Under the pieces are notes generated by a model, which saw only the letters and a list, made by a program, of their open reading frames with translations, searched no databases and was not told where the DNA came from. A stretch of 64,000 nt of DNA from Longimicrobiales bacterium (lineage in GTDB: Bacteria > Gemmatimonadota > Gemmatimonadetes > Longimicrobiales > Gaopeijiaceae), in the NCBI GenBank assembly GCA_965226375.1, contig CBDDCX010000005.1:96001-160000 (forward strand). Reading direction: 5' to 3'. Shown one piece after another: positions 1 through 64,000 of this stretch (positions are counted from its first letter, which is position 1; every line of letters starts with the position of its first letter). The translations under genes were made by a program, and so were the position numbers.

Positions 1-1
1 C

Positions 2-1942
2 GTAGTCGGAGGGCTGCTCGTCCTTGCGATCGCAGGTTGTCGCGGTGCGGTTCAGCTCGTTGATAGCGATCATCCGACGGTGTTGGCCCGTCAGCTCATG
101 GAGGGCTCCAGCCCCTCCTCGCGTGGCGACTTCACAGTCCGCACTCTCACATACGGGCACGGGGACGACAAGAACCGTCAGGAATACCGCGACGGCGTCG
201 CGTTCACCACGGAGACGGTGGACGCGTCCAAGCTCATCGACCTGGGGGACCAGGCGAAGTCCCGAAATGGGTACTGGGGCTTTACTCCGAAGGAATGTCC
301 GTTGAACGGGCGCGTGTGGTATCCGGACGGGTCAGGGCCCTTTCCACTCGTTCTCGTGGTGCACGGGAACCACAACATGCGGGACTACTCGGACCCCGGC
401 TACGACTATCTCGGTGAGCTGTTGGCCAGTCGCGGCTATATCCTGGCGTCCATCGACATGAACTTTGTCAACGGTGGAATTCGCCAGGAGAACGATGCCC
501 GGGGATGGCTACTGCTCAAGCACCTCGAGGCCTGGGAGGCGTTCAACGACGATCCCGAGAACCCGTTCTTCGGCAAGGTGGACACGAGCAACCTCGCTCT
601 CATGGGACACTCCAGGGGTGGTGGAGCCGTGGGGCATGCAGCCGCATTCAACCGCCTCAGCCACTACCCGGATGACGCCAATGTGACGTTCGACTTCAAC
701 TTCGACATCAAGGCGATCATCGCCATCGCTCCGGTCGACGGCCAGTACCTTCCGACGGACCGCTTCGTCCCCGTAGAGAACGTCAACTACATGGTGTTCC
801 ACGGGTCCCACGACGGGGACGTCACGAGCTTCCACGGGCTTCGGCTCTACAACCGCGTGCAATTTACAGACGATCTCCCTCACCTGAAGACGGCCATCTT
901 CGTGTATAGGGCGAACCACGGCCAGTGGAACAGTGTGTGGGGTCCTCACGACAACGGACCACGCAGCGGGCGGACTTTGGATCTGCGGCCCCTGCTCGAA
1001 CCGAGCGAGCAACAGGAGTTCGCGAAGATCTACGTGTCGGCCTTCCTCGAGTACTCACTCCGTGGCAACTCGGAATACCTGCCCATCTTCCGTGACCATC
1101 GAGTCGCCGGCGGGTGGCTGCCGAAGACCATGTACGTGACTCGCTTCGAGGACGACAGCTTTCGGTCCCTGGCTACCTTCGAAGAGGACATCGACGTGAC
1201 GACCGGGAGCGCAGCCGGTGTGGAGCTGAGCGGCGACAGCCTGTCCACCTGGAAAGAGAAAGAGCTGGTGTTGCGTTCACGAAATCGACCCACGACTTCG
1301 TCGTCGCAGATGAATCAAGCGTTGTGGTTGGGCTGGAACCGCGAGGTGAAGGGTGCTGAGGAGTTGGGCCGCCCGGCCACCTTCACGATTTCCCTGCCCG
1401 ACACGCTGGGTCGAGCCTGGAGATTGGGAGAGGGCGCCTCCCTGCAGATGGCTCTGACCGCGGTCAGCGACGTGCCGGGGCCGAGGGACGCAGAGGAAGA
1501 CAGCGTCGCGGCGGAAGAGAACGAGGCACGCACTGATCGAGGAGCCGACCAAGGGGGGGGCGACGAGGGAGAGGATGTGGCCGAGAAGGGAGATGAGGAG
1601 CCGGTCGATCTCAGCATCGAGGTCGTGGACTCACAGGGCCGTTCGGCCAAGGTAGCCCTCAGCGCCTATGGCCCCATCCGCCGCCCACTCGAGACACACA
1701 TTCTTCGGCGCGGTGACCTCGAGGAGCAGCAGTTCACTGAGCTCTCGGAAATGGTGCTACAGAGCTACTCGATTCCGCTGTCGGACTTCACACGTCTGCG
1801 TCCTGCACTGGATCTCCGCAGTCTCAGCACAATCCGGTTGGTTTTCGATTTGACCGAGGCGGGGACCGTGGTGGTGGACGATGTGGGCATCGCCTATCTG
1901 GATCCGGCCTATACCTCCGTGAGGGTCGCTCCCCAGCCCTGA
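2..1942 (+). CDS. Alpha/beta-fold hydrolase, probable lipoprotein (5'-partial)
   Basis: The frame is open from base 2 (VVGGLLVLAIAGC, lipobox-like). It has an HGNH oxyanion-region motif, a GHSRGG nucleophile elbow, and HDGDV and ANHGQWN acid/His motifs. Confidence 0.8.
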   Translation, partial: VVGGLLVLAIAGCRGAVQLVDSDHPTVLARQLMEGSSPSSRGDFTVRTLTYGHGDDKNRQEYRDGVAFTTETVDASKLIDLGDQAKSRNGYWGFTPKECPLNGRVWYPDGSGPFPLVLVVHGNHNMRDYSDPGYDYLGELLASRGYILASIDMNFVNGGIRQENDARGWLLLKHLEAWEAFNDDPENPFFGKVDTSNLALMGHSRGGGAVGHAAAFNRLSHYPDDANVTFDFNFDIKAIIAIAPVDGQYLPTDRFVPVENVNYMVFHGSHDGDVTSFHGLRLYNRVQFTDDLPHLKTAIFVYRANHGQWNSVWGPHDNGPRSGRTLDLRPLLEPSEQQEFAKIYVSAFLEYSLRGNSEYLPIFRDHRVAGGWLPKTMYVTRFEDDSFRSLATFEEDIDVTTGSAAGVELSGDSLSTWKEKELVLRSRNRPTTSSSQMNQALWLGWNREVKGAEELGRPATFTISLPDTLGRAWRLGEGASLQMALTAVSDVPGPRDAEEDSVAAEENEARTDRGADQGGGDEGEDVAEKGDEEPVDLSIEVVDSQGRSAKVALSAYGPIRRPLETHILRRGDLEEQQFTELSEMVLQSYSIPLSDFTRLRPALDLRSLSTIRLVFDLTEAGTVVVDDVGIAYLDPAYTSVRVAPQP

Positions 1943-1973
1943 GGATCGACCGAGCAAGAGACGCCCCGCCTCA

Positions 1974-2948
1974 TCAGCGCCAGCTGACGCCGAGCCTGTG
2001 GGCTCCCCCGAAGGAGTCGAAGCCCAGGTAGGCGTACTCGATGCCGAAGGCATCTCCGTGAAACGCGCCGCCAAAGGTGACCTCGTCGGCCGGGCCATCT
2101 GCTATCTGGCGCACGCCGACCCATCCGGTAAAGGTCCGACCCCTGACCGGCCACCATGCTATCTCACCTCCCAAGGCAGGGATCACCGTGCCGTCGGCTT
2201 CCACCGAGAGCGCGGCTGACGCCCCGAGATCGAACGGGCCGACCTGCCATCCCTGGCCCGAGGCGCCTAGAGTCACCCGCCGGGCAAGATCCACCGACGC
2301 TCCGCCCAACCGCAGGTCGGAGCCCAGGTTCTGGGCCGCCAGACCGACCCTCAGGTCGCCTACCTCGACGGCGACGCCGAGATCCGCCGCCAAAGCCAAG
2401 TCCTTGTCTCCACCTAGCCGGTGCTCGATCGTTTTCGCGGCGACTCCCCACTGGAGACCCGCGATCTCCTGGGCGTACCCGACGGTGGCCACGAATTCGG
2501 TCGATCCAGTCGCGCCTCCCGTCAGCAGGTCGGTCTCACCCAACGCCACCTCCGTCCCGGCTGTCGCGTCGGTGGAGTAGCTGAGAGCCTGTAAGCCCAC
2601 GCCTACGTTCCCTTCCCACCAGTCGGTAACGGCCGACAGGACCAGGTAGTTGGATTTGGAGTCGAAAGTCTGACCCTCGAGCCCGAAGCCTGAAGCGTCT
2701 GCGAGAAGTGCGGGGTTGTAAAAAATGGCGTCGCTGCGACCACCCGTGAGCTGAAACGCCCCCCCCATGGCCATGGCGCTGGTACTGGCTGGAAGCTGTA
2801 GAATGACGGGGCCGTCCTCGCGTACCTGACCCATCAAGGGGCCAGTGGCGCTGACGGCAAGAGCGAGGATCAGAGTCGGCACGCGGGCAAGAATCCGCGC
2901 TCGGATAGGGACGGTCGGGGTCCATCTGCCGATCTTGGGTCTCAGCAT
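1974..2948 (-). CDS. PorV/PorQ-like outer-membrane beta-barrel protein
   Basis: Signal peptide-like N-terminus, AMAMGGA...DAIFYNPA motif, amphipathic strands and C-terminal HRLGVSW. The start codon is uncertain. Confidence 0.6.
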   Translation of the reverse strand: MLRPKIGRWTPTVPIRARILARVPTLILALAVSATGPLMGQVREDGPVILQLPASTSAMAMGGAFQLTGGRSDAIFYNPALLADASGFGLEGQTFDSKSNYLVLSAVTDWWEGNVGVGLQALSYSTDATAGTEVALGETDLLTGGATGSTEFVATVGYAQEIAGLQWGVAAKTIEHRLGGDKDLALAADLGVAVEVGDLRVGLAAQNLGSDLRLGGASVDLARRVTLGASGQGWQVGPFDLGASAALSVEADGTVIPALGGEIAWWPVRGRTFTGWVGVRQIADGPADEVTFGGAFHGDAFGIEYAYLGFDSFGGAHRLGVSWR

Positions 2949-2953
2949 ATACG

Positions 2954-3163
2954 CTATATCGCTTTCGGTTGGTCCAGGACGAGGCTCTTCTGGCACGATC
3001 CGCAGGTCAGCCAGACCCGGTGTCGAACGTATGATACGTCCGCCCGCGGTGGTATTTCGGTGCGATCAAGGCGCGTCGAACAGCCGGGGCACATCGGGAC
3101 GACCCCCGACGCCAGGTCGTTCTGGATCTGAGTGCGCTCAGCCGGCTCGAAGTTGTTGCTCAT
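2954..3163 (-). CDS. Small zinc-ribbon protein (69 aa)
   Basis: CPGC...CGSC cysteine pairs; ATG at 3163. Confidence 0.65.
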   Translation of the reverse strand: MSNNFEPAERTQIQNDLASGVVPMCPGCSTRLDRTEIPPRADVSYVRHRVWLTCGSCQKSLVLDQPKAI

Positions 3164-3389
3164 CACCCCATGGTTCGGTGGATCTCGGCGCAGGCCTGAC
3201 CAGTGATCAGGCGCATATGACGCCCATGGATAGGATGGACGCAAGGCTCGGCCTCAACCTTATTGGGTAGATGGGGGTCATCTAGTACGTGATGGCCGCA
3301 GGTGCGAGGGCGTAGAACTCACACGTGGCCTCTCCATTCGATATCTTTCATGGCTCAACTGTGACCCATTTCGTCCGTAGCGAAATCAT

Positions 3390-5782
3390 ATGATTCCCGT
3401 ACTGTTCGCCATCCTCCAGATCAGCACCGCGTCGGCTTCGTCCGAGGTGGTCTCGTCTCGCACGGCCGCGCCCGAGTACGACGGCTCAGCGGGGCAGACG
3501 CAGATTGTCACCCCGCGTTTTGTGAACCCGGACGTGAGTGTAGACGGCCGGATCGACGAGTCGATCTGGGATGCCGCACCCGTCCTGACCGGCTTCACAC
3601 AATATGACCCGTCCGAGGGAATTCCCGCCTCGCAGAGAACCGAGGTGCGCGTCTTCGTGACCGATGCCGCGGTCTATTTTGCGATAAAGGCCTTCGATTC
3701 GGATCCGGCCGGCATGCGCGCGACGATGACCGAGCGCGACGAGGTCACACGCTCTAACGACTACGTTCGAGTGATTCTCGACACCTTCAACGATCAGCGG
3801 CGGGCCTATGCCTTCTCCGTGAACCCGTTCGGAGTCCAGCAGGACGGAATCTGGCTAGAAGGTGGAAGCGGTGGCCGAGGAGGACGGCATGGAGGCGGCG
3901 GAGGCGGTGGTGGATTCAACCGCCCGCCCATCGATGATAACCCCGACTTCATTTGGGAGTCTGTAGGACGCCTCACCGACCAGGGGTACGAGGTCGAGTT
4001 GAGGATTCCATTCAAGAGTCTGCGCTTCGCGGAACTCCCGGTACAGTCCTGGGGGGTCCAGGTGACCCGCCGGATCCAGCGTAACGGCTACCAAGAGTCC
4101 TGGGCGCCCAGTTTCGCGAATCAGCCCAACAAGCTCCTGGAGGCCGGTCGACTTCTGGAACTCCGGGACCTCGATCCGGGGCTCTTCATGGAGATCAATC
4201 CCGTGATGACGGGCAGTCTGGACGGCGCCCTGGATGCCAACGACGACTTCCTCCGCGGTGATCCGAACGGAGAATTCGGCGTCAATCTGACGTATGGCAT
4301 TACGTCGAACCTCACCCTCGACGGGACGGTCAACCCGGATTTCAGTCAGGTCGAGGCCGATGCCGGGCAGATCGCGGTGAACGAACGGTTCGCCTTGTTC
4401 TACCCGGAGAAGCGCCCGTTCTTCCTCGAAGGGACCGAGATCTTCGGACTGCCCCGGCAACTGGTCTTCACTCGAACCATTGTCGACCCGATGACGGGAG
4501 CGAAGCTCACCGGAAAGGTGGGAGGCGCCAGCCTGGGGTATCTGGGTGCGGTGGACGAGGCCGGCGATGACGGGGATACCTACGTCAACCTGATGCGACT
4601 TCGGCAGGACCTCGGGGCGGCGTCCACTGTGGGGGCTATCTACACGGATCGGACCAGGAGTAGCGCGGATTTCAACCGGGTCACCGGTTTGGACGGTCGC
4701 TTTGTGATGGCGCGGCGTTATACGCTGCAGGTCCAGGGGGCGGGAAGCTGGGACCGGGACCCCGGCGGCTCGACCACCACCGGTGGTCTGTTCTATGCCC
4801 AGTTGGCGAGGGCCGGGCGGGGTCTGACCTTCAGCGCCCTCTTTGAGGACCTGAGTACGGATTTCAAGCCGGAGAGCGGGTTCATCCGACGCCTTGGCGA
4901 AGCCCACACGCAGACCCAGGCTTCGTATAGCTGGTACGGTGGGCGCGGAGCTTTCGTGGAGCGATGGGGCCCCAGCCTGGATGTGCAAGCATACTGGGAC
5001 CACGACTCGTTCTGGGAGGGAAACCGCTGGAACGAGGCAGAGGCCCGACTCACGATGAGCCTTTCCCTGCGTAACAACCTCAGTGTTTGGCTCACGGTCA
5101 GGAGGTCGGAGTCTCCTCGCCGGTCGAAGACTATGAGGGACTCGTGACTCGGCCGGGGGGTGTGCCACAGTCATTTCTCCCGGATGACGACCAGTTCAAG
5201 GGGCTGAACAGCTTCAACGTCTTCATGTTCGCCAGCGGCTGGGAGAGGCTGCGAGGCCGGATCAGCGCCGACTTCAAGGAAGTGCCGATCTTCTACAGAA
5301 GCACCGGTGCCCCTGTGGACGTAGCAGACAGTTGGGGTGGAGAAGTGAGTCTGACCTTGCTCCCCACGCGCTTCCTGTCCGTGGAAATGGCGGTGCGGAA
5401 TGCCGTACTAAATCGCCAGTTGGACGGGTCCCAGTATTCCCGTGCGACTATTCCCCGGATCAAGGCTCAGTATCAGTTCACGCGAGCCTTCTTCCTGAGG
5501 GGCACCTTGGAGTACGCCAGCGCTGAGCTCGGGGAGCTCCGAGACCCTGAGACCGGCCTACCGATCGAGTCGTGTGATGAAGACGGGTGCGAACTGCTCG
5601 AAGGGTCTTCTGATAACGGAATCCTGCTCGAGGGACTCATGTCGTACGAGCCTTCACCGGGCACGGTGTTCTTCTTCGGCTACACACGACAGATGGAAGA
5701 CGCCAGTCGCTTCGGGTTCGACGACGTCCAGCCTACAGCGGATGGCTTGTTCGCGAAGCTCAGCTACCGGTTCCGCATGTAG
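3390..5782 (+). CDS. CBM9-like domain + DUF5916 outer-membrane protein (one frameshift near 5110)
   Basis: VDGRIDE..W N-terminal domain and NPDFSQVEAD...FYPEKRPFFLE motif. ORF 5087..5782 supplies the C-terminus (FAKLSYRF); adding one T near 5112 joins the frames. Confidence 0.8.
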
Positions 5783-5891
5783 GAGCCTGCGCGGGCGATC
5801 GCGAGGGCCGGTGCGGCGGTGCCTGCAGACGCGGGGCCTGCGGTAGTCGAAGGGGTGGGTCGAGTGGGGTGATTCGGCCCGTCAGCGGACG

Positions 5892-5920
5892 TTGCTCGCC
5901 CTGACAGGGCGTGCTATGGT
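5892..5920 (+). promoter_or_regulatory. Putative sigma70 promoter of infA
   Basis: TTGCTC-N17-TATGGT with an extended -10 TG; a perfect dyad CGCCCTG-A-CAGGGCG covers the spacer. Confidence 0.5.
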
Positions 5921-5956
5921 CCAGTGCTGTAATCAATTAACCGGATGTGAGGCGGA

Positions 5957-6172
5957 GTGGCGAAAGAAGCGATCGAGATCGAAGGGACCGTCAGTGAGGT
6001 CCTCCCGAACGCCAAGTTCAGAGTAGAGTTGGAGAACGGGTACGAGATACTGGCGTATCTCTCGGGCAAGATGAGGCAGCACTACATCCGCGTCCTCGAG
6101 GGCGATCGGGTCAAGGTCGAGATGTCACCCTACGACCTCAGCAAGGGCCGTGTGACCTACCGGTACAAGTAA
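5957..6172 (+). CDS. infA: Translation initiation factor IF-1
   Basis: [28 protein letters not shown]...SGKMR...[21 protein letters not shown], 71 aa. Confidence 0.98.
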
Positions 6173-6195
6173 GCCTTGAACCGGTCAGCGCGCCT

Positions 6196-7111
6196 TTAGG
6201 CCTCGGCGTATTTCCGTAATTGGTCCACCTGTTTCGGCTGTCCGAGCACGATCATCTCGTCACCCGGCTCCAGTCGTGTATTCGCAACTGGGTTGAACAC
6301 GAACTGATGGGTCTCGTCCGTCTGCTTTCTCACGGCGATGACGATCAAGCCTGTTTCCTGAGGATCTGCGCCTCCATGAGGGTGAGGCCCGCCAGCTTAG
6401 AGTCGGACTGGATGGCAGCCTGCTCGAATCGGAGCTCCAACCCGTCTGATCGGGTTGCGATGTCCAGGAACGCGACCACCTCCGGGCGGAGGAGCATGGA
6501 GGCCATGCGAATGGCTCCGCCGACGTTGGGGCTCACCACGTGGTCGGCGCCTGCCCGGTAGAGCTTGTCCAGAGCTGCCTCTTCCAGCACGCGTGCCACG
6601 ATGGTCAGGTCCGGGCTTCAGATGTCTGGCGGAGAGGCACACGAATACATTCTCCGTATCCGCGCTCAAGCAGGTCAGCAGGTCAGCAGGTCAGCAGGCC
6701 GCGGGCCCGGAAGTCCTGCCCCAGGGACATCAGCTCCTCCATGACCTGTCGCCCCGTCCGTCCGCCCCCGCAAAGGACGATGTGGTTCTGCAAAGCCTCT
6801 ATGCTGCGCATGATCCTGTGTCTCCTTCTGACGTCACTCAGATCGAACTCGACGATGAGCGAGGTGATGAGGGCGAACCAAATGCCTACACCGGTAATGC
6901 CGGCCGCCAGCAGGACCATGGTGAAGTCCCGACCGAGCTGAGAGAGGGGCAGTACCTCAGAGAAGCCCACGGCCGTGATCGTGATCACGCTCATGTAGAG
7001 TGCGTCGTGGATGCCCCACCCCTCTATGAGAGTGTAGCCGAGGACTCCCACCAGGGTGAGCCCGACCAAGTAGGCCAGTGCTCCCAGGAAGCGTGGGACG
7101 AACACACGCAT
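6196..7111 (-). pseudogene. Potassium channel with TrkA-N/TrkA-C (RCK) domains, disrupted or mis-assembled
   Basis: Pore TITAVGFSE, HIVLCGGGRTG Rossmann motif, RAGADHVVSP and a TrkA-C tail (FNPVANTRLEPGDEMIVLG) lie in different frames. There is an internal deletion and an 8-bp repeat expansion. Confidence 0.8.
6669..6697. repeat. Tandem 8-bp repeat (GTCAGCAG x3 plus a partial copy)
   Basis: agcag-gtcagcag-gtcagcag-gtcagcag; a single copy would read GLLTCLSADTEN in frame. Confidence 0.9.
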
Positions 7112-7207
7112 CGCTCAGTAGCCTCCTGAAGAGGGGTCAGAGGTCCGATCCACGTACGAATGCCATGAGAAGCTAGGCAGGATGCGGGTTTTCGGCCAAT
7201 TTTCTCC

Positions 7208-7236
7208 TTGACGCCCCGTTGGGAGGGCCTTACCGT
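7208..7236 (+). promoter_or_regulatory. Putative sigma70 promoter of hup
   Basis: TTGACG-N17-TACCGT, about 150 nt upstream of the HU start codon. Confidence 0.55.
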
Positions 7237-7390
7237 AGACCAGACCGAAGCTCGCCGAAGTGAGTCGCGGCCCGTTTGTCCCGGATTGCTTGCGCGAAAG
7301 GCCCGAGGCGCGAGGATCCCGTTCGGGGCTCGTTGAAGGCCAGCAGAGGCCGCGATCCGCATCTCATCACATTATTTGAGGAGAACCGCA

Positions 7391-7672
7391 ATGAACAAAT
7401 CCGATCTGGTAGACGCCCTTGCCGACCGCGCCGGCATGACCAAGGCTGACGCCGCTCGGGCCATGGACGCACTCTTCGGCTCAAACGGCATCGTTGCCGG
7501 TGCGCTGCGGATGGAACAACGCGTCCAGATCACCGGCTTTGGCACGTTCGAGGCTAAGCACCGCAAGGCCCGCATGGGCCGGAACCCTCGCACAGGCGCT
7601 ACAATTCACATTCCGGCTTCCAAGACCCCCGGCTTCCGTGCCGGTAAGGGTTTCAAAGACGCCATTCAGTAA
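7391..7672 (+). CDS. hup: DNA-binding protein HU
   Basis: MNKSDLVDALA...VQITGFGTFE...ARMGRNPRTG...PGFRAGK; GAGGAG RBS upstream. Confidence 0.96.
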   Translation: MNKSDLVDALADRAGMTKADAARAMDALFGSNGIVAGALRMEQRVQITGFGTFEAKHRKARMGRNPRTGATIHIPASKTPGFRAGKGFKDAIQ

Positions 7673-7719
7673 GAACGGCCCAGGCGGGATAGCCCCCCTG
7701 AGGATGATAAGGATCGGAT

Positions 7720-7766
7720 AGAGGCCACGCCCCGACGCGGTCAGGGGGGCGTGGCCTCTTCTATTA
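7720..7766. terminator. Hairpin terminator between convergent genes
   Basis: AGAGGCCACGCCCC / GGGGCGTGGCCTCT 14-bp stem followed by TCTATTA. Confidence 0.8.
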
Positions 7767-9368
7767 TCAGCGCCGTGGGTCTTCGGATCTGCGGGGGCGG
7801 GGACGTGTCCCCCCTCGATTTTGGGGTTTGCTACCCTTGCTTCCAGATCCGCGATCGTAGTCCACCCGCGTGCTACGCCCCCGGATACTCAGTCCGTTGA
7901 CGGCCTTGATGACCTTCTCGGCCTCTGAGGGCCGGACCTCCACCAACGAGAACGTCTCGCGGATCTCGATTTTCCCGAACAGAGAACCGTCGACACCGGA
8001 CTCGCCCGCCAGGGTTCCCAAGAGGCTGCCCGGATTCACGCCCTCCATCTCCCCGACGCTGACGAAGAGACGGGTCCAGCCGTCGGTTCCGGTGGCTTTC
8101 TCGGCCCTGGCTTTCGCGGCCGGGTGGCTTTCGGCGGCCGTGCCCGTCGGCTTCGACAGAAGAGCCAGGGCGGCGGCGGCGAGTTCCTGAGGGCTGAATC
8201 GTTCCAGGAGCGGCTCGAGAATCAGAAAGTGAGGCGCGAGATCTTCACGCTTCGCCGTATCCGCCAACCGCTGACGTATCTCGCCGATGCGGCCCTCCAC
8301 CACCGAGGGCGGTGGTGGCAGGGGGCGGACCCCGTAACCCGCTCGACGAGCCGTATCTCGAAAATGTGGGACTTCTCTAGAGACCAGAACGACCGTACCC
8401 TCGCCGCCGCCGCCGTGACGCCGATCCAGGGTGTCCATGTCCGGCGGACAGTCCAGACTGACGATACTCACGCCGTCCCTCGAGGTGAGGGCCGCTAACG
8501 CTTCACGTGCCTGTAGCGGTGCTACCGACAACCAGAGAGGAACCGATTCGTCGCCGGGTTCCCCCGCCATATATCCGTGCAAGGCCAGGAAATCCGCCAC
8601 GTCCGCGACGCGGTCCTCAGAGCGGCAATATACGAGTACGTGTCGAGCCTCATCCGCGAAGAGTTCGGCCACGAGATTGAGGAAACCCTCCACCTTGTCT
8701 TCAGGAGTGATCCGGAAGCGCAACTCTCCCCTCGAGGGCGACTTGGCTACCGGCTCGTCAGAGATCGGGCGGGGTGGAACCTGCACCGCTTTGGGTACCT
8801 GTGCTGAGACGAGCGACTCCACAGCGTCCGTAATCGGAAGGCTGAGGACGATTCGCTGGGTCCCGGTCGCCAGATACTCGAACAGCGCGCATACCGATTC
8901 CAACCCGGAGCCGGCCTCGATGGCGCTGGCTCCGTCTACGACCACGCTCCGGACACCTTCCAAGGTGAGCTGCGAGCCGTCCACCAGAGCGCGAATGTCT
9001 TGGGCGGTGCCGAAGAGGATGTCCGACCGCTCTGGAAGCGCCCACGTACCGCCGAGCGCAGCGACCGTATGCCCTGTGGCCAGGGCGAGCCGTCCCAGGG
9101 ATTCGGCGAGAGCTGTGGCGGCTTCGCTCGTGGCGGTAAGGACCACCGCTCCGGGTCGTTCGGCCCCGCTCTCGACGCTTTCGAGGAGAGCCGCGCCATA
9201 ACAGACGAGGGTGCCGGCTCCGGGTCCTGCGGCCGCGAGCATGTTGTTGCCCCGGCGCATGACGGGAACGGCCGCGCGTTGAAACTCCGTAGGCTCCTCG
9301 AGCCCCTCGGCCGCCAGAGCCTCGACGAGCTCAGGAGCGATGTCGAGATCTTCGAAGGAGTGGCTCAC
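7767..9368 (-). CDS. Degenerate DEAD-box (DeaD/CsdA-like) protein with C-terminal DbpA RNA-binding domain
   Basis: The Q motif is retained, but Walker A reads AGPGAGTL and motif II reads DGAS. C-terminal RLFVSVG...GKIEIRETFSLVEV is DbpA-RBD-like. Confidence 0.8.
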   Translation of the reverse strand: MSHSFEDLDIAPELVEALAAEGLEEPTEFQRAAVPVMRRGNNMLAAAGPGAGTLVCYGAALLESVESGAERPGAVVLTATSEAATALAESLGRLALATGHTVAALGGTWALPERSDILFGTAQDIRALVDGSQLTLEGVRSVVVDGASAIEAGSGLESVCALFEYLATGTQRIVLSLPITDAVESLVSAQVPKAVQVPPRPISDEPVAKSPSRGELRFRITPEDKVEGFLNLVAELFADEARHVLVYCRSEDRVADVADFLALHGYMAGEPGDESVPLWLSVAPLQAREALAALTSRDGVSIVSLDCPPDMDTLDRRHGGGGEGTVVLVSREVPHFRDTARRAGYGVRPLPPPPSVVEGRIGEIRQRLADTAKREDLAPHFLILEPLLERFSPQELAAAALALLSKPTGTAAESHPAAKARAEKATGTDGWTRLFVSVGEMEGVNPGSLLGTLAGESGVDGSLFGKIEIRETFSLVEVRPSEAEKVIKAVNGLSIRGRSTRVDYDRGSGSKGSKPQNRGGTRPRPRRSEDPRR

Positions 9369-9667
9369 GAGGGGTTCCCGGATCCCCGCCCGCCGGCGTC
9401 GCCAGGCTCGTACGGAAGCTCGGTCAGGAACTTCTGAATCTCGTAGTCCATGCGAGACGTGCGCACGCGATCACTCGACGCGACCACGTCGGTATAGGGG
9501 CCGTGTCGGTGGGCGGAGAGCGTCACCGTGCCCTCTCCTCCCGTGTACGTAGCGCTGTGGGTCGAGCTCTTCGACTTGGCCAGGCCGATCCACTCCGGAA
9601 GCAGCTCCTCCGCCTTCGCAAGAACCTCCGCCGGCGAGAGGGCCGTCTTGCGCTGATATCCTGCCAT
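9365..9667 (-). CDS. Hypothetical protein (100 aa)
   Basis: AGAAGGA RBS before the ATG; its stop codon overlaps the next GTG start. Confidence 0.7.
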   Translation of the reverse strand: MAGYQRKTALSPAEVLAKAEELLPEWIGLAKSKSSTHSATYTGGEGTVTLSAHRHGPYTDVVASSDRVRTSRMDYEIQKFLTELPYEPGDAGGRGSGNPS

Positions 9668-9723
9668 GGGATGTCCTTCTGTGTCGACTGGTGCGGTGCC
9701 TACTATACGGCGCGGAACGTCAC

Positions 9724-10311
9724 TCATGTGAGACGCGCCGCCTTCAAGAGTCCTCGAAGTTCGTCGATCCGGAGCGGACCTTCAAGGCTCTGAGAGCCGA
9801 TGTGGAGGGCCGGTGTGCGGCCTACACCCTGCGCCTGCGCCTGCCGTCTCAGCTCCACGACTTCATCGAGGTGACGGTCCACGTCGAGCACAGCCTTGGT
9901 TTCGGTCAGATCCAGACCGAGGCCGACCGCCAGATCCACCAGGACGTCGACCCGCCCGATGTCGGCTCCATCCTGGAACCGTGCCTTGAAGATAGCGTCG
10001 TGCATCCGACCCTCCAGGCCCTTCTCGGCGGCGTGAAGTCGCAGTTCATGAGCCTTTCGGGTCCAGGGCATGAAATCGTGGGAGGGCAGCTCGAGGTCGA
10101 TCTCCGCCGCGAGGTCGACAGCCGACTGCCGAAGGCTCCTCCACTCCGGGCTCGCCGCATCGACCAGGTTCTCGGGGGGCGGCCGAAGCTCGAACGGATG
10201 GCGGACGATGCTCACTTCAGGGGTCAGCAGGCGACCCAGCTGCAAGTCCATCACGTAAGATCCGGGATCTACGTAGTCGAAGTAGAATACGACGTTCGCG
10301 TGCTCGTTCAC
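9724..10311 (-). CDS. DsbA/FrnE-like thioredoxin-fold protein lacking cysteines
   Basis: FYFDYVDPGSY at the CxxC position, PFELRP, TRKAHEL, IFKARFQDGADIG and GVGRTP cis-Pro loop. Confidence 0.8.
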   Translation of the reverse strand: MNEHANVVFYFDYVDPGSYVMDLQLGRLLTPEVSIVRHPFELRPPPENLVDAASPEWRSLRQSAVDLAAEIDLELPSHDFMPWTRKAHELRLHAAEKGLEGRMHDAIFKARFQDGADIGRVDVLVDLAVGLGLDLTETKAVLDVDRHLDEVVELRRQAQAQGVGRTPALHIGSQSLEGPLRIDELRGLLKAARLT

Positions 10312-10440
10312 CTGTGAAAGCTGCCGCCCTGGGGGTGTGGGATCAACCTCATCGGGGGCTTCTGAACAAAGTCTGGGTCTCGGCCCCCAAGTCCTGACGG
10401 CCTTACTTGATCGAGGGATGACCTCCCTCGATATTCCCGG

Positions 10441-11649
10441 ATGAAATACAGCGACAACATCTCCCGGCTTCAGCCCTCGGCCACCATCGCCGTGAGCTCA
10501 TTGGCCAAGCGCCTCCAGGCCGAAGGTCGTGACATCATCGACCTGAGCGCCGGTGAGCCCGACTTCGACACGCCCGCATGGATTTCCGGGGCGGCCATTG
10601 AAGGCATCCATGCAGGCAAGACGCGGTACACCCCCACACCCGGGATGCCCGAGCTCAGGCGCGCCATTGCCGGATACCTCGAATCGGTGGCCGGCCGCCC
10701 CATCGATTGGGAGGGTGTCGTTGTCGGAAATGGTGCCAAGCAGTCCCTGTTCAACGCCATCTTCGCGCTGTTCGGGCCGGGCGACGAGGTCCTGGTGGCG
10801 ACTCCATTCTGGACGAGCTACCCGCAGATCGTCTCCCTCGCCCGGGCGGAGCCGGTCCCGGTCTCGGGAAGTGCGGATCGCAATTTCCTGCTTACGCCCG
10901 ACGATCTCGATTCGGCGTACACCGAAAAGACCAAGGGACTCATTTTGTGCTCCCCCTGTAATCCCACGGGAGCCGTTTATTCGCAGGACGAATTACGGAC
11001 GATCACCGAGTGGGCCAGGGATCGTGACGTGTGCCTTGTGGCGGACGAGATCTACCGGGAGATCTATTTCGGTGACGATCGGGCTTCGGCCCCGAGCATC
11101 CTCGAGCTCGCGGAGGCTTCGTTGGGCCGGCACGTATTAATCGATGGCGCCTCGAAGGCCTTTGCCATGACGGGTTGGCGCATCGGCTTCTCATACTCCG
11201 ATGTGGAGACAGCAAAGAAGCTGAATTCTCTTCAGAGCCATACCACCTCGAATGCGGCGGCGCCGTCCCAGATGGCCGCCCTGAGCGCTTTTGGCGATCC
11301 GGCACGTGCCCGGGGAGCGGCTCAGGAGATGGTCGTGGCGTTTCGTCGCCGGAGAGATCTGGTCGTCAAGCTCCTGAGGGAGCTGCTCCCGGAGCTCGCA
11401 TTCGTGGAGCCCACGGGGGCGTTCTACTTCTTCATTCGGGTGGACTCGCTCTTCCGGGACGGGATCTCGGGCTCCGCGGATCTGTGCACCTGGCTCATCG
11501 AGGAGACGGGGGTCGCCATGGTGCCCGGAGTGGCTTTCGGTGACGACCGATACGTCCGTATCAGCTTTGCCACATCGGATGAGTTGCTTCAGAAGGCCAT
11601 CGAGCGGGTCGCCGGCGCGATACGGGAGTCGGCGTCCGCGGCTGGCTGA
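10441..11649 (+). CDS. aspC: Class I/II PLP-dependent aminotransferase (aspartate aminotransferase-like)
   Basis: LSAGEPDFDTP, SPCNPTG, DEIY, and SKAFAMTGWRIG containing the PLP lysine. Confidence 0.9.
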   Translation: MKYSDNISRLQPSATIAVSSLAKRLQAEGRDIIDLSAGEPDFDTPAWISGAAIEGIHAGKTRYTPTPGMPELRRAIAGYLESVAGRPIDWEGVVVGNGAKQSLFNAIFALFGPGDEVLVATPFWTSYPQIVSLARAEPVPVSGSADRNFLLTPDDLDSAYTEKTKGLILCSPCNPTGAVYSQDELRTITEWARDRDVCLVADEIYREIYFGDDRASAPSILELAEASLGRHVLIDGASKAFAMTGWRIGFSYSDVETAKKLNSLQSHTTSNAAAPSQMAALSAFGDPARARGAAQEMVVAFRRRRDLVVKLLRELLPELAFVEPTGAFYFFIRVDSLFRDGISGSADLCTWLIEETGVAMVPGVAFGDDRYVRISFATSDELLQKAIERVAGAIRESASAAG

Positions 11650-11722
11650 TGTCGGGAGTCGGGCCGTTACGTGACATGGGTTTCGAAGTCCGGATGCAGC
11701 CGTCATTGGCACGGGAGGATTA

Positions 11723-12460
11723 ATGGGAGGCGCCACAACCCAGCGACGTACCGTCTCTCGGATTCTGGAAGGCCTTGGCATCGTACTATCGATCCTGCTG
11801 GCCTTCGCAATCGACGCTTGGTGGACCGACGTGCAGGTGAGAAGAGAAGTCCAGCAGCACCTGCTTGCATTGGTCGGCGAGGTCGAGGCGGCAAGGCAAG
11901 GCTTCGAGGCGCGAATCGAACAGTACCGCACTGCAGACGCGACTATTGGTCACTTGATCGGTGCTGCGCAGGCGTACCCATCCAATTCGACAGAGTTTGA
12001 GCCGCTGTTCTTTGAGCTAGGTCCTTTCGCTGCCTACCAGCCGCCTCAGGCCGCACTCGACGACCTCGTAAACTCAGGAACAATGGCGCAAATCGAGGAT
12101 GACGATGTGCGCAGGGCAGTGGCCGCATACATCCGCGCGTTGGAGCGCGATTTGGCTGAACAAACGCGCCTCGAAGACAATTGGTTCAATGAAATGCAGC
12201 CCTTTTGGCTGGAGTACGTCAACCTGAGGGGCCTCATTGAGGCTAGCGAGCCTGATCCGGGCAGCGGCTTCGGATTGATCCTCGAACGAGTTCCAAGCCA
12301 CTCACCGGAGTCGCGATACGGGGAACTGTTTGCGCAGCCACGCTTCGAGAATCTGCTCGTGAACAGGTCTATCTATCACTCCCGGATCCAAAGCACTCAC
12401 CTCGATGTCGTGCGAGCGATTGACCAGCTACACAAGGCGACCACCCAACCGGCCAACTAG
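11723..12460 (+). CDS. Hypothetical protein with N-terminal membrane anchor (DUF6090-like)
   Basis: EGLGIVLSILLAFAIDAWW TM helix, then a coiled region and DLVNSG motif. GGAGG RBS; visibly more A/T-ending codons than neighbours. Confidence 0.7.
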   Translation: MGGATTQRRTVSRILEGLGIVLSILLAFAIDAWWTDVQVRREVQQHLLALVGEVEAARQGFEARIEQYRTADATIGHLIGAAQAYPSNSTEFEPLFFELGPFAAYQPPQAALDDLVNSGTMAQIEDDDVRRAVAAYIRALERDLAEQTRLEDNWFNEMQPFWLEYVNLRGLIEASEPDPGSGFGLILERVPSHSPESRYGELFAQPRFENLLVNRSIYHSRIQSTHLDVVRAIDQLHKATTQPAN

Positions 12461-12498
12461 GTCATCGCCGACCTTTCACCGAACCCAGCGCTTCGCGG

Positions 12499-12536
12499 AC
12501 ACTCCGCACCGCATACGTACGTTTGAAACGGGATCA
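12499..12536 (+). repeat. Imperfect direct repeat, copy 1 (copy 2 at 14307-14344)
   Basis: ACACTCCGCACCGCATACGTACGTTTGAAACGGGATCA vs ACGCTCCACATCGTATACGTACGACTGGAACTCGATCA, 29/38 identical without gaps. Confidence 0.7.
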
Positions 12537-12698
12537 GAGTCGTTCACGGACCCCTGACTCGCTCCCGTTCGTCCCTTGGCATCGACCCGTGCACCAGCGC
12601 TGGTGGCTTGCCGACGGAAAGGACCCCACCTTATTTGTAGCGAGCCAACCGCTTCTTACGAAGCCAGGAAGCGTCACAACTCGGAAAGGCTCGCCAAG

Positions 12699-13340
12699 AT
12701 GCCAGACCAGTGGGAGTTCAAGAGCCGCACCTACGACAACTGCAATTGCGACATGAACTGCGGTTGTCAATTCAACTTGCCCAGTACACATGGCTTTTGT
12801 CAGACAGCCTACATGGGCACCGTGGAAGAAGGCCACTTCGATGAGACGCCGCTCGCCGGCCTGAGGTGGGCGGGTCTTTGGAAATGGCCTGGAGAGATCG
12901 CGGAGGGTAACGGCACCCGCCAGATCATCATTGATGAGCGGGCAGACGAAGCTCAACGGGTAGCGCTCAAGACGATCATCTCGGGTGAGGCGTGCGTTCC
13001 CCTGAGCAATGTCTTCTCCGTCTACGGCTCCATGTGCGAGCACTTTCTCGACACCTTGTTCCTGCCCATCGAGCTCGAGGCGGATTTCGACCAACGGACA
13101 GCGACGGCTCACATTCCCGGCATCCTGACCAGCCGCGGCAGGCCTCTGATCAACGACTTCAATGGTGAACCCTTCCACGTTGCATTGGCTCGCCCCAGTG
13201 GGAGCGTCGAGTTCACGCGCGCGGAACTCGGACTTGCGACGACCACGGTGACCGGTGGAATGGACATGGCATTCGAAGATTCCTATGGCATGTGGTGCGT
13301 TCTCCACTTCACTCAGGACGGATTGATCCGCACTGAGTGA
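12699..13340 (+). CDS. DUF1326 family protein (Cys-rich N-terminus)
   Basis: NCNCDMNCGCQF...HGFC, WPGEIAEGNG and IDERADEAQR motifs; GGAAAGG RBS. Confidence 0.85.
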   Translation: MPDQWEFKSRTYDNCNCDMNCGCQFNLPSTHGFCQTAYMGTVEEGHFDETPLAGLRWAGLWKWPGEIAEGNGTRQIIIDERADEAQRVALKTIISGEACVPLSNVFSVYGSMCEHFLDTLFLPIELEADFDQRTATAHIPGILTSRGRPLINDFNGEPFHVALARPSGSVEFTRAELGLATTTVTGGMDMAFEDSYGMWCVLHFTQDGLIRTE

Positions 13341-13444
13341 TGTCAGGCCGGTATGCCCTGAGGGGGGATCTCCGGCAGGTCCGGTATCGACGCATGCCGA
13401 CATGCCATACTCGTAGGTCCTGGTCCTGTTGAGCCTGAAGACGG

Positions 13445-14271
13445 ATGACGGTCTCCATCGACGCCACACTCGAGGCCGTAGTTAGACGCGATCGCCGGGT
13501 CGTAATTGCCGCGCTTACTACGGTGATCGCCCTGTCGTGGGGGTATCTGCTGGTCGGCGCAGGTATGAGCACGACGGCGTTTGAGATGACCCGCATGTCG
13601 CAGCTCGGGATACCGGAGCCCATGGCCGGCACGCCGATGATGACACCCGCCAGCTGGACGCTCGGCTATGCGGTCCTGATGTTCTTCATGTGGTGGATCA
13701 TGATGCTCGCGATGATGCTTCCCAGCGCGGCGCCGGTGGTCCTTTTGTTCGCGATGGTCAACCGCAAGCAGCGCGAAACCGGCCATCCTTATGTCGCGAC
13801 AAGCGTCTTCGCCTTCGGTTATCTCGCCGTTTGGGCTGGCTTCAGCCTAGTCGCAGTGATCCTGCAGTGGGGATTCGAGCGTGCGGATCTCCTCTCACCG
13901 ACCCTCGTCGGGGCCAACGTGATCTTCGGGGGTGTCCTGCTGCTTTCCGCAGGTGTGTACCAGCTCACCCCGATAAAGCATGCCTGTCTTGGCCACTGCC
14001 GATCGCCACATGCGTTCCTCGGCACCCACTGGCGGCGGGGCGCCCGGGGCGCATTGCGGATGGGCCTGGAGCACGGTGCTTACTGCGTCGGCTGCTGCTG
14101 GTTCCTGATGGGGCTCCTGTTTTTCGGCGGTGTGATGAACCTCTATTGGATAGCCGGCCTCGCCCTGTTCGTCTTCTCGAAAAAACCGTCCCCGCCGGCC
14201 ACTGGCTGGGCTATGCCACCGGCGTCGCTTTGTCCGTCTGGGGAGTCGTGATGCTATCGCTCGCGTTCTGA
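13445..14271 (+). CDS. DUF2182 predicted metal-binding integral membrane protein (frameshift near 14173)
   Basis: WWIMMLAMMLPSAAP, YQLTPIKHACLGHCRSP and YCVGCCWFLM. The C-terminus LLEKTVPAGHWL continues in another frame to 14271. Confidence 0.88.
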
Positions 14272-14306
14272 GCGCGCTTCCACACTACGAGGAGTGGTCC
14301 GTCACC

Positions 14307-14352
14307 ACGCTCCACATCGTATACGTACGACTGGAACTCGATCATACGTATA
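14307..14352 (+). repeat. Imperfect direct repeat, copy 2, containing an 11-bp dyad
   Basis: TATACGTACGA-N11-TCATACGTATA (10/11 inverted match). Confidence 0.7.
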
Positions 14353-14391
14353 GTCGTGCGGTGCTCCGGTCGTGAGTCGGTGAGCCCGTTG

Positions 14392-15300
14392 TCAGATGTG
14401 GCTCAAGACCTGCCGTAGAGTCCGAAAGGCCGAGTCCACATACGATCCGCCGAACAGGTTCACGTGCACCAGCAGCGGGTACAGCTGGTACAGGGGCCTT
14501 CGAATCTCCCGATAACCGTCATCGATGGGCCGGACCGCCGAATACGCGGCATAGAACGAGCTGGGGAAGCCACCGAACAGCTCCGTCATCGCCAAATCGA
14601 CCTCCGCATGACCTCGGTATACCGCCGGATCCACCAGGATCGGCTCGCCCGACGGGCCGGCGAAGACGTTTCCGCTCCAAAGGTCTCCGTGCAGGATTGC
14701 AGGCTGCACGCTCTCGGCGGGGATCAACCCCGTCAACCTCGTCTCTAGCAGCTCCCACTCATGCCAACTCCCGGGAAGTCGATTCGTTTCCCGCGCCATC
14801 GTCAGTTGAGGCAGGAGTCGCCGAGTCCACCAAAAGTCATCCCAATCTTCGGTTACGTCGTTGTGTTGCGGCAGTGAGCCGATGTAGTTGGAACGTTCCC
14901 AGCCGTACGGTCCTGATCGGACTCGGTGGAGGTCGGCAAGACCTCGGCCCAGTGCTTCCCAGTAGTCGTGAGTGGGACTGCCGTGGGGTATGAACTCCAG
15001 TAGCAGCCATGAGGGTGACTCGTCAGGAGTCGAGTATCCAACCACTTCGGGGACGTTCAGGCTTCCGGAGTGGGCGAGGGCCTCCAGGCCATCGGCCTCG
15101 GCGAGGAACGCGTCCTTTACCGGATCCGGGCTCCACTTTAGGAAAAAGCTCTGTCCTCGGTCGGTCGAGATCCGGAGACTGTCGTGGATGCATCCGCCCG
15201 ATATGGGGCTCGTCTCTACAATCTTTGTGGCTCCTCCGCCGAGCTCTGTGAGGTGGCCTTGAACCGAGGCCTCGAGGTCGGGAGGAATCCCAAGGCTCAA
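14392..15300 (-). CDS. Fructosamine/ribulosamine kinase family protein
   Basis: SGGCIH, FFLK, AEADGLEAL, LHGDLWSGN, DPAVYRGHAEVDLAM and YQLYPLLVHVNLFG. Confidence 0.93.
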   Translation of the reverse strand: MSLGIPPDLEASVQGHLTELGGGATKIVETSPISGGCIHDSLRISTDRGQSFFLKWSPDPVKDAFLAEADGLEALAHSGSLNVPEVVGYSTPDESPSWLLLEFIPHGSPTHDYWEALGRGLADLHRVRSGPYGWERSNYIGSLPQHNDVTEDWDDFWWTRRLLPQLTMARETNRLPGSWHEWELLETRLTGLIPAESVQPAILHGDLWSGNVFAGPSGEPILVDPAVYRGHAEVDLAMTELFGGFPSSFYAAYSAVRPIDDGYREIRRPLYQLYPLLVHVNLFGGSYVDSAFRTLRQVLSHI

Positions 15301-15791
15301 GAGGCAAGCTCGTCACGCAGATGATCCACCAGGGCCTCACAGGTCCGATCGACCATCTCGAAGACCCGTTGAAAGCCGTCGGCACCCCCGTAATAGGGGT
15401 CGGGGACGTCGGGATCACCGTCCGGATCGGAGTCGAACTCCAGAAAGAGCTTGATGGCGGCGTCGGAGCCGCTTCCCGACTCGAGATCTTTGAGGTCCTC
15501 GAGGTTGCTGCGATCCATGGCCAGAACGAGGTCGAACTCGAAGAAGTCCTCCAGACGCACGCGACGTGCCTTACCGGGCAGTTCGATCCCGTTCTGTGCA
15601 GCCACGGCGATCGACCGCGAATCCGGGGCCTGCCCGACGTGCCAGGCCCCCGTACCGGCCGAGTCGACGTAGACGAGGTCGGACAGTCCAGCGGCCACGA
15701 GCCGATGCGCCAGAACCCCTTCGGCCAGCGGTGACCGGCAGATGTTACCCAGACAGACGAATAGAACAGATATCTCGTGATTGCTCGTCAT
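15297..15791 (-). CDS. Low-molecular-weight protein-tyrosine phosphatase
   Basis: VCLGNICRSP P-loop, DSAGT and VPDPYYG. Confidence 0.95.
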   Translation of the reverse strand: MTSNHEISVLFVCLGNICRSPLAEGVLAHRLVAAGLSDLVYVDSAGTGAWHVGQAPDSRSIAVAAQNGIELPGKARRVRLEDFFEFDLVLAMDRSNLEDLKDLESGSGSDAAIKLFLEFDSDPDGDPDVPDPYYGGADGFQRVFEMVDRTCEALVDHLRDELAS

Positions 15792-15923
15792 GGCATCTCA
15801 GTGATCGTACGTCTTTGAATATCAAGCCTTTGCCGTCAACTTATAGGCTGATTCCCAGCCTTGTGCACCCCACATTCGTGTCGAATCGTGGGCCTTGCAG
15901 GCTCCTCCCGAAGAAAAAACCCG

Positions 15924-17204
15924 GTGGAAGAAGAGACTAAGGAGGAAGCTCCCGAGGCCAAGACATTCGAGGATCTCGGGGTGTCGGCGCCGCTACGTGC
16001 CGCCATCGAGGCCCTCGGGTGGGAGCATCCGACTCCGATTCAAGTGAAGGGCATCCCGGCGGGGCTCGCGGGGCACGATTTGGTGGGGATCGCCCAGACG
16101 GGTACGGGAAAGACCGGCGCGTTCATGATCCCCTGCTTGGAGAGGATTGAGGCGGGACAGGGTCTGCAGGTCCTGGTGTTGTGTCCTACCCGAGAGCTGG
16201 CTCAGCAGGTCTGTGACGATACCGACGCTTTGGCCAAGGGCACGAAGATTCGGTCCGCGGCCATCTACGGGGGCGTCAGCTATGGCCCGCAGTTGGAGGC
16301 TCTCGACAACGGCACCGAAGTCATGGTCGCGACACCGGGGCGCTTTCTCGATCATATGGGGCGCGGTAGGGTCAAGCTCGGTGGGGTGCGCACGTTGATC
16401 CTCGATGAGGCGGATCGCATGCTCGACATGGGCTTTCGTCCGCAGATCGAGGGTGTATTACGGGAGATGAAGCGGGAGCGGCAGACCATGCTGTTCTCGG
16501 CTACCATGCCCCACGGCGTTCATGACTTGGCCTCTCGCCTCACCAAGGACGCCGTCTGGGTCGAGGCGGCCCGGTCGGGAACCAAGGCTGAGGGGATTAC
16601 CGAGGTGGTGTACTCGGTGAAGCCGGAGATGAAGCCGGACCTGCTGCTGCGCCTTCTGGAGGATCCCTCTTGGGAACAGGTACTGGTTTTCACAAAAACC
16701 AAAGCGGGCGCCGACGCGCTCAAGACCCGTCTCGATCGCCACGGCATCCGTACCGAGGCCTTGCACTCGAATCTCCGCATGGCTCATCGGACCCGGGCTT
16801 TGGAGCGCTTTGCCGAGAAGAAGGTGCGGGTTCTGGTAGCGACCGACATCGCCCAGAGGGGCCTTGATGTGGAAGGCATCTCTCACGTGGTCAACTACGA
16901 CGTGCCCCAAGATCCCGAGGACTACACGCACCGCATCGGTCGAACCGCCCGTGCGGGCGCCGTCGGTACTGCGGTGACGTTTGTGGCGGCCGCCGACCTC
17001 GGGGCCTTCAAGTCGCTCATGTACCACATCGAACGTGACCTGGACCGGGTGCACCTTCCCGAGTTCGATTACACGGGCACGCCGCAGACGGCCTCTAGCG
17101 CGTCGCCCACTCGGGGGCGCCACTCCCGCTCTCCGACCGGCATGGGATCCCGCACTGCAGACGAGCTCACCGACGAAGAGCTGGCGAAACTCCTCGAGTA
17201 CTAG
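15924..17204 (+). CDS. DEAD-box RNA helicase (RhlE-like)
   Basis: AQTGTGKT, PTRELA, TPGR, DEAD, SAT and HRIGRTAR are all intact. Start placed at GTG 15924. Confidence 0.93.
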   Translation: MEEETKEEAPEAKTFEDLGVSAPLRAAIEALGWEHPTPIQVKGIPAGLAGHDLVGIAQTGTGKTGAFMIPCLERIEAGQGLQVLVLCPTRELAQQVCDDTDALAKGTKIRSAAIYGGVSYGPQLEALDNGTEVMVATPGRFLDHMGRGRVKLGGVRTLILDEADRMLDMGFRPQIEGVLREMKRERQTMLFSATMPHGVHDLASRLTKDAVWVEAARSGTKAEGITEVVYSVKPEMKPDLLLRLLEDPSWEQVLVFTKTKAGADALKTRLDRHGIRTEALHSNLRMAHRTRALERFAEKKVRVLVATDIAQRGLDVEGISHVVNYDVPQDPEDYTHRIGRTARAGAVGTAVTFVAAADLGAFKSLMYHIERDLDRVHLPEFDYTGTPQTASSASPTRGRHSRSPTGMGSRTADELTDEELAKLLEY

Positions 17205-17240
17205 TGTGGTGTAGCAACGACTCTGATTCCAGGACTGGGA

Positions 17241-17647
17241 ATGATACTGCGCCGATACGGGAACAACGTTGAGAGCGTCGAGGTGAATTGCGACTCCAAG
17301 GCCCTCACTGAAATCGGGTTCCGTCGAGATCACGAGCTCTCCATGGCAGCAGACGGATTTCTCGAGAGTCACGAGAAACTCTCCGAACATTCCCTGACGG
17401 CCGAGGCGGAGGGGGACGTGCAGGACGAGGTCGAGTCCGTGATGCTGGATCATCTGCTCGGGCGACTGTCCAGCCTCCATGAGTCTCTGGGTGAGGAACA
17501 GCTTCTCTTCATAGAGAGCGAGAAGGGCACGGACTACCCCCGAACCAAGACTCGACAGAAGAATGTGGTGGTGGAGGGTGAGACCGACTCTACTTCTACT
17601 CCAGCATCGATCCGCCGTTGAGGGTCGGACTCTACAAGGCGCACTAG
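17241..17647 (+). CDS. Hypothetical protein (frameshift near 17583)
   Basis: Acidic ORF. One extra A restores GENRLYFYSSIDPPLRVGLYKAH*, ending 6 nt before ilvA. Confidence 0.65.
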
Positions 17648-17653
17648 AAGGCC

Positions 17654-18868
17654 ATGCCCCTCACCCTGCGTGACATCGAGGAAGCCGGCACGCGCATACA
17701 GGACTCCGTGAACCGCACGCCCTGTGCAGCCTCGAACGTTTTCGAGGATCTGGTTCCCTGTAACCTGGCGTTCAAGTTCGAGAACCTGCAACGGACGGGA
17801 TCCTTCAAGGCTCGCGGCGCCGGCAACAAGCTACTCCAGCTGACCGACGGCCAGCGTTCTAGAGGGGTCGTAACGGCGAGCGCCGGCAACCACGCGCAGG
17901 CCGTAGCTTATCACGCCGCACGTCTGGGTGTACCCGCGATGGTGGTCATGCCCGTCACGACTCCGCTGATCAAGGTGACCAACACTCGTCGTCACGGCGC
18001 CACGATCGCCCTCTCGGGCAACTCACTCTCCGAGGCCATGGTCGAGGCTCGGCGACTGGAGTCCGATCAGGGTCTGGTCATGGTCCACCCGTATGACGAC
18101 GAGGCCGTGATCGCCGGGCAGGGCACCATCGCGCTGGAGATTCTGGAGCAGTGCCCCGGGGTGACCCACGCGATCGTCCCGATTGGCGGTGGGGGCGTGA
18201 TTTCGGGTGTGGCCCTCGGGCTGAAGAGCAGCAATCCCGAGATCAAGGTGATCGGAGTCGCGGCGGCCGCAGCTCCTTCGGCAAGCCTGTCACGAGAACA
18301 AGGCCACATCGTCGACGCGGAGAGTGGCGAGACGATTGCCGACGGAATTGCGGTCAAGCGGCTGGGAGAGATCACATTTCCCCTCATCGAGGAGCTCGTG
18401 GACGATATCGTCGTCGTAGAGGACGAGGAGATCGCAAGCGCCATTCTCATGCTGTTGGAGCGCGAGAAGATGGTGGTAGAGGGAGCCGGTGCAGTGCCCC
18501 TTGCCGCTCTCATCGCCGGTTACATCGACGTGTCGGCGGGAGATACCGTGGTCCCTGTCTTATGCGGTGGGAACATCGACATCAACATCATCTCGCGCAT
18601 CATCGATCGGGGCCTGGTGGCCGATGGACGGCTCGCCCGCCTGATGGTCAAGGTGAGAGATCGTCCGGGAGCACTTGCGAGCCTGACCAGCCTCGCGGCG
18701 CAGTTGGGGGCCAACGTCTTGGAGATCGCGCACAGAAGGGCCTTCGCCGATATCTCCGTGGGCGACGTCGAGATCGTGATGCACCTCGAGACTCGAGGTA
18801 GGGAGCACGTGGACGAGATCATCGTTGCGCTCGAGGCCCTCGGTCATTCGGTCGAGGAAGACCATTGA
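17654..18868 (+). CDS. ilvA: Threonine ammonia-lyase with C-terminal ACT domain
   Basis: KFENLQRTGSFKARGA, SAGNHAQ, PIGGGG, CGGNID and DRPGAL ACT motif. Confidence 0.92.
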   Translation: MPLTLRDIEEAGTRIQDSVNRTPCAASNVFEDLVPCNLAFKFENLQRTGSFKARGAGNKLLQLTDGQRSRGVVTASAGNHAQAVAYHAARLGVPAMVVMPVTTPLIKVTNTRRHGATIALSGNSLSEAMVEARRLESDQGLVMVHPYDDEAVIAGQGTIALEILEQCPGVTHAIVPIGGGGVISGVALGLKSSNPEIKVIGVAAAAAPSASLSREQGHIVDAESGETIADGIAVKRLGEITFPLIEELVDDIVVVEDEEIASAILMLLEREKMVVEGAGAVPLAALIAGYIDVSAGDTVVPVLCGGNIDINIISRIIDRGLVADGRLARLMVKVRDRPGALASLTSLAAQLGANVLEIAHRRAFADISVGDVEIVMHLETRGREHVDEIIVALEALGHSVEEDH

Positions 18869-18949
18869 TGGCCTGATCGCGCCTGACCGGTCATCCCCTT
18901 GCGACGGACTCGCTGTAATTCTGAGCTGTAAACGCGGTAGGTGTTCGTG

Positions 18950-19091
18950 CAGGAACGGCGTGGGGATGCAACCGATTGAATCCTTCGGGCATCCAACACG
19001 TAAGGAAAGCAGACGGGATGGGATGTGGATGTGGGTGAGGATGTGTTGGGACCGACTCGGTGGTACGGTGCGGACACAAGGGTCGGGAGGA
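18950..19091 (+). ncRNA. Candidate GGA-rich small RNA or long 3' UTR (continues at 20495 after the IS256)
   Basis: 11 GGA trinucleotides in about 140 nt and no credible ORF; a plus-strand terminator follows once the IS is removed. Confidence 0.35.
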
Positions 19092-20486
19092 GGTCAAGTC
19101 CCGAGTTGTGTGTAAAAGTGAGAGGAAGCTCCTCGATGCTTCTGTTAGGCTGCCTTGGCGACCTCCTTCGGTTCGAGAAGCGTGAGATCCAGGTAGCGAC
19201 GTTCGCTCCAGGCCGCAGTAGTCCTTAGAGCAACCGCAGTGATGAGGCGGAGCGCGCTGGCTCGGTCGGGGAAGGCGCCGGCGCTCCGGATCCGACGCTT
19301 GATCTCGGTGTGCAGGCGCTCGAGGCTGTTCGTGGTGCGCAGTCGGGCCCAGTGGGGCTCGGGGAACGCGTAGAACTGGGTGGCGGCCGTGAAGCCCCGC
19401 TCAAGCACGTTGACTGCCTCGGGGAGCTCCTTGTGCCAGCGCGCCGTGATCTCGGCCAGGCGCTTCTTCGACTCAGCGAGCCCGGGGGCCCGGAAGACGG
19501 CGGCAACCTCGCGCGCCACACGCTTGCGCAGGCGATGCGGGACCTTGGCCAGCACGTTGCGTTGCAGGTGGACAGTACAGCGCTGGCAGCGCACCTCGGG
19601 CAGGAAGCGGCGCACCGCGGCTGCCAGGCCCGCGTGCTCATCCGCGATCACGAGCTGGACGCCGCTGAGACCACGCTCCAGGAGTTGCTCGAGGAGCTCC
19701 GACCAGCTGTTCTCCGATTCCTCAGGGCCCAGCGTGATGCCCAGGAGCCGGCGGTGGCCGTCCGGGCCCACGGCGTAGGCCACGAGCGCGCTCACGTTCT
19801 CGACCTTTCGGGCCCAGCGGGCATCGAGGAACGTCGCGTCCAGGTACAGGTAGGGGTGGGCCCCCTCGATGGGTGCACTCCGCAGCGTTTGCACGCCCTC
19901 GTCGAGCCGCTTCGCGACCCGGCTCACCGTCGAGCGTCCCACGCGCTCACCCATGAGTGCCTCGGTCACGTCGCCCATCTTGCGCTGCGACACGCCGCTC
20001 ACGTAGGCCTCCACCATCATCGCATCGACTTCTTCACTCCTGCGCTGGTAGCGACCCATCACGTCGGCGGGCGAGCCGCCTTCCCGGCTGCGCGGGACCG
20101 TCACGTCGATCTGACCCAGGCTCGTAAGCAGGCGCCTCAGATACGTCCCGTTCCTGTGGCCCTTCCGGCTGCCGACCCGCTCGAATCGTCGCGCTCCGAC
20201 CATCGCCTTCAACTCCTCCTCCAACACCATCTCGAGCGTTAGCCGGATCGCGCCCTGAAACAGCGACTTCAAATCCTGACGCAGCTCGTCTTGCGTGGCC
20301 CGCTCAACTTCGACCATCTTTTCCATGAGGAAGCTCCTTGTTCCGGTTCCGACCTGCTCACGCAGGCCGGACTCCCGGGTTCATGTGATGATGAACAATT
20401 CACAAGGAGCTTCCTCTTTCTTTTCCGGGCTGTCCACCCTCCTCGGACGCCCTCACCCCCTTTTACACAATCTTAGTGACACTACC
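19092..20486 (-). mobile_element. Complete IS256-family insertion sequence (1395 bp)
   Basis: Imperfect 27-bp terminal IRs (GGTCAAGTC...TGTGTAAAAG / GGTAGTGTC...TGTGTAAAAG, 18/27). 8-bp target duplication CGGGAGGA at 19084-19091 and 20487-20494. Confidence 0.95.
19145..20326 (-). CDS. IS256-family (mutator-type DDE) transposase
   Basis: RNGTY.R.L.T.LG, YLYLDAT, VIADEHAGL, QRCTVH and RTTNSLER; 393 aa, intact. Confidence 0.96.
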   Translation of the reverse strand: MEKMVEVERATQDELRQDLKSLFQGAIRLTLEMVLEEELKAMVGARRFERVGSRKGHRNGTYLRRLLTSLGQIDVTVPRSREGGSPADVMGRYQRRSEEVDAMMVEAYVSGVSQRKMGDVTEALMGERVGRSTVSRVAKRLDEGVQTLRSAPIEGAHPYLYLDATFLDARWARKVENVSALVAYAVGPDGHRRLLGITLGPEESENSWSELLEQLLERGLSGVQLVIADEHAGLAAAVRRFLPEVRCQRCTVHLQRNVLAKVPHRLRKRVAREVAAVFRAPGLAESKKRLAEITARWHKELPEAVNVLERGFTAATQFYAFPEPHWARLRTTNSLERLHTEIKRRIRSAGAFPDRASALRLITAVALRTTAAWSERRYLDLTLLEPKEVAKAA

Positions 20487-20528
20487 CGGGAGGATGCGGG
20501 GTGGGGTGTTTCGGGGCGGTTCTGACTC

Positions 20529-20568
20529 AGGTCCGGTTGGCTCGTTTGAGCTGGCCGGGCCTTTTTCT
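20529..20568 (+). terminator. Rho-independent terminator (plus strand)
   Basis: AGGTCCGGTTGGCTC-GTTT-GAGCTGGCCGGGCCT then TTTTCT. Its four G.U pairs form only in the plus-strand RNA. Confidence 0.8.
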
Positions 20569-20571
20569 TGC

Positions 20572-21501
20572 TCAGTCCGTCTTCGGCTCGCAGACCCGGT
20601 TCCGCCCTACGGCCTTTGCCCGGAACAGGGCCTTGTCCGCCATCGTGAACAGCGCCTCCGGAGAGGCCGTGTCGTCGGGACAGCACGCGTAACCACCCGA
20701 CATCGTGACCCTCAACTCGAAGTCCACCGGTGGCCGAGCTTCGGCCACCACGTCCACCAGGCGCTGGGTGACCATGTGGGCCACTTTGCCCTCGGTGCTC
20801 GGCGCCAGAATGGCGAACTCCTCGCCGCCGATTCTGAAGGGTGTGTCGGCCGAGCGTGTGTGCTCGGTCAGGAGCCGACCGATCCAACCCAGGACCACAT
20901 CTCCCACGTCGTGACCGAAGGTATCGTTGATCGACTTGAACTGGTCCAGATCGAGTAGGATCAGGGAGAAGCGCTCTTCGTAACGCAGGGCCCGATCCAC
21001 TTCCTCCTTGCTGCGCTCCCGATAGGCCCGGCGGTTCAGCAGCCCGGTGAGTGGGTCGCGCATGGCCTTGTCACTGAGTGAGCTGATGTGCTCGTCCGCG
21101 CTGCGGATACGAATCGAGAGGCTTTCGATGAGTTGGATGGCCACGGGTGGCGCCTCGAGTATCACGTTGCGGAAGTCGTCCTGCTCGAGGACCAGAAGTT
21201 CGACGTCCTCCATGGCCTCGACCGTCGCGCTCCGAGGCTTGTCGTTCAGAAGGGCCATCTCACCGAAGAAGTCCCCTGGACCCAACCGGGCCAGCTCGAA
21301 GTTGGAGCTGCGCGCGGGGTAAAGCACCCGCACCTGTCCTTCGAGAATGACGAAGAGCGAGATCCCCGAGTCACCCATCTCCACGATCTTGGCGCCCGTC
21401 GGGAACGAGGCGATCCGTGTAAGGCTCCCCAGCTTCTTGACGGCCTCTGGATCGAGCCCTTCGAAGAGCGGTACGCGGAGAAGGTGTTCGGTTGCGTCCA
21501 T
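20572..21501 (-). CDS. cNMP-binding domain diguanylate cyclase
   Basis: GDFFGEMALL...PRSATV cNMP pocket; DPLTGLLNRR, DLDQFKSIND.FGH, RSAD I-site and GGEEF. Confidence 0.93.
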   Translation of the reverse strand: MDATEHLLRVPLFEGLDPEAVKKLGSLTRIASFPTGAKIVEMGDSGISLFVILEGQVRVLYPARSSNFELARLGPGDFFGEMALLNDKPRSATVEAMEDVELLVLEQDDFRNVILEAPPVAIQLIESLSIRIRSADEHISSLSDKAMRDPLTGLLNRRAYRERSKEEVDRALRYEERFSLILLDLDQFKSINDTFGHDVGDVVLGWIGRLLTEHTRSADTPFRIGGEEFAILAPSTEGKVAHMVTQRLVDVVAEARPPVDFELRVTMSGGYACCPDDTASPEALFTMADKALFRAKAVGRNRVCEPKTD

Positions 21502-21609
21502 ATGGAAAAACGGTGGTAGGAGACAGACGTTTCGAAGGACGTTCGAAGATAAGGAGCGGTCCGAGGGGGCGCCACGAGCCCTCGATCCGGTCGGGCACGC
21601 GCATCGCGA

Positions 21610-22599
21610 TCAAACGAAGGCTGTCGGATAGCCCCCGGTGTGCCAAAAAATCAGGCGATCGCCCGAGGGCACTCTATCCATTCGAGCCCAGTCAAGCAGG
21701 GCTGCGGCTGTCTTGGCCGTGTAGACGGGATCCAACAGCACTCCCTCGGTGCGTGCCAGCAGCGACGTGGCTTCGTCCGAGTGTTCAGTCGGAATCCCGT
21801 ACCCGTCTCCGATGTACTGTCCGGTGGGCATGAGGAGATTCGGTGGTAACGAAACGGAAGTGTTCAACAGCTCGGCAGTGCCTTGGCACAGATTCTCCGT
21901 AAGAGCTTGGATCTCCTCGACATCGACGTCCGGGCTCACGCCGACCAACCGCACGTCGGTCCGCTCCAACAGGGCGAAGCCGACAGCCAGCCCTGCATAG
22001 GTGCCACAAGAGGAGGCGGAGACGAAGATCCACGTGGTCCCCGTCGCGGGAAGCGTCTGCAGTTGGTCCGCGATCTCTACCGCGGCCCGCACGTAGCCCA
22101 GGCATCCAAGAGGTGTCGAAGCACCGAGGGGGATGACGACCGCTTTGCCTCCGCCGGCCTCGACCTGGGCGGCCACCTCTGCCATGGCCGGGTCGCGGTC
22201 CTCTCGTGTGTCGACCGGGTGGATTTCGGCTCCGAGAAGCTTGTGTAGGTATGCGTTGCCGGTCGGAGGGTGAGGAATGTCACCGTTCACGATCAGAATG
22301 CACCGAAGGCCCAGCCGGGCTGCTGCCGCCGCGGTCAGGCGGGCGTGATTGGATTGCGGACCGCCGCACGTGATGACGCAGGTCACCCCCTCCAGACGTG
22401 CCGGGGCCAGCTCGAACTCCAGCTTTCTGGCCTTGTTGCCTCCCAGCCCGAAGGATGTCTCGGCGTCCATCTTCAGGAGCACATCGGACGGTTCTCGTCC
22501 CAGGATCCGCGCCAGGTTGGGTGCTTGGAGCAGGGGTGTAGGCTCCCTGACGAATGAGCTCCGGGGCCACGCCTGGAGCCGTGCGAAGACGTCGTTCAA
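21610..22599 (-). CDS. D-cysteine desulfhydrase / ACC deaminase family PLP enzyme
   Basis: GGNKARKLE, GGPQSNHAR, EGVLLDPVYTAK and FWHTGG. Confidence 0.9.
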   Translation of the reverse strand: MNDVFARLQAWPRSSFVREPTPLLQAPNLARILGREPSDVLLKMDAETSFGLGGNKARKLEFELAPARLEGVTCVITCGGPQSNHARLTAAAAARLGLRCILIVNGDIPHPPTGNAYLHKLLGAEIHPVDTREDRDPAMAEVAAQVEAGGGKAVVIPLGASTPLGCLGYVRAAVEIADQLQTLPATGTTWIFVSASSCGTYAGLAVGFALLERTDVRLVGVSPDVDVEEIQALTENLCQGTAELLNTSVSLPPNLLMPTGQYIGDGYGIPTEHSDEATSLLARTEGVLLDPVYTAKTAAALLDWARMDRVPSGDRLIFWHTGGYPTAFV

Positions 22600-22728
22600 A
22601 TTTGGCTGGTGTTTAGATGTATGTTAGCTGCCGGGCCAACGCCCGAGACCGGGGACACTAACGAGCACGCGGTCGGTCCGCGAGGGAGGATGACGCTTTC
22701 TCGGGATCCCGCTCAACTCTGAGCAGAC

Positions 22729-23823
22729 ATGCCGATACGAGCCGCTGTCATGACAGCGCCTGAAGCGCCCATGGAGATATGGGACCTTCCCGATCCGGAG
22801 GTCCAGGAGGGTGGCGTTCTTCTGGAGACGATCGCCAGCGAGGTGTGCGGAACGGATGTCCACCTACACCGTGGGCGCCTGGCCGGTGTGCCCTATCCTA
22901 TCGTTCCCGGCCACGTGAGTGTGGGGCGGGTGCTCGAGGCCCCCGGGGTGGAGCGAGATGCGCTTGATGAGCCACTGTCGAAGGGTGACGTGGTCACCTT
23001 TCTGGACGTGCACGAGGTCTGTGGATCGTGTTACCACTGCCTCGTGGTGCGTCAGCCCAACCGCTGTCCAAGTCGCAAGGTCTACGGGATCACTTACAGC
23101 GCCGAGGACGGGCCCTTCGGTGGCTGGGCGGAGCGCATCTACCTCCAGCCGGGCGTCCGTGTCCTCAAGCTGCCCGACGGGCTCGGTGCGGACGACGTCA
23201 TCGGCGGGGGGTGTGGTCTCTTCACGGGTTTTGCCGCCGTCGACCGCAGCGACCTCGCCATGGGCGACGTGGTGGTCGTGCAAGGCTGTGGTCCCGTGGG
23301 GTTGTCGGCGGCGGCCTTCGCCAACCTGCGGGGCGCGGGCCAAGTGATTCTCATCGGGGCCCCTGAGGCGCGTCTCGGGTTGGGAGCGACGTTAGGAGCC
23401 GACGTGGGCTTGGATCTTGCCGCCACCAGCGCCGCTGAGCGTGTGGCCGCCGTCAGAGATGCGACGGGGGGACGCGGTGCTGACGTGGTGATCGAGGCAT
23501 CGGGGAACCCGCAGGCAGTGCGGGAGGGCTTCGACGTGCTGCGCGACGGGGGGACGTACGTAGTGGCCGGACACTACACCGATGCGGGGGAGGTTCCCCT
23601 CAACCCCCACATCGATATCAATCGCAAGCACGCCATCATCAAGGGACAGTGGGGTACCGACTTTCATCATCTGGTGGGTGCCCTTCGTCTGCTTGGCCGG
23701 CACAGGGACCGGCTTCCGTTCGCTTCTGTGATCGGGGGACGCTACACCCTCGAGGAGGCTGGGCAAGCACTCGAGGATGTGGCGGAGTTGAAGGTGACGA
23801 AGGCCATTATCGCTCCGGCGTAA
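22729..23823 (+). CDS. Zinc-dependent alcohol dehydrogenase (MDR family)
   Basis: VCGTDVH, GH, structural zinc CGSCYHC...C and GCGPVG Rossmann motif. Confidence 0.9.
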   Translation: MPIRAAVMTAPEAPMEIWDLPDPEVQEGGVLLETIASEVCGTDVHLHRGRLAGVPYPIVPGHVSVGRVLEAPGVERDALDEPLSKGDVVTFLDVHEVCGSCYHCLVVRQPNRCPSRKVYGITYSAEDGPFGGWAERIYLQPGVRVLKLPDGLGADDVIGGGCGLFTGFAAVDRSDLAMGDVVVVQGCGPVGLSAAAFANLRGAGQVILIGAPEARLGLGATLGADVGLDLAATSAAERVAAVRDATGGRGADVVIEASGNPQAVREGFDVLRDGGTYVVAGHYTDAGEVPLNPHIDINRKHAIIKGQWGTDFHHLVGALRLLGRHRDRLPFASVIGGRYTLEEAGQALEDVAELKVTKAIIAPA

Positions 23824-24499
23824 TCGGAGTGACGAAGATCTTGCCTGCCAGGTCGGACCCGATGACTTCGGTGCCCTTGGCGTCGGCCACGGCCACGGTG
23901 AGGGGACCGTCGGAATCGCCCTGGTCCACCACCGTAAGACGCGTTCCCGGAATCAAACCCAAAGCCTGCATATACCGCAGGCGCTCCGGATCTTCGTCTT
24001 GCACCGCTTTTATCTGGACCGTGGCTCCGGGACCCACCTGGTCGAGGGTGGCAAAGTCGGAGGGCTCGATCTCACCGGTCCGTGTGGGGATGGGAGCCCC
24101 GTGTGGATCGTGGCTGGGATATTCCAACGCGGCTGCCATACGGTCGATCAGTTCCTCGGACGCAGCGTGCTCCAGACGCTCGGCCTCGGCGTGGACGTCA
24201 TCCCAGGAGTAGCCCAGCTGAACGTTGAGATAGGTCTCTAGAATACGGTGCCGCCGGATGATCCTCAGCGCCTCGCGAGTACCCATTTGGGTTAGTCGCA
24301 CCCCGCGATAGCGGGCGTGTTCGACGTACCCGCTCTCGGCCAGGCGCTTCACCATCCCGGTTACGGACGCGGGCTGGACATCGAGAGCCGCAGCGAGGGA
24401 ATTCGTGGAGGCGGCCTCGCCACGCTCGGTGAGGGAGTAGACCGCCTTGAGGTAGTCCTCTACCGATCGAGTGAGGAGCGTACGAACTGGGTCTTCCAT
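23807..24499 (-). CDS. DtxR/MntR-family metal-dependent regulator with FeoA domain
   Basis: EDYLKAVY, SVTGMVKRL, RRHRILETYL, VHAEAERLEH and DPHGAPIP. Confidence 0.93.
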   Translation of the reverse strand: MEDPVRTLLTRSVEDYLKAVYSLTERGEAASTNSLAAALDVQPASVTGMVKRLAESGYVEHARYRGVRLTQMGTREALRIIRRHRILETYLNVQLGYSWDDVHAEAERLEHAASEELIDRMAAALEYPSHDPHGAPIPTRTGEIEPSDFATLDQVGPGATVQIKAVQDEDPERLRYMQALGLIPGTRLTVVDQGDSDGPLTVAVADAKGTEVIGSDLAGKIFVTPITPER

Positions 24500-24631
24500 A
24501 CGTAAACATGTGCGAAGCCCAGACGCGTGGAAACCCCGGGGACCGCCTCCGGATCGGGGCTCTCCCGTCTCTTGGGCCCGCTTTTGTCCCTTGTGTTGGC
24601 GTCACCAATGAGAACCGCCTATGATGCCCTC

Positions 24632-25045
24632 ATGAGCTATGAGACCACCACAAAGGGCATTCGGGTGTCCGTGAGACCGAGCTTCTCCTTGTCGCACTCC
24701 GAGCCGGCTGAGGGCAGGTTCGTTTTCACCTATCTCGTCGAGCTGGAGAACCAGGGCGATGAGCCGGCGACGTTACTGTTTCGTCACTGGCATATCCATG
24801 ACGCCCAGGGCGAGGACTCGGAAGTGGACGGTGAAGGAGTCGTCGGTGAGCAGCCCACGCTGAAACCCGGCAACTCCCACGCATACGAGAGTTTCTGCGT
24901 TCTGCACTCCCCGGCGGGCTTCATGGAGGGGTACTACACCTTCGTGGGTCCGGACGGCCAGGAGTTCGAGGTCACCATTCCGCGCTTCGATCTCGAGGCG
25001 CCTCTCACCGCAAGTGCGCCTGACGACCCCGACTTGATGAACTGA
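24632..25045 (+). CDS. apaG: ApaG domain protein
   Basis: RHWHIHD, VDGEGVVGEQP, YESFC and G.MEG.Y. Confidence 0.93.
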   Translation: MSYETTTKGIRVSVRPSFSLSHSEPAEGRFVFTYLVELENQGDEPATLLFRHWHIHDAQGEDSEVDGEGVVGEQPTLKPGNSHAYESFCVLHSPAGFMEGYYTFVGPDGQEFEVTIPRFDLEAPLTASAPDDPDLMN

Positions 25046-25070
25046 CGGCCTGCTGCAGAGCGTCCCGCGG

Positions 25071-26353
25071 CTACGTCGCTGGGGATGCCTCCGAGATCGT
25101 TTCTGATCCAGGCGGCTCCGACCGCCAAAGGAATAGCAGCGGGGGCAGAAGGATCAAGAGGCCTGCCAGGCCGAGATTTCGGCGAAGTTCCCTGACCTCC
25201 GGGCCATGATGGGCCCGATGAGGACCAGAGTGGCTCCGTCGGGAGTGCGCGCCGCCGAGTAGAATCGGGTTTCGGTTTCGAGTGCCAAGACGCCGGATGA
25301 CGTGAAGTTCGGGGGCGGAGGGCGCAATTCAGCGAGTGCGTCGATCAGATCGGCTTCGTCTCGCGTCGTCGCCTCGACGCTACCCGCCCGGAGCCGGGCC
25401 GCATCGAATCCGGTGATGGCGCCCGCGGCGGATGCCGAGCCTATCTGATCGACCTGTTTAACCAGGATGATCGCCCGATTGAGCTGGTCCCGCATACTCA
25501 CGGTGGCACTCTGCCGGTAGTCTCGATCGAGAGATAGAACGATGGCTACACCGGCCATTACCGGTACCAGCACGACCAGGGACCACTGCAGGGTCGAATG
25601 CTCCAGTTGCGCGGTGCCGGGAACCACGGGATCGCGAGGGTGGAGGGTGGTCCAGGCCGCGAACCCCGACAACAGCAAGACCACGAACAAGACTGTGACG
25701 GGGGCGCTCACGTCACCGGCCACGACGTCCGTGTTCTCCTCCTCCGCGGCCAGCACGGCAACGTCCGACGGGCGGCCGGGGATCGCCTGAAAGGCACGTA
25801 GGGTACCCGTCACTCCGTCCGACTCCAGTACCATCCCGTCGGTTTGGCGGGCCAGAGCGAGCAGCACGTCCGGATGTAGCGCTTCGGGGCTGAACGGAGG
25901 CTCTGTGGTCACCGTACGGGTTCCCCGCAGGTAGAGGGCCAACCGGTACCCCGTGATACTCGTAAGCTCTTCGAGCACCGTAGGCCGGAAGGGTCCGGTA
26001 GCGATCCTCACCAGAGGCCCCTCTCCGTACAGCACCGTGAGCTCGAGGCTCTCTTCGGAGCTGCCGAGCGCCAGCACGGTGTCGCCACGTAACGCCGCTT
26101 CGACCCCGGGTGGGTAGGGAAGGGACGGCTCGACGGCCTCCGCCTCATTCAGCAGAGCGTCGCGTGCGGCGCCCATCTCTTGCAGAATCACATCCGTGGC
26201 CGAGGCCGCGATGCGGAGATCGGCGTCTCTTTGCAGCCGTTCGAATGCCGACGCCGTAACCCAGAGACCCACTAGGACACCAATAGCGACCGGAAGCAAG
26301 ACGGCGCTAGCGTAGCGGACCAGCGGTGTCACGCGCAGGTTCTCCGTTGGCAT
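25071..26353 (-). CDS. Hypothetical membrane protein with two extracytoplasmic domains (frameshift near 25200)
   Basis: Three TM helices in the called ORF. One extra C restores a fourth (LGLAGLLILLPPLLFLW) and a stop at 25071. Confidence 0.6.
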
Positions 26354-26421
26354 AAGTAACGGATGCAGCTAGTTTTAGCCGATTTCACGTTGATGGTCCA
26401 AGGCTGGTCTTGAGAGGTCAA

Positions 26422-26622
26422 GTGTCCGATTCAGTAGTCGTTGATGCCAAGCGCATCCTCCTGCGCTACGGCGCCCCGATCAACATCTTGGACAACGTCT
26501 CGGATGAAGACCGCATCGTCCTGGCAAGAGCCATTGCGAAGACGAACTTGCCTGAGCGTGAGGTTCGTCTGAAAGAGCTCCTCGCGGAGGGTGGATACTC
26601 TGGGGACGCAGATTCCGACTGA
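26422..26622 (+). CDS. Small hypothetical protein (66 aa)
   Basis: GAGAGG RBS, GTG start, helical composition (DAKRILLRYGAPI). Confidence 0.7.
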   Translation: MSDSVVVDAKRILLRYGAPINILDNVSDEDRIVLARAIAKTNLPEREVRLKELLAEGGYSGDADSD

Positions 26623-26674
26623 GTCCTGACATTCAGGTCCATCGGCCTTTCTTGGGGTCCGGCCGTAAGGCGCA

Positions 26675-29440
26675 CTAGGGGATCACCTTCGTCGCGGCGC
26701 CCTCGAAATCGCCTGCCTTCACGATCGTCATCTTACTCAAGTCGAGGTATCGACGCACCGCGGCGTTGACTTCCGCCACGGTGACGGCCTGAATCTGCTC
26801 CTCCAACTCGGCGTCCCATGTGAGGTCGCGGTCGAAGTAAAGCCCCTGTGTAAGAACGCTCGCCAGCGAAGGATCCTGAGCTCGGTTGAGCTGACGTGAC
26901 TGTAGGTATCCTTGCTTCGCGATTGCGAGATCCTCCTCAGCGAATCCGCCGTCGAGCACCTTCTGCATCTCCTCTCGGAACGCTGCTTCCAGCGGCTCGG
27001 CGTTCTCCGGGGCGTGGATGGCGAACGCCAGGAAGGAGCCCGACTCGTCGATGGGATGACCATTAATGCCGCCGCCCACGCCATAACTGAGCCCGTCTTG
27101 TTGGCGAATACGCTTTGCCAGCCGCGAGTTCATGACCCCACCCCCGATCATGTAGCCTCCAAGGATCAGGGCCGGGTAGTCGGGGTTGTCGTCCCGCAGG
27201 GAGAGGTTCTGTTGAGCGACGAAGATGGCGTTCGCCTTGTCTGGAGTCTCGATCTGCAGATGGACGGCTGGGGGGTCGAGGAATCTCGTAGCGATCCGGG
27301 TGGCCGCATAAGGGCTTTCCCAGTCACCGAAAGCCTCTTCGATGGCCGTTCGCATCTCGGCCTCGTCAAAATCGCCGACCAGAGCCAGCGTTCCTAGCTG
27401 CGGACCGTAGAAGTCGTCGTAGAACGCCTGGGCATCGGCCAAGGTGACGGCCTCCATGGCGGCGACGGCCTCTTCCACCGTCGGTGTGTAGCTCGGGTGT
27501 CCCGGAGGCACCGGGTTCATGTGCCTCCCCATGGCGATCTGCGCCAGGGAGTTGGGATCGGACCTCTGTTGTTCCAGCCCGGAAAGGCGCTGCTCCTTCA
27601 GGGTCTCGAACTCGCTGGCGGGAAAGGTGGGTGTCCGGATGATCTCCGCCAAGAGCCGCATGACTTCGGCCAGGTTCTCGCGTGTGGTCTGGACCTGACC
27701 CGATGCCTGAGTCACGCTTCCCACCACGGAGCCCGACGCCTGCAGGCGATCGAGTTCGTCTTGTATCTGTTGGCGCGTGTGCCCGCTGGATCCCCGCATG
27801 AGCATGGCGCCCGCCATGCTCCCGGCGGTCGCGCGTCCGGTGAGAGCCTCTTCATCGCCCAGAATCACGCGGAATCGGGCTACTACGGTCTCTCCTCGAG
27901 TCGACTTGGGGAGCAGCGCGATCTTCATACCGTTGGACAGCGTGTACCGGGTAGTGCGGCTCTCGATGTTGTCCGGCGCCGGATCGAACTCCTCGCCCGC
28001 CGCCACGGCCTCTCGGCCGGTATACCCCTCCAGGTCAGCAGCGATGTCCGGTAGATCGGGGACTTCGGCCCGGTCCGGTTCGTCCGTCGGATAGAAGAGG
28101 CCGACCGTGCGGTTATCCGGCTTGAGGTACTCGGCGGCTACTCTCTGGACGTCGGCGGCCTCCACCGATTCGATCCGGTCCCGGTGCAGGAAAAAGAGTC
28201 GCCAATCACCCATGGAGGCCCACTCACTGAGCTGTATGGCGATTCTCTCCGGATCGTTGAAGACCTGTTCGACGCTCTTGAGAAGTGCGGTCCTCGCTCG
28301 CTCGACCTCTTGGCCAGTGATCGGATTGCGAAGAACGTCCTCGAGGGATTCACTCATCGTTGTCCAGGCGCTCTGGAGGTCGTCCTCGGGGCGGACCTGT
28401 GCAAAGGCGAGCAGGGGCCCGGCCTCACGGAGCTGGTAGGCGAAGGCCCCCGTGGACGCGGCAAGCCCAGGCTCCACGAGTGCCTTGTACAGCCGGCCCG
28501 ACGGCTGGTCTCCCAACGCCTGCGCCAAGATGTCCACCGCCGCGTAGTCCGGGTGGGAGCCCGGAGGGACATGGTACGACATCATCACCACCTGGATGTC
28601 TCCAACGCGCCGGAGCGTGACCATACGCTCGCCGTCTTGCACGGGCTCCCGGGTGTAGGTCTCCCAAAGTGTGTTGGCTCCGGATCGATCCGGCCTGGGG
28701 ATCTGTCCGAAGGTTTCCACGATGAACTCGATGGCCCGGTCCTCTTCGAACTTGCCGGCCACGATCAACAGCGCGTTGTCCGGTTGGTAGTACTTCCGGT
28801 AGAACGCTTGGAGCCGATCGATCGGCACACTTTCCACGTCGGAGCGGGCCCCGATGATCGACTTTCCGTAGTTGTGCCAGAGATAGGCTGTGGAAAGGGT
28901 GCGCTGCATGAGAATACGGAAGGGGCTGTTCTCCCCTGACTCCATCTCGTTCCGGACGACCGTCATTTCCGATTCGAGGTCATCCGCGCTGATGAAGGAG
29001 TTGACCATCCGATCGGATTCGAGGTCGAGCGCCCACTCGAGGTTGTCTTCGGTGGCGGGAAAGGTCTCGTAGTAGTTGGTCCGGTCGAAGGAGGTGGTGC
29101 CGTTGGGGCGGGCGCCGCGTTCCGTGAGCTCCTCCGTAATCTCAGGATGGTCGGGGGTCCCTTGAAAGACGAGGTGCTCGAGAAGGTGTGCCATCCCAGT
29201 CTCGCCGTATGCCTCGTGCCGCGATCCTACGTTGTAAGTGATGTTGACGGTGGCGCTGGGCTTGCTGGCGTCCGGAAAGAGAAGGAAACGAAGCCCGTTG
29301 TCGAGGCGGTACTCGACGATTCCTTCCACCTCGCCGACGCGCGTGACCTCTTGACCCCATAAGGAGCCACTCATCATCAGGGCTAGGAGCGCGAATCCGG
29401 CGAGGGACCTCGGGATGGAGTAACGGGTTGGCGAAGACAT
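26675..29440 (-). CDS. M16 family zinc protease (PqqL-like), exported
   Basis: Signal peptide, GMAHLLEHLVF inverzincin motif, NGTTSFDRTNY and IRQQDGLSYG. Confidence 0.93.
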   Translation of the reverse strand: MSSPTRYSIPRSLAGFALLALMMSGSLWGQEVTRVGEVEGIVEYRLDNGLRFLLFPDASKPSATVNITYNVGSRHEAYGETGMAHLLEHLVFQGTPDHPEITEELTERGARPNGTTSFDRTNYYETFPATEDNLEWALDLESDRMVNSFISADDLESEMTVVRNEMESGENSPFRILMQRTLSTAYLWHNYGKSIIGARSDVESVPIDRLQAFYRKYYQPDNALLIVAGKFEEDRAIEFIVETFGQIPRPDRSGANTLWETYTREPVQDGERMVTLRRVGDIQVVMMSYHVPPGSHPDYAAVDILAQALGDQPSGRLYKALVEPGLAASTGAFAYQLREAGPLLAFAQVRPEDDLQSAWTTMSESLEDVLRNPITGQEVERARTALLKSVEQVFNDPERIAIQLSEWASMGDWRLFFLHRDRIESVEAADVQRVAAEYLKPDNRTVGLFYPTDEPDRAEVPDLPDIAADLEGYTGREAVAAGEEFDPAPDNIESRTTRYTLSNGMKIALLPKSTRGETVVARFRVILGDEEALTGRATAGSMAGAMLMRGSSGHTRQQIQDELDRLQASGSVVGSVTQASGQVQTTRENLAEVMRLLAEIIRTPTFPASEFETLKEQRLSGLEQQRSDPNSLAQIAMGRHMNPVPPGHPSYTPTVEEAVAAMEAVTLADAQAFYDDFYGPQLGTLALVGDFDEAEMRTAIEEAFGDWESPYAATRIATRFLDPPAVHLQIETPDKANAIFVAQQNLSLRDDNPDYPALILGGYMIGGGVMNSRLAKRIRQQDGLSYGVGGGINGHPIDESGSFLAFAIHAPENAEPLEAAFREEMQKVLDGGFAEEDLAIAKQGYLQSRQLNRAQDPSLASVLTQGLYFDRDLTWDAELEEQIQAVTVAEVNAAVRRYLDLSKMTIVKAGDFEGAATKVIP

Positions 29441-29521
29441 GGCTCTTCCTTCTCGATGAGTGCCCTCCGGGGCACTGGGAGTATCCAGACGACGGGTCCG
29501 ACTGGGGGGAGTTCGGTTCCG

Positions 29522-31251
29522 TCAGTCGGCGTTCACGTTCACCTCGAGCGTACGTAGACGATTGAGCGCGGCGGCGAACTCCAATGGCCGAAACGTGGCC
29601 AAATCGCCGGTCCGCCGCTCGTCAAGAGCGTCGAGCCCCTCATCCTCAATGATACGCGCAACCAGATGCGAAATCTCACCCATTGAGCGTTTCCCGTCCA
29701 GAAACGCTCACGGGCCAGCACGAGTGCACGTCCCACGGCCCTCGTCTGTGCTCGTGATACCAGCTGCGATACGGCCGAAAGATCGATCACGTGTCTACCG
29801 AGCACGAGCGTCTCCCGGTCACGAACCTTGAGGTCCACCTCACGTCGACCCCGGCTGGGATCCAGTGAGTGGGGGACCGGGGCCCGACCACGGATCGGCC
29901 CCATCGGGTTCGGCGTCTCCTGTTGGCGTCCGGTGGGGAGGTCCTCGGCGACGCGGCGAGCCTCTGCGGTCACGTCATGGGGTTGAAACTCCTTCATGGC
30001 CACCACGATGTCCGCTACGTCGAGGTAGTCTCCACTTCCTCCCAAGACGATCACCGAGCTCACGCCCCGATCTTCCCAAAGTGTTCTCACCCGGTCGACG
30101 AAAGGGGTGATGGGCTCCCCGGACTTGGGTACCAGAGCCTGCATGCGGCGATCACGGATCATGAAGTTGGTGGCCGCCGTGTCTTCGTCGATCAGGAGTG
30201 TGGTGGCGCCGGCTTCCAGCGCCTCCATGATCGAGGCTGCCTGGCTCGTGGATCCGGAGGCGTTCGGCGTGGAGAACACTTGCGTGTCCTGACCCTGCGG
30301 CAGGCCGTCGATGAACCCGGAGATGTCGACTCCTGAGACGGAGCGCCCGTCTTCGGCCCTGATCTTGACCGCCGCCGCTTCGGACACGGAGAACTCGCGG
30401 CCATCTCCCGGGCAGTGATTATGCACACCCGCCTCCAGGGCCCGGAGCAGTGTGCTCTTTCCATGATAGCCGCCTCCCACAATCAGGCTGACACCTCTGG
30501 GAAGCGCCATTCCGGTCAGCCAGCCGGCATTGGGTAGCTCGACGCTGGCCGCGAGGCTGGAGGGAGCGACGAAGGGTACGACCTCGTCTCCCGAAAGCGG
30601 CCTGTCATCGATACCACTCCTCCGGGGAAGGGAGGATCCGTTGCCCACGAAGGCGACCCAGCCCCGGTCGCTCAAGGACGCGCGCAACGCGTGGGCGTCT
30701 TCGTTGACGAGAGCGTGGCGCAGTACCTCGTCGGAACCCACGGCCCGATCGAGAAGACTCGCATGCACCACGGCGGGGACGTCCTCCGTGAGTAGGGCGA
30801 CGGCCTCTTGCCCCAACACCCTGCGGCCCGCAGCCGGGAGGCCGACCGTGAACCTTGCCTCCAGGCTGCCATCGTCAGATACGATCACCGCTGTGTGCGC
30901 TACGACCTCCTGACCGGGGGCCTCGATTTCAATGGCGCCACTCTTGCCGATGCCCCGAGGTTTCATGATGGCGAGCGCCACCCGATGGAACCGCCGGGCG
31001 AGCAGGCTCGCCACGCCGAGGCGGCGGGCGGTGGTTGCGCACGCCTCTAGTGCCAGGCCGGTGGTGGAGGGGGGGAGGAGGGTTCTCACCCGGCTCGGCG
31101 CAGCGAAGGGGTCTCCCTGAACGTGGTCGAGGTGCAAGACGAAGTCGGAGAACGCCCAGACGCCACGGAGGGCCTTGTAGGCCTTGTATCCTCTTCCGTC
31201 GATCTGCCCAAGCAGATCGACAAGGGCTTCCTTCGTGCTCATGGACCCCAT
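29522..31251 (-). CDS. Predicted ABC-class ATPase (ABC_ATPase / MRB1590-like; frameshift near 29700)
   Basis: DHVQGDPFAAPS, LPRRSG, GGGYHGKST, ASGSTSQAA and LLIDEDTAATNFMIRD. The C-terminus EFAAALNRLR is in a shifted frame. Confidence 0.85.
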
Positions 31252-31418
31252 CGGACACCCCTGGGCTCCCGCCGGTTCCTCGTCGCGCTCGTTGTGTGTG
31301 ATCTCGCATGCGAGCGCTGCTTCGGAACCTTTGCCCTCCCGTCGTGATTCTCTACGCGTGGCCACGCGTGAACCTGTCACACGTGGCTTATGAACTGGAC
31401 TCTTCTCGGGGGCGATGA

Positions 31419-32294
31419 ATGGGTTCCGACTTGCTTCGCACGACGTTCGATCGCGGTGCACGTTTTGCCTGGGGCACGGCCACCATCGCGGTGATAATTC
31501 TTCCGAGCGCGGTAGCCGGCCAGTGGGTCGAGGCGCCGGGAAAAGGGTGGATCAGCGCCGAGGTCTACCACCAGGACACGACGGAACAGTATGATCTGCA
31601 GGCCGAAAAGAGTCCCATCCCGTTCGAGGGCCACGCCAAGTCCACGGCCCTCTTCGTTACGTTCGCCGTGGGACTGGTCCCGAACTGGGATCTGTGGGCC
31701 CGAGGCTCCGTCAACTCTCTGTCGTTTTCCGACTTCGGTGCCGAACGCTCGGAAGATGGACTGGGCGACGCCAACGTCTGGTTGCGCGTGGCGCCGCTCA
31801 AGTACCTGGGCGTGGACTTTCCGTTCGCGATCCGAGGTGGGGTGAAGTTACCCATCGGCGACTCGCCCGTGGATGCCGAGATCATTCCCCTCAGCGAGGG
31901 CCAGACGGATTGGGAGATCATGGCCGAGGTCGGGCACTCCTTCTGGCCCCGCTCCGTTTATGTGAACGGGTGGGTGGGCTATCGGTACCGGAAGCTCAAT
32001 GAAGAAGCGTTTATCGATCCGGGAGAAGAAATTTTCTTCCTGGCTCAGGTGGGCGGTGCGGTCGGGAAATTCCAGTACAAGCTGGTCGCCGAGGGGTGGG
32101 ACTCGGACGCCCCCGTCCAAGAGGGCATCACCATCCAATCCAGCCAGCGTCAGTATCTTCAGCTCACGTCGTCACTCTGGTACATCACTCCAGTGGGAGG
32201 CTTCGAGGTCGGTTGGAGGGTGCCCCTGGCCGGCCGGAATTTGCCTGCCGGTGGCGCTCTGGTGCTCGGGTACTTCAGCCGATTTGGACTCTGA
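31419..32294 (+). CDS. Putative outer-membrane beta-barrel protein
   Basis: Signal peptide, GLGDANV, GVKLP.G and GQTDWE motifs; aromatic C-terminus. Confidence 0.65.
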   Translation: MGSDLLRTTFDRGARFAWGTATIAVIILPSAVAGQWVEAPGKGWISAEVYHQDTTEQYDLQAEKSPIPFEGHAKSTALFVTFAVGLVPNWDLWARGSVNSLSFSDFGAERSEDGLGDANVWLRVAPLKYLGVDFPFAIRGGVKLPIGDSPVDAEIIPLSEGQTDWEIMAEVGHSFWPRSVYVNGWVGYRYRKLNEEAFIDPGEEIFFLAQVGGAVGKFQYKLVAEGWDSDAPVQEGITIQSSQRQYLQLTSSLWYITPVGGFEVGWRVPLAGRNLPAGGALVLGYFSRFGL

Positions 32295-32325
32295 GCGGGA
32301 TAGAACCGCGCTGCTAGACAGCCGT

Positions 32326-32358
32326 GGCCCGCCAGCCCTCTGGGTTGGCGGGCCTTCT
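32326..32358 (+). terminator. Probable terminator hairpin
   Basis: GGCCCGCCAGCCC-TCT-GGGTTGGCGGGCC with a weak U-tail. Confidence 0.55.
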
Positions 32359-32493
32359 CGTATTCGACCCCCGCTGAAGCGGCCCGTGGGCGGGAGCTGT
32401 TGCAGGCCCCTTTGTACCGGACCATTTTGCCCGAGACCCGTATCGCGCCACCCGCCACCGCTGCCGTCCGACCCCAGAACGAAGGTCTGAATC

Positions 32494-34086
32494 GTGATAT
32501 GCTTGCCCCTGTCCCCGAGGGGGACCATCTCGGCCCTCGTATGCCTCCTGTGCTGCTCACCTACCCTCGTGGCTGGCCAGGAGCAGTACGACGTCCTCAT
32601 CCGGAATGGGCGTGTTCTCGACGGTTCGGGGAACCCCTGGTTCCTGGGCGACGTCGCGATCCAGGGCGAGCGTGTAGCCGCAGTCGGAGACCTCTCCGGC
32701 GCGTCCGGGCGGCGCGAGTTGGATGCCACGGGGCTGTACGTCGCTCCGGGCTTTATCGACTCGCACTCCCACGCGGGTCCGGGTCTGGCCACCGCGGAGC
32801 TCAGCCATGGCGAGCCCCTGCTGGCTCAAGGCCTCACCACGGTCATGGTCAATCCGGATGGTGGTGGCCCGGTGGATCTCGCAAGGCAGAGAACCCAGCT
32901 CCTCGAGCACGGAATCGGTGTGAACGTGGCCCAGTTCGTGGCACATGGCTCCATTCGCCGAGAGATCGTGGGTTCTGGCGATCGGGCGCCGAACTCGGCC
33001 GAGATGGATCAGATGCGGGGCGCGGTCCGGCAAGGCATGGAGGAGGGCGCCTTTGGCCTGTCGTCGGGGACCTTCTATGCCCCGGGAAGTTATTCCGAGC
33101 CCGAGGAGATCATCGAGTTGGCCAAGGTCGTCGCGGAGTTCGGAGGTGCGTACACCAGCCACATACGCGACGAAGCAAGCTACACGGTGGGCGTCATCGA
33201 GTCGGTGGAGGAGGTGATCGAGGTGGCACGCCAGACCGGCGTTCCCGGGGTGATCACCCACATCAAGGCTTTGGGACCCACGGTGTGGGGCTTTAGTGGT
33301 GCCATAGTACGACGGATCGAGATGGCCCGCGAAGAGGGGGTCGAGGTGTACAGCGATCAGTATCCATACGCCGCGTCGTCCACTGGGCTGGGAGCCGCCC
33401 TGATCCCTCGGTGGGCCGAAGCCGGGGGAGCTGACTCGCTCAAAGCCCGGCTCAACCGACCGGAGACCTTTGCCAGGATCCGTGAGGAGATGGTCGACAA
33501 CCTGGCACGCCGGGGCGGGCCTGATCGGGTGCAGTTCCGGAGGGCTGTGTTCGACGAGTCACTGGAGGGGAGGCTGCTGTCGGATGTCGCCGCCGAGCGG
33601 GGTGAGGATCCCGTTGATACCGCTGCGGGACTCCTGCGCCTTGGGAGCGTGGGGATCGTCTCCTACAACATGCACGAGGACGACGTGCGCACGCTCATGG
33701 TACAGCCTTGGAACATGACCTCGTCCGACGGTGGGTTGACGCCTCTGGGCCAAGGAGTGCCCCATCCCAGGAGTTACGGCGCCTTCGCGCGCAAGATCCG
33801 CTACTACGTGGTCGAGGAAGGTGTCGTCGATCTCGCCGCCGCGGTCCGGAGCATGACGTCCCTACCGGCTCAGATCTTCAGAATCCCGGATCGTGGCATC
33901 ATTCGCGAGGGGGCCTACGCCGATATAGTGGTCTTCGACCTCACCCGTGTGAACGATCCGGCCACCTTCACCGAACCCCATCAGCTTGCCGAAGGCATGG
34001 TCGAGGTCTTTGTCAACGGAGAGGCGGCGCTGTCGAGCGGCGAGTTCACGGGTCTGTTGCCCGGGCGGGTCGTCCGGAGGCACTAG
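32494..34086 (+). CDS. N-acyl-D-amino-acid deacylase family amidohydrolase, exported
   Basis: APGFIDSHSH, SHIRDE, THIK, DQYPY, SSDGG, PHPRSYGAF and ADIVVFD. Confidence 0.9.
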   Translation: MICLPLSPRGTISALVCLLCCSPTLVAGQEQYDVLIRNGRVLDGSGNPWFLGDVAIQGERVAAVGDLSGASGRRELDATGLYVAPGFIDSHSHAGPGLATAELSHGEPLLAQGLTTVMVNPDGGGPVDLARQRTQLLEHGIGVNVAQFVAHGSIRREIVGSGDRAPNSAEMDQMRGAVRQGMEEGAFGLSSGTFYAPGSYSEPEEIIELAKVVAEFGGAYTSHIRDEASYTVGVIESVEEVIEVARQTGVPGVITHIKALGPTVWGFSGAIVRRIEMAREEGVEVYSDQYPYAASSTGLGAALIPRWAEAGGADSLKARLNRPETFARIREEMVDNLARRGGPDRVQFRRAVFDESLEGRLLSDVAAERGEDPVDTAAGLLRLGSVGIVSYNMHEDDVRTLMVQPWNMTSSDGGLTPLGQGVPHPRSYGAFARKIRYYVVEEGVVDLAAAVRSMTSLPAQIFRIPDRGIIREGAYADIVVFDLTRVNDPATFTEPHQLAEGMVEVFVNGEAALSSGEFTGLLPGRVVRRH

Positions 34087-34706
34087 GTCCGAGAATCCTT
34101 CCACTGAAAGCCTTCGGTATCCCTTGCGACGAACCACGCGAGATACCAGGGTCGTCGTGAGGGGGGGCGAGCCGGCTCCTCCTTGTCGGAGGCGCGTCTG
34201 TCGGATCCCCATTGGAAGCCGGTCGATTCGACATGCTGAGGGGACCGGAAGTGGAAGCCTGAGTCATCCGGCTCAGCGGTTTCACGGCGCTCAGCCATGC
34301 GTCGGTCGGCCCCCTCCCGTTCATCGGCGCCCCACTCGAACCCAGAGGGATGGACCGGAGGGGGGCCTGAGGGCTCCTTCACCTCGTTCTCGTCCCTCCA
34401 ATAAAAGACCGGCACCCCCTGGAGATTGGGATGACCCCATCGGAAGCCGGAGTCGTGGTCGGTCGGGGGATCGAGGATGCCCAGCTCGGGGCCTTTTCTG
34501 CCCGGGCCCTCCCATGCGCACCGGGAGCACCACCTCCACTGGACCCATCGCGAGAGGACGCGCAACATCTTGCGCAACACCACCGGGCTTGTGGAACCAC
34601 CGCAGCGCGGACACATCCGCCCACGGGGGAGCACCAGATAGGCCACGGAAGTCGTCACCACAAGGAGCATGGCGAGGATTCCAACGACGGCGATGAGTGC
34701 GAGCAC
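34083..34706 (-). CDS. Membrane-anchored zinc-ribbon protein with repeated GFxW motifs
   Basis: N-terminal TM helix, CPRC...CSRC, then a disordered tail with six aromatic motifs; AGAGAG RBS-like sequence. Confidence 0.7.
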   Translation of the reverse strand: MLALIAVVGILAMLLVVTTSVAYLVLPRGRMCPRCGGSTSPVVLRKMLRVLSRWVQWRWCSRCAWEGPGRKGPELGILDPPTDHDSGFRWGHPNLQGVPVFYWRDENEVKEPSGPPPVHPSGFEWGADEREGADRRMAERRETAEPDDSGFHFRSPQHVESTGFQWGSDRRASDKEEPARPPSRRPWYLAWFVARDTEGFQWKDSRT

Positions 34707-34810
34707 GGATTGCTCTCTTGATGGAGCGTTTCTGGACCTTCTCTCAACGATACAAGCTCAACCGAGTGTGAGTCCAGAACATTTTATACAGACGTAGCGG
34801 AGGCATAGGT

Positions 34811-35788
34811 ATGGGTCACGTAAGACGGTTCATGACACGCCACTACCGGCATTTCAACGCCAGGGAGACCCTCGCGGCTGCGGTGGCGTATGACGCCCAT
34901 GTAGCGGCCGGCGGAAGAATGTTGGTGGCGTTGGCGGGCGCCATGTCCACAGCGGAGCTGGGCGTGAGTCTCGCCCGCATGATTCGTGAGGGGAAAGTTC
35001 ACGCCATCTCGTGCACTGGAGCCAACTTGGAGGAGGACGTCTTCAATCTTCTGGCCCACGACGAGTATGAGATCATCTCCGACTGGCGGGCCCTGAGTGC
35101 GGAGGCCGAGGCCGATCTCTACCGCAGAGGAATGAACCGCGTGACCGACACGTGCATTCCGGAGGACGTCATGCGCCATGTGGAGGCCCGCCTTGCCGAG
35201 GAATGGAAGAGCGCGTGCCAGCACGAAGAGCGGAGACTCCCGTCGGAGTTCCTGTTCGAGATCCTGCGGGGAGGTGCGCTCGAGGAGCACTATCAGATCG
35301 ACCCAGCCGACTCGTGGGTGCTCGCGGCCATGGAGGCGGGGATTCCGGTCTATGCGCCGGGTTGGGAGGACTCGACCACGGGGAACATCTTTGCTGCCAA
35401 CGTCATGATGGGTGTGGTCCCGCACCACCACTGCGTGGATTCGGGAACCGAGCAATTCCAGCACCTCATGGAGTGGTATCTGGCGAACAACGGGGCGGGA
35501 GAAGGAAGGCCCTCGGTGGGTTTTTTTCAGATCGGAGGAGGCATCGCCGGGGACTTCGCGATCTGCGCCGTGCCTTGCATTATCCAGGATCTGAAGCGGG
35601 AGACGCCTTTCTGGGGATACTTTGCCCAGATCACGGATGCCCCGGCCTCGTACGGCGGTTACTCCGGCGCCCCTCCGAACGAGAAGATCACGTGGGGTAA
35701 GCTGGCTCCTGACACTCCGCGATTCCACATTCAGTCCGACGCGTCCATCGTGGCTCCTCTGATCTTCTCCCACGTGCTCGGAGACTGA
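34811..35788 (+). CDS. Deoxyhypusine synthase-like protein
   Basis: AGAMSTAELG, CTGANLEED, IGGGIAGDF and YGGYSGAPPNEKITWGK (catalytic Lys). Confidence 0.9.
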   Translation: MGHVRRFMTRHYRHFNARETLAAAVAYDAHVAAGGRMLVALAGAMSTAELGVSLARMIREGKVHAISCTGANLEEDVFNLLAHDEYEIISDWRALSAEAEADLYRRGMNRVTDTCIPEDVMRHVEARLAEEWKSACQHEERRLPSEFLFEILRGGALEEHYQIDPADSWVLAAMEAGIPVYAPGWEDSTTGNIFAANVMMGVVPHHHCVDSGTEQFQHLMEWYLANNGAGEGRPSVGFFQIGGGIAGDFAICAVPCIIQDLKRETPFWGYFAQITDAPASYGGYSGAPPNEKITWGKLAPDTPRFHIQSDASIVAPLIFSHVLGD

Positions 35789-35909
35789 TCTCCGAGAGCC
35801 TTTCCGTTACCTTTTATGGCTAACGAGCGATCGCCTGAGTACGGCCGTTTCGACGGATCGGCAACCTTGTCCCAGGGGCTCTGACGTCTGGGTCCCACCG
35901 AGTCAGCAC

Positions 35910-37739
35910 ATGAAGATCAGGAACATCGCCATCATCGCCCACGTGGATCACGGTAAGACCACGTTGGTGGATCAGATGCTGCGCCAAGCGGGCGTATTCA
36001 GCGACCATGAGGCCGTCCAAGACCGGGTGATGGACTCCAACCCGCTGGAGCGGGAGCGGGGCATCACGATCCTTGCCAAGAATACGTCGGTGCGCTGGGG
36101 TGACATGAAGCTCAACATCGTGGACACACCTGGCCACGCCGACTTCGGCGGAGAGGTTGAGCGAATCCTCCGCATGGTGGACGGAGTCCTTCTGCTCGTA
36201 GACGCGGCCGAAGGGCCCATGCCGCAAACGCGGTTCGTCACGCGCAAGGCTCTCGACTTGGGTCTTCAGCCCATTGTCCTGATCAATAAGGTGGATCGCG
36301 CCGATGCCCGGTCCGAGGAGGTCCACGACGAGGTTCTCGAGCTGTTCATGAATCTGGAGGCGTCGGACGCTCAGCTCGACGCGCCCTTCCTGTACGCGGT
36401 CGGGCGGGAAGGGTGGGCAAACCCGGATCCGCACCAGACCGGCGGGGATTTGAGCGCCCTCTTCGACACCATCACGGAGCACATTCCCGCACTGCTTGTC
36501 GACCCCGACGGTCCGTTTCAGATGCTGATCTCCACGTTGGACTATTCCAGCTATCTGGGGCGCATCGGCATCGGTAGGGTCGAGCGTGGAAGTGTGCGCG
36601 TCAGTGAGGTGGTGACGCTCCTTCCACTCGGGGAGCCCGGTGAGGTAGCCGTCGATGACGCGCTGAAGGGCAAGGTCACCCAACTCTACGGATTCGAGGG
36701 TCTGGAGCGTGTCGAGATCGAAGAGGCGAGGGCCGGAGAGATCGTGGCGGTGGCAGGACTCGAGGGAGTCGAGATCGGCACCACCCTCACCGACCCCGAG
36801 ACTCGAGATCGGCTCCGTGGAATCGCCGTCGAGGAACCTACTCTCTCGGTCGACTTTACGGTGAACAATTCGCCATTTGCCGGACGGGTGGGAAAGTTCG
36901 TCACGACGCGGCAGGTTCGGGATCGTCTTGTCAAGGAGTTGGAGCGCAATGTGGCGCTCCGTGTGGAAGAGACCGACGTGCCGGACACGTTCACCGTGTC
37001 GGGTCGCGGCGAACTCCACCTGGGTATCCTTATGGAGACCATGCGCCGCGAGGGTTATGAGTTTCAGGTCTCCCGTCCGCGGGTCATCGAGAAACAGGGT
37101 CCGGAGGGCCGGTTGGAGCCGTTCGAGGAGGTGGTCATCGAGATTCCCGAGCAGTGCATCGGTCCGGTCATGGAGAAGATGGGACCGCGTCGGGGTGAGA
37201 TGATCGAGATGAAGCCCACGGATCGAGGGCCTGTGCGCTTGCGGTTTCGGGTACCGGCCAGAGGGCTCTTCGGCTATCGATCCGAGCTTCTCACCGACAC
37301 GCGGGGAGAAGGAACGCTCCACCATCGTTTTCTCGAGTACGGTCCCCATGCCGGACCGCTCACAGGGCGCAAGAAAGGCGTGCTGATAGCGGACCGTGAG
37401 GGAACGTCGGTAGGGTTCGCTCTCTTTAACCTTCAGGAGCGGTCTACCATGTTTATCGGCCCCGGCGAGGCCGTGTACAGCGGCATGATCGTGGGTGAGC
37501 ACGTGCGTCCGGGTGACTTGGACGTCAACGTTTGCAAGGGAAAAAAGCTCACCAACATGCGGACCACGTCTTCTGACGAACACATCCGGCTCGAGACTCC
37601 ACGGGAACTCACGCTGGAGCTCGCGTTGGAGTTCATCGAGGACGACGAGCTCATCGAAGTCACCCCGGACAACATCCGCCTGCGGAAGCGGCATCTGGAC
37701 ATTCATGCCCGCAAGAAGGCGGCACGCAAAAGGGCATGA
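35910..37739 (+). CDS. typA: Translational GTPase TypA/BipA
   Basis: [39 protein letters not shown] and KKLTNMR...DDELIEVTP. Confidence 0.98.
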
Positions 37740-37777
37740 TGCTCGGTTGCCCTCCGGTCCACTGCACAGAGGCACGC

Positions 37778-38051
37778 TAGAAGGCTGAAGAGGAAATACA
37801 GTGGGTCGCGCACAGGGGTCTTGCGAGGCTCAGACTAGGAACGACGACGAGTCGTAGCAGGGCTACGGCGAGGAGGAGAGACAACGTATGAGACCGCAAC
37901 CCCCCTGTGCCCTCCGGGTTAGGGCGGCGAGGGCCCATCGCGGGTGTTGGCGCTCCTCCCCGATACTTAAGCATCGCGTCGTCGCGCCGCCTACGCGCTG
38001 GACCCTCGGCGCTCCTAACGCGACCCGCTGTACTTCCTCAACAGCCTTCTA
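37778..38051. mobile_element. Structured MITE-like element with ~33-bp terminal inverted repeats
   Basis: TAGAAGGCTGAAGAGGAAATACAGTGGGTCGCG pairs with CGCGACCCGCTGTACTTCCTCAACAGCCTTCTA. TA at both ends; two internal long hairpins. Confidence 0.7.
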
Positions 38052-38060
38052 AGGATGACG

Positions 38061-38579
38061 ATGAAGGAGCGCTACCTGGCGGCCACGGACTTTCGTTCGT
38101 ACCTGGAGTCGGTGGGAAAGAACAAGGAGCTTTGGCACGCAATCTATGAGCGGGCGTCGATCTCGCCGGAGATTCTGGATGAGGCCCGCCGGATACCCGG
38201 AACATGGCATATGCTGGCCCTCTCCGAGGACTGGTGTGGCGATGCCGTGAACCTGCTTCCGGTGCTGGCCCGTCTGGCGGAGCAGGTGCCGGGTCTCGAC
38301 CTTCGTCTCCTCTCTCGTGACCAGAACCCGGACCTGATGGATGCACATCTCACGGGCGGGCGCAGCCGGTCGATTCCGGTGGTGCTGTTGCTGGACGACA
38401 ATTTCGTCGAGCGGGGCTGGTGGGGTCCCAGACCGGGACCGTTGCAGGGGTGGTTCTTAACCAAGGGGCTCTCCATGCCCTCCGCCGAGCGGTACAAGCG
38501 GGTCCGGCGCTACTATGCCAAGGACCGTGGACGGACCATGCTCAGAGAGATTTTCGACTTAATGGATGCAGCCGCTTGA
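38061..38579 (+). CDS. Thioredoxin-family protein (single-Cys WCGDA)
   Basis: LSEDWCGDA, RSIPV and WGPRP motifs. Confidence 0.85.
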   Translation: MKERYLAATDFRSYLESVGKNKELWHAIYERASISPEILDEARRIPGTWHMLALSEDWCGDAVNLLPVLARLAEQVPGLDLRLLSRDQNPDLMDAHLTGGRSRSIPVVLLLDDNFVERGWWGPRPGPLQGWFLTKGLSMPSAERYKRVRRYYAKDRGRTMLREIFDLMDAAA

Positions 38580-38585
38580 GGGCCG

Positions 38586-39092
38586 ATGCCCACCTCTCAT
38601 AAAGACCTCGTCCCCGACAACACCCACCCGCTGAATCTCGGTACCGACGTCGTCGATGAGGCCTCCGTTGTTCGCCCCCCGCTGTCCGAGGTCTACATGC
38701 GGATGGCCGAGGAGCTCGCCAAGCGGAGTACCTGTGCAAGACTCCAGGTCGGCACGGTGATCACCGACGAGCACCTCGAGCATGTGGTGGCCATCGGATA
38801 CAATGGAAACGCTCGAGGATTTCCGAATCGGTGTGACAGTCCTACGCCGGGAAGCTGCGGCTGCATCCACTCCGAGCAGAACGCGCTGGTAAAGTCTCCG
38901 GGGGCTCTGCGGCGGAAGGTGGCGTTCGTTACCGCAAGTCCCTGCGTGGCCTGTGCCAAGCTCATGATCCAGGCGAACGTCGCTTATGTGTTTTACCGAC
39001 AGGCGTATCGCGATCCGGCAGGCCTCGAAGTTCTCGCGAGCGGCGGGGTCACCTCGGTCCACTATACCCGTTGGGAGCAAGCCTGGCGTTGA
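38586..39092 (+). CDS. dCMP/cytidine deaminase family (ComEB-like)
   Basis: RSTC.RLQVG, GYNG, HSEQNA and SPCVACAK. Confidence 0.9.
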   Translation: MPTSHKDLVPDNTHPLNLGTDVVDEASVVRPPLSEVYMRMAEELAKRSTCARLQVGTVITDEHLEHVVAIGYNGNARGFPNRCDSPTPGSCGCIHSEQNALVKSPGALRRKVAFVTASPCVACAKLMIQANVAYVFYRQAYRDPAGLEVLASGGVTSVHYTRWEQAWR

Positions 39093-39224
39093 ACGCGGGG
39101 GGCCTTTCCGGCCTGACCGTAGGCGTTATCTTGGGCCAGTCCTACCTGGCGGGCCGGCGATCGGCCGGACCCGCGCCCCCGTCCGGCAATGCCATGCTCA
39201 GATCACATTGTGAGGAGATAACAA

Positions 39225-40337
39225 GTGGAGCCGCCGCCTCCGGAGGACGCCCCACCCTTCGGCCGGTTTTTTCTACCCGGCCCTACCGAAGTACATCCCG
39301 ATGTGCTCCGTGCTCAGGCGCGAGCCGTCATAGGCCATCGCGGGCCCGCGATCAAAGAGCTCATGGGCGAGCTGCAGACCGGTCTCAAGGACGTGTTCTG
39401 CACCGCTAGCCCCGTCCTGATTTCGACGTCTTCCGCTACGGGCCTTATGGAGGCCTCGTTACGCAACGGCGCCCGCTCCCGGGTACTCAGCCTGGTAAAC
39501 GGGGCGTTCAGTGAGCGTTTTGCCGACATCGCTGAGGCGTGCGGACTGGAGGTCGACACTCTCGACGTGGAGTGGGGCCAAACTTTGACTCCCGATGCGG
39601 TCCGTGGGCGCTTGGCCCAGGGTGAGTACGACGCGGTGACCGTAGTGCACTCCGAGACTTCGACCGGTGCGCTGAATCCGATTGCCGAGATCTCGGAGGC
39701 CGTTCGTGAGAACGAGGACGTGATGCTTCTGGTCGACTCGGTGACCGGGGTCGGTGGTGTGGAAGTCCAGACGGACGGGTGGAAGCTGGACTTCGTGCTC
39801 ACTGGATCACAGAAGGCCTTGGCGCTGCCACCGGGTCTGGCTTTCGGGGTGGCCTCGGAGCGGCTCATGGACCGCTCTCATGTAGCCCCCCGGAAAGGCG
39901 TGTACTTCGATCTTGAGCTATTCGCCAAGCAGCTCGACAATCTGCAAACACCCACCACCCCTGCCGTGTCGCTCTTCTTCGCGCTGGCGGAACAGCTCCG
40001 GCGTATCGCGGCCGAGGGGATGGTAAGTCGCTGGGCTCGCCACCGTACCATGGCCGAACGCTGTGCGCAGTGGGTGGACGCTATGCGAGACGAACACGGG
40101 ATCGGTCTCTCCATCCTCGCAGCCGAGGGCGAGCGATCGCCCACGGTGACGTGCGTGGTGTTGCCCGAAGGCCTGGAGGGTCCCGCCGTGGTCGCCGGTA
40201 TGAAGGAGCGCGGTTTCGTGATCGGTGGGGGATACGGCAAGCTGAAGAGCACGAGCTTTAGGATCGGACACATGGGCGATCATACGCTAGAGGAGCTCGA
40301 GGCCGTGTTGGAGGCGCTCGAGGAGGTGCTCACATGA
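39225..40337 (+). CDS. Class V aminotransferase (serine-pyruvate/alanine-glyoxylate type)
   Basis: PGPTEV, HSETSTG, VDSVT, GSQKALALPPGL and FRIGHMG. Confidence 0.92.
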   Translation: MEPPPPEDAPPFGRFFLPGPTEVHPDVLRAQARAVIGHRGPAIKELMGELQTGLKDVFCTASPVLISTSSATGLMEASLRNGARSRVLSLVNGAFSERFADIAEACGLEVDTLDVEWGQTLTPDAVRGRLAQGEYDAVTVVHSETSTGALNPIAEISEAVRENEDVMLLVDSVTGVGGVEVQTDGWKLDFVLTGSQKALALPPGLAFGVASERLMDRSHVAPRKGVYFDLELFAKQLDNLQTPTTPAVSLFFALAEQLRRIAAEGMVSRWARHRTMAERCAQWVDAMRDEHGIGLSILAAEGERSPTVTCVVLPEGLEGPAVVAGMKERGFVIGGGYGKLKSTSFRIGHMGDHTLEELEAVLEALEEVLT

Positions 40338-41938
40338 GCGACAAACTGGTGGTTGTAGCGGCGGACAAGATCTCAGCCTCGGGCCTGGCTCCCTTGACGG
40401 GAGATGACCGTTTCGCGGTCGTGTTGGCCAACGGGTGGGATACCGAGCAATTACACGAGGCCATGGCCAGGGCGCACGGCCTCATCGTGCGGAGCGCCAC
40501 CAAGGTCACCCGGGAGCTTCTGGAGGCGTCACCCAACCTTCGGGTCGTGGGCCGTGCCGGCGTCGGAGTGGACAATATCGATCTCGCCGTGGCCACGGAG
40601 CATGGCATTCCGGTCATCAACGCGCCGGAGGGTAACACGGTATCCGCCGCCGAGCTGGCCATGGCACTCATGCTGGCGGTGGCTCGCAAGGTGGCGGCGG
40701 CCGACAGCTCAGTGCGGGACGGCGAATGGGAGCGTTCGAGCTTTAGCGGTATGGAGCTGCGCGGTAAGACTCTGTCCCTCGTGGGTGCGGGCCGCATCGG
40801 GGCCGAGGTAGCTAGTCGGGCTCGGGCTTTCGGCATGCGCACCATCGCCCATGACCCTTACCTCACGGAAGACCGGGCCGAAGAGCTCGAGGTGGAGCGC
40901 GTCGGGCTGGCTGAGGCCTTATCCCAGGGCGATGTGATCTCCCTGCACGTGCCCCTCACACCCGCCACCGAGCGAATGATCGGCCGCCAAGAGCTGCAGT
41001 CCATGAAGCCGACGGCCATTCTGATCAACGCGGCCCGGGGGGGTGTGGTGGACGAGGACGCCCTGGTGGCGGCCCTCGAGGCCGAGGAGATCGCCGGAGC
41101 GGCCCTCGACGTCTACGAGACCGAGCCCCTGCAGGAGGGGAGCCCGCTTCGCGGAGCCCCCAACCTGGTGCTCACGCCGCACCTCGGGGCATCCACCGCC
41201 GAGGCCCAAGAACTGGTGGCGTTCGAGATCGCTGAAGGCGTTCGTGGAGCCCTTCTCGAGGGAGATCTCTCGAGGGCTCTCAACACACCCGCGATCGGGG
41301 GAGAGGAGCTCAAGGTGCTCCGGCCTCTATTCGATCTCGGCCGGAAGATGGGGCGGGTGGCCGCGGTGCTGGGCTGGGGGGGCATGCGACGTGTCGACAT
41401 CGGTCTGGCGGCCGAGACGGACGAGATTCTCCATCCGCTTTCCGCGGCTGTGATGACCGGCATGCTCACGCCGGTCGTGGGACGGCGCAACGTCAACTAC
41501 GTCAATGCTCTGCATCTGGCGGAGTCTAGACAAATCGCGGTCGGAACGGGACTCGTGAGCGAGCGCTCCGACTACTCCGAGTACCTAGAGGTGGTGCTGG
41601 AAACCGAGCGGCAGAAAGTCCGAATTTGTGGAGCCCTTCTCGGAGATCAACTACATCCGCGTATTGTCCAGATCGACGATTTCACCCTGAGCGTGAAGCC
41701 CGAGGGATGCCTGCTCGTGCTCCGGCACAAGGACGTGCCCGGTGTTATCGGAAAGGTCGGCACCCTGCTCGGCACGCATGGCCTGAACATCGCTGAGTAC
41801 GTGCAGGCCCGTCAGGACGAGGGTGGCGAGGCTCTGGCAGCCGTTACGGTGGACGGAAAGGTGGGATCCAGCCTTCTCGCGGTCCTACGTGAAGAGGACG
41901 ACATCTGCGACGCTCGAGCGGTGTTGTTGGGCGACTGA
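40334..41938 (+). CDS. serA: D-3-phosphoglycerate dehydrogenase (long form, with ACT domain)
   Basis: RAGVGVDNID, GAGRIG, INAARGGVVDE, TPHLGAST.EAQ and DVPGVIG. Confidence 0.95.
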   Translation: MSDKLVVVAADKISASGLAPLTGDDRFAVVLANGWDTEQLHEAMARAHGLIVRSATKVTRELLEASPNLRVVGRAGVGVDNIDLAVATEHGIPVINAPEGNTVSAAELAMALMLAVARKVAAADSSVRDGEWERSSFSGMELRGKTLSLVGAGRIGAEVASRARAFGMRTIAHDPYLTEDRAEELEVERVGLAEALSQGDVISLHVPLTPATERMIGRQELQSMKPTAILINAARGGVVDEDALVAALEAEEIAGAALDVYETEPLQEGSPLRGAPNLVLTPHLGASTAEAQELVAFEIAEGVRGALLEGDLSRALNTPAIGGEELKVLRPLFDLGRKMGRVAAVLGWGGMRRVDIGLAAETDEILHPLSAAVMTGMLTPVVGRRNVNYVNALHLAESRQIAVGTGLVSERSDYSEYLEVVLETERQKVRICGALLGDQLHPRIVQIDDFTLSVKPEGCLLVLRHKDVPGVIGKVGTLLGTHGLNIAEYVQARQDEGGEALAAVTVDGKVGSSLLAVLREEDDICDARAVLLGD

Positions 41939-42040
41939 GCCCGCGTCCCCGGACGAGGGATGACAGCGCTTTTGGATCTCCGATCCGGAGCGTTCGGGAC
42001 TATGTGACCGGAGCGCTTGCTGAGCCCGATTCGAGGGTCG

Positions 42041-44192
42041 TCAGGGACGAAGTACGTTGTACTCCCTTAGAACGCGCACGACCTCATCGACATCGATCGC
42101 GTCCGCCGTGCGGCCCATGCCGGAGACGGTGGTCGCCTTGAGCAGCGAGTTGTAGATCGCTTCCTGGGTCGCTTCGGCCGCACCCTCGAACAGCGCCGAG
42201 AGTCGATCGTTCGGCACCTCGATGGACTCCGTCCACTCCTCGCCGGGCTGACGTCTCACTCCTTCGGCGGTCGAAAACGCGATGACATAGTCACCCGACC
42301 CGTTCCCGGCAAACGAGCCTGTGCGGGCCAGGCCCATGATCGGAACCTGTCAACGACAATGGGACACTCTACGGGATTAATTAGAGAGCAATGTCCTGTG
42401 TGGTGAGGGAAGGGATGGGAGGATTGATGAAGACGGCCTCCGGGAGCGGTTTGGGCTTCGGCACACCTCTGACGAGCGTTCGGGATGAGCGGCCCATGCT
42501 TCGCGGAGCACGGATTTTGCCGGCAATGACCTGATCCGTTCGAGTGGACCTGCTCGGGGGTTAGCATCGATGCCGCCATGGCGGTGCTCGGCATTGTACC
42601 AGCGGAAGAACGATCGACAGAACGTCTTGGCTTGGCCCTGATCCCCGAACCGTCCGGGAAACGAGGGATGGTACTTAAGGTTTGAACTGAGCCTCGGAAA
42701 ACGGGTTGTCATCCGACACCTGAGGCCGGCTCAACGAACGCGCGAGAAGTTGAGCGACATTGGAGCTCGATCGACAGGGTCGACCCGGGGCTGGACGCCG
42801 CTTCCAGCTCTGCGATCAACCGGCCGGCCCGATGCCACCATCCGGAGAGCGGCTGTAGATGTCCATGATCGCTCCACTTCTTGATATCCCAGCAGCGAGT
42901 TGTAGATCGCTTCCTGGGTCAGCGATACATCGTGCGTTCGCTGCACAGGTAGACCTCTTCGTCGAGCAGCGTGGCCACACCTCGGCGGGTGAGCGTCCAC
43001 GAACCGCTCCGAACACAGCGTGTCGAGACCTCGCCTCGTTCCGTCTCGCTCAATGCCCGGGCGGGCGTCGGGCGGGGCTGCTGTTGCCCGGTTGATGGGC
43101 CTCGACGAGAGTCGATCGTTCGGCACCTCGATGTCGACTCCGTGCACCACTCCTCGCCGGGCTGACGTCTCACTCCTTCGGCGGTCGAAAACGCGATGTA
43201 CATAGTCACCCGACCCGTTCCGAATCCGCAGCTTGTACGACGGACTGAACCGCCGCCGTAGCGGCAAACGAGCCTGTGCGGGCCAGGCCCATGATCGCCC
43301 TCTTGGCCAGGCGTTCGAGCTTCAGGGGCGAGAGGGGAGCGTCGGTGGCCACGACCATCATGATGGACCCCTGACCCTCGTCCGCATCCGTCCATGTGCC
43401 GGCGTCGGCGGCATCAGAGTCCTGATCCTGGGCACCACCTTCGACCGCATTGCGGAAGGAGTAGCGGCCCAGCTCTTGTCCAACCGGTGCGCCCGCCATG
43501 GTGAGGATTCCACCGAAGTTGGACTGGACCAATACTCCCACCGTAAAGCCGCCTAGGCTCTCGGGGAGAATACGGCTGCTCGTGCCGATGCCGCCTTTCC
43601 ATCCAAAGGCCCGTGTGCCCCTTCCGGCGCCTACCGACCCCTCCTCGACCGGCCCGCTGCTCGCTGACTCGATGGCTTCGCGGACATGAGCCGGTGTGAT
43701 GGGACGATTCCGAATGTCGTTCAGCCCCCCGTCATTGGTCTCGCCCACCACAGCGTTCAGCGATCCGACACGCTCCATGCCCGGCTGCTCGAGTGCCCAC
43801 TCGACCATCGCGTCGGCGGCCTTCCACACACAGAGTGTGCAAGTAAGGAGCACGGGTGTCTCAAGCTCACCCAGTTCCCGCACCTGAGTCACACCGAGGA
43901 GCTTGCCGAACCCGTTCCCCACGTACATGGCCGCCGGCACCCGATCGTGATACAGGCTGCCACCGTGGGGTCGAATGGCCGTGACACCGGTGTTTACCCG
44001 ATCACCCTCTGTCACCGTCACCTGACCGACCAAGACGCCCTCTACGTCGGTGATGGCGTTCAGCGGTCCGGGAGCGAAGACTCCCACAGTCATGCCGAGG
44101 TCGCGCGCGCGGGGTCGGTCCTGGCTCACGGCGTCAGGGGCGAGAACGAGCATCGGAAGCGCAGCGAGGAAAAGAGTTCTGTGGGTAATCAT
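42041..44192 (-). pseudogene. DmpA / peptidase S58 (P1) aminopeptidase interrupted by IS3-type sequence
   Basis: N-part 44192..~43265 has NAITDV.GV.VG, NGFGK, GSVGAG.G and GSIMMVVATDAPL. C-part 42340..42041 has GSGDYVIAFST and TQEAIYNSL. Confidence 0.88.
42341..43262 (-). mobile_element. Fragmented IS3-family element interleaved with duplicated dmpA segments
   Basis: Transposase-like pieces RRRFSPSYKLRI, ATLLDEEVYLCSERTMYR, MDIYSR, LKYHPSFPGRF and WYNAEHRHGGI. A terminal-like sequence CGGAACCTGTCAACGACAATGGGACA starts at 42341. Confidence 0.8.
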
Positions 44193-44227
44193 GACGGCGC
44201 TCCATGTGCGTACGTTGTCAGATGGTG

Positions 44228-45142
44228 TCAGATGCGAACGGTGTCTATCAAGAGCAATGCAAGAAGAGCCGGTTGATAGAGCAGAGACCAAAGGAAGACC
44301 TTGCGAGCTCGCGTGCGGGACATTTCAGCCGCTGCCGCCAGCGAGAACCCCAACGTGATCAGACCCAGAACGATGGCTCCGGTCAGATATATCAAGCCCG
44401 TCATCCCGAGGTACGTGGGTAGGGTGCTGATCAGCAGGAGGGAGACCGAGTGGTACACCATGTGCTTCCCGATCCGGACGCCCTTGGGATCCGTGGGTGG
44501 GCTCAGGAAAAACCCCACCCGAGCGTAGTCCTCACGTAGGAGCCAGGCCAACCCCAGCACGTGGGGGAGCTGCCAGAGGAATGCGATGCAGAAGAGCACC
44601 ACGCCCCCGAACTCCACGGTGCCGGTTGCGGCGCTCCACCCGATCAGGGTCGGGAAGGCACCCGGCACGGCGCCCACCAGAGTGGCCAGGTAGGAGCGGG
44701 TCTTGAGAGGGGTGTAGGCCAGGATATACGCCGCGGCCGACGCCGCGGTAAGGACAGACGGAAGCCAACCGACCGTGACTCCCAGATAGATCAGCCCTAC
44801 CAGCAGGAGTCCCCAGCCGAACGCCAACGCCTCGAGTGGTTTGAGTCTTCCGGAAGGGAGGGGGCGCCTCTGTGTGCGCGTCATGATCGCGTCCACGTCC
44901 CGCTCTACGTACTGGTTGAGCGCCAGCGCTCCCGCGGTCCCCAGGGCGACTCCCAGCAGTGTATGCGTGACGGGCAGAAACTCCGCCTGGCCCTGGGCAG
45001 CGACGTAGTAGCTCACGCCGGCGGTGATCATGACGTATCCGGCGATACCCGGTTTCGTCAGCTCGTAGAGGGCTCGGACCTTACCCGTGCCTTGCTCAGG
45101 CGCCTGCTCCTCGAGCGCCTCGGTCACGACAGGCTCAGACAC
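44228..45142 (-). CDS. cyoE: Protoheme IX farnesyltransferase (heme O synthase)
   Basis: LTKPGI, NQYVERDVDAIMTRTQRRPLPSG, YTPLK, GAVPGA.P.LIGW and FLWQLPH. Confidence 0.96.
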   Translation of the reverse strand: MSEPVVTEALEEQAPEQGTGKVRALYELTKPGIAGYVMITAGVSYYVAAQGQAEFLPVTHTLLGVALGTAGALALNQYVERDVDAIMTRTQRRPLPSGRLKPLEALAFGWGLLLVGLIYLGVTVGWLPSVLTAASAAAYILAYTPLKTRSYLATLVGAVPGAFPTLIGWSAATGTVEFGGVVLFCIAFLWQLPHVLGLAWLLREDYARVGFFLSPPTDPKGVRIGKHMVYHSVSLLLISTLPTYLGMTGLIYLTGAIVLGLITLGFSLAAAAEMSRTRARKVFLWSLLYQPALLALLLIDTVRI

Positions 45143-45168
45143 GGGTCGTACGCCAGGGGCTCAACATC

Positions 45169-45993
45169 TCAACCCAGGGAATCCAGAGTGTCCCGCATGG
45201 ACATGGCGAGGCCTGTGAAGGCGGGCACATCGAAGAGGGTATACGACGACGATTCGGTGAGACGCAGGGCCATGAGCAGGTCGACGAAGCGCCCCGGATG
45301 ATCTGCCTCGAAAGCCACCACGAATTCTTGATCGTCCAATCCGTAGGAGTACGTGGTGTTGAGCTTCACGTCCGGCCATTGATGGCCGATGCGGATGTGC
45401 TCGTCCATCATGCGCTGACGGTCCTCGTGAGGGAGCTTGTACCACGCCCTTGTCTTGGCCATGGGATAGACGAACAGATATTTCGATCCCTGCGGGTTGA
45501 GGCCGACGCGTGATCGGTCCACAACGTCCGCGCCCCCGTAAGCCGCGATGTACTCCTTCTCATAGCGGTTCAGGTAGATGGACCGCTTGGTCATTGCGAA
45601 GTAGGAGTGGGGGAGCGAAAGGTATCCCCCGAGGGCCGTATGGTTGAGGGCTGCCGCCAGGTCGTGGAGCAGGTCCAGATCGGCTCCCGCCTGCCACAGA
45701 ATGAAGTCGGCATCACCGCGGGTTCCGACCAGTGCGTACGAGTAGATCATCATCGAGGTGACCCGGTCGGCCACGGCGTTCTCGAACTCGTCCTTGTGCT
45801 GTTCCCGCTCCTCTTTCGGGAGCCGACGCCAGGCGGGATCGAGCCGGAACACGGAGAAGCGCACGTACTCACGCTCCTTCATCTTCTCCTGCTCGGCCTG
45901 GATCTGCGCCCACGCGTCCCCGTCCATCGCAGGCCGCTTGGGCAGGTCGGGACGAAGGCCCCGTGGGATGTTCTGTTTGATGTCGGTCATCAC
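45169..45993 (-). CDS. hemQ: Coproheme decarboxylase (HemQ/ChdC; chlorite-dismutase fold)
   Basis: FVYPMAK (catalytic Tyr/Lys pattern), WY, proximal His in MDEHIRIG, and YSYGLDDQEFVVAFE. Directly upstream of cyoE. Confidence 0.75.
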   Translation of the reverse strand: MMTDIKQNIPRGLRPDLPKRPAMDGDAWAQIQAEQEKMKEREYVRFSVFRLDPAWRRLPKEEREQHKDEFENAVADRVTSMMIYSYALVGTRGDADFILWQAGADLDLLHDLAAALNHTALGGYLSLPHSYFAMTKRSIYLNRYEKEYIAAYGGADVVDRSRVGLNPQGSKYLFVYPMAKTRAWYKLPHEDRQRMMDEHIRIGHQWPDVKLNTTYSYGLDDQEFVVAFEADHPGRFVDLLMALRLTESSSYTLFDVPAFTGLAMSMRDTLDSLG

Positions 45994-46100
45994 TCAACTC
46001 ACGTATGGCAGGTGCGGTCCAACGAGCAACGAAGTTGTCCAAACGGGAAGGGGGTAGCAAGCACTGTGTGCGGGGCTCTTCGTACTTCTTCGATTGGCTT

Positions 46101-47474
46101 TTAGATCACCCCAAAGCCCACCAGCAGGATCATCGCCACCGCCAGCGGAATGAGCGCCATGACAAGCGGCTTCCAACTGGCGCCGACCTTCACCGCACCC
46201 GCTCCCTGGTTGAGGTCGTCCCGAAACCCCTCCCATCCCCAGGACACGGCCACATACAAGGCCAGGGTCAACGCGCCGATGGGCAAGAGCACACTTCCGG
46301 AGACGTAGTCCGTCAGCACGAACAGATCCATGCCGAACACGCTTAATTCGGACCACGGTCCCTGAGACAGCACTACAGGGACATTGAGCAGTAGCAGACC
46401 GCCTCCCACCAGGATTACACCCTTGGTTCGACCGATACTCCCGGAGTCGTCCAGGGTGGCTACGAGAACCTCGATCTGGGCCACCGCAGACGTCACTCCT
46501 GCCAAGAGAAGCAGCAGGAAAAAGGCGATGCTGAGAAGCTGTCCAGCAGGCATGTGGCCGAAGAGGTTCGCCATGGTGACAAAGAGGAGCCCGGGCCCCG
46601 CGTCGGGCTCCAGGCCGAACGCGAACAGGGCCGGGAAGATCACCAGGCCCGCGATGAAGGCGACCAGCGTGTCGAAGGCTACGACGATCGCCGCGCTGCC
46701 CGGCACGTCGCTCTGAGTGCGGTGGAGGTAGCTGCCGAACCCGAACGCGGCAGCCATGCCGATACCGATAGAGTAAAAGGACTGGCCCAGTGCGATGAGG
46801 ACCGCCTCACCGTCGAGAGCCGAGAAGTCCGGACGTAGATACCAGGCCAGCCCCTCAGCGGCACCGGGGAACGTCAGCGAGCGGACGGCGAGCCCCAAGA
46901 GGATCGCGAAGAAGAGGGGCATGCCGATCTGGGCGAGACGCTCAACCCCTTTGCGTACGCCCATCAAGACGATGGCACACATCGCGGCCAAGACTGCAGC
47001 CGTATGTGCCAAAACGACGCCGGGTCGCGAGACAAAATTCTCGTAGAGCCCCACGTAATCGCCTTGGGGAGGAGCAGCGAGATCTCCGGAAACGGCCATG
47101 ACCAGATACCCCGCGATCCAACCCAGGAGCATCAGGTAGTAACCCATGATGATGGTCGCGGTCGCCGTGCCCATCCACCCGATGGCGTTCCAGGGGTGTA
47201 GGGAGTTGCCGGTGGCTTGCTTCATTCCCGCGAGCGGAGTGAGTCGCAGTTTTCGTCCGAGACCGATCTCGGCAGTGAGCAGGGGAATGCCGATCAGGAC
47301 GCTGAATGCCACGTAGACGAGCAGGAAGGCAGCGCCCCCGTTGCTCCCCGTCACATAAGGGAAACGCCAGATGTTGCCGAGTCCCACGGCGAACCCCGCG
47401 GTCGCCATAATGAAGCCGAAGCGGCTGCCCCACGATTCGCGCGAACCTGACGGCGTGGTATCTGGTATACTCAT
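46101..47474 (-). CDS. Sodium-dependent transporter, NSS/SNF family
   Basis: RESWGSRFGF, AVGLGNIWRFPY, NGGAAFL, GQSFYS and GPGLLF. Confidence 0.95.
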   Translation of the reverse strand: MSIPDTTPSGSRESWGSRFGFIMATAGFAVGLGNIWRFPYVTGSNGGAAFLLVYVAFSVLIGIPLLTAEIGLGRKLRLTPLAGMKQATGNSLHPWNAIGWMGTATATIIMGYYLMLLGWIAGYLVMAVSGDLAAPPQGDYVGLYENFVSRPGVVLAHTAAVLAAMCAIVLMGVRKGVERLAQIGMPLFFAILLGLAVRSLTFPGAAEGLAWYLRPDFSALDGEAVLIALGQSFYSIGIGMAAAFGFGSYLHRTQSDVPGSAAIVVAFDTLVAFIAGLVIFPALFAFGLEPDAGPGLLFVTMANLFGHMPAGQLLSIAFFLLLLLAGVTSAVAQIEVLVATLDDSGSIGRTKGVILVGGGLLLLNVPVVLSQGPWSELSVFGMDLFVLTDYVSGSVLLPIGALTLALYVAVSWGWEGFRDDLNQGAGAVKVGASWKPLVMALIPLAVAMILLVGFGVI

Positions 47475-47602
47475 GCCCACCTGCCGTTTGCCGGCGTTTG
47501 AGAGCGGGATCTCGGCTGGCATGTTACGGGTTGGGTAGCCGCGGGCGAAACCCGAGCACGGGTAGAGCAGTACAATAGGTGTACACGTTGACGCAGGCAT
47601 GA

Positions 47603-48289
47603 GTGAGCCGATTCGAGATGACCGTGCACAGCAGCCATACTCTCAGCAATGCGGAGAGGCGATTCGCCGAGCGAAGGTTCTGGCGGAACGGGCTCATCGC
47701 CTCGGTTCTGATGCACCTGTTGATGTTCTACCTCTGGTCGTCCGAGGGTCCCCTCCAGTCTCCGTTCGCCGCCGCAGGTCCGCGGGCCGGGGACAACCGA
47801 GCCGCATCCGGTGGCATGCAGACGGTCAGCCTCAGAATCCCGCCGCCGCGTCCCATCATTCCTCCGAAGATTCCTCTGCCCACCGTCGAGCCCGTGTTGC
47901 AGCTGGAGATGGAGATGGAGGAACAGATCGAGACGGCGTCGATCCTGGGTGACCGTCCCGGGGACGATGGCCCGGGGCTCGCTGAAGGAGACGGTCGGGG
48001 TGACGGAGGTACGGCCGCGGAGGGTTTCTTCCGCATGGTCCCGCCTTCGCCCCGGGGAATGATCATCCCGCCGGCCAACAAGAGCCTGAAGGGGCAAGAG
48101 GTCGAGGTCTGGGTGTTCGTGAACGAGCTCGGACGGGTCGTCGCGGACTCAACTCAACTCAGGCCGCCCACGTCGGATGGGGACTTCAACCGGCGTCTCG
48201 TGCGAGAGGCCTCGGAGTGGGTGTTTGCGCCGGCCAAGAAGGGTGGGAAGGCCGTGAGCTCTTGGTTCCCTTATACGATTAGCATGTAG
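47603..48289 (+). CDS. TonB-like energy transducer
   Basis: TM helix with SVLMH (SxxxH), Pro-rich linker and C-terminal V.V.V.V...GRV...W.FAPAKKGGKAV. Confidence 0.72.
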   Translation: MSRFEMTVHSSHTLSNAERRFAERRFWRNGLIASVLMHLLMFYLWSSEGPLQSPFAAAGPRAGDNRAASGGMQTVSLRIPPPRPIIPPKIPLPTVEPVLQLEMEMEEQIETASILGDRPGDDGPGLAEGDGRGDGGTAAEGFFRMVPPSPRGMIIPPANKSLKGQEVEVWVFVNELGRVVADSTQLRPPTSDGDFNRRLVREASEWVFAPAKKGGKAVSSWFPYTISM

Positions 48290-48767
48290 GGGCCAGCGGC
48301 ACCCCCTCCACGATGTGCTCCTGAATCGCCTCTGCCCAGTGAGCCACATACTCATCGAACCCGTCGCCAAATGCCTGCACGAAGTCGTCCGCTTCGGCTG
48401 AGAGCGCGGTCATACGGTAGGTGACCCGGGCTCGGCTTTGGCCCGCGCCGGCGGGCTTTACCTCGACGTCCACTATTGTGACACGGTGGTTCGGTACCAC
48501 GTAGTTGTACGATGCCGCATAGCAGGTGGGGTCGAATCGCGTTTGCACCCAGGTCGCGGTCCCTTCACCCGTCATGGTCTGGAAGACAACGCCCTCCCCG
48601 ACCGAGGGTTTGGCCGGGTGCACATAGGTAGGGTCCCATCCGGCGACCCATCGCCGCTCTCCTTCGGGCTGAAAGAGCAGAAAGGCCTTCTCCGCGGAGA
48701 GAGCCATTTCGACCGACCCACGGCGCTCCACGTGGATGCGCTCGATCGGGTTGACGCCGTTGCTCAT
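48279..48767 (-). CDS. Hypothetical protein, SRPBCC/START-like
   Basis: AF.LF.PEGERRWVAGW, beta-rich core and C-terminal helix HWAEAI. Confidence 0.6.
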   Translation of the reverse strand: MSNGVNPIERIHVERRGSVEMALSAEKAFLLFQPEGERRWVAGWDPTYVHPAKPSVGEGVVFQTMTGEGTATWVQTRFDPTCYAASYNYVVPNHRVTIVDVEVKPAGAGQSRARVTYRMTALSAEADDFVQAFGDGFDEYVAHWAEAIQEHIVEGVPLAPTC

Positions 48768-48830
48768 AGTGTGACCCCAAACGGGATGGGTGCTCCTAAT
48801 GGTAACTTAGTACCAAGATAACACTGAATC

Positions 48831-49001
48831 ATATCGAGCAACGGGGTCGAAGGTCAGCAGAAGCTCGACTATGTGCTCTACCGCCTCCCTCCCGGTTTCC
48901 GGATGGAGCTGCTTCACCATCGGGTGGGGTTGGATGGCGAGCCGCCCCTCTCCGACCACTACGGAGTCCTGGTCGAGCTCGAGCTTCGGGCCGGCACGTA
49001 A
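48831..49001 (+). pseudogene. 3' remnant of an endonuclease/exonuclease/phosphatase (EEP) family gene
   Basis: Startless 56-codon frame reading ...KLDYVLYRLP...PLSDHYGVLVELELRAGT*; in-frame TGA just upstream at 48825. Confidence 0.7.
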
Positions 49002-49093
49002 TCTGGGCTCGAGCGGGGCCCTTGGCCTTCCAGGGATTCCCGGGCGTCGGGCCGTACCTTCTTTCGAATCCGGGCCGGGCTTAAGTTTCCGCC

Positions 49094-50686
49094 ATGGAAC
49101 CCACCAGAAAACGTATCCTGTGGGTCGACGACGAGATCCACCTTCTCCGACCACACCTCCTGTTTTTGCAGGCTCGAGGGTACCATGTCGACGCCATCAC
49201 CAACGGCGACGACGCGCTGGTGCTCATTCGGAAGCAGCCCTACGACCTGGTCCTGCTCGACGAGCAGATGCCGGGGATGCGGGGCCTCGAGGTGCTGGAG
49301 ATCCTGCGCCGAGAAGATCCTCACGCTCGCGTGGTCATGGTGACCAAGTCGGAGGAGGACCACACCATGACCGAGGCGATCGGACGGCGTGTGGCGGACT
49401 ACCTGGTCAAGCCTACGAGTCCCCGGCAGGTCCTGTCGGTGGTGACGCGCATCCTGGAGGGGTCGTCCATAAGGCAGCAGCGGGTGGCACAGGACTTCGC
49501 GGCCCGCTTCGGGCGGCTGTCCATGAAGCGTGAGGAGGCGCGGTCGGCCGCCGACTTCGCGGAGGTCTACATCGAGCTTACGGATTGGCACGTGCGACTC
49601 GAGGAGGCGGGCGAGGTTGGTCTGCTCGACACGGTCCAGTCGCTGCTGATCGATCTGCGTACCGACTTCGGTGTGTGGGTCGGCAAGGAATATCCACGGT
49701 GGCTGCGTGACGAGGGCGAAAGGCCTCCCCTCTCCGTTGATGTGGTCGAAACGCACATCGTTCCGCTGTTGGGCGAGGATCCGGTTTTTCTCGTGGTCTT
49801 GGACTGCATGCGGCTGGATCAGTGGCGGGTCATGGCCCCACTCCTGGCCCAACATTTCGAGATAGAGGAGTCGTACCACTACTCGATCTTGCCCACGGCC
49901 ACCCCCTATTCCAGGAACGCGATCTTCAGCGGTCAGTACCCGGATCAGATCGCCCGAGACCGGCCGAGTTGGTGGGATCGCTCCGACGATGAGGGCAGCC
50001 TGAACGCGTTCGAGGACGAGCTGCTGGAGGAGCAGTTGGAGCGTATTACCGGTCGCAAGGTGCCGGTGCACTACGAGAAGATTTTCACCGATCGCAACAG
50101 CGAACAGGTGCGGAGTCGGGTCCGTTCGGCGCTCAAACAGCCGGGTTCCGTGATCGCCATGGTGTTCAACTTCGTAGACCTCATGACCCATGGCCGAAGC
50201 GAGTCGCCCATCCTCATGGAGGTTGCGAAGGACGAGGCGGCGCTACGCGGGCTGACGAGAGCGTGGTTCAAGGGATCTACCGCGTTCTCCGTTCTGAAGG
50301 AGGCGGCGGCCGCAGGTCACAAGGTGATCATGACCACCGATCACGGCTCCATTCTGTGCCAGCATCCGACGACCGTGTTCGCTCGGCGCGATGCCACGAG
50401 CAACCTTCGCTACAAGTTCGGCCAGGATCTCCGAGCCGAAGACCCGTCTGCGGCGTTCTCGACGTCCAACCACGCCGACCTTCGCCTGCCCGAGGGGAGG
50501 TTGGGCACGACGTACGTGCTGGCTCTGGACGACTACTTTTTTGTGTATCCCACCAAGCTGAGGGAGTACCAGCAGAGGTACCGGAACTCCTTCCTGCACG
50601 GGGGCATCTCGCCGGAGGAGATGATCGTGCCGATTGCGCGGCTCACCCCGCGCGCCACCGGAGTACCGATCGCGGGGAATATCTAG
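49094..50686 (+). CDS. PorX-like response regulator (REC + PglZ/alkaline-phosphatase domain)
   Basis: ILWVDDE...LLDEQMPG...YLVKP receiver; LDCMR, LPTATPYSRNAIFSG, TTDHG and HGGISPEE. Confidence 0.9.
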   Translation: MEPTRKRILWVDDEIHLLRPHLLFLQARGYHVDAITNGDDALVLIRKQPYDLVLLDEQMPGMRGLEVLEILRREDPHARVVMVTKSEEDHTMTEAIGRRVADYLVKPTSPRQVLSVVTRILEGSSIRQQRVAQDFAARFGRLSMKREEARSAADFAEVYIELTDWHVRLEEAGEVGLLDTVQSLLIDLRTDFGVWVGKEYPRWLRDEGERPPLSVDVVETHIVPLLGEDPVFLVVLDCMRLDQWRVMAPLLAQHFEIEESYHYSILPTATPYSRNAIFSGQYPDQIARDRPSWWDRSDDEGSLNAFEDELLEEQLERITGRKVPVHYEKIFTDRNSEQVRSRVRSALKQPGSVIAMVFNFVDLMTHGRSESPILMEVAKDEAALRGLTRAWFKGSTAFSVLKEAAAAGHKVIMTTDHGSILCQHPTTVFARRDATSNLRYKFGQDLRAEDPSAAFSTSNHADLRLPEGRLGTTYVLALDDYFFVYPTKLREYQQRYRNSFLHGGISPEEMIVPIARLTPRATGVPIAGNI

Positions 50687-50834
50687 TGTCCTGTCCCAGG
50701 ACAACGCCGCCAGGGTGGATGCAGCGGTTCCCGAGCCGAGCGACCTGCACGCTTCTTTTGAGTGCCGAGTTGACCGCGAGACGATCGAAGCGTAGCGAGA
50801 TCAATGCCGGCGTATTTCCGGGACAGGACACTAG
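50683..50834. mobile_element. MITE-like element with CTAG at both ends
   Basis: CTAGTGTCCTGTCCCAGGACAACGCCG vs the reverse complement of 50808-50834, 23/27 match with the first 15 bp perfect; about 100 bp non-coding core. Confidence 0.7.
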
Positions 50835-50843
50835 GGGCTTCCT

Positions 50844-51962
50844 CTACCGTGCCCGGCCCAACTCGGCGAGGTGTGCGTACAGTTCCAGATAAGCATCCAC
50901 GACGGCACCGACGCTGTGGCTTTGCTCCACGGTGCGACGGCCCGCCTCCACCAGAGCCTCGACGTGGGCGGCGTCGGCATGGAGCAGATCGAGGACGCGG
51001 TGCGCCAGGCCCTCAGGATCAGCAACGGGTGTGAGCAGGCCGTCCTGGTTGTCGGTGACCAGCTCTTCGGCACCGAGACTTCGGGTGCTCACCAGCGGGG
51101 CGCCGTGGAACCAGGACTCGAGGATCACGTTGCCCAGAGGCTCGTGACGGGACGGACAAACGAAGATATCCGCCGCGCGAAAGTAGGCTCCCGGATGCTG
51201 TATCCACCCGGGCCAGCGGACGTGCTCCGCGATGTCGAGCTGGCGCGCCTTCTGTTCGAGGACACTCCGGTCCGGCCCGTCGCCCGCGATCACCAGCACC
51301 ATCGGTCGCTCTGGCTCGATGGAGCGAAGTTGGGAGAACGCTTGGAGGAGGTCGACGAAGCCCTTCTTCTCGACAAAACGACCGAGAGCGAAGATCAGCG
51401 TGGATTCGGGAGAGATGCCGAGCGTTGCCCGAACGTCCTCCGGCGCTCCCTCCGGAGCAGAGTCAGCCACGAAGTTTCCGATATGGAAGACACGCCCCCG
51501 GGGGAAGCCGAGACCGATCAGATGATCGCAGATGCCCCGGGTATTCCCCACCCAGGCGTCGGCATGCCGATACGCGTTGGCCCGGTAGAACCCCCCCAGA
51601 CGGGCCACGTGAAGCGTCTCGCTTTGTTTGGGAATCCGTGTCAGACGGCTGGCCCGGCCCAGGTATGTCTGGACCACCGCGGGTCGATGCCGCCGCACCA
51701 GCTCTCGGATTCGCCGAACCGTAAACACATCCAGTCCGTTGCGCATGCCCGTACCGATCACGGGGACATCGCCTAGTTCGTCTTGTAGCGGGGTGCCCGA
51801 ACGGACCACTCCCATGGACGGGTACTCGCGGTCGTTCAGACCTCGGAGCAGTCTGGCGAAGAAGGCCTCGGCTCCACCGAGGTGGCGGCTGCCGCAGGCG
51901 TGGATCGATCGAATCGGGCTGGAGTTCTTCACGATAAGAGAATACGGTAGCTTGACCGTCAT
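50844..51962 (-). CDS. Glycosyltransferase family 4
   Basis: GGAE, GRFVEKKGF, GDGP and PSRHEPLGNVILE. Confidence 0.92.
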   Translation of the reverse strand: MTVKLPYSLIVKNSSPIRSIHACGSRHLGGAEAFFARLLRGLNDREYPSMGVVRSGTPLQDELGDVPVIGTGMRNGLDVFTVRRIRELVRRHRPAVVQTYLGRASRLTRIPKQSETLHVARLGGFYRANAYRHADAWVGNTRGICDHLIGLGFPRGRVFHIGNFVADSAPEGAPEDVRATLGISPESTLIFALGRFVEKKGFVDLLQAFSQLRSIEPERPMVLVIAGDGPDRSVLEQKARQLDIAEHVRWPGWIQHPGAYFRAADIFVCPSRHEPLGNVILESWFHGAPLVSTRSLGAEELVTDNQDGLLTPVADPEGLAHRVLDLLHADAAHVEALVEAGRRTVEQSHSVGAVVDAYLELYAHLAELGRAR

Positions 51963-52001
51963 GAACCATCCAGAGGACGAGAGAGGCTCGGGCCGGTCCT
52001 A

Positions 52002-53855
52002 GTGAAGCTCTATCTCCGCATCCTTTCCTACCTGAGGCCTCATGCCGGCGTCTTTGCAGCGGCTGTGGTGTCTACGTTCATCTTCGCGGCCCTCGACGCG
52101 TCTGCGTTCGTACTGCTGATTCCCTTCGTCGAGACGCTCTTTTCCGGACAGGCGACGGGAGCCGACGCGGTTGGGGCGGGCGGTGCGGACCCGGACCCGA
52201 TGACTCGGCTGCTCGACGCAACGGTCTATCGGGTCGTGGACGTCGAGGGAGATCCTCTCCAGGCGGTCCAGGGGATCATCCTGTTGATTCTGGCGATCTT
52301 CGTCGTCAAGAACCTGTTCGACTTCGGGCGGACCTACCTTGTGGCCCGGGCTGAGCAGTCGGTGACCCGCGACCTGCGCAATGCGGTGTACGATCATCTT
52401 CTGGATCTGGATCTGGCGTTCTTCGGTCGTACCCGTGTAGGGCAGATCGCCTCGCGGCTCACGCACGACGTGGAGCAGGTCCGACGGCTCATTACCAAGG
52501 AGCTGGCCAGGATCCTGTCCTCAGGTTTCGAGTTCATCGCCGCCGTGGCGTTCATGGTCCTCCTGTCCTGGAAGCTCACACTTGCGGCTTTCATCGTGAT
52601 TCCCGGCACCATGGGCGTATGGGGACCGCTGGTGAAGCGTCTGCGCGGGGGCGACCGGCGGGTGCTGGATCTTGCCGGGGATGTGAATGCCCACATCCAG
52701 GAGACTCTGGCGGGCATCCGCCTGGTAAAGTCGTCGGCCGCGGAGCAGATGGAGCGCGGGCGTTTTCACGGTATCACCAGCGACTACTACAAGACCTTTG
52801 TCAGGACCGAGCGGCTGCGGGCGTTGGCCGGGCCCCTCACAGAGACCCTGGCGACTCTCGGCACGGTGGTCATCCTCTGGTACGGGGCGCGTCTGGTGGT
52901 TGTGCAGGGCGAGTTGAGTGGTGCACAGTTCGTCGGGTTCCTGGCCCTCAGCCTAAAGCTGTACGCTCCGGTGAAGTACGTCGCCAAGTTTCCCGCTCTG
53001 GTGCAGCCCGGTCTCGCGGGAGCCGAGCGGGTCTTCGAGTTCCTCGACGCACCGGTGGAGATCCGAGATCGGCCGGGTGCCAGGCCGCTGACGGGACCCA
53101 AGACGGGCATCGCCTTCGAGGAGGTGGACTTCGAGTACGAGTCCGGTGAGCCGGTGCTCCGCGGGATCTCGTTCGACGTGCCCAAGGGTAGCGTGGTCGC
53201 CCTGGTGGGTCCGAGTGGAGGCGGGAAGACGACCATCGTGGATCTGCTGGGACGGTTCTACGACGTGACCGCCGGACGGGTCGCACTCGACGGCGTCGAC
53301 GTACGAGACCTCACTCTCTCCAGCCTCCGGGGCGCGATGGGCATCGTCTCGCAGGAAACGGTGCTCTTCCACGACACGGTCGGGGCCAATATCGCCTACG
53401 GTGCGACCGATGCGACCCAAGAAGAGGTCGAGCGGGCCGCGCGCGCAGCGAACGCCCACGACTTCATCGTCGCGCTGCCCGGGGGATACGACACCGTGGT
53501 GGGAGAGCGCGGCACACGGCTCTCCGGAGGACAGCGCCAGCGCGTCGCGATCGCCCGGGCCATCCTCAGGGACCCGCCCATTCTGGTCTTCGATGAGGCC
53601 ACGAGTGCCCTCGACGCCGAGTCGGAGCGGCTGGTGCAGGAAGCGGTGGAGCACCTTCTCGCGGGCCGGACCGTACTGGTCATCGCTCACCGACTCTCCA
53701 CGGTCCAGCGCGCCGACCTTATCCTGGTTGTCGATGAGGGACGGATCGTAGAGCGGGGTGACCACGATTCACTCCACGCTGCCGGGGGACTCTATCGTCG
53801 GCTATACGAGCTTCAGTTCTCGGAGTCCCTCCCGGGCGACGCCTTGGAGTCCTGA
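52002..53855 (+). CDS. msbA: MsbA-like ABC exporter (lipid A flippase)
   Basis: Six-TM domain, GPSGGGKT, LSGGQRQR, DEATSALD and IAHRLST; LPS gene context. Confidence 0.82.
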   Translation: MKLYLRILSYLRPHAGVFAAAVVSTFIFAALDASAFVLLIPFVETLFSGQATGADAVGAGGADPDPMTRLLDATVYRVVDVEGDPLQAVQGIILLILAIFVVKNLFDFGRTYLVARAEQSVTRDLRNAVYDHLLDLDLAFFGRTRVGQIASRLTHDVEQVRRLITKELARILSSGFEFIAAVAFMVLLSWKLTLAAFIVIPGTMGVWGPLVKRLRGGDRRVLDLAGDVNAHIQETLAGIRLVKSSAAEQMERGRFHGITSDYYKTFVRTERLRALAGPLTETLATLGTVVILWYGARLVVVQGELSGAQFVGFLALSLKLYAPVKYVAKFPALVQPGLAGAERVFEFLDAPVEIRDRPGARPLTGPKTGIAFEEVDFEYESGEPVLRGISFDVPKGSVVALVGPSGGGKTTIVDLLGRFYDVTAGRVALDGVDVRDLTLSSLRGAMGIVSQETVLFHDTVGANIAYGATDATQEEVERAARAANAHDFIVALPGGYDTVVGERGTRLSGGQRQRVAIARAILRDPPILVFDEATSALDAESERLVQEAVEHLLAGRTVLVIAHRLSTVQRADLILVVDEGRIVERGDHDSLHAAGGLYRRLYELQFSESLPGDALES

Positions 53856-53860
53856 GCCCG

Positions 53861-54757
53861 GTGTCCTTCCGGTACCGTCTGGAGTTCCTGGCGTTTCGAG
53901 TGCTTGCCTGGATGATCGGTGTGGTTCCGGAGCGGCTTGCGCTCGGTACGTGTGCGGCGTTGGGATGGTTGGCCGGGGTTGTCTTGCGCATCCGGCGCGC
54001 GGATGTGGACCGGCACCTCGCCCTCGCGTTTCCTGAGGAGGACTCGGCGTGGAGAAGGCGTGTAGCACGGGACAGCTACCGCCATTTTGCCAGGGAGGCG
54101 GCCATGACGTTCCGCCTCTCCAATATGGATCCGGAGGAGGTCGTTCGGCGGACCGACATGGAGGGCTTCGAGGAGTTCCGGGAGGCGGTGGGGGAGGGCG
54201 CCGGTGCCGTGGTGGTTTCCGGCCACCTGGGTAACTGGGAGATTGCCGGGGCCTCGGCTGCCGCCCGCGGGGTACCGATGGATGTGGTGGCGCACCGCCA
54301 GAAGAATCCGCTCTTCGACCGCTATCTAGTGGAAACCCGCGCTCGCCTGGGACTGACGGTGATGGTCAAGAACGATGCGCTTCGCCTCGCGAGGCGCTCA
54401 CTCGCTGCCGGGCGGGTCGCCGCTTTCGTGGCGGATCAGAACATTCGCAGGCGAGGTGTCTTCGTGGATTTTTTCGGGAGTGCCGCGGCGACTCCCAAGG
54501 GCCCGGCCATGTTCGCCCTGCGGAGCGGTGCCCCTGTGTTTCTCGGCACAGCCGTTCGCCTCCCGGGCTGGCCATCCCGCTACAAGGTCAGGGCCGAGAG
54601 GGTGCCTGTTCGCCATGACCTACCGGTCGACGAGGCGATCCTGGAACTCACTCAACGCTACACCTCGATCCTCGAGCAGCGCATACGGGAGGCCCCCGAG
54701 CAGTACTTCTGGCAGCACCGTCGTTGGAAGACACGACCGTCTCCGGAACCGCGCTGA
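53861..54757 (+). CDS. Lipid A late acyltransferase (LpxL/HtrB family)
   Basis: HLGNWE, ADQ, FVDFFG and PEQYFWQHRRWK. Confidence 0.9.
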   Translation: MSFRYRLEFLAFRVLAWMIGVVPERLALGTCAALGWLAGVVLRIRRADVDRHLALAFPEEDSAWRRRVARDSYRHFAREAAMTFRLSNMDPEEVVRRTDMEGFEEFREAVGEGAGAVVVSGHLGNWEIAGASAAARGVPMDVVAHRQKNPLFDRYLVETRARLGLTVMVKNDALRLARRSLAAGRVAAFVADQNIRRRGVFVDFFGSAAATPKGPAMFALRSGAPVFLGTAVRLPGWPSRYKVRAERVPVRHDLPVDEAILELTQRYTSILEQRIREAPEQYFWQHRRWKTRPSPEPR

Positions 54758-54853
54758 TCGGGCCAGGAACCGCGCTGCGCGCGTATCTGTATTAGATTTC
54801 CGCCTCGTTCCCGGGTCCGAGCACCGGACCTGACCCTCTAATGGTGTGAGCCG

Positions 54854-55603
54854 TTGATCTACGTCTGCATTCCCGCGCACAACGAAGGCGAGACCGTCGG
54901 TGTGCTTCTCTGGAAAATCCGTAAGGTGATGCTGGAGTTCGGTCGGGAGTACGAGGTATTGGTCCTCGACGATGCATCTTCGGACGAGACCCCCGAGGTT
55001 CTGGGACGGTACCGTAATGTCCTGCCTGTCCGTGTCCTTCGGGAGGAACAGCGGGTGGGTTATTCACGTGCCGTAGAGCGACTGCTCCGTGAGGCGCTGG
55101 ATCGCTCGAGCTATCCCAAGCGAGACGCAGCGGTCGTTATCCAGGGCGACTTCACGGAGAACCCCGAGCACATCGTGGCGCTCATCAAAGCGTTCGAGGG
55201 CGGTGCCGACGTGGTGGCCGGAAGTGTCGAGGAGAACGGTCGCCCGATCCCGCGCCCGGTGAAGGTGGCACGATGGATGGCGCCCCTGGTCCTTGGCAAG
55301 GCCCATACGAGCGCTCCCGTATCCGATCCGCTTTGCGGCTTCCGGGCCTATCGCCTCGTCGTGCTAAAGAAGGCACTTAGAGACCGACCGGGACCGTTGC
55401 TCGCCGGGGAAGGCTGGGCGGCCAACCTCGAGCTTCTCGGGATCGTGGCGCCCTTTGCGCGACGCATCGCCGAGGCCCCTCTGAAGCTCCGCTACGACAT
55501 ACGCCAACGTCCCTCCAGATTCGGGACCATTCGAACCCTTCGCGGTCTGCTCCGTGTACGACGAGAGAAGTGGGAGGCTCTCGAACGGAAGGAAGCAGAC
55601 TGA
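54854..55603 (+). CDS. Glycosyltransferase family 2
   Basis: IPAHNE, LDDASSDET, QGDFT and SDPLCGFRAY. Confidence 0.88.
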   Translation: MIYVCIPAHNEGETVGVLLWKIRKVMLEFGREYEVLVLDDASSDETPEVLGRYRNVLPVRVLREEQRVGYSRAVERLLREALDRSSYPKRDAAVVIQGDFTENPEHIVALIKAFEGGADVVAGSVEENGRPIPRPVKVARWMAPLVLGKAHTSAPVSDPLCGFRAYRLVVLKKALRDRPGPLLAGEGWAANLELLGIVAPFARRIAEAPLKLRYDIRQRPSRFGTIRTLRGLLRVRREKWEALERKEAD

Positions 55604-56454
55604 TGCGTTTGGGCTGGACGGTGGGGTTCCTGGTAGTTGTCACACCGCTCAGGGTGGCGGCGCAGGTGTCCAACGGATCCGTGAACGGTGGCACCGTCGA
55701 TGCCGGGACCGCCGATTCAGCGGCCGTCGTGCAATACGAGATCGATCCGCTCGCCGCCGTCGTCCCGTGGGGCCCCGGCGAGCGCCTGGAGTATGGAGTC
55801 AAGCTCGGGATCTTCAATGCCGGCGAAGCTCACATGGAGGTTATCGAAGTGGACTCGGTTCGCGGGGAGCCCACCTACCATATCCAGATGGCCCTCCGCG
55901 GAAGTCTCCTCTTCGGCGCTGCCAAGCTCGATGATCACTGGGACTCGTGGATCGACACACGTCTCTTGCTCACACGGCGCTACATCCGGGACCTCAAGGA
56001 GCCCGGTTATACGACTTACCGGCAATACGAATTCTATCCCGAGGAGCTCTATTGGGAGCGGGCTGACAACGACGAGTCGGGCGACCTGGCTACAGCGCTG
56101 CCGCTCGACGACATCGCCTTCATCTATTATGTGCGAACCCTTCCTCTCGAGGTCGGCAAGACCTATACGGTTCCACGCTACTTCAAGAAGGAAGGCAACC
56201 CGGTCATCATCTACGTGGAGGGCAGAGACGTCCGCGAGACGGACGCGGGCACCTTCAACACGATCGTGGTGCGCCCCACCATCAAGACCAGCGGCCTCTT
56301 CAGCGAGGGAGGCGAGGCGGAGCTCCACTTTACGGACGACGAGCACCGATACCTCGTCTACATGCGCATCAAGATGCCCGTTGTCGGGTCCATCACTCTC
56401 CATCTCGACCGCATCACGCAGGGCACGCCCATCCATCCGGGCGCGGGCGGATAG
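55603..56454 (+). CDS. DUF3108-like exported protein
   Basis: Signal peptide, GERLEY, E.DAGTF.T..V.P and FTDDE; TGATG coupling to the upstream gene. Confidence 0.7.
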   Translation: MRLGWTVGFLVVVTPLRVAAQVSNGSVNGGTVDAGTADSAAVVQYEIDPLAAVVPWGPGERLEYGVKLGIFNAGEAHMEVIEVDSVRGEPTYHIQMALRGSLLFGAAKLDDHWDSWIDTRLLLTRRYIRDLKEPGYTTYRQYEFYPEELYWERADNDESGDLATALPLDDIAFIYYVRTLPLEVGKTYTVPRYFKKEGNPVIIYVEGRDVRETDAGTFNTIVVRPTIKTSGLFSEGGEAELHFTDDEHRYLVYMRIKMPVVGSITLHLDRITQGTPIHPGAGG

Positions 56455-56480
56455 CATCCGTTGCTCGATGCGATCGAATC

Positions 56481-57074
56481 GTGATCGCTCGTCGGGCACC
56501 CACCACTGATTCTCGCCCGGTGCCGATCTCACTGAGAAAGCTCCGCCTGAGGGCCGTCTGGCTTCTTATCGTTCCGTTTTACTACTTCGCCACGCCGGCG
56601 GCCTCGACCCTGGTCCTGGGTGTGGCGTTGGGGTCGGTCGGGCTGACGATCCGGGCGTGGGCGGCAGGTTCGATCGAGAAGAACCGGGAGCTGGCCACCG
56701 ACGGTCCCTACGCCTACACCCGCAACCCGTTGTATCTGGGCAGCTTTTTCCTGGGCCTCGGCGTGACCGCGGCGGGGGGACAGTGGGTTTTCATGGCCCT
56801 CTTCCTGGCGTTCTACCTATCCGTCTATCGGGCCACGGCCCTTCGGGAAGAGTCGGAACTGGAAAAGGCATTCGGCGAGTCGTACCGGACCTACTCTGCG
56901 GCGGTGCCGTTCTTCGTGCCTCGCTTCTCACCCTACCGGGGGTCGGTGGAGACACCTGCTGCGGGCCACCGCTTCTCGGTGGCGCAATACGTCAGGAATC
57001 GGGAGTGGGAGGCCGGTCTCGGTGCGGTGGCCGGCTACGGTGTTCTGGTGCTCAAGATGGTCCTTCTGGGCTGA
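56481..57074 (+). CDS. Isoprenylcysteine carboxyl methyltransferase / PEMT family membrane methyltransferase
   Basis: IRAWAAG, LATDGPYAYTRNPLYLGS and EESELEKAFGESY..Y...VP.F.P. Confidence 0.9.
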   Translation: MIARRAPTTDSRPVPISLRKLRLRAVWLLIVPFYYFATPAASTLVLGVALGSVGLTIRAWAAGSIEKNRELATDGPYAYTRNPLYLGSFFLGLGVTAAGGQWVFMALFLAFYLSVYRATALREESELEKAFGESYRTYSAAVPFFVPRFSPYRGSVETPAAGHRFSVAQYVRNREWEAGLGAVAGYGVLVLKMVLLG

Positions 57075-57099
57075 GCCGTCTCGGTGCCTACCTCCTTCT

Positions 57100-58260
57100 T
57101 TACCGGCTCGCCCACCAGTCCCGGGGTGCCATGCGCTTTCCGTAACCCAGCTTGACGTCGAGCCAAAGCATGAGACGCCTGAGGGGAGTGCCGGCCAACC
57201 ATTGCCCCACGCGGGCCCACCATTTGGTGTAGTCCTTGTTGTAAGGGCAAACTCGCACGCAGATCGAGCAGTCCGTGTTTTGTGCGGTCCAATAGCCGAA
57301 GCACTTCTCCCCATCCACGGACCACTTGCTCACACCGCGAATGTTGGACTCGTTGTATCGGTCGGTGCTGGGATCGTCTCCGGAGATGGCTTTGACCGGG
57401 CATGCGTCCGAGCAGCGCCTGCACACCTCGCAGAACTCCTGCACGCCGAAACGAATGGGTGCATCGTGCGCCAACGGGACGTCGGTGAAGACCTTTCCCA
57501 AGCGCACGCGTGGCCCGAACTCCTTCGTGATCAAGAGACCGAGCCGACCGTATTCGCCTAATCCGGCCTGGATCGCGGTCGGAATGGCCAGAGAGGTATC
57601 GTTCATGCTGGCCACGGCCCGGTACCCGAGGTTCTGGATGTACTGGGCCAGGGAAATCACAACCATGGCGTCGCGGGAGTAGCCGTGGCCCGTGGCCGCC
57701 CCACTCAGAGCAGAGGGTACGGTACGGATCAGGTCGTGGTCCATCGACTGGGCCGTCACGATCACGCTGGTCATGCCCTCAGGGATCTCCTGAGGTTTCT
57801 CACGCTTGCTCATGTCGCTGAACTTGTTGACGTACATCCAGCGCTCGTCGAACCGCGTGATGCCGACCAGGTCTGCACCAAAGGTCTTGGCTACGTGCTT
57901 GATCTCGTTCGCGGCCTGTTCGGGGGTGCCGAGGTCGATCTTCTCCGGCGCCACACCGCGGTAAAGCGTGAACTCGTCGCTGAAGCCCTCACGGCGATCC
58001 TCGTCTTCCTTGAGCTCGGTGAAGAGATCGCTCACGTGCCACGAGGCGTTCCGGAGTGCGTAGTCCTTCTGCGTGAAGCCGTCTGCCTTCCTGAAGGTCT
58101 TCAGGGGCTCCCGGTAGGTGGCGTAGAACAGCCGGGCCTTCTCGCTCCGGATACGCTCATCCCACCACGAGCGTCTGAACACGTCGTTCTTCTGGTTGAA
58201 GCGCTCGAAGTCATCCCGGATGTCGAAGCCTGCGGCTTCGTCGTGCTCACCTGAGGACAC
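57100..58260 (-). CDS. Reductive dehalogenase (RdhA-family) homologue, no Tat leader
   Basis: FGADLVGI, AGLGEYGRLG, GPRVRL.KVFTD.PL..D.P, CX2CX2CX3CP and CX10CX2CX3CP; GAGGAG RBS before the GTG. Confidence 0.85.
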   Translation of the reverse strand: MSSGEHDEAAGFDIRDDFERFNQKNDVFRRSWWDERIRSEKARLFYATYREPLKTFRKADGFTQKDYALRNASWHVSDLFTELKEDEDRREGFSDEFTLYRGVAPEKIDLGTPEQAANEIKHVAKTFGADLVGITRFDERWMYVNKFSDMSKREKPQEIPEGMTSVIVTAQSMDHDLIRTVPSALSGAATGHGYSRDAMVVISLAQYIQNLGYRAVASMNDTSLAIPTAIQAGLGEYGRLGLLITKEFGPRVRLGKVFTDVPLAHDAPIRFGVQEFCEVCRRCSDACPVKAISGDDPSTDRYNESNIRGVSKWSVDGEKCFGYWTAQNTDCSICVRVCPYNKDYTKWWARVGQWLAGTPLRRLMLWLDVKLGYGKRMAPRDWWASR

Positions 58261-58396
58261 GGGACTCCTCGAACCGTTCGGTGAAGGTCGCCGGCGTCCC
58301 GTCTATCGACTGCTTCCGTTCCGTCGCCTGAGCTTCACAGCCGGTGACGCACAGGAGCAAGATCGAGACTCCGAGGGTGACCTGTCTGGTTTTCAT
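58247..58396 (-). CDS. Short lipoprotein-signal ORF (49 aa), possibly a remnant
   Basis: MKTRQVTLGVSILLLCVTGC lipobox-like N-terminus; overlaps the start of the dehalogenase gene. Confidence 0.4.
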   Translation of the reverse strand: MKTRQVTLGVSILLLCVTGCEAQATERKQSIDGTPATFTERFEESRVLR

Positions 58397-58553
58397 GGCG
58401 GTACCACCGTCTTGCGGCGTCGAGACGTCTTTGCGGGAACCGACGGAAAAGGGGGACTCCGAGACTGAGAAGAGTACACCGGAAAGCCCTGCGCCGCTCG
58501 TGCGAATATATAGGGCGATGGCCCCGATCATGACCTGAATCGAAAGAGGTCCC

Positions 58554-59009
58554 GTGGGATTCCGGCGTCGTTCCGCACTTCTGACTTTTCTGTGTGTCCT
58601 GGGATGCGGAGACGACCCCTCCGGTCCGGCCGCGACGATGGCCACTGTCCGGTTCGTTTACATGGCTTCGACGACGACTGATCCGGGAGTCGAGACGGCG
58701 TTCCCCGATTGCGTCCAAGGCGTATCCGCGACCCATATCCATCCGGGATGGAGGGGCTTCAACGCGGTCTTCATGACGGCGATGGGGGACGATCGTTGGG
58801 AGATCACGTTTTCCGACGTGCCCGTGGGTGAGGAGCAACGCGTACGGGTCAGCGATCCCAACACGTGTGCCCTAAACCCTACCGGCGCGAGCACCGACGG
58901 CGTGTTCGCCAACGGCACTCTGTTGGTCCGCGTCGTGGATACTCCGGGGAGCGGCGTGGAGCCCGGTCTGTCCTTTCAGGTCTCGACAGACGGTACTGTA
59001 CGGCCGTAG
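58554..59009 (+). CDS. Putative lipoprotein
   Basis: MGFRRRSALLTFLCVLGC signal followed by a beta-rich domain; AGAGG RBS. Confidence 0.65.
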   Translation: MGFRRRSALLTFLCVLGCGDDPSGPAATMATVRFVYMASTTTDPGVETAFPDCVQGVSATHIHPGWRGFNAVFMTAMGDDRWEITFSDVPVGEEQRVRVSDPNTCALNPTGASTDGVFANGTLLVRVVDTPGSGVEPGLSFQVSTDGTVRP

Positions 59010-59058
59010 ACGCATCGGTGGGGGTAGCCCGTCGTGCCCCGTTGCTCCGACAGGGGTC

Positions 59059-60974
59059 CTAGAGCCCGATCTCGGTCAGAAACTCGGAAATGCCGTCGAG
59101 CTGTGCGAGCCTCCAACTCTTGTGGTGCCTCAAGAACACCAGGGCGCCGATTCGCATCTCGGCCGCCTTGCGCAGCCGGGCCAGTGTCTCGTCGGTCCGC
59201 CCCAGAGCTGCGTACACCGACGCAAAGTCCAGGTGGAGAGCCACGTCGGCCTCTTCCCGCTCCCGTTCCTCGATGATGCCGAGGAGATCCTCGGCCTCCG
59301 ACGTGCACCCCACCATAGCTAGGGCGACCGCCAATGGAGTGATTCCACCCTTGGGGTGCGGCGTCAGCTCACGCACCTCCTCGAAGGTGGCGATCGCGTC
59401 CTCCATACGCCCCATCACCACGTACGTCCAGCCTTTGCCCTCGAGGGCGGCCCGGAACTCCGGGTCCAACTCCATGACCCGATCGAATTGGCCGAGGGCC
59501 TCGTCGAAATGGTCCATCGCCATGTGGGCTCGCCCCAGGTAGTCCCGCACCGGAAGGTTGAGGGGGTCGATGGTGACCGCCTTTTCCAGCACGTTAGCGG
59601 CTTCCTCGAACCGCCCCGCCGCACTGAGGTACATCGAATAGCTGTGTAATACGTCCACCGAATCCGGATTGATCGAGAGAGCCCGAAGGAAGGAAGCTTC
59701 CGCGCCGGGTAGGTCCCAGTCGTGGAAGAGTCGCACCAAGGCCAAGGCCACGTGCGAATCCTCGATGTCGGGGTTCAGTTCGATGGCCTTCTCGGCCGCG
59801 CTGCACGCGCACCCGTACGCTTCACCACAGTTGGTGAGCCGTCCCATGGCGGCAAGGAATGAGTGGCTGCGGGCCATCGCAGCCCACGCCTGCGCAAATT
59901 CGGGGTCCAGGTCGATGGCGTGCTGGAAGTGATCGACCCCCTGTCGCACCGCGTCGGGCGCCACTGATTCCAGCAGTACAAGCCCTTCAGATAAGAGTCG
60001 TATGCCTCCGCATTATCGGTGGGGGCGACGACGAGCGAGGGCTGCTGGCCATTCCCCGGTAGCGTTGCCCGGAGTTCGTTCGCGATCTCGAAGGAGATCT
60101 CGTCCTGCGTCTTGAAGATGTCTTCCAGGACTCGGTCGTACACCTTGGAAAAGATGTGGTAGCCATCTCGGGTGTCGACGAGCTGAGCGGTGATCCGGAC
60201 CCGGTTGCCGGCCTTGCGGACGCTTCCTTCCAGGACGGCGCTCACGCCCAGATCCCTTCCGATCTTTCTCACATCCTTGTTCTTCCCCTTGAACGCGAAC
60301 GAAGACGTGCGGGCCGTCACCTGGAGTCCCTCGACCCGTGTAAGAGCGTTGATGAGCTCCTCGGAGATGCCGTCGCTGAAGAACTCGTTCTCCGGATCGG
60401 CGCTCATATTGACGAAGGGGAGCACGGCGATGCTCCTCTTATTGTCTACTGGGGCCTTCATCCGCTTCGGATCGGGCACCACCAACCCGGGGGCCGAGAC
60501 CGCGAAGATCCGTATGGGTCGCTTGACGTTCTTCAGCTCGAACTGGCCCAACGCCTGGGCGGGCAGCTCCGGGTGGTTCTTGATCTCGTCGAATACCTTG
60601 CCCGATATGAGCACCGCCCCCGGGACCGACAGATCTTGGATGCGCGACGCGACATTGACGCCGTCACCGTATACGCCGTCCTCATCGTGGTTGATGTCTC
60701 CGATGTGGATTCCGACCCGCACGGGAATCGGATCACCCTCACGGAGCTGGCGTTGGGCCGCCACGGCTGCGTGCACCCCCTCGATCGCGCTCTCGAAAAC
60801 GCTGAGCGTTCCGTCACCGTAGCACTGGACGATCTCGCCACCATGCGCTTCGATCGACTCGCGCAGCGCGGCGCGATGCCGGTCCCGGATGCTCTTCGCC
60901 CGATGCTCGTCTTCCTGCATCAGGGCGGTAAAGCCCACCATGTCGGTGAACATGATGGCCGCGAGTCGTCGCAT
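59059..60974 (-). CDS. Class III nucleotidyl cyclase + TolB-like + TPR protein (frameshift near 59962)
   Basis: IMFTDMVG, GDG and GDGVNVASRI; SIAVLPFVNMS...EGSVRKAGNRVRITAQL; TPRs continue in ORF 59059..59964. Confidence 0.88.
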
Positions 60975-61110
60975 GTGTGGCCGTCCTCCGGTGTGCTGCA
61001 AGTGGGTGAGCATAAACCCTCCAACCCCTTGCATGGTGCCTACGAAATCGGGTCATCGGTAGATTCGGCAAGGCCCTCTGCGCGACCCGCTCTATTCCTT
61101 CAACAACCTC

Positions 61111-61536
61111 CTAGTCGATTCCGACCTGTCGCTGAAGCCATCGAACATAGGCCGTGATCTCCTGGATCATCGCCTCGGTGACCTGCGGGAGGGGCTTCAT
61201 GTCCCCAAACCTCCAGTGGTGAGATCGCACGCCGATCTTCACGGCCAGCATGAAGGCCGCATCGGCGTGGTGCCTCGGCTCATAGATCGTGTGTGCCAAC
61301 GGCGGGCCCAGCGCGGTGCCGTCGGCGGCGGGTCCATGGCAGACACTGCAGTTCTGCCCGAACAACTCCTTGCCCTGGGCTAACTCGTCCGGTGCGTTGG
61401 CTGCGGCCTGCAGAAGCAGCGCCTGGACTTCGTCGACAAGGGTGCCGCCGGCCGACTCGCCGCCGCCCTGGCACGCCCCGGTCACCGCGGCCGCGGCCAC
61501 GCTGGCCGCCACACGTAACATCTGCGGTCTACTCAT
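61111..61536 (-). CDS. Monoheme cytochrome c lipoprotein
   Basis: TGAC lipobox-like signal, CSVCH heme motif, GPPL and GDMKP. Confidence 0.88.
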   Translation of the reverse strand: MSRPQMLRVAASVAAAAVTGACQGGGESAGGTLVDEVQALLLQAAANAPDELAQGKELFGQNCSVCHGPAADGTALGPPLAHTIYEPRHHADAAFMLAVKIGVRSHHWRFGDMKPLPQVTEAMIQEITAYVRWLQRQVGID

Positions 61537-62573
61537 AAGTATCGCCGCACGGCGAGATCCACCTTCTCGAGCACCATCTCGGTGGTGATGCGTTGCATCC
61601 CTTCGCGGTACTCCATCGAGATAGGATACTCCTCACCCGGAAATTCGGCGTACCCGTCCACCACCAGATCATAATAGCGCCGGTACGGTCCGGTCCTCTT
61701 GGGGTTCGTATAGCCGTACAGACCCACGACGGGAGTCTCCAGTGCTCGACTGATGTGGAGGGGCCCCGTATCGGGACTTACCGTGAGGGCGCTACCGTCC
61801 AACAGGTAGATCGCCTTTCTGAGATCGTTGCCGAGGGTGTCCACCGGGTGGGCTCTTGTGCGTTCGATAATGCGGTCGGCCATGTCCCGCTCCACGGGCG
61901 ATGGACCACCCACGAGGATGGGCTGAAGCCCGTGCGTGAACTCGAGCTCCTCCATCACTTGGGCGTAACCCTCGACCGTCCAGTTCTTGGCGGGCCTGCT
62001 GGTCCCGACCACCACGGCACACGCCGGCCTGTCGAGGGTGTCGAAGAAATCGGCCTGAGCCTCGCGCTCCTCGTCGGAGAAGTGGATGCCCCACTCGACC
62101 GGCTCCGGATCGACGCCCAGATGCTGCACGAACTCGAGGTACTGGGCCTGTACGTGCTGCGGCGTGTGGGCGGGGATCCGCTCGTTGGTGAAGAGCCAGT
62201 TGGCATCCCGTGCCCGGGCATTATCGAACCCGATCTTTCGCTTGGCAGGGAGCATCCCCGTGATCAGGCCGGCCTTGAAATACACCTGCAGCGCCAGCGC
62301 GACATCGAAGCGACGGTCCTTGAGGTGGTGGCCCAGCTCGGCAAAGCCTGCCCACGAGCCGACGCCGCGTTGGCGGTTGTAGGGGATGAGCTCGTCGACC
62401 GCCGGATGTCCCTCCGCAAGGATCTTCGCACCGGGCTGGACGATCCAGGAGATCTTCGTCTCGGGCAATGCGCGCTTCAGCGCGTTCGCAACCGGCAAGA
62501 CGTGGACGGCGTCGCCGATGGCGCTCAACATCACGATGCACACGGACTGTGGCGGATCGGTGTCCCGCGTCAT
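61533..62573 (-). CDS. Glycosyltransferase family 9 (LPS heptosyltransferase-like)
   Basis: LSAIGDAVH, KNW and SPDTGPLHI. Confidence 0.92.
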   Translation of the reverse strand: MTRDTDPPQSVCIVMLSAIGDAVHVLPVANALKRALPETKISWIVQPGAKILAEGHPAVDELIPYNRQRGVGSWAGFAELGHHLKDRRFDVALALQVYFKAGLITGMLPAKRKIGFDNARARDANWLFTNERIPAHTPQHVQAQYLEFVQHLGVDPEPVEWGIHFSDEEREAQADFFDTLDRPACAVVVGTSRPAKNWTVEGYAQVMEELEFTHGLQPILVGGPSPVERDMADRIIERTRAHPVDTLGNDLRKAIYLLDGSALTVSPDTGPLHISRALETPVVGLYGYTNPKRTGPYRRYYDLVVDGYAEFPGEEYPISMEYREGMQRITTEMVLEKVDLAVRRYL

Positions 62574-62589
62574 GACTCGTGCGCCCAGA

Positions 62590-63390
62590 TCATGATGCAT
62601 CCGGGCCTTTCAGAATGATCTCCATCTCCTCATCACTCAGGCCTCCTGAGCGCGTGCGCTCGAGCTTTCGGATCGAGCGAGCGAGACGTCGACGCAGCCG
62701 TTCGCCGTCGCCGGGCCTCGACGAGCCAGACACGGCACACCGATCCAGGTCGAGTACGATAGCCTCCATCCCCTGCGAGGTCGGCGCCAGCAGAATGTTG
62801 CGAGCGTTGAGGTCCGGATGCCGTACTCCGTGTGCCACCAGGCTGGCCACCAGTCGGTGAGTGCCCGCCAGGGCCAGGGCTCGGGTGTCGGCGTCGGAAG
62901 GGGGAATGGAGAAGTCCGAAGTGCCGAGCAGGACATCCGCCAGCTCTCGTGCGTCATAGACGAATTCGGTGATCAGGTCGGCCCGGTAGAACGGCCCGGA
63001 CGGGTAGACCGCCGCTGCCACCACTCGTGGCGACGGGATCCCCAACTCTCTCGCTCGTACGCTGCTCTCCAGCTCCCGGAGGCTACGCGGCGTTCCCAAA
63101 CGGAGAAAGCGATCGGCCAGGAAGCGCATTCCCCCTCCTCTCCGGTAACGACGAACCACCCAGGCGGGGCCTTCCTCACTCGATGGATTCAGCATCACGG
63201 GGATGCTTCCTCGACCCTGAAGCCGAATGGTCGCGTTCTCCGAGGCCGCGGCGTGTAGTGACCCGTGCCGGCTCAAGGCCTCCCTGCTCCACGCCAGAGC
63301 CCGCGGCCGAGCGACGATCAGTGCTCCCCCCACCCGGGCGGACTCGAAGCCCGGGACGGTAAGTTCCCGGTACAGCACCGTCCCCCTCAC
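62590..63390 (-). CDS. kdkA: Kdo kinase-like LPS kinase
   Basis: GRG, VVRRYRRGG, HPDLNARNIL, LDLDR and RRLARS. Confidence 0.75.
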   Translation of the reverse strand: MRGTVLYRELTVPGFESARVGGALIVARPRALAWSREALSRHGSLHAAASENATIRLQGRGSIPVMLNPSSEEGPAWVVRRYRRGGGMRFLADRFLRLGTPRSLRELESSVRARELGIPSPRVVAAAVYPSGPFYRADLITEFVYDARELADVLLGTSDFSIPPSDADTRALALAGTHRLVASLVAHGVRHPDLNARNILLAPTSQGMEAIVLDLDRCAVSGSSRPGDGERLRRRLARSIRKLERTRSGGLSDEEMEIILKGPDAS

Positions 63391-64000
63391 GCCGCACCCA
63401 CGCCGTACGCTTGCTCCGCAACCCGGACACGCTCGATGACGTCCGCCACCGTGATGCGCTCCATCCGCCCCTGGCGCGCCTCGTACCGTGAGGCGTCAGG
63501 TGTCTCGCCTGACTCGGAGTATCGATCTATCACCAGATTGTGAAAGCGCTCATAGGGACCCACCCGCCAAGGGTTGGTATGCCCGAAAAGACCCACCACC
63601 GGTCCTCTGAGGGCGTGGGCGATATGAAGCGCGCCCGTGTCGGGGCTGATCACCAGATCGCAACCTCGGATGCTCCAGATCAAGCGCCGCACCGAATCGG
63701 AGAGGCCCCAGACGGGCGTTCCGCGTCCCTGATCCACGACGACGCGCGCGGCCTTCTGGTCGGCATCTCCCGGCCCCCCCAGGAGCAGCACGGTATAGCC
63801 GAAATCCTCCTCCAGTGTGTCAGCCAAGGCGGTGTAGCGATCGACCGGCCGATCCTTCTTTGCGTTGGCCGTTGCGAGCACCAGCCCGACCACCGGCGGA
63901 TCCCCGACTTGAGCGAAGAACCCGGCAGCCTCCTTCTCCTCTTCGTCGGAAAGAGTGAGACCCCACTGCAACGGGTTGGGCTGATCGATGCCCACCGTAT
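63387..64000 (-). CDS. Glycosyltransferase family 9 (5'-partial)
   Basis: SPDTGALHIA and GLFGHTNPWRVGPY; paralogous to 61533..62573 and open to the window edge. Confidence 0.88.
   Translation of the reverse strand, partial: TVGIDQPNPLQWGLTLSDEEEKEAAGFFAQVGDPPVVGLVLATANAKKDRPVDRYTALADTLEEDFGYTVLLLGGPGDADQKAARVVVDQGRGTPVWGLSDSVRRLIWSIRGCDLVISPDTGALHIAHALRGPVVGLFGHTNPWRVGPYERFHNLVIDRYSESGETPDASRYEARQGRMERITVADVIERVRVAEQAYGVGAA

Follow-up and report, generated by a model that had tools for sequence, protein, structure and literature searches.

A DeaD-type pseudo-helicase that has lost its ATP-splitting residues is retained under purifying selection across a bacterial class

The DEAD-box helicases DeaD/CsdA of Escherichia coli, CshA of Geobacillus and Hera of Thermus are dimeric and share one order of parts, in which the helicase core is followed by a dimerisation segment, an RNA-binding domain (RBD) and a basic tail. 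The RBD is described as the main RNA anchor of these dimeric enzymes (PMC11850223), and CsdA is described as annealing RNA without ATP, with its basic C-terminus as the likely site (PMC3590231). The P-loop lysine, the DEAD glutamate and the arginines of motif VI are reported to be needed for ATP hydrolysis (PMC2948006). An RBD of the family PF03880 is found in E. coli DbpA and Bacillus subtilis YxiN; DbpA lacks a dimerisation segment and is an active enzyme gated by hairpin 92.

A pseudohelicase case in Caenorhabditis elegans has reportedly been described. The eukaryotic DEAD-box pseudohelicase Utp25/Def keeps the fold, has lost the catalytic motifs and is under selection; in the accessible part of its description, it has an N-terminal disordered region, neither a dimerisation segment nor a DbpA-type RBD, and a place in the nucleolar SSU processome (PMC9539457). 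Among the literature matches listed, which cover few subscription journals, none described a family of DEAD-box pseudoenzymes in bacteria. One sentence in Lopez-Ramirez et al. 2011, with data not shown, mentions stand-alone DbpA-RBD genes in Treponema and Gemmatimonas aurantiaca; in the accessible part of that paper, these genes are small and made up largely of the RBD, that of G. aurantiaca having no detectable DEAD or Helicase_C domain, and neither a dead core nor a class-wide family is recognised (PMC3093544). The family described below probably includes the G. aurantiaca gene.

The gene considered here (P0001, hereafter pseudo-DeaD; 7767..9368, minus strand) lies in a 64,000-nucleotide stretch of DNA from a Longimicrobiales bacterium, referred to as the window. 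It starts with GTG, encodes 533 aa with no internal stops, has a GC3 of 0.72 (0.71–0.78 in three neighbours) and overlaps the stop of the preceding gene with its start (GTGA). Its layout is of the DeaD/CsdA type, comprising, all on the minus strand, a RecA1 domain with an intact fold (aa 1–199; 8772..9368), a shrunken RecA2 domain (aa 213–349; 8322..8732), a dimerisation-type helical segment with the sequence LEPL...ELAAAA (aa 356–405; 8154..8303), a DbpA-type RBD with an acidic, CsdA-like first loop (aa 430–506; 7851..8081) and a basic low-complexity tail (aa 508–533; 7770..7847). The net charge is −17 overall, −15 in RecA1, −1 in the RBD and +7 in the tail. Pfam matches comprise DEAD (residues 27–166, 31 bits, above the cut-off), the DbpA RBD (PF03880, residues 433–502, 71 bits) and DeaD_dimer (PF25399, residues 356–405, 18.7 bits, below the cut-off of 23), and Helicase_C is absent from them. 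NCBIfam helicase models all score far below their cut-offs (DeaD, 38.6/989 bits; CshA, 70.4/646; another, 29.5/890). By sequence, the best-scoring PDB entry is CshA (5ivl, E = 5e-15), aligned over residues 4–404. An earlier, sequence-only reading of this DNA had reported the uninterrupted 533-aa ORF, the Q motif, the DbpA-type RBD and the basic tail, all of which were confirmed; its description of the architecture as DeaD-like is also borne out, with the addition of the dimerisation-type segment, which it had overlooked.

The catalytic motifs were compared with those of the intact helicase at 15924 (P0002). Alignment of the two proteins reproduced every substitution listed earlier, namely AQTGTGKT>AGPGAGTL, PTRELA>ATSEAA, TPGR>TAQD, DEAD>DGAS and SAT>SLP. 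In the degenerate Walker A motif (aa 47–54; 9207..9230, minus strand), lysine is replaced by threonine, and in the degenerate motif II (aa 145–148; 8925..8936, minus strand), the catalytic glutamate is gone. Motif VI (HRxGRxGR), which contains the arginine finger, had been read as a substitution, HRIGRTAR>RRHGGG; its loss is upheld, but the region is also approximately six residues shorter and reduced to DRRHG. The QxxR helix and motif V of RecA2 have been replaced, and the Ia arginine, the Ib GR and motif III are lost. Compared with DeaD/CsdA, CshA and Hera, pseudo-DeaD therefore lacks the Walker A lysine, the DEAD glutamate, SAT, QxxR and motifs V and VI, and its RecA2 domain is shorter. On established grounds, loss of the P-loop lysine, the DEAD glutamate and the motif VI arginines would remove ATP hydrolysis. 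The proposal that the protein is an ATPase-dead RNA clamp is doubtful if taken strictly, because the RNA-contact motifs of the core and the ATP-bridging motif VI have gone; a clamp of the exon-junction type is unlikely, since most of the RNA groove of the core disappears with the Ia arginine, the Ib GR, QxxR and motif V.

A protein search returned 347 relatives, of which the best 120 span 47–99% identity and in some cases carry a Gemmatimonadota or Longimicrobiales label from their source. Among the 120 close homologues (pseudo-DeaD and P0004–P0122), GK[TS] and the DEAD glutamate were each found in 0/120. The sequence-only reading had asked whether close orthologues have canonical motifs; none of the 120 does, so that the degeneracy itself is conserved. 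Other positions are nearly invariant in this set: F5 (119/120) and Q30 (120/120) of the Q motif (9279..9356, minus strand), together with G48, G50 and G52 (119–120 of 120) and D145, P178, P308 and R317 (118–120 of 120). The aromatic residue that precedes the Q motif is leucine in pseudo-DeaD and phenylalanine in 47 of the 120. The Q motif is thus retained within the order and lost in many distant members. In a class-wide alignment of 226 rows, from which the multi-domain matches P0193, P0203 and P0238 were removed as unrelated, the Walker A lysine occurs in 14/226 and Q30 in 131/226. The strings DEAD, ARGLD and HRIGR were each found in 0/63 locus rows, and Helicase_C was matched at E ≤ 0.01 in 0/57 members. 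The erosion appears stepwise: some members of families f2 and f6 retain GK[TS] without DEAD, the lysine is gone in f1 (the family of the source genome, hereafter own family), and the Q motif and P-loop are mostly lost in f4, f5 and f8. This pattern bears on the idea of an adenine-nucleotide sensor, in which the Q motif and the glycine-rich loop would bind AMP, ADP or ATP unhydrolysed and so tune RNA binding. The near-invariance of F5, Q30 and the three glycines and the GK[TS] of some f2 and f6 members speak for such a role, but the glycines may be structural, and the limited occurrence of Q30 across the class, with a loop unrecognisable in f4, f5 and f8, argues against sensing as the shared function; we regard it as highly improbable.

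The gene is under purifying selection. Nei–Gojobori dN/dS values against three relatives were 0.09, 0.11 and 0.16, compared with 0.08, 0.08 and 0.15 for the neighbouring aminotransferase and 0.05–0.07 for the intact RhlE-like helicase; all are rough values, as dS is near or above 1 in the pairs compared. By domain, the RBD has the lowest ratios (0.03–0.09), with 0.10–0.19 in RecA1 and 0.07–0.16 in RecA2, and pairs from a distant family gave 0.085–0.25. What decay looks like in this genome appears to be shown by the potassium-channel gene just downstream, which is split into four fragments across two frames and has a gap. Long branches and the stepwise erosion across the class might nevertheless suggest that the gene is decaying, or that it encodes an ATPase whose motifs are unusual but which is still active, as might residual motifs in a search of 1.8 billion proteins. 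Among the best 150 representatives of that search, the GK[TS] string occurs in 11, nine of them family members with it at the true site, and the DE[AI][DH] string in five, of which four have it as motif II (DE-x-D). Set against this are a dN/dS of approximately 0.1, frames that are open throughout and the lack of any family member with both the Walker A lysine and DEAD, or with motif VI, and we find either possibility barely credible. Gene decay in particular is refuted by purifying selection, open frames and class-wide retention, and the earlier view that this is a conserved pseudo-helicase rather than a decaying gene is well founded. The ATP-splitting residues have been lost, and purifying selection retains the gene across its bacterial class.

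The range of the gene was assessed in a phylum sample of 201 genomes, comprising 185 of the class after the unpublished G188 was left out and 15 of other classes. PF03880 was matched in 172/201 genomes and intact DeaD (E ≤ 1e-120) in 44/201. Eighty stretches were fetched and sorted by motif into 18 with intact DeaD and 62 with the dead form. When RBD counts, intact-DeaD matches and a dead-core profile are combined, the dead form is present in approximately 176 of the 185 class genomes; 60 of these carriers were checked at the sequence level, and the others are RBD matches unexplained by intact DeaD. Nine class genomes, all incomplete, gave no match to the profile of the 57-row core alignment A1 (G146, G090, G131, G121, G219, G030, G133, G138 and G215), and pseudo-DeaD is therefore probably not essential. 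With the same profile it was not found in three closely examined, incomplete genomes of other classes, and the RBD was matched in 0/15 genomes of other classes. Intact DeaD is present in 43/185 class genomes, 42 sampled genomes have both genes, and approximately 134 of the 176 carriers have no intact DeaD that was found. It was likewise not found in the source genome or in any of the 24 sampled genomes of the own family. A separate, earlier sample contains a second DeaD-like gene in G012, G015 and G021 of the own family, and the copy in G021 (L080) is intact; the own family is thus not wholly without intact DeaD. We also considered whether the RBD is lost where intact DeaD is present and rejected this: f5 genomes without a pseudo-RBD match were 12/25 with DeaD and 5/15 without, counts that include G188 and genomes in which pseudo-DeaD was not found.

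All 20 dead proteins placed in a 55-row tree (LG+C20, quick search) fall into a single clade with an SH-aLRT of 100, and its subgroups largely follow genome families. The phylum's 10 intact DeaD rows are dispersed among Actinomycetota, Planctomycetota, Chloroflexota and other groups, and their monophyly is rejected by an AU test (p = 5e-6). A neighbouring aminotransferase or HU gene accompanies 53/62 pseudo-DeaD loci and 0/18 intact-DeaD loci. The simplest reading would be that the dead gene is an old, vertically inherited copy and that active DeaD returned several times; the grouping of the dead rows could be due to long-branch attraction alone. These results also bear on the suggestion that pseudo-DeaD inhibits a true DeaD, which is excluded as a general role because intact DeaD occurs in only 43/185 class genomes and is polyphyletic, and which lacks its target in the source genome, in the 24 sampled own-family genomes and in most carriers. 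In one form of this suggestion, pseudo-DeaD would act as a dead subunit that heterodimerises with active DeaD and damps or redirects it. The retained dimerisation-type segment and the 42 genomes with both genes would permit this, and engineered active/dead heterodimers of Hera are described as forming and unwinding more slowly (PMC11850223); the same absence of intact DeaD weighs against it, as do the polyphyly of the intact copies and the dead form's own LEPL signature within the segment. We consider heterodimerisation remote.

An AlphaFold2 model of pseudo-DeaD, built from an alignment of 134 rows (eight of them intact DeaD), has a mean pLDDT of 90 and a pTM of 0.70. Two RecA-like domains are present in the model, with Foldseek and VIA matches spanning residues 2–354, and its RecA1 superposes on that of E. 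coli DeaD (5gju) with Z = 30.6 and an rmsd of 1.6 Å over 196 residues. The top Foldseek hits are DbpA/YxiN (7pli, E = 6e-23), and an ESM Atlas search with residues 205–410 returned Helicase_C/DeaD_dimer clusters alone, at ≤0.90. The dimerisation segment forms three helices in the model and aligns with that of CshA (5ivl) by both sequence and model, as far as residue 406. DeaD_dimer is matched at E ≤ 0.01 in 17/57 members, and four of the six columns conserved at ≥90% in alignment A1 lie in the segment (P386, L387, A397 and A399). A homodimer prediction for residues 212–408 scored 0.33, with a mark of 0.42 and controls of 0.00–0.08, and speaks neither for nor against a dimer.

The C-terminal parts are more variable. 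After removal of a contig-edge row and of five duplicates, and with L044 unscored, 75 members were measured. Of these, 64 have an RBD, 10 of them with a tail of <10 aa, and the 11 without an RBD have tails of 53–240 aa with a net charge of +9 to +21. Every measured member (75/75) is thus predicted to carry a C-terminal RNA-binding element, either RBD or basic tail. Two further members without an RBD were found in the class-wide rows, giving 13 in total. Because 13 members manage without the RBD and 10 with almost no tail, neither alone appears to be the selected feature, and the invariant part seems to be the core together with the dimerisation segment. In its first loop, the RBD of pseudo-DeaD has GEMEGV, where E. 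coli CsdA has GRDDGV and DbpA has GKKAKM; the mean charge of this loop is −1.2 in f1, 0.1 in other dead members and +2.3 in intact DeaD. With this acidic loop and the net charge of −17, the affinity of pseudo-DeaD for RNA may be modest.

The basic RBD loop of DbpA and its RecA1 patch R92/R96/K102 are both missing in pseudo-DeaD, where the patch positions are G92/L96/T101. This matters for the suggestion of a ribosome-assembly scaffold. Of the roles suggested earlier, general RNA binding or scaffolding would fit best, and a DbpA-like version directed at hairpin 92 is weakened by the CsdA-like loop and the members without an RBD. In its most specific form, the RBD would sit on hairpin 92 of 23S rRNA, or on another rRNA site of the immature 50S subunit, as a placeholder with a dead core that keeps folding from proceeding too early; Utp25 sets a precedent on the small subunit of eukaryotes (PMC9539457). 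In the approximately 134 of the 176 carriers with no intact DeaD found, the RBD, where retained, would be the only DbpA-type RBD of the genome, and near-universal vertical retention suits a housekeeping target. However, CsdA, whose loop pseudo-DeaD resembles, is described as having no preference for hairpin 92 (PMC3093544, in part), the DbpA patch (PMC8536315, in part) is not retained, 13 members have no RBD, and release without ATP turnover has no explanation. Such a placeholder is, in our judgement, quite unlikely.

Beyond these losses, RecA1 contains three basic residues that active relatives lack. R39, before strand 1 (9252..9254), is K/R in 94% of the 226 rows and in 4/81 active controls; R172, at the start of strand 6 (8853..8855), where active helicases have threonine, in 96% and 0/81; and K193, before strand 7 (8790..8792), where they have aspartate, asparagine or glutamate, in 99% and 4/81 (all on the minus strand). 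All three are basic in 201/226 family rows and 0/81 active controls; the three columns are filled in 218 rows, and the rows as a whole are interrelated and in part redundant. The 18 intact DeaD proteins of the same phylum carry Ala/Glu, Thr and Asp/Asn at positions 39, 172 and 193, respectively, and the triad is not found in active DeaD/CsdA, CshA or Hera relatives. It is retained in 11 of the 13 members without an RBD. In the model, strands 1, 6 and 7 carry the three residues at their N-terminal ends. With a RecA1 strand order of 7-1-6-5-2-4-3, the triad would lie side by side on the sheet edge opposite the former active site, a placement based on this order and on weak covariation. The covariation pairs N42–V191, V174–V191, R39–T168 and G169–K193 bring the three segments close, although the signal is noisy, and the strand pairs 1–7, 6–7 and 1–6 count with the most frequent within the top 200; the direct pairs 39–172, 39–193 and 172–193 rank 769, 1372 and 7132, respectively, of 18336. 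The triad is a candidate gain of function beyond mere loss.

Upstream of pseudo-DeaD lies a small conserved gene of 100–120 aa with no Pfam family (9365..9727, minus strand), whose stop overlaps the pseudo-DeaD start and which occurs at 18/62 loci. It is a probable operon partner in the own family only, and this count rules it out as an obligate partner in general. A DsbA-like thioredoxin-fold gene (Pfam DSBA; 9724..10311, minus strand; 14/62 loci) is the probable first gene of a three-gene operon that ends with pseudo-DeaD. Two genes on the plus strand mark the locus, namely a divergent class I/II aminotransferase (10441..11649; 44/62 pseudo-DeaD and 0/18 intact-DeaD loci) and a convergent downstream HU gene (7391..7672; 33/62 and 0/18). 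A promoter scan of the locus gave no sigma-70 site, and candidate terminator-like hits were seen near 7739–7759. Metatranscriptome contigs (four sets from one study, with small shares) covered HU and scraps of other genes; pseudo-DeaD was uncovered, a gap that is uninformative.

Pseudo-DeaD is the sole PF03880 match of its genome. The intact helicase at 15924, which the sequence-only reading had used for comparison, has neither a dimerisation nor an RBD match; it is RhlE-like and not DeaD. A second intact helicase, on contig C7, also lacks an RBD. An RhlE-like helicase lies within approximately 8 kb of pseudo-DeaD in the window and in seven fetched own-family loci. The only RNase E/G match of the genome sits in a frame of 514 aa. 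An RNase E scaffold tail of the E. coli type needs a longer protein than this. These observations lend some substance to a role as a protein scaffold or adaptor, in which an acidic protein, be it a ribonuclease, a ribosomal factor or an RhlE-like helicase, would dock on the basic patch and the RBD or tail would bring pseudo-DeaD to RNA or condensates, supplementing a tail-less RhlE-like helicase and a short RNase E/G. The invariance of the core and dimerisation segment is consistent with this, and there is a precedent in bacterial RhlE basic tails, which are described as driving phase separation and RNase E binding without ATPase activity (PMC11260450). No partner gene travels with pseudo-DeaD across the class, however, the small upstream and DsbA-like genes being confined to the fractions given above, and the strongest selection in the lineage falls on the RBD. 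We consider scaffolding of this kind rather unlikely.

Our preferred reading is that pseudo-DeaD acts as a dimer that binds or chaperones RNA independently of ATP, because the parts retained are those that give CsdA, CshA and Hera their dimerisation and most of their RNA affinity; we give this reading an even chance. Two copies would pair through residues 356–405, as in these helicases, and the RBD, the basic tail or both would grip RNA with little sequence specificity. R39, R172 and K193 may form a new patch that binds a conserved anionic partner, most simply the backbone of RNA. In this scheme, the dimer would keep two RNA segments together and promote their annealing, or protect structured RNA, which corresponds to the ATP-independent half of CsdA activity, and the genome's RhlE-like helicases would do the unwinding. 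Pseudo-DeaD would resemble the non-motor half of DeaD/CsdA, and it falls outside the active family.

Sequence comparison thus confirms pseudo-DeaD as a real, conserved and class-wide pseudo-helicase; this analysis adds that active DeaD is polyphyletic, that RBD and tail are interchangeable and that the family has a basic triad of its own. In keeping its fold under purifying selection after losing its motifs, it appears to match what defines pseudohelicases, and Utp25 seems to be the nearest precedent in kind, the two being presumably of separate origin. Annotation should be corrected accordingly, as many members are labelled 'ATP-dependent RNA helicase DeaD' and most carrier genomes have no intact DeaD that was found. 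The family makes it possible to test what a CsdA-type dimerisation segment, RBD and tail do without a motor, and it offers natural deletion variants (RBD-less, tail-less and Walker-A-retaining) and three specific residues to mutate. We tentatively propose, as a scenario that may well prove wrong, that the resident DeaD-type gene of the class became a pseudoenzyme before the class radiated, that the new R39/R172/K193 surface, on the back of the dead RecA1 domain, docks one conserved RNA or RNP target and that active DeaD was regained horizontally, time and again, in those lineages requiring it. If true, pseudo-DeaD would parallel Utp25 in bacteria and offer a natural experiment in which the ATP-independent functions of DeaD/CsdA are split from those of its motor.

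The pseudo-DeaD gene is directly preceded by a small gene (9365-9727, minus strand) that encodes a protein of 100-120 aa without a Pfam family, and the ESM Atlas clusters of this protein are confined to Gemmatimonadota. In most loci of the family to which the source genome belongs, the small gene overlaps the start of the pseudo-DeaD gene or is located within approximately 40 bases of it; in several other loci, the two are 1.3-2.8 kb apart.

On the other side of the pseudo-DeaD gene, an RCK-gated potassium-channel gene (6196-7111, minus strand) is broken into four pieces in two frames; a gap interrupts it internally, and a short segment is repeated near 6670-6700. Its counterparts in genomes G001 (locus L077) and G011 (L075) also look frameshifted, and the gene is intact in other members of the family. 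A large outer-membrane-type gene (3390-5782, plus strand) is represented by two overlapping ORFs, apparently split by a frameshift near 5090-5150 that is possibly an assembly error. The ORF at 5951-6172 (plus strand), which we take from its sequence features to be IF-1-like, lies two genes away from the HU gene and the pseudo-DeaD gene. The gene at 19145-20326 (minus strand) is, by its appearance, presumably an IS256-like transposase.

An intact, tail-less RhlE-like DEAD-box gene is present at 15924-17204 (plus strand). In many genomes of the same family (loci L061, L063, L065, L066, and L075-L077 as well as the window), such a gene resides on the strand opposite the dead gene and at a distance of a few kb, a closeness that may be mere synteny. 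Because the sole RNase E/G match in the source genome (contig C8, 1720495-1721307) sits inside a frame of only 514 aa, a long degradosome scaffold of the Escherichia coli type seems to be absent.

Degenerate helicase-type proteins also occur outside the pseudo-DeaD family, namely P0193, P0203, and P0238, long proteins with 3-7 tandem DEAD-type RecA1 domains each, most of which carry degenerate motifs. A Bdellovibrionota cluster in the ESM Atlas, listed with Helicase_C and DbpA domains and without a DEAD domain, perhaps represents an independent loss of the motor. Within the pseudo-DeaD family, 13 members from genome family f5 (L081-L091, L185, and L188) have wholly lost the DbpA RNA-binding domain and end in long R/G/D/E/F-rich repeats, which resemble condensate-forming tails.

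What the first reader, a model, noticed from the sequence alone, without database searches (positions are those of the whole stretch)
57100..58260. Stand-alone, Tat-less reductive dehalogenase homologue in an apparently aerobic host
Seen: a 386-aa protein with both RdhA iron-sulfur motifs (CEVCRRCSDACP and CFGYWTAQNTDCSICVRVCP), the AGLGE.GR.G/GPRVRL core and a Tyr (GHGYS) at about the active-site position. It has no twin-arginine leader, no adjacent rdhB membrane anchor and no fused reductase domain. Established: respiratory RdhAs carry Tat signals and rdhB, and catabolic ones are cytoplasmic and often larger or fused. Inference: a minimal cytoplasmic B12/Fe-S reductase with unknown substrate and electron donor, in a heme-O-making, probably Gemmatimonadota host not known for dehalogenation.
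Basis: partly seen in the sequence, partly recalled or inferred. Interest (0 to 1): 0.78.

Follow-up and report, generated by a model that had tools for sequence, protein, structure and literature searches.

The report
Leaderless marine B12 dehalogenase, known clade
The gene is a real, intact, signal-less vitamin-B12/iron-sulfur enzyme of a widespread marine family that very likely includes a Roseobacter enzyme already shown to strip bromine from bromophenols, so it likely does similar chemistry inside the cell and is a new member of a known kind, with its natural substrate still untested.

Summary
Observation confirmed: a 386-aa ORF (57100-58260, minus strand) passes the RdhA model (205 bits, cut-off 160), fails QueG (57, cut-off 200) and folds like PceA (TM 0.82). 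It keeps the catalytic Tyr/Asn/Arg and has no leader, anchor gene or reductase; independent contigs show no frameshift. It is no oddity of this host. It sits in a leaderless clade (support 1.00) spread over many marine phyla, whose hosts nearly all have heme-copper oxidases. The Roseobacter branch of that clade matches the published length and both Fe-S motifs of Ros_A3X954, a Tat-less enzyme shown in 2026 to debrominate 2,6-dibromophenol. A stand-in from that branch is 47% identical to this protein and shares 18 of 23 compared pocket positions; I could not fetch A3X954 itself. Tat-less, RdhB-less marine RDases, and RdhA-like genes in this host group, are already in print. The host appears to scavenge B12 rather than make it. 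Natural substrate and electron donor are open; the pocket's Arg70/Asp330 pair suggests halotyrosine-like compounds (untested). This scan has found the family before on other DNA.

The parts
57100..58260 (-). rdhA-family gene, 386 aa, no export signal; member of the leaderless marine clade
58265..58270 (-). Shine-Dalgarno-like GAGGAG, 4 nt before the GTG start; many close homologues start at the same residue
   Evidence: sequence; homologue N-termini
58039..58053 (-). Arg70-Asn71...Trp74: Trp74 = PceA Trp96 (pocket wall); Arg70 replaces PceA Glu92 of the upper cavity and is clade-specific
57679..57681 (-). Tyr194 = PceA Tyr246 / NpRdhA Tyr426, the proposed proton donor
   Evidence: 64 of 64 in the clade
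57601..57603 (-). Asn220 = PceA Asn272
57502..57504 (-). Arg253 = PceA Arg305 / NpRdhA Lys488, catalytic partner of the Tyr
   Evidence: 64 of 64
57397..57432 (-). first [4Fe-4S] motif, residues 277-288
57244..57303 (-). second [4Fe-4S] motif, residues 320-339; includes Trp324 (= PceA Trp376, where NpRdhA has Arg552) and Asp330 (replaces PceA Tyr382)

Best explanation
The gene encodes a soluble, leaderless reductive-dehalogenase-family protein that likely binds a cobamide and two [4Fe-4S] clusters and likely removes bromine or iodine from ortho-halogenated phenolic compounds in the cytoplasm. Shown here: family membership, PceA-like fold, full catalytic set (Tyr194, Asn220, Arg253), absence of leader, anchor and reductase, and clade membership with the Roseobacter branch. 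Inferred mechanism: B12 is imported (riboswitch-controlled TonB receptor, ABC-type binding proteins). Low-potential electrons borrowed from whatever the host has reduce Co(II) to Co(I) through the two clusters. The halophenol binds with its OH near Tyr194, halide leaves, and Tyr194/Arg253 supply the proton. In this host the best donor candidate is an unlinked 2-oxoacid:ferredoxin oxidoreductase operon with a GltD-like/ferredoxin fusion protein. The role is probably detoxification or salvage of natural marine organohalides rather than respiration or ring-cleavage growth.
For: RdhA model passed, QueG failed. PDB hits: PceA E 8e-56 and 4.5e-54, NpRdhA ~1e-31, QueG 1e-12. Model pLDDT 96.4; TM 0.82 to 8q4h, 0.74 to NpRdhA, 0.39 to QueG. 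Full-length tree: 43 leaderless rows incl. the query and 16 proteobacterial rows form a clade with support 1.00. Ros_A3X954 is 395 aa, TAT-free, with Fe-S motifs at 283 and 337; it turns 2,6-DBP into 2-BP (kcat 1.1/s, KM 71 uM), was inactive on 5 chloro-aliphatics, and is 72% identical to a Pararhodobacter enzyme reported to deiodinate 2,4,6-triiodophenol (PMC13101508). Proteins in our clade have the same length, first residues MS, and both motifs at those very positions (P0566, P0567); 42 of 119 proteins of that branch carry both motifs. P0566 is 47% identical to the query over 379 aa with 3 gaps; 18 of 23 compared pocket and catalytic positions are identical in all 16 branch members. Host B12 use: methylmalonyl-CoA mutase, four B12-binding frames, cobalamin riboswitch before a TonB receptor, PF01497/FecCD genes. 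39 of 44 clade hosts have the mutase. Ring-cleavage and phenol-hydroxylase markers are rare in hosts: HmgA 1 of 47, PF02332 3 of 47, neither in this genome.
Against: No activity is measured for this protein, and 47% identity to the characterised branch does not fix the substrate. A3X954 itself was not retrieved, so its placement rests on published motifs, length and genus neighbours. Ros_A3X954 was reported highly O2-sensitive (data not shown in the paper), which sits awkwardly with 43 of 44 hosts having heme-copper oxidases (5 of 6 non-clade controls have them too). The candidate donor occurs in 9 of 9 clade-bearing close relatives against 28 of the other 52 (kin not independent), but in only 10 of 44 clade hosts across phyla, so it is not a dedicated partner. 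No free ferredoxin or flavodoxin was found by motif scan (genome 90% complete). The reported activity used titanium citrate/methyl viologen and could be a side activity. Only two ring-catabolism families were searched.
Confidence: 0.68

Rival explanations
1. It is a cytoplasmic B12 reductase whose real substrate is not a carbon-halogen bond (for example an epoxide, N-halamine or other electrophile); halophenol debromination by the Roseobacter member would be promiscuity.
For: Strong conservation (71-97% identity over 120 homologues from several phyla) with no aromatic-catabolism neighbours. The superfamily does non-halide chemistry in QueG. kcat/KM of Ros_A3X954 is modest (1.5e4). In one genus the gene follows a class III aminotransferase by a few nt.
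Against: The PceA aromatic pocket (Phe28, Trp74, Trp324) and the Tyr/Asn/Arg set are kept. Two enzymes of the branch are reported to dehalogenate halophenols. The aminotransferase link holds for one genus only, and this genome has no orthologue (best 34-36%).
Confidence: 0.2
2. It is respiratory or energy-linked, docking on the cytoplasmic face of an unlinked membrane partner and taking electrons from quinol.
For: Sequence and fold are closer to respiratory PceA than to catabolic NpRdhA/BhbA. PMC12219181 files similar TAT-less Gemmatimonadota proteins under 'quinone-dependent respiratory' by phylogeny.
Against: RdhB-like ORF in 1 of 49 clade loci, and that hit has five hydrophobic segments and is not RdhB-like; controls 5 of 5. 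No membrane partner recurs across 163 loci. The host has TatC yet the protein has no leader. Hosts have terminal oxidases.
Confidence: 0.06
3. It replaces QueG as epoxyqueuosine reductase, since this genome shows no queG.
For: No QueG found in G000; some JGI records label members of the Roseobacter branch 'QueG'.
Against: 7 of 8 relatives carrying this clade also have a QueG above cut-off, including both same-genus genomes. G000 is 90% complete. QueG score 57.5 of 200, TM 0.39, and a long branch separates QueG.
Confidence: 0.02
4. It is an exported enzyme whose leader was split off by an assembly frameshift; the overlapping 49-codon ORF 58247-58396 has a lipoprotein-like signal.
For: That ORF overlaps the start by 14 nt, and a nearby gene in this assembly is frameshifted.
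Against: No indel in contigs of 4 runs across the junction. Same-genus genomes lose similarity 11-30 nt upstream of the start and lack that ORF. 0 of 121 close homologues have an RR leader by pattern, and their printed N-termini show none.
Confidence: 0.01

Closest known systems
Ros_A3X954 (Roseobacter sp. MED193 debrominase; PMC13101508) and A0A2T7UTL8 (Pararhodobacter aggregans; Ng and Silver 2024, seen only as cited in PMC13101508)
   Same: About 390 aa, no TAT, single catalytic domain, 54-residue spacing of the Fe-S motifs, same clade by stand-ins (support 1.00), same catalytic and most pocket residues incl. Arg70, Asn71, Asp78, Asp330.
   Different: About 47-50% identity to the stand-ins. 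His75, Phe80, Asp197, Gln327 and Asn328 differ (Leu/Ala/Ser, Ile/Val/Met, Glu and others in that branch). Different phylum of host. Activity untested.
Respiratory PceA (Sulfurospirillum multivorans 4uqu; Desulfitobacterium-type complex 8q4h)
   Same: Fold (TM 0.73-0.82), two [4Fe-4S] motifs, Tyr246/Asn272/Arg305/Trp96/Trp376/Thr242/Phe38 equivalents.
   Different: No Tat leader, no rdhB, no cobamide-synthesis cluster; Glu92 to Arg70, Tyr382 to Asp330, Tyr102 to Phe80; about 26-31% identity overall.
Catabolic NpRdhA / BhbA / JtRdhA
   Same: Cytoplasmic, Tat-less, RdhA catalytic domain; NpRdhA can run on non-cognate ferredoxin and reductase (PMC7565698).
   Different: No duplicated vestigial domain or fused reductase (386 vs 700-1070 aa); separate long-branched clade; lacks the phenolate-binding Arg552 (Trp324 here) and has Arg for Lys488; no ring-cleavage operon.
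QueG epoxyqueuosine reductase
   Same: Same superfamily core and Fe-S motifs.
   Different: 57.5 of 200 bits, TM 0.39, long separating branch; a true QueG co-occurs in 7 of 8 clade-bearing relatives.

Membership tests
Reductive dehalogenase (RdhA) family | Passes curated model TIGR02486 | tested here: met
   205.2 bits vs 160.35
Reductive dehalogenase (RdhA) family | Two [4Fe-4S] motifs with eight Cys | tested here: met
   C277/280/283/287 and C320/331/334/338, each invariant in 121 of 121
Reductive dehalogenase (RdhA) family | Catalytic Tyr plus Arg/Lys and Asn | tested here: met
   Y194, R253, N220 align to PceA Y246, R305, N272
Reductive dehalogenase (RdhA) family | RdhA fold | tested here: met
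   predicted model, pLDDT 96.4; TM 0.82 to 8q4h
Reductive dehalogenase (RdhA) family | Binds a cobamide and releases halide | not testable with these tools
   shown only for Ros_A3X954 (0.11 Co per enzyme, activity on 2,6-DBP)
Ros_A3X954 / A0A2T7UTL8 leaderless marine clade | Groups with the Roseobacter branch | tested here: met
   clade of 43, FastTree support 1.00, by stand-ins
Ros_A3X954 / A0A2T7UTL8 leaderless marine clade | A3X954 itself lies in that branch | tested here: inconclusive
   accession not among members listed; length, start residues and both motif strings and positions match P0566/P0567
Ros_A3X954 / A0A2T7UTL8 leaderless marine clade | About 390 aa, no TAT, shared pocket residues | tested here: met
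Respiratory RdhA (PceA type) | Tat leader | tested here: not met
Respiratory RdhA (PceA type) | Adjacent rdhB anchor | tested here: not met
   controls 5 of 5
Respiratory RdhA (PceA type) | Homodimer | not tested
Catabolic NpRdhA/BhbA type | Vestigial duplicated domain and/or fused reductase; groups with BhbA | tested here: not met
   386 aa; BhbA-type rows form a separate clade
Catabolic NpRdhA/BhbA type | Ser422/Lys488/Arg552 hydroxybenzoate site | tested here: not met
   Thr190/Arg253/Trp324
QueG | Passes TIGR00276 and groups with QueG | tested here: not met

The most novel reading that the evidence does not exclude
The clade is a B12-dependent halo-amino-acid dehalogenase, a cobamide counterpart of flavin iodotyrosine deiodinase, that lets aerobic marine heterotrophs recycle 3,5-dibromo/diiodotyrosine-type compounds from animal skeletons and metabolites. 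2,6-Dibromophenol and triiodophenol would be ring fragments of the true substrate. In PceA the para substituent points to a cavity lined by Tyr102, Tyr382 and Glu92. Here these are Phe80, Asp330 and Arg70 (Arg in 63 of 64 clade members vs 14 of the other rows; Asp in 58 of 64), an opened cavity with a charge pair that could hold an amino-acid side chain. Several loci put the gene on the same strand beside amino-acid permeases, an indoleamine dioxygenase or an aminotransferase (no background control). Two searches pairing reductive dehalogenase with bromo/iodotyrosine listed no paper proposing this (listings only). Arg70 and Asp330 may simply pair with each other.
Probability: 0.2. Interest if true: 0.65.

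Novelty: new member of a known kind. Interest (0 to 1): 0.27.

Why it matters
The architecture itself is no longer surprising. What remains of value is that one conserved, laterally shared enzyme family sits in oxidase-bearing marine heterotrophs of many phyla (25 of 251 Gemmatimonadota-phylum genomes sampled; at least 567 metagenome stretches). Those hosts mostly lack the ring-catabolism markers searched and have no dedicated electron donor. That points to a little-studied cytoplasmic sink for natural organobromine and organoiodine. With an expression system now published for a clade member, the natural substrate and donor are directly testable.

Tried and rejected
Frameshifted leader: rejected. 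QueG replacement: rejected. A conserved partner gene: none across 63 loci or 163 loci; recurrent neighbours are lineage-specific or generic ABC ATPases. A dedicated GltD-like/ferredoxin donor: only 10 of 44 hosts. A taurine or N-halo-taurine link, suggested by the aminotransferase upstream in one genus (its resemblance to taurine aminotransferase is recalled, not from a call): no orthologue in this genome. Phage carriage: none of 119 pattern hits in viral contigs was a relative. Promoter/terminator scan: nothing. De novo B12 synthesis: no CobS family hit, and 12 of 13 Sulfurospirillum cob/cbi queries gave no hit, the 13th only generic 21-30% hits; genome 90% complete. Expression: no RNA holder listed, which is no evidence either way. 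Homodimer prediction: tool not available. The core-only tree (235 columns, 198 of 199 rows kept) gave the clade only 0.78 support and an unresolved backbone, so its position among PceA-like groups is not settled. My Tat labels in those trees under-call (they missed Sulfurospirillum PceA). Ng and Silver 2024 is not held. The Word supplement of PMC12219181 (Fig. S21, the 'simplified cytosolic' type of about 395 aa) could not be read, so I cannot say whether that type is this clade.

Full report
Observation. The minus-strand ORF 57100-58260 encodes 386 aa from a GTG preceded by GAGGAG. Both Fe-S motifs, the AGLGEYGRLG/GPRVRL core and Tyr194 are as described. An in-frame stop lies 15 codons upstream. 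A 49-codon ORF with a lipoprotein-like signal overlaps the start in another frame, so I checked for a hidden frameshift. Contigs of four runs from three studies show no indel between 56900 and 58933; one spans the whole gene and upstream region and may be the source sample. Two same-genus genomes carry the gene at the same place, convergent with the PEMT-family gene, and lose similarity 11-30 nt upstream of the start. The gene is the only RdhA-like sequence found in this 90%-complete genome. Its GC3 (0.82) matches its neighbours.

Family. It passes TIGR02486 (205.2 vs 160.35) and fails QueG (57.5 vs 200). Among solved structures the best sequence matches are the respiratory PceAs, then NpRdhA, then QueG. 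An AlphaFold model from a 137-sequence alignment has pLDDT 96.4 and TM-scores of 0.82 (8q4h), about 0.7 (S. multivorans PceA), 0.74 (NpRdhA) and 0.39 (QueG). I took the pocket residues from passages of PMC5500849, PMC11921367 and PMC7565698 and mapped them by alignment (Sulfurospirillum sp. SP PceA stood in for the N-terminal part). Tyr194, Asn220, Arg253, Trp74, Trp324, Thr190 and Phe28 match PceA Tyr246, Asn272, Arg305, Trp96, Trp376, Thr242 and Phe38. The hydroxybenzoate-binding Arg552 of NpRdhA is Trp324 here. PceA Glu92, Tyr382 and Tyr102 are Arg70, Asp330 and Phe80. No coordinates were available, so this mapping is by alignment only.

A clade, not a one-off. The best 120 homologues are 71-97% identical and 379-440 aa long; 0 of 121 (query included) show an RR leader. 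GTDB loci come from Acidobacteriota, Gemmatimonadota, Chloroflexota, Binatia, SAR324, Marinimicrobia, Bacteroidota and Proteobacteria. The clade is in 9 of 61 close relatives (three further hits are 34-37% transmembrane types) and 25 of 251 genomes of the phylum. An RdhB-like scan hit 1 of 49 loci (48 loci plus the window; L044 and L062 were dropped because no intact ORF was picked) and found 5 of 5 controls. No neighbour recurs across phyla in 163 loci (72 immediate neighbours annotated). On 369 columns, 43 leaderless rows form a clade with support 1.00, apart from QueG, from BhbA/NpRdhA-type and from PceA rows (86 rows chosen by me from 199 plus 16 new ones). The backbone is unresolved. A tree holding six Gemmatimonadota rows together is rejected (p-AU 0.0003; the group was named after I had seen earlier trees), and the query's sub-branch mixes six phyla. 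Lateral transfer is the simplest reading; no donor is claimed.

The characterised relative. PMC13101508 (parts 1-4 of 7 read, plus passages and the whole supplement) reports Ros_A3X954 from Roseobacter sp. MED193. It is 395 aa, has no TAT, has Fe-S motifs at 283-294 and 337-345, and binds cobalt. It converts 2,6-dibromophenol to 2-bromophenol (kcat 1.1/s, KM 71 uM) with artificial reductant, is inactive on five chlorinated aliphatics, and is said to be highly O2-sensitive. It is 72.2% identical to A0A2T7UTL8, reported by Ng and Silver to deiodinate 2,4,6-triiodophenol (that paper not seen). A clade member already in my tree carried the start of the first motif. Searching from it gave Roseobacter-group proteins 44-52% identical to the query, 42 of 119 with both published motifs. 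P0566 and P0567 (Roseobacter sp. MedPE) have the published length, start residues and motif positions. P0566 is 47% identical to the query over 379 aa; 18 of 23 compared positions are identical in all 16 members of that branch. A3X954 was not among the cluster members shown (15 of 67 listed for the likeliest cluster), so its membership is a strong inference, not a look-up. PMC12660952 (passages and section 8) states that 95.2% of marine RDases lack Tat and RdhB. PMC12219181 (abstract, passages, 30 of 32 Gemmatimonadota rows of the supplement spreadsheet) describes a 'simplified cytosolic' type of about 395 aa and lists RdhA-like genes in family UBA6960.

Host. Taxonomy is inferred from the nearest named records: a UBA6960 genome at 89% for this protein, and a Longimicrobiales genome as close as the same-genus relatives for another protein. 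It has three heme-copper-oxidase-family genes, heme O synthase and TatC. It uses B12: methylmalonyl-CoA mutase with MeaB, and a 1254-codon B12-binding frame of MetH size. It has a cobalamin riboswitch before a TonB receptor plus PF01497/FecCD genes. No B12 synthesis genes were found. Of 44 clade hosts, 43 have heme-copper oxidases (5 of 6 non-clade controls too) and 39 have the mutase. No free ferredoxin or flavodoxin was found by motif. A GltD-like/ferredoxin fusion with a 2-oxoacid oxidoreductase lies about 95 kb away; it is in 9 of 9 clade-bearing relatives against 28 of 52 others, but only 10 of 44 hosts across phyla. No BhbA-type reductase or LigB hit was found; HmgA is in 1 of 47 and multicomponent phenol hydroxylase in 3 of 47 clade hosts, neither here. 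QueG was not found in this genome, but 7 of 8 clade-bearing relatives have it.

How it most likely works. Shown: intact gene, RdhA family and predicted fold, catalytic set, no export, anchor or reductase, and clade membership. Inferred: cobamide and cluster binding, cytoplasmic location, ortho-dehalogenation of bromo/iodo-phenolics as in the Roseobacter branch, electrons borrowed from host low-potential systems (probably during micro-oxic phases, if it shares the reported O2 sensitivity), and a detoxifying or salvage role, because the hosts mostly lack the ring-catabolism markers searched. The boldest reading not excluded is a halotyrosine-type natural substrate, from the Arg70/Asp330 pair and uncontrolled neighbour hints (p about 0.2).

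Verdict. Earlier notes of this scan report the same family on other genomes. Two of those call the family uncharacterised, which my result does not bear out; the two name Ros_A3X954, which I had found from the paper before seeing them. New member of a known kind; interest 0.27.

Noticed in passing
window 59059-61034 (-): An adenylate-cyclase/TolB-like/TPR gene is split into two overlapping frames. Contigs of 3 of 4 runs carry one extra base at 59960, while the fourth matches the window, so the break looks strain-specific rather than a plain assembly error. It is also two frames in G002.
   Followed up: partly
window 58247-59009: Two small lipoprotein-like ORFs without Pfam hits (49 aa, minus; 151 aa, plus) lie upstream of rdhA. 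They are absent at this spot in both same-genus genomes, where G001 has a pilin-like gene instead, so this is a variable slot between two LPS/lipid A gene clusters.
   Followed up: partly
G000 C5:55183-59843 (L203:11184-15843): A GltD-like FAD/Fe-S protein with a C-terminal 2x[4Fe-4S] domain, followed by 2-oxoacid:ferredoxin oxidoreductase alpha and beta. No free ferredoxin was found in the genome. Present in 37 of 61 relatives.
   Followed up: partly
G000 C8:1985220-1985356 (-) and downstream (L202:6911-10348): Cobalamin riboswitch before a TonB-dependent receptor with weak BtuB similarity, followed by a lipoprotein-like gene in two frames with no Pfam hit; possibly a divergent B12 uptake unit.
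   Followed up: partly
G000 C5:48137-50421 (L203:4138-6422): Cytochrome c gene followed by a divergent heme-copper-oxidase-family gene, inferred to be NorCB-like.
   Followed up: no
L110, L114, L115, L117, L118, L119: In one genus of another family the rdhA starts within a few nt of the stop of a class III aminotransferase (PRK07678, 482.9 bits vs cut-off 488).
   Followed up: partly
L014:4811-5953: In a Marinimicrobia genome an indoleamine 2,3-dioxygenase gene overlaps the rdhA start by 4 nt on the same strand.
   Followed up: no
G000 whole genome: No queG found although both same-genus genomes have one; probably in the missing 10%.
   Followed up: partly
L071/L075 (G001 C7:6606-7841) and L062: The orthologue is frameshifted in G001 and in the L062 record; assembly error and decay were not told apart.
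   Followed up: no
P0340, P0369, P0440 and others: Many Roseobacter-branch members are labelled 'epoxyqueuosine reductase QueG' or '3-chloro-4-hydroxyphenylacetate reductive dehalogenase' by source annotation; the first is very likely wrong.
   Followed up: no
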